Source: Escherichia coli
Lineage (GTDB): Bacteria; Pseudomonadota; Gammaproteobacteria; Enterobacterales; Enterobacteriaceae
Reading direction: 5' to 3' (one strand)
Length of the DNA stretch: 64,000 bases
NCBI RefSeq assembly: GCF_024223415.1
Contig: NZ_CP100500.1
Shown here: in pieces, positions 1-64,000 of the stretch
Layout: every line of letters starts with the position of its first letter
Numbering within the stretch: the stretch's first letter is position 1
Notes under the pieces: model-generated
Database searches by the model: none
Told to the model about the DNA's origin: nothing
What the model saw: only the letters and a program-made list of their open reading frames with translations
Made by a program: the position numbers and the translations under genes

Positions 1-15630: not shown

Positions 15631-15760
15631 AAATTAATGAAACAAACAGAGTGTTTCATTTTTGTGTTCTGCAAGCCCCGCGATAGCCAGAGTGTACCAC
15701 GCCTCCCGTGAACAACGCCGCGCTGTCCAGGGCATCGGCTCTTTTCAGAGGAATTGTTTG

Positions 15761-16042
15761 ATGGCTACCCTCACCACTGGCATGGTTCTTCTTCGCTGGC
15801 AACTTCTTAGTGCCGTAATGATGTTTCTGGCCAGCACGCTCAACATCCGTTTTCGTCGGTCTGATTATGTCGGGCTTGCAGTGATCAGCAGCGGTCTGGG
15901 CGTGGTTTCCGCCTGCTGGTTCGCGATGGGGTTGCTTGGCATCACAATGGCGGATATCACCGCCATCTGGCACAACATCGAGTCGGTGATGATAGAAGAG
16001 ATGAATCAGACACCGCCACAATGGCCAATGATTTTGACCTGA
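15761..16042 (+). CDS. yjcB: Small inner-membrane protein YjcB
   Basis: 93-aa hydrophobic ORF (MATLTTGMVLLRWQLL...) inside the longer track ORF 15662..16042. Confidence 0.8.
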   Translation: MATLTTGMVLLRWQLLSAVMMFLASTLNIRFRRSDYVGLAVISSGLGVVSACWFAMGLLGITMADITAIWHNIESVMIEEMNQTPPQWPMILT

Positions 16043-16312
16043 TTTCACTTTCTTGACTTTTATCCCTTCACAAGCGGTCGATGAATAGCTTCCTCGGCCG
16101 CCCTATCATCACATATCGCACTTTCTTTTAATCAACGCTTGAAGGTGTTGTACGCTTAGCATCTTCACTATCTTCGCCACCTCCTTGCTGAATTTTATAC
16201 AAATGAGCAATTTTTGATAGTTCAAAAATATGAGTAAGGCTAGGATAAAAAGAAATAAATTGCACTACCTAACGACACCGTAATATTTTCAATAATTATC
16301 AAGGAGAAGATC

Positions 16313-16789
16313 GTGCCGATAATATTTAGTCCAAATACATTAAAAATGGAACAATATCATGGCGACAGGGTTAAAATGGAGAAATACAATTCAAATCCAT
16401 TTCAATTCAATGCAGTTTATTATACAAATATTGATGATTTTAAAAACCTCTTAAAGGACCTTATTAATACCATGACGAATGGGAAAGTCGAGTTTAATTC
16501 TGAGCAATTATCTAAACTCATGGCAGAAATAACCTCTTTCGAGTCCAATCTTGATGGAACCCCCAAAGATATAAATTTTATCTCTCAAAATGAACATCTA
16601 CGCCAAACTGTATCCATCAGACAAGATGGGCTATGCACGAAAATAACACTCATTGTAGAAGAAACCCATTTTGATATAGACCATGGCGATATCTTACATG
16701 GAAAAAAATGGAGTGAAACAAGAGTGCTGCCTGAAGAATTAAACATGGCTATTGTTGTTGAAAACCTTAGAAACTTACCACACAGTTAA
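16313..16789 (+). CDS. Hypothetical protein, A+T-rich orphan ORF (158 codons, GTG start)
   Basis: ORF preceded by a strong RBS AAGGAG 6 nt upstream of GTG 16313; composition much more A+T-rich than flanking yjcB and ssb; no motif I recognise. Confidence 0.55.
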   Translation: MPIIFSPNTLKMEQYHGDRVKMEKYNSNPFQFNAVYYTNIDDFKNLLKDLINTMTNGKVEFNSEQLSKLMAEITSFESNLDGTPKDINFISQNEHLRQTVSIRQDGLCTKITLIVEETHFDIDHGDILHGKKWSETRVLPEELNMAIVVENLRNLPHS

Positions 16790-16990
16790 ACAAAGTTGAG
16801 CAACATGAAATAGAGAGATTATAGAAGATATAAACCGGTACAAATTGCAAAATCAGATATTTTGTAAAATCCGGTATAATAAATTAATGAGAGGAACAAT
16901 CCTTGACTATTTCAGGAGCCGAAATTCATTTTCGACTCCTGGACGCATATGTTTCGCGTTGAGAGATCTCAACACAAAAGATGCAGATTC

Positions 16991-17527
16991 TTAGAACGGA
17001 ATATCGTCATCAAAGTCCATCGGCGGCTCGTTAGACGGCGCTGCCGGAGCGGACTGCTGCGGGCGAGACTGCGCGCCGCCGCTGAACTGATTGCCACCCT
17101 GCGGCTGCTGAGGCTGACCCCAACCGCCCTGCGGCTGACCACCACCGATATTGCCACCTGCAGGAGCGCCACCACCCTGACGACCACCCAGCATCTGCAT
17201 AGTGCCGCCAACGTTCACCACAACTTCTGTGGTGTAGCGATCCTGACCAGATTGATCGGTCCATTTACGGGTACGCAGCTGACCTTCGATATAAACCTGA
17301 GAACCTTTACGCAGATATTCGCTGGCCACTTCTGCCAGTTTGCCGAACAGCACAACGCGGTGCCATTCAGTCTGCTCTTTCATCTCGCCGGTCGCTTTAT
17401 CACGCCAGGATTCGGAAGTAGCCAGCGTAATGTTGGCAACTGCGCCACCATTTGGCATGTAGCGTACTTCCGGGTCCTGACCCAGATTACCAACGAGAAT
17501 AACCTTGTTTACGCCTCTGCTGGCCAT
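16991..17527 (-). CDS. ssb: Single-stranded DNA-binding protein
   Basis: 178-aa ORF with OB-fold N-terminus, Gly/Gln-rich linker and acidic tail DFDDDIPF. Confidence 0.98.
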
Positions 17528-17680
17528 GTTCGTGTCTCCTGAAAAAAAATCGTTCTGAATAAGTGTAAACGCGCGATTGTACCATTACCAATAGCGCTTT
17601 TACTATGTTGTGACCTCGGTTCCGGGAAACAAACCTGGCCAGACATTGTTACACAACACTCCGGGTAATGCATTCCAATA

Positions 17681-17696
17681 CTGTATATTCATTCAG
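17681..17696. promoter_or_regulatory. LexA (SOS) box shared by divergent ssb/uvrA promoters (CTGTATATTCATTCAG)
   Basis: CTGT-N8-ACAG-type SOS box in the ssb-uvrA intergenic region. Confidence 0.8.
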
Positions 17697-17781
17697 GTCA
17701 ATTTGTGTCATAATTAACCGTTTGTGATCGCCGGTAGCACCATGCCACCGGGCAAAAAAGCGTTTAATCCGGGAAAGGTGA

Positions 17782-20604
17782 ATGGATAAGATCGAAGTTC
17801 GGGGCGCCCGCACCCATAATCTCAAAAACATCAACCTCGTTATCCCCCGCGACAAGCTCATTGTCGTGACCGGGCTTTCGGGTTCTGGCAAATCCTCGCT
17901 CGCTTTCGACACCTTATATGCCGAAGGGCAGCGCCGTTACGTTGAATCCCTTTCCGCCTACGCGCGGCAGTTTCTGTCACTGATGGAAAAGCCGGACGTC
18001 GATCATATTGAGGGGCTTTCTCCTGCCATCTCAATTGAGCAGAAATCGACGTCTCATAACCCGCGTTCTACGGTGGGGACAATCACCGAAATCCACGACT
18101 ATTTGCGTTTGTTGTTCGCCCGCGTCGGCGAACCGCGCTGTCCGGACCACGACGTCCCGCTGGCGGCGCAAACCGTCAGCCAGATGGTGGATAACGTGCT
18201 GTCGCAGCCGGAAGGCAAGCGTCTGATGCTGCTCGCGCCAATCATTAAAGAGCGCAAAGGCGAACACACCAAAACGCTGGAGAACCTGGCAAGCCAGGGT
18301 TACATCCGTGCTCGTATTGATGGCGAAGTCTGCGATCTTTCCGATCCGCCGAAACTGGAACTGCAAAAGAAACACACTATTGAAGTGGTGGTTGATCGCT
18401 TCAAGGTGCGTGACGATCTTACCCAACGTCTGGCCGAGTCGTTTGAAACCGCGCTGGAGCTTTCCGGTGGTACCGCGGTAGTGGCGGATATGGACGACCC
18501 GAAAGCGGAAGAGCTGCTGTTTTCCGCCAACTTCGCCTGCCCAATTTGCGGCTACAGTATGCGTGAACTGGAGCCGCGACTGTTTTCGTTTAACAACCCG
18601 GCAGGGGCCTGCCCGACCTGTGACGGCCTCGGCGTACAGCAATATTTCGATCCTGACCGCGTGATCCAAAACCCGGAACTGTCGCTGGCAGGTGGTGCGA
18701 TCCGTGGCTGGGATCGCCGCAACTTCTATTATTTCCAGATGCTGAAATCGCTGGCAGATCACTATAAGTTCGACGTCGAAGCGCCGTGGGGCAGCTTGAG
18801 CGCGAACGTGCATAAAGTGGTGTTGTACGGTTCTGGCAAAGAAAACATTGAATTCAAATACATGAACGATCGTGGCGATACCTCCATCCGTCGTCATCCG
18901 TTCGAAGGCGTGCTGCACAATATGGAGCGCCGTTATAAAGAGACAGAATCCAGTGCGGTACGTGAAGAATTAGCCAAGTTTATCAGCAATCGCCCGTGCG
19001 CCAGCTGCGAAGGAACGCGTCTGCGTCGGGAAGCGCGCCACGTGTATGTCGAGAATACGCCGCTGCCCGCTATCTCCGACATGAGCATCGGTCATGCGAT
19101 GGAATTCTTCAACAATCTCAAACTCGCAGGTCAGCGGGCGAAGATTGCGGAAAAAATTCTTAAAGAGATCGGCGATCGTTTGAAATTCCTCGTTAACGTC
19201 GGCCTGAATTACCTGACACTTTCCCGCTCGGCAGAAACGCTTTCCGGCGGTGAAGCCCAGCGTATCCGTCTGGCGAGCCAGATTGGTGCGGGCCTGGTTG
19301 GCGTTATGTATGTACTGGACGAGCCGTCTATCGGCCTGCACCAGCGCGATAACGAGCGCCTGTTGGGTACGCTTATCCATCTGCGCGATCTCGGTAATAC
19401 CGTGATTGTGGTGGAGCACGACGAAGACGCGATTCGCGCCGCAGACCATGTGATCGACATTGGCCCGGGCGCAGGTGTTCACGGCGGTGAAGTGGTCGCA
19501 GAAGGTCCGCTGGAAGCGATTATGGCGGTGCCGGAGTCGTTGACCGGGCAGTACATGAGCGGTAAACGCAAGATTGAAGTGCCGAAGAAACGCGTTCCGG
19601 CGAATCCGGAAAAAGTGCTGAAGCTGACAGGCGCACGCGGTAATAACCTGAAAGACGTGACGCTGACGCTGCCAGTCGGTCTGTTTACCTGCATCACAGG
19701 GGTTTCAGGTTCCGGTAAATCGACGCTGATTAACGACACACTGTTCCCGATTGCCCAACGCCAGTTGAATGGGGCGACCATCGCCGAACCAGCACCGTAT
19801 CGCGATATTCAGGGGCTGGAGCATTTCGATAAAGTGATCGATATCGACCAAAGCCCAATTGGTCGTACTCCGCGTTCTAACCCGGCGACCTATACCGGCG
19901 TGTTTACACCTGTGCGCGAACTGTTTGCGGGCGTACCGGAATCCCGTGCTCGTGGTTATACGCCAGGACGTTTCAGCTTTAACGTCCGTGGCGGACGCTG
20001 CGAGGCCTGTCAGGGCGATGGCGTGATCAAAGTGGAGATGCACTTCCTGCCGGACATTTACGTGCCGTGCGACCAGTGCAAAGGTAAACGCTATAACCGT
20101 GAAACGCTGGAGATTAAGTACAAAGGCAAAACCATCCACGAAGTGCTGGATATGACCATCGAAGAGGCGCGTGAGTTCTTTGATGCGGTGCCAGCTCTGG
20201 CGCGTAAGCTGCAAACGTTGATGGACGTTGGCCTGACGTACATTCGCCTGGGGCAGTCCGCAACCACACTTTCTGGTGGTGAAGCCCAGCGCGTGAAGCT
20301 GGCGCGTGAGCTGTCAAAACGCGGCACCGGGCAGACACTGTATATTCTCGACGAGCCGACCACCGGTCTGCACTTCGCCGATATTCAGCAACTGCTCGAC
20401 GTACTGCATAAACTGCGCGATCAGGGCAACACCATTGTGGTGATTGAGCACAATCTCGACGTGATCAAAACCGCTGACTGGATTGTCGACCTGGGACCAG
20501 AAGGCGGCAGTGGCGGCGGCGAAATCCTCGTCTCCGGTACGCCAGAAACCGTCGCGGAGTGCGAAGCTTCGCATACGGCACGCTTCCTCAAGCCGATGCT
20601 GTAA
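17782..20604 (+). CDS. uvrA: Excinuclease ABC subunit A
   Basis: 940-aa ORF with two ABC ATPase modules ([18 protein letters not shown]) and zinc-finger Cys clusters. Confidence 0.98.
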
Positions 20605-20610
20605 TCGTTA

Positions 20611-20636
20611 AGGCCGCTTTCCGAGCGGCCTTTTCC
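20611..20636. terminator. Bidirectional rho-independent terminator between convergent uvrA and yjbR
   Basis: Hairpin AGGCCGCT-TTCCG-AGCGGCCT followed by TTTTCC. Confidence 0.7.
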
Positions 20637-20638
20637 TT

Positions 20639-20995
20639 TCAGAGTTGCACCAGCAATTTACGTTTTTCTTCCGGCAGTAAATTCTCCGCCTGCTGATAAG
20701 ACGCATCCACCAGATAATAGATTTGCGAATCCGGCAGCGAACCATCGAGATACACGGTGCTCCAGTGCGCTTTATTCAGATGGCGGCTTGGACGCACATC
20801 GCTGTGCTGCTGACGTAGCAGCTCCGCCAGCTCCGGGCTGGTTTTCAGCGAAACAGCTGGGCGATTTTCTACTTCTTTCACCATCGCAAACAGTACATCT
20901 TCCACTTTGATCTGCGTCGCTTTCCAGTCGTTATGCACGCTCTGTTCTGCGCCTGGTTTTGCCATGCAATATTGTAGCAACTCCGAAATGGTCAT
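20639..20995 (-). CDS. yjbR: YjbR/MmcQ-family protein
   Basis: 118-aa ORF recognised as YjbR. Confidence 0.85.
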   Translation of the reverse strand: MTISELLQYCMAKPGAEQSVHNDWKATQIKVEDVLFAMVKEVENRPAVSLKTSPELAELLRQQHSDVRPSRHLNKAHWSTVYLDGSLPDSQIYYLVDASYQQAENLLPEEKRKLLVQL

Positions 20996-20998
20996 TTT

Positions 20999-21415
20999 TT
21001 ACTCCCCTTGTAGTGTCGCGATGATGCGACGCGATCCGCCGTGGATGCGATGTTCCCCCAGCCAAATGCCTTGCCAGGTGCCGGTCTGAATACGCCCTTT
21101 ATGCACCGGCAATACAAGCGATGTTCCCAGCATTGAGGATTTGATATGAGAAGGCATATCGTCTGCTCCCTCATAGTCATGCTCATAGTTTCCATTATCG
21201 GGAACGGTGCGGAGGAAAAAACGCTCCATGTCGTGGCGTACGGTGGGATCGCAGTTCTCATTAAGTGTCAGAGAGGCGGAGGTATGTTGCAGCAACAGAT
21301 GCAGTAAGCCGATGTTAACGCGCGGCATATCAGCCAGCTGATTCAGAATTTCATCCGTTACCAGATGAAACCCACGAGATTTGGCGCTAAGCGTGAGCGT
21401 CTTTTGATACCACAT
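20999..21415 (-). CDS. yjbQ: YjbQ (UPF0047) family protein
   Basis: 138-aa ORF recognised as YjbQ. Confidence 0.85.
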
Positions 21416-21525
21416 GTGCTGCTCCTTGATAAAACTCTCTTAATCAGTTTGCAGCAAGACAGCGAAAGGATAAAGGTGTGATTAAAAAAACAGCATTCGG
21501 GAGAGTGTCACGCTCTCCCGCTCTG

Positions 21526-22443
<918 letters not shown>

Positions 22444-22616
22444 TTAATTTTACGTTTATTATGATGAATCCTCTGCAAATGAGCGAAATTTGATAGAACA
22501 TTTATCTGCTGTACGATTTAATGAACTTAATGATACAGCATTACAAAAACAATCGAAGTTTATAAAATAACATTTTTATAAAGATGATTTCTGATTGACC
22601 AGAACCCTACCATACA

Positions 22617-23141
22617 ATGGTGACTAATTTTATTACTCTCGAAGGAGATGATGACATGAATATATCATATGTGAATAGCAACAAAACGACATCTTTACCT
22701 GTAGAGCTAGATACACTAAATAACAAAGATATCTCTTATGCCAAAGATTTCTTTTTATATATAGAAATACAGTTAAAAATTGCAAAAGATTTTTGTAGAC
22801 CTGGAGAAGAAGTATCAAGTTCTATTGCAAGTACAGTTTTTCACGCTTTTATTGATTTAGTTAACAAAATCAGGGGAAAGAAAGATTGTATGTATATTTG
22901 TACGCTTTGCTGTTTTGCCGAGGAGGTTAAAGGTGATTATTCTCATTACAGGACCTTTTCATTTGATATCGGTAATCAATATAAGGTTAAACTTACACAA
23001 AGCGGAAAAGATGAGTTCTCTTTAACTTTAGAATTTAACGATACTATAATTGAATCTCAGAAAGTCACAGGCAATAAGGCAAAGCATATTCTTAAGGATA
23101 TAGCAGAATACTATCGTAACAAACCCGGCACTTATTATTAA
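22617..23141 (+). CDS. Hypothetical protein, A+T-rich (yjbS-region ORF); probable start at ATG 22656
   Basis: 174-codon ORF in the A+T-rich aphA-tyrB interval; GGAG RBS precedes the in-frame ATG at 22656; Cys cluster CMYICTLCC; no recognisable domain. Confidence 0.45.
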   Translation: MVTNFITLEGDDDMNISYVNSNKTTSLPVELDTLNNKDISYAKDFFLYIEIQLKIAKDFCRPGEEVSSSIASTVFHAFIDLVNKIRGKKDCMYICTLCCFAEEVKGDYSHYRTFSFDIGNQYKVKLTQSGKDEFSLTLEFNDTIIESQKVTGNKAKHILKDIAEYYRNKPGTYY

Positions 23142-23361
23142 GTTTAATAATGATTAGAAATGCAGAAATTATTACCCCACACAAAAAACAGGGTAAGGAA
23201 TTCCAGATAATTAGGATAATCTTAACAATAAAATAACTAACAACGTTTATTATCTCTCACGTAGAACGATGGTATCAAAAAAATCATCTATAAAGAAAGT
23301 GTGAAAGCGACGACAGTTTAATTTCACTGCAGGCTGGGTAATTCCAGCCTGCTTTACTGCA

Positions 23362-24555
23362 TTACATCACCGCAGCAAACGCCTTTGCCACACGTTGTAC
23401 ATTTGCCGTATTTAACCCGGCGACACACATGCGACCGCTGGCGATGAGATAGACACCAAATTCTTCACGTAGTCGGTCAACCTGAGCGGCACTTAAACCG
23501 GTATAACTGAACATGCCGCGCTGATTAAGCAGATAATCGAAATTGCGTTCTGGCATCTCTGTGCTCAATACCTTCACCAGTTCCTGACGCATTGCCAGAA
23601 TGCGAGTACGCATCTCTTCTACTTCCGCCAGCCAGCTGGCTTTCAATGCCTCGTCATTCAGCACCGCAGCCACCACCTGCGCACCAAAATTCGGCGGGCT
23701 GGAGTAGTTGCGGCGAACTGTTGCTTTCAATTGCCCCAGTACGCGGCCTGCAGCTTCGGCATCTTCACACAGAACAGAAAGTCCGCCAACGCGCTCGCCG
23801 TAAAGGGAGAAAATTTTTGAGAACGAATTGCTCACCAGAGCGGGTAATCCAGCGCTGGCAATGGCGCGAATGGCGTAGGCATCCTCTTCCATACCGGCAC
23901 CAAATCCTTGATAGGCAATATCAAGGAATGGGATAAGCTCGCGGGCTTTGAGAATTTCAATCACCGCATCCCACTGGTCATTAGTGAGATCGGCACCCGT
24001 TGGGTTGTGGCAACATGGATGCAGCAACACAATACTGCGGGCAGGTAATGTTTTCAGCATCGCCAACAGGTCATTAAAGCGCACGCCGTTAGTCGCTTCG
24101 TCATACCAGGGGTAAGTACTTACTTCGAATCCAGCCCCGGCGAATATTGCTACGTGGTTTTCCCAGGTAGGATCGCTGACCCAGACGCCTGATTCCGGAA
24201 AGTAGCGTTTCAGGAAATCCGCGCCCACTTTCAATGCCCCTGAGCCGCCAAGGGTTTGAATGGTTGCTACGCGCTGTTGTTGCAGTACCGGATGGTCGGC
24301 ACCAAACAGCAGCGGCGCAATGGCATGGCGATAGCTGTTAAGCCCTTCCATCGGTAAATAAAGCGAAGCGCCATGAGGCACCGCATTCAGGCGCGCTTCT
24401 GCATCAGCCACGGCTTTCAATTGTGGAATAATTCCATCTTCGTTGTAGTACAGACCGATACTTAAATTCACTTTGTCGCTGCGAGGGTCTTCTTTAAAAC
24501 GCTCCATAAGCGTAAGAATCGGGTCGCCAGCGTAGGCGTCAACTTTTTGAAACAC
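23362..24555 (-). CDS. tyrB: Aromatic-amino-acid aminotransferase TyrB
   Basis: ORF recognised as TyrB ([20 protein letters not shown]...); start taken at the GTG giving 397 aa. Confidence 0.93.
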
Positions 24556-24740
24556 GCGATGGTTCTCCAGGTTTACGGGCAGGTGGTTAAAACACAATAA
24601 ACCGGAAGAAGGCGAAGATCGAGTGGATGTTCAGGGGCGAACGGCAATTAGCAACAGAGTGAGACTCATGACAAACGTACATCCGCCAGAGGCACGACCT
24701 TTATAAGAGCATTAAAGAATATCAACTTATTGAATTGGTA

Positions 24741-24790
24741 GGATTTTATTGGCCGGATAAGGCATTCACGCCGCATCCGGCACAGACAAT
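24741..24790. repeat. REP element
   Basis: GGCCGGATAAGGCATTCACGCCGCATCCGGCA matches the REP consensus. Confidence 0.8.
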
Positions 24791-24807
24791 CAAATATTAC
24801 AGAACGA

Positions 24808-25887
24808 TTAATCCACGTATTTCATCGCGACCCTTGAAGTCAGGCGCGTGATAAGTTCGTAAGCGCTCACTTTTGTCATTTCAGCGATACGTTCTACGGG
24901 CAAACCTTCGCCCCATAAAATGACCGGATCCCCGGCTTTGTCCTGCGCCTGTGGACCTAAGTCTACGCAAATCATATCCATCGCCACGCGCCCGACAATC
25001 GGCACTTCGCGACCGTTCACCAGCACTGGCGTACCGGACGGCGCGGCGCGCGGATAACCATCGCCATAGCCCATCGCGACTACGCCAAGGCGGGTATCAC
25101 GTTCGCTTACCCAGGTTCCACCATAACCGACAGGCTCTCCGGCTTTATGCTCACGCACGGCAATCAGGCTGGAGGTTAGTGACATCACTGGCTGACAGCC
25201 AAAATCGGCACCGGTGGAGCGATCTTCCAGCGGAGATACGCCGTAAAGAATGATGCCCGGGCGCACCCAGTCAAAATGCGACTGTGGCCACAGCAGAATG
25301 CCACCCGACGCGGCAATGGAACGTTGACCTGGTTTGCCTTCGCAAAAGGTATTAAAGATAGCGAGTTGTTTCTCGGTTGAGCCACATTTTGGTTCATCCG
25401 CGCGCGCAAAATGGCTGACGATATTCACCGGCTGACGAACGTTTTTGCACTGGGTCAGGCGATGATAAAACGCCTCAGCCTGTTCCGGCCTTACGCCCAG
25501 ACGGTGCATACCGGTATCGAGTTTCATCCAGACGGTAACCGGCTCGTCCAGGCTAGCCTCTTCCAGCGCAGCCAGCTGTTCTTCGTTATGCACGGCGGTA
25601 TGAAAATGTTGCGCAGAAATCGTCGGCAGATCTCTGGCATCAAAAAAGCCTTCGAGTAACAGTACAGGTTTGGTGATTCCCCCCGCACGCAGTCGCAGAG
25701 CTTCTTCGAGACGGGCTACGCCAAAGGCGTCAGCATCGGGGAGCGTTCGCGCGGTCTCAAGAAGACCGTGACCATAAGCGTTCGCTTTCACCACCGCAAC
25801 CATTTTACTGGCAGGTGCCAGTTCACGAAGACGTTGCAGGTTGTGTCGCAGAGCGCGGCGGTTAATCACAACAGTTGCCGCTTGCAT
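24808..25887 (-). CDS. alr: Alanine racemase (biosynthetic)
   Basis: 359-aa ORF with PLP-lysine motif [10 protein letters not shown]. Confidence 0.95.
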
Positions 25888-25939
25888 TTGTGTTCCTTGA
25901 TAAGTGTTTGCTTTAATTACCTAATTCATAAAATAATTA

Positions 25940-27355
25940 TTATTCGTCGTCGTACTGCGGCCCCGCATAGTTGTCGAAGCGCGACCATTGACCATTAAAG
26001 GTCAGGCGTACCGTCCCGATTGGGCCGTTACGTTGTTTACCGATAATAATTTCCGCGATGCCTTTTAAATCACTGTTTTCGTGATACACCTCATCACGAT
26101 AGATAAACATGATCAAGTCCGCATCCTGCTCGATAGAGCCAGATTCACGCAGGTCGGAGTTGACCGGGCGTTTGTCGGCACGTTGTTCCAGAGAACGGTT
26201 CAACTGGGACAGCGCCACCACCGGCACGTTCAGTTCTTTCGCCAGTGCTTTCAGCGAGCGGGAGATTTCTGCAATTTCCAGCGTACGGTTATCGGAAAGC
26301 GCCGGTACGCGCATCAGTTGCAGGTAGTCGATCATGATAAGCCCGATGCCGCCGTGTTCACGGGCAATACGGCGTGCGCGGGAACGCACTTCCGTTGGCG
26401 TCAAGCCGGAGGAGTCATCGATATAGATATTGCGTTTTTCGAGCAAAATACCCATGGTGCCGGAAATGCGCGCCCAGTCTTCATCATCGAGCTGCCCGGT
26501 ACGGATTTTAGTCTGGTCAACGCGCGACAGCGACGCCAGAGAACGCATCATAATCTGTTCTGATGGCATCTCCAGCGAGAAGATAAGTACCGGTTTATCC
26601 TGCAACATCGCCGCGTTTTCGACGAGGTTCATCGCAAATGTTGTTTTACCCATCGACGGACGCGCGGCGACGATGATCAAATCCGACGGCTGCAAGCCAG
26701 CGGTTTTTTTGTTGAGATCGTCATAACCGGTGTTTACCCCGGTAACGCCATCGTGTGGCTGCTGAAACAACTGCTCAATACGCGCCACGGTTGCGTCGAG
26801 CACATCGGCGATGTTCTTCGGCCCTTCGTCTTTGTTTGCACGACTTTCGGCAATTTTAAAGACGCGGGATTCAGCCAGGTCCAGCAGATCTTCGCTGGTA
26901 CGCCCCTGCGGATCAAAACCGGCTTCGGCAATCTCATTCGCAACCGAGATCATCTCACGGACAACGGCACGTTCACGCACGATGTCCGCATAGGCACTGA
27001 TGTTCGCCGCACTTGGCGTATTTTTTGACAGCTCTGCCAGATAAGCAAAACCACCGACGCTATCGAGTTGCCCCTGGCGTTCCAGCGATTCCGCAAGGGT
27101 AATCAGATCGATAGGACTACCGCTTTCCTGCAAACGCGCCATTTCAGTAAAGATATGACGGTGTGGGCGGGTGTAAAAATCGTCTGCTACCACACGCTCG
27201 GCTACATCATCCCAGCGTTCGTTATCCAGCATTAAACCGCCCAACACCGACTGCTCCGCTTCGATCGAGTGCGGAGGCACTTTCAGCCCGGCAACTTGTG
27301 GATCGCGTTCGCGGGGTTCAGCCTGCTGTTTGTTGAAGGGTTTATTTCCTGCCAT
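25940..27355 (-). CDS. dnaB: Replicative DNA helicase DnaB
   Basis: 471-aa ORF with Walker A (ARPSMGKTTFA) and DnaB N-terminal domain. Confidence 0.98.
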   Translation of the reverse strand: MAGNKPFNKQQAEPRERDPQVAGLKVPPHSIEAEQSVLGGLMLDNERWDDVAERVVADDFYTRPHRHIFTEMARLQESGSPIDLITLAESLERQGQLDSVGGFAYLAELSKNTPSAANISAYADIVRERAVVREMISVANEIAEAGFDPQGRTSEDLLDLAESRVFKIAESRANKDEGPKNIADVLDATVARIEQLFQQPHDGVTGVNTGYDDLNKKTAGLQPSDLIIVAARPSMGKTTFAMNLVENAAMLQDKPVLIFSLEMPSEQIMMRSLASLSRVDQTKIRTGQLDDEDWARISGTMGILLEKRNIYIDDSSGLTPTEVRSRARRIAREHGGIGLIMIDYLQLMRVPALSDNRTLEIAEISRSLKALAKELNVPVVALSQLNRSLEQRADKRPVNSDLRESGSIEQDADLIMFIYRDEVYHENSDLKGIAEIIIGKQRNGPIGTVRLTFNGQWSRFDNYAGPQYDDE

Positions 27356-27437
27356 AGTGAATGGAGTTACCGAGATAAAGAATGGGTCGAAACTTTACCA
27401 TATGAAGCAGACCCTGACGATACGTTCTGGAGGACAC

Positions 27438-28421
27438 ATGGCAACACGAATTGAATTTCACAAGCACGGTGGCCCGGAAGTACTTCAAGCCGTAGAGTTC
27501 ACTCCTGCCGATCCAGCGGAGAATGAAATCCAGGTCGAAAATAAAGCCATCGGCATCAATTTTATCGACACATATATCCGCAGCGGCCTTTACCCGCCGC
27601 CATCGCTACCCAGCGGATTAGGCACCGAAGCAGCAGGCATCGTGAGTAAAGTCGGCAGTGGTGTAAAGCATATTAAGGCAGGCGATCGTGTAGTCTATGC
27701 GCAGTCGGCGTTAGGCGCTTACAGCTCTGTGCATAACATTATTGCGGATAAAGCGGCGATTCTGCCTGCGGCAATTTCTTTTGAGCAAGCTGCGGCATCC
27801 TTCCTGAAAGGCTTAACGGTTTATTATCTGCTGCGCAAAACCTATGAAATTAAACCCGATGAGCAGTTCCTGTTCCACGCAGCAGCTGGCGGCGTTGGCT
27901 TGATTGCCTGCCAGTGGGCAAAAGCCCTGGGCGCGAAACTTATCGGCACCGTAGGAACCGCGCAAAAAGCGCAGAGCGCGCTAAAAGCGGGCGCGTGGCA
28001 GGTTATTAACTATCGTGAAGAGAATCTGGTCGAGCGGTTAAAAGAGATCACCGGTGGTAAAAAAGTGCGCGTGGTGTACGATTCCGTGGGCAGAGACACC
28101 TGGGAACGGTCGCTGGATTGCCTGCAACGCCGCGGCTTAATGGTGAGTTTTGGCAACTCATCAGGTGCGGTTACCGGTGTGAACTTAGGCATTCTCAATC
28201 AGAAAGGCTCGTTGTATGTGACACGCCCTTCCCTGCAAGGCTATATCACCACGCGGGAGGAATTAACCGAGGCCAGTAATGAACTGTTCTCTTTGATTGC
28301 CAGCGGTGTGATTAAGGTCGATGTCGCCGAGCAGCAGAAATATCCGCTGAAGGATGCGCAGCGTGCGCATGAGATTCTGGAAAGCCGGGCGACGCAAGGT
28401 TCCAGCCTGTTGATTCCATAA
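27438..28421 (+). CDS. qorA: NADPH:quinone oxidoreductase QorA (zeta-crystallin family)
   Basis: MDR-superfamily ORF; start set at MATRIEFHKHGG giving 327 aa. Confidence 0.92.
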   Translation: MATRIEFHKHGGPEVLQAVEFTPADPAENEIQVENKAIGINFIDTYIRSGLYPPPSLPSGLGTEAAGIVSKVGSGVKHIKAGDRVVYAQSALGAYSSVHNIIADKAAILPAAISFEQAAASFLKGLTVYYLLRKTYEIKPDEQFLFHAAAGGVGLIACQWAKALGAKLIGTVGTAQKAQSALKAGAWQVINYREENLVERLKEITGGKKVRVVYDSVGRDTWERSLDCLQRRGLMVSFGNSSGAVTGVNLGILNQKGSLYVTRPSLQGYITTREELTEASNELFSLIASGVIKVDVAEQQKYPLKDAQRAHEILESRATQGSSLLIP

Positions 28422-28428
28422 AAGAAAT

Positions 28429-64000: not shown

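Follow-up and report, generated by a model that had tools for sequence, protein, structure and literature searches.

A rare A+T-rich block carrying an orphan open reading frame in place of the yjcB–ssb spacer of Escherichia coli

In the stretch of Escherichia coli DNA analyzed here (64,000 nucleotides of contig NZ_CP100500.1, assembly GCF_024223415.1, hereafter referred to as the window), the genes yjcB on the plus strand and ssb on the minus strand converge onto a spacer that contains a single long open reading frame (ORF), which raises the questions of whether this ORF is a gene, how it came to lie at this site and what its product might do. An initial sequence-only reading had described a spacer of about 950 bp with a 158-codon ORF that starts with GTG and is preceded at 6 nt by AAGGAG. 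These features were confirmed, with a spacer of 948 bp (16043–16990; yjcB ends at 16042 and ssb at 16991) and an ORF at 16313..16789. The A+T-richness that the same reading noted relative to the core flanks was also evident: the GC content is 0.338 for the ORF and 0.30–0.40 for the remaining spacer, and drops to 0.29–0.36 along the block, whereas the entire window has 0.50, yjcB 0.53 and ssb 0.57. RefSeq labels the product as a 'hypothetical protein'. The features of the locus are as follows:

15761..16042, plus strand: yjcB, 93 aa, the left core flank.
16043..16990, unstranded: the derived A+T-rich spacer, which stands in place of the ancestral 98-bp yjcB–ssb spacer and its intrinsic terminator.
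16043..16242, unstranded: the non-coding left arm, with a difference of at most 1.5% among three allele groups.
16074..16101, plus strand: a GC-rich hairpin 3' of yjcB without a T-run, which occupies the place of the canonical terminator of K-12.
16301..16306, plus strand: the ribosome-binding site (RBS) AAGGAG, 6 nt 5' of the start codon.
16313..16789, plus strand: the orphan ORF, 158 aa with a GTG start, identical to RefSeq WP_001121509.1.
16313..16474, plus strand: codons 1–54, the hypervariable, unconstrained N-terminal part (dN/dS ~1, pLDDT <50).
16401..16410, plus strand: (TTCAA)2, the short stable form of a pentanucleotide tract that has 3–17 copies in N3-type alleles, where it determines the reading frame.
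16475..16777, plus strand: codons 55–155, the conserved protein core under moderate purifying selection (dN/dS 0.33–0.49).
16835..16874, unstranded: a hairpin 3' of the ORF.
16913..16941, unstranded: a strong hairpin (CAGGAGCCGAAATTCATTTTCGACTCCTG) that lies within the conserved right arm, between the convergent ORF and ssb, with a T-run on neither strand.
16991..17527, minus strand: ssb, the right core flank, whose last codons are the attachment site for integrative defense islands in other strains.

We compared the yjcB–ssb junction among 5,426 complete E. coli genomes. The K-12 spacer, which had been estimated to be shorter, measured 98 bp, and this short junction was intact in 4,956 genomes (91%). 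The long spacer was found in only 22 genomes (0.4%), in each case as a single chromosomal copy at the yjcB–ssb site, and the left arm (16043–16242) was confined to the same 22 carriers; about 8% of the genomes had other content at the junction. The ORF is accordingly strain-variable, as had been proposed, and it is absent from K-12 rather than being a core gene of all E. coli. Among the 22 carrier copies, 19 were at least 99% identical to the window, while that of N3 was 92.6% identical and those of 06-00048 and GF4-3 were 86–87% identical. In every carrier inspected, including drafts and metagenome contigs, the block was bordered by soxR-soxS-pdeC-yjcB at one end and by ssb-uvrA at the other.

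The spacers of five outgroup Escherichia lineages (E. albertii, E. whittamii and three other divergent lineages) were read through a YjcB scan of species-representative genomes. All five carried a K-12-type spacer (78–94% identity, with extra sequence in some), and nothing resembling the long spacer was found in them. Because K-12, most E. coli and the outgroups carry the K-12-type spacer, the short form is ancestral and the long form is derived within E. coli. This polarity, together with the foreign composition, upholds the earlier proposal that the orphan was acquired. Between the long spacer and the K-12 spacer there is no alignable sequence, and the difference spans the interval from the yjcB stop codon to the ssb stop codon, the latter being TAA in the window and TGA in K-12. 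The long spacer has therefore replaced the ancestral one in full and is not, as the sequence-only reading had it, an insertion into this interval. In K-12, the spacer carries a canonical intrinsic terminator after yjcB (GAAGCCTCC-ATAAC-GGAGGCTTC-T6), which is lost in the window.

The window's copy of yjcB has a 3' half that is itself a rare haplotype, as only 35 of 5,416 genomes contained a sequence with at least 99% identity to positions 15830–16042. The long spacer was present in about 21 of these 35 genomes, and at least 3 of the remaining 14 (88-3493, GF3-3 and SWYHX138.261ft) had the short spacer. This tight linkage fits a single origin of the block in the rare yjcB haplotype, after which it may have been spread or lost through homologous recombination. 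We rejected a donor-species signature in the flanks, that is, a raised divergence near the junctions, since divergence of the carrier flanks from K-12 was at the ordinary ~1.7% level and did not climb sharply toward the junctions.

The yjcB–ssb junction corresponds to integration hotspot 39 in a survey of E. coli defense islands, in which it was occupied in 38 of 1,292 genomes (Hochhauser et al. 2023, PMC10121019, supplementary file 2). An 18-kb 'yjcB-ssb defense island' encoding Detocs and a dGTPase has been described at the same site (ISME J 2024, PMC11728103), and SPI-4 of Salmonella Typhimurium also lies between ssb and yjcB (PMC12607715). The use of the same two genes by SPI-4 indicates that the junction is a long-standing insertion point in enteric bacteria. 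Among the genomes that we compared, AR_0162 and 167 harbored a 12-kb element at the junction with two tyrosine recombinases, Avs4 and an AbiGi-family gene. In AR_0162, the 98-bp K-12 spacer remains intact beside this element, and a duplicate ssb end (TCAGAACGG) and then TTCACATAAC come after the element, which therefore integrates into the last ssb codons. In one orphan carrier of the 06-00048 type, TTAAAATGG and TTCACATAAA precede a type I restriction island located at this same point.

The orphan block shares the site, the strain variability and the A+T-rich accessory character of these islands. However, the islands extend over 12–18 kb and encode tyrosine recombinases together with named systems (Detocs, dGTPase, Avs4, AbiGi and type I restriction-modification (R-M)), whereas the orphan block is 0.95 kb in length, contains one gene, replaces the spacer and has neither a recombinase nor an att duplicate. 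The ORF list, PADLOC and the junction comparison revealed no integrase or recombinase, no att duplicate and no recognized defense system in the block, and both a retained ancestral spacer and TCAGAACGG were missing. A remnant of the ssb island family was rejected as its source, since a BLAST comparison with the AR_0162 island returned no similarity. As it shares no sequence with that island and lacks a recombinase and an att duplicate, the block lies inside the hotspot but is not such an island. SPI-4 (siiA-F) differs further in that it is 24 kb long, with genes for a giant adhesin and its type I secretion system; given that no relative of the orphan protein was found in any database searched, SPI-4 probably encodes none. 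The hotspots of E. coli commonly contain orphan genes.

Several lines of evidence bear on whether the ORF is a gene. At the composition of the spacer, stop codons should occur at intervals of about 14 codons, and a 158-codon open stretch has a probability of about 7e-6 per frame; none of 2000 spacer shuffles contained a stretch as long. The frame was open in three allele groups across a dS of 0.16–0.5. In pairwise tests of codons 55–155, dN/dS was 0.33–0.49 at a dS of 0.16–0.24, with a significant depletion of nonsynonymous changes (Fisher's exact test, P = 0.02–0.05), and in codons 1–54 dN/dS was about 1. The start position was conserved across alleles as GTG or ATG, preceded by AAGGAG in 06-00048 and AAGGAA in N3, and a 12-nt indel close to the ORF start keeps the frame. 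The ORF also exhibited codon periodicity (GC at positions 1, 2 and 3 of 0.43, 0.27 and 0.31, and purine at 65% of first positions). Signs of decay in related strains, which the sequence-only reading had named among the observations that would refute it, were seen in part: frameshifted alleles exist, IS1 is inserted in the 5' end of the ORF in strain GPEC1446, and in the 06-00048 group a one-base insertion (+1 frameshift) exchanges the last four residues for a 39-residue tail, but the openness of the frame in the three groups is at odds with general decay. These results suggest a genuine but weakly constrained gene, and we consider it very probable that the ORF is a real accessory orphan gene.

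Divergence along the block was that of a mosaic. The arms (16043–16242 and 16876–16925) differed by at most 1.5% between allele groups, the interval 16243–16478, which comprises the 5' untranslated region and the first ~55 codons, differed by 20–40%, and the remainder of the ORF was intermediate. The center of the block has diverged beyond E. coli core genes, although the gene is present in no other species; this may reflect recurrent import from a donor that has not been sampled, rapid evolution of the region or homogenization of the arms by recombination. Two proteins (P0039 and P0049) had intermediate N-termini, which indicates recombination between alleles.

A second kind of variation was found in alleles of the N3 type, which carry a (TTCAA)n tract in the N-terminal coding region with n = 2–17 among isolates. 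The tract is in frame at n = 2 (N3) and n = 11 (173 aa), and an in-frame n = 5 follows from a 163-aa protein, which exceeds the 158-aa form by five residues. It is out of frame at n = 3 (in several independent samples), n = 6, n = 9 and n = 17, the last with a small deletion as well. The out-of-frame genomes are annotated with a 48-aa fragment and a 105-aa ORF. This pattern is typical of slipped-strand switching but equally of growth of the tract in a little-constrained gene. The N3-type alleles resemble the SSR contingency genes of Haemophilus, Neisseria and Moraxella in that a pentanucleotide tract in the 5' coding region, variable between isolates, sets whether the downstream domain is in frame. 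Unlike in those genes, the window allele has two copies and the 06-00048 group none, and the orphan does not obviously encode a surface or R-M protein. In E. coli, switching driven by repeats is uncommon. Because of the copy numbers in the window allele and the 06-00048 group, a repeat switch is not a property of the window.

We searched for relatives of the product at several depths. An indexed search of 5.8 G proteins returned six clusters, all from Escherichia coli, and when 1.84 G representatives were scanned in full with phmmer, the hits beyond the E. coli family were limited to P0007 and P0008; the former was rejected as a TPR-repeat false positive, and the latter proved to be a frameshift fragment. 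No relatives were found in a scan of 100,044 species-representative GTDB genomes with the family alignment, in a peptide-pattern scan of IMG/VR or in phage and plasmid records searched with tblastn. The absence of a recognizable motif, which had been noted from the sequence, held against the profile libraries: there was no significant match in Pfam (best, Sec3_CC, E = 0.029) or PHROGs (best E = 0.045), no match at all in NCBIfam, and none of significance in PADLOC, in which the best hit (PbeC, E = 0.0057) covered 67 residues of a 661-position profile with a compositionally biased query. PDB sequences likewise gave no significant match (best E = 0.18), and a literature search on the protein accessions found no mention. 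By these searches, the ORF product is a strict orphan confined to E. coli.

The protein is acidic, hydrophilic and soluble (pI 5.3, net charge –7, GRAVY –0.52), and no catalytic, DNA-binding, nucleotide-binding or membrane domain or motif was found in it. AlphaFold2 modeled the full length with low confidence (pLDDT 54–61), the first 54 codons being predicted as disordered (pLDDT <50). When residues 33–158 were modeled with 16 family sequences, pLDDT rose to 69.9 with a pTM of 0.61, and the predicted topology was alpha-alpha-beta4-alpha, in which two helices precede a four-stranded antiparallel meander that leads into a C-terminal helix. A Foldseek search of AFDB50 matched nothing beyond the family of the protein itself. 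Matches to NTF2-like folds, obtained with a poorer model, weakened with the better one. The predicted domain has no convincing fold match, and the beta4-alpha nucleic-acid-binding folds of Whirly, PUR-alpha, MRP1/2 and PC4 are among the closest known systems.

With respect to function, one comparison is with the immunity proteins of colicin, CDI and T6SS systems and with anti-restriction DNA mimics, since the orphan is likewise small, acidic, cytoplasmic and without a catalytic motif. As with orphan immunity and inhibitor proteins, it is strain-variable, lacks relatives and lies on A+T-rich DNA, a resemblance by class only. Unlike immunity proteins, it has no toxin, cdi, rhs or T6SS gene nearby and matches no immunity family. 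An adjacent toxin or antitoxin partner was also not found, as the block contains no second conserved ORF of at least 50 aa and its neighbors are the core genes yjcB and ssb. The charge of DNA mimics such as Ocr or ArdA is far from the net –7 of the orphan.

Consensus scans found neither a sigma-70 promoter upstream of the ORF nor an intrinsic terminator in the block. The ORF had been placed next to the SOS-regulated ssb/uvrA promoters, but it lies at the 3' end of ssb and is convergent with it; the nearest LexA-box-like site (17681–17696) is between ssb and uvrA, on the far side of ssb. No LexA box (CTGT-N8-ACAG with at most one mismatch) was present in 16043–16990, and SOS control of the orphan was rejected for this reason. 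With the yjcB terminator lost and no good sigma-70 promoter, yjcB read-through probably accounts for transcription of the orphan, and/or H-NS probably silences it through its A+T-rich DNA. H-NS binding is expected for a 0.75-kb stretch at about 33% GC. The folding of both flanks of the ORF was more stable than that of shuffled sequences (z = –2.9 and –3.8). In the left arm, a perfect AAGGAGG precedes a short minus-strand ORF; a search against Rfam returned no match, even at E ≤ 1.

The block is thus derived, rare and limited to one site, and it is coding and without relatives. The explanation that we prefer, with a probability of about 0.6 for the whole, is that of a lineage-restricted orphan gene on a foreign block that replaced the spacer, with a product that acts as a non-enzymatic binder. 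A 948-bp foreign A+T-rich block would have taken the place of the 98-bp spacer in a minority E. coli haplotype and would then have spread or persisted along with the neighboring segment of yjcB. We would expect a small protein, acidic and cytoplasmic, in which the conserved C-terminal alpha/beta domain (about residues 36–158) may bind another macromolecule without enzymatic activity, in the manner of the immunity, inhibitor or anti-defense proteins that are common cargo of variable hotspots, and the N-terminal ~55 residues would form an expendable tail that drifts freely. The binder or immunity-like function, taken by itself, is tentative and on balance doubtful.

The main rival to this explanation is that the block is a decaying remnant, all that is left of an earlier island or of other mobile DNA, whose inactive ORF is drifting toward a pseudogene. 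The rarity of the block (0.4% of genomes), a dN/dS of about 1 in codons 1–54 and of merely 0.33–0.49 beyond, out-of-frame TTCAA-tract alleles in several independent samples, IS1 at the 5' end in GPEC1446, the +1 frameshift that lengthens the C-terminus in the 06-00048 group, the failure to find a promoter consensus and the location in an island hotspot are all compatible with such decay. However, stop codons arise easily at 33% GC, and the frame has nonetheless remained open through a dS of 0.16–0.5 in three allele groups; nonsynonymous changes are significantly depleted in the C-terminal domain, the start and RBS are conserved, and an integrase fragment, an att duplicate and any likeness to the islands of this site are all missing. 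We therefore regard a remnant as unlikely. Far less can be said for de novo birth of the gene from non-coding A+T-rich DNA within E. coli: although the lack of a homologue in any of the databases searched, the weak constraint and the disordered, neutrally evolving N-terminus would agree with it, the surrounding DNA is foreign to the locus and the short outgroup spacers are unrelated, so that no non-coding precursor is available, and the C-terminal part is predicted to form a compact alpha/beta domain. This is the least probable of the explanations considered. The ORF might also be incidental, with the selected element being non-coding, such as replacement terminators or hairpins that regulate yjcB and ssb, or else an unannotated sRNA or mini-ORF in the arms. 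The arms are far better conserved than the ORF, the flanks fold more stably than shuffles, and the AAGGAGG before the short minus-strand ORF would suit this idea, but Rfam and the intrinsic-terminator scan returned nothing, the conservation of the arms is at about the level of the flanking core and could be accounted for by recombination, and a 158-codon open frame with dN/dS <1 would be left unexplained. We consider it very improbable.

The sequence-only reading had suggested that small acquired genes of this kind may be immunity, anti-restriction or phage-defense modules. The backing for this suggestion is contextual (the site is hotspot 39), and PADLOC and the other libraries provided no significant match. 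A more specific form, a single-gene anti-phage defense or abortive-infection module that is held at low frequency because it is costly and is repeat-switched in one allele family, could draw on the location in hotspot 39 adjoining the att site of Avs4/AbiGi and type I R-M islands, on the A+T-rich, strain-variable and hypervariable character of the orphan, on the (TTCAA)n tract with n = 2, 3, 5, 6, 9, 11 and 17, and on the weak PbeC match (E = 0.006). That match covers 67 residues against a 661-position profile in a protein of biased composition, however; the protein has no enzymatic, nucleotide-binding or membrane domain and is below the size of nearly all known single-gene systems, and the two TTCAA units of the window allele provide no switch. 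A defense module in this sense is decidedly improbable. A related and more speculative possibility, which we hold to be rather improbable, is that the locus is an E. coli-specific one-gene contingency cassette in hotspot 39, with a new alpha/beta-domain protective function at the interface with phages and mobile elements (defense, immunity or anti-defense), maybe acting on single-stranded DNA or SSB, and with expression that differs between strains through the hypervariable 5' region, to which one allele family would add a slipped-strand (TTCAA)n ON/OFF switch. The lineage-restricted orphan gene on a replaced spacer remains the reading that we prefer.

If the gene were functionless, it would simply add to the hypothetical genes of the E. 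coli accessory genome, and its chief use would be to mark lineages. The locus is a clean natural example of complete spacer replacement, at low frequency and with deeply diverged alleles, and the coding pentanucleotide repeat of the sister alleles, which shifts the frame between isolates, bears on repeat-driven phase variation in E. coli. If functional, the orphan would represent a new protein family: about 15 billion predicted proteins include none related to it, and its site is one where defense and virulence cargo recurs in E. coli and Salmonella.

The arms of the yjcB-ssb spacer were near-identical among the three allele groups (window-type, N3-type and 06-00048-type), whereas its centre was 20-40% different (window 16043-16242 versus 16243-16478), a divergence greater than that of E. 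coli core genes. No species other than E. coli was found to carry the block. The conserved left arm itself contains a short reading frame:

Window 16109-16225, minus strand: short ORF within the conserved left arm

This ORF would encode 38 aa from a TTG start or 19 aa from a GTG start, the latter preceded by a perfect AAGGAGG, and its peptide is basic and non-hydrophobic.

Variation extends to the yjcB end of this junction, because two outgroup lineages, E. albertii (locus L028, 3780-3966) and the lineage of locus L029 (3780-3920), have about 140-185 bp of extra DNA between yjcB and the K-12-type spacer, which in both is unrelated to the window spacer. The guinea-fowl isolate GF3-3 carries the rare yjcB haplotype of the window, yet has a short spacer; pdeC of this isolate (locus L058, 417-2003) is annotated as a pseudogene with a stop inside. 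A further yjcB-ssb locus, with the 98-bp spacer 100% identical to that of K-12 and an ssb whose protein is also 100% identical, lies on a 9.5-kb contig (NZ_JAUFQN010000013.1) in an assembly labelled Flavobacterium paronense CECT 8460, and this contig is almost certainly E. coli contamination.

At the other end of the junction, larger integrative elements were located in other strains, and sequence comparison places their attachment site at the final codons of ssb:

L014 20344-32342 (strain AR_0162), also L015 (strain 167): 12-kb element that encodes a pair of tyrosine recombinases together with Avs4 and a member of the AbiGi family
L013 4583-7246: second island, where a YgjP-like gene accompanies a type I restriction enzyme

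Both share the junction T(C/T)A(G/A)AA(C/T)GG followed by TTCACATAA, and the 12-kb element leaves the K-12 spacer intact on the yjcB side. Beyond ssb, the ssb-uvrA intergenic region contains a regulatory site:

Window 17681-17696: LexA-box-like site, CTGTATATTCATTCAG

This site is the expected SOS operator; it has no relation to the orphan gene.

The orphan gene is altered in several ways among the isolates. In GPEC1446 (locus L060, about 810-1590), IS1A interrupts the 5΄ end of the ORF, and the annotated remainder is 147 aa. A one-base insertion just 5΄ of the stop codon is common to the entire 06-00048-type group (loci L002 and L005, about 3780-3796), and the resulting frameshift replaces the final four residues with a 39-residue tail rich in lysine and glutamate, for a total of 193 aa. 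The N3-type alleles differ within the 5΄ coding region, where a repeat is located:

L007 4014-4072, also L016, L017-L022, L024 and L025: pentanucleotide tract (TTCAA)n

Isolates with these sister alleles have n = 2, 3, 5, 6, 9, 11 or 17, and the reading frame is kept or lost according to the copy number; the window allele has 2 copies only (16401-16410). Slipped-strand phase variation is unusual in E. coli. The variable tract suggests that the orphan gene may undergo such variation in the sister alleles.
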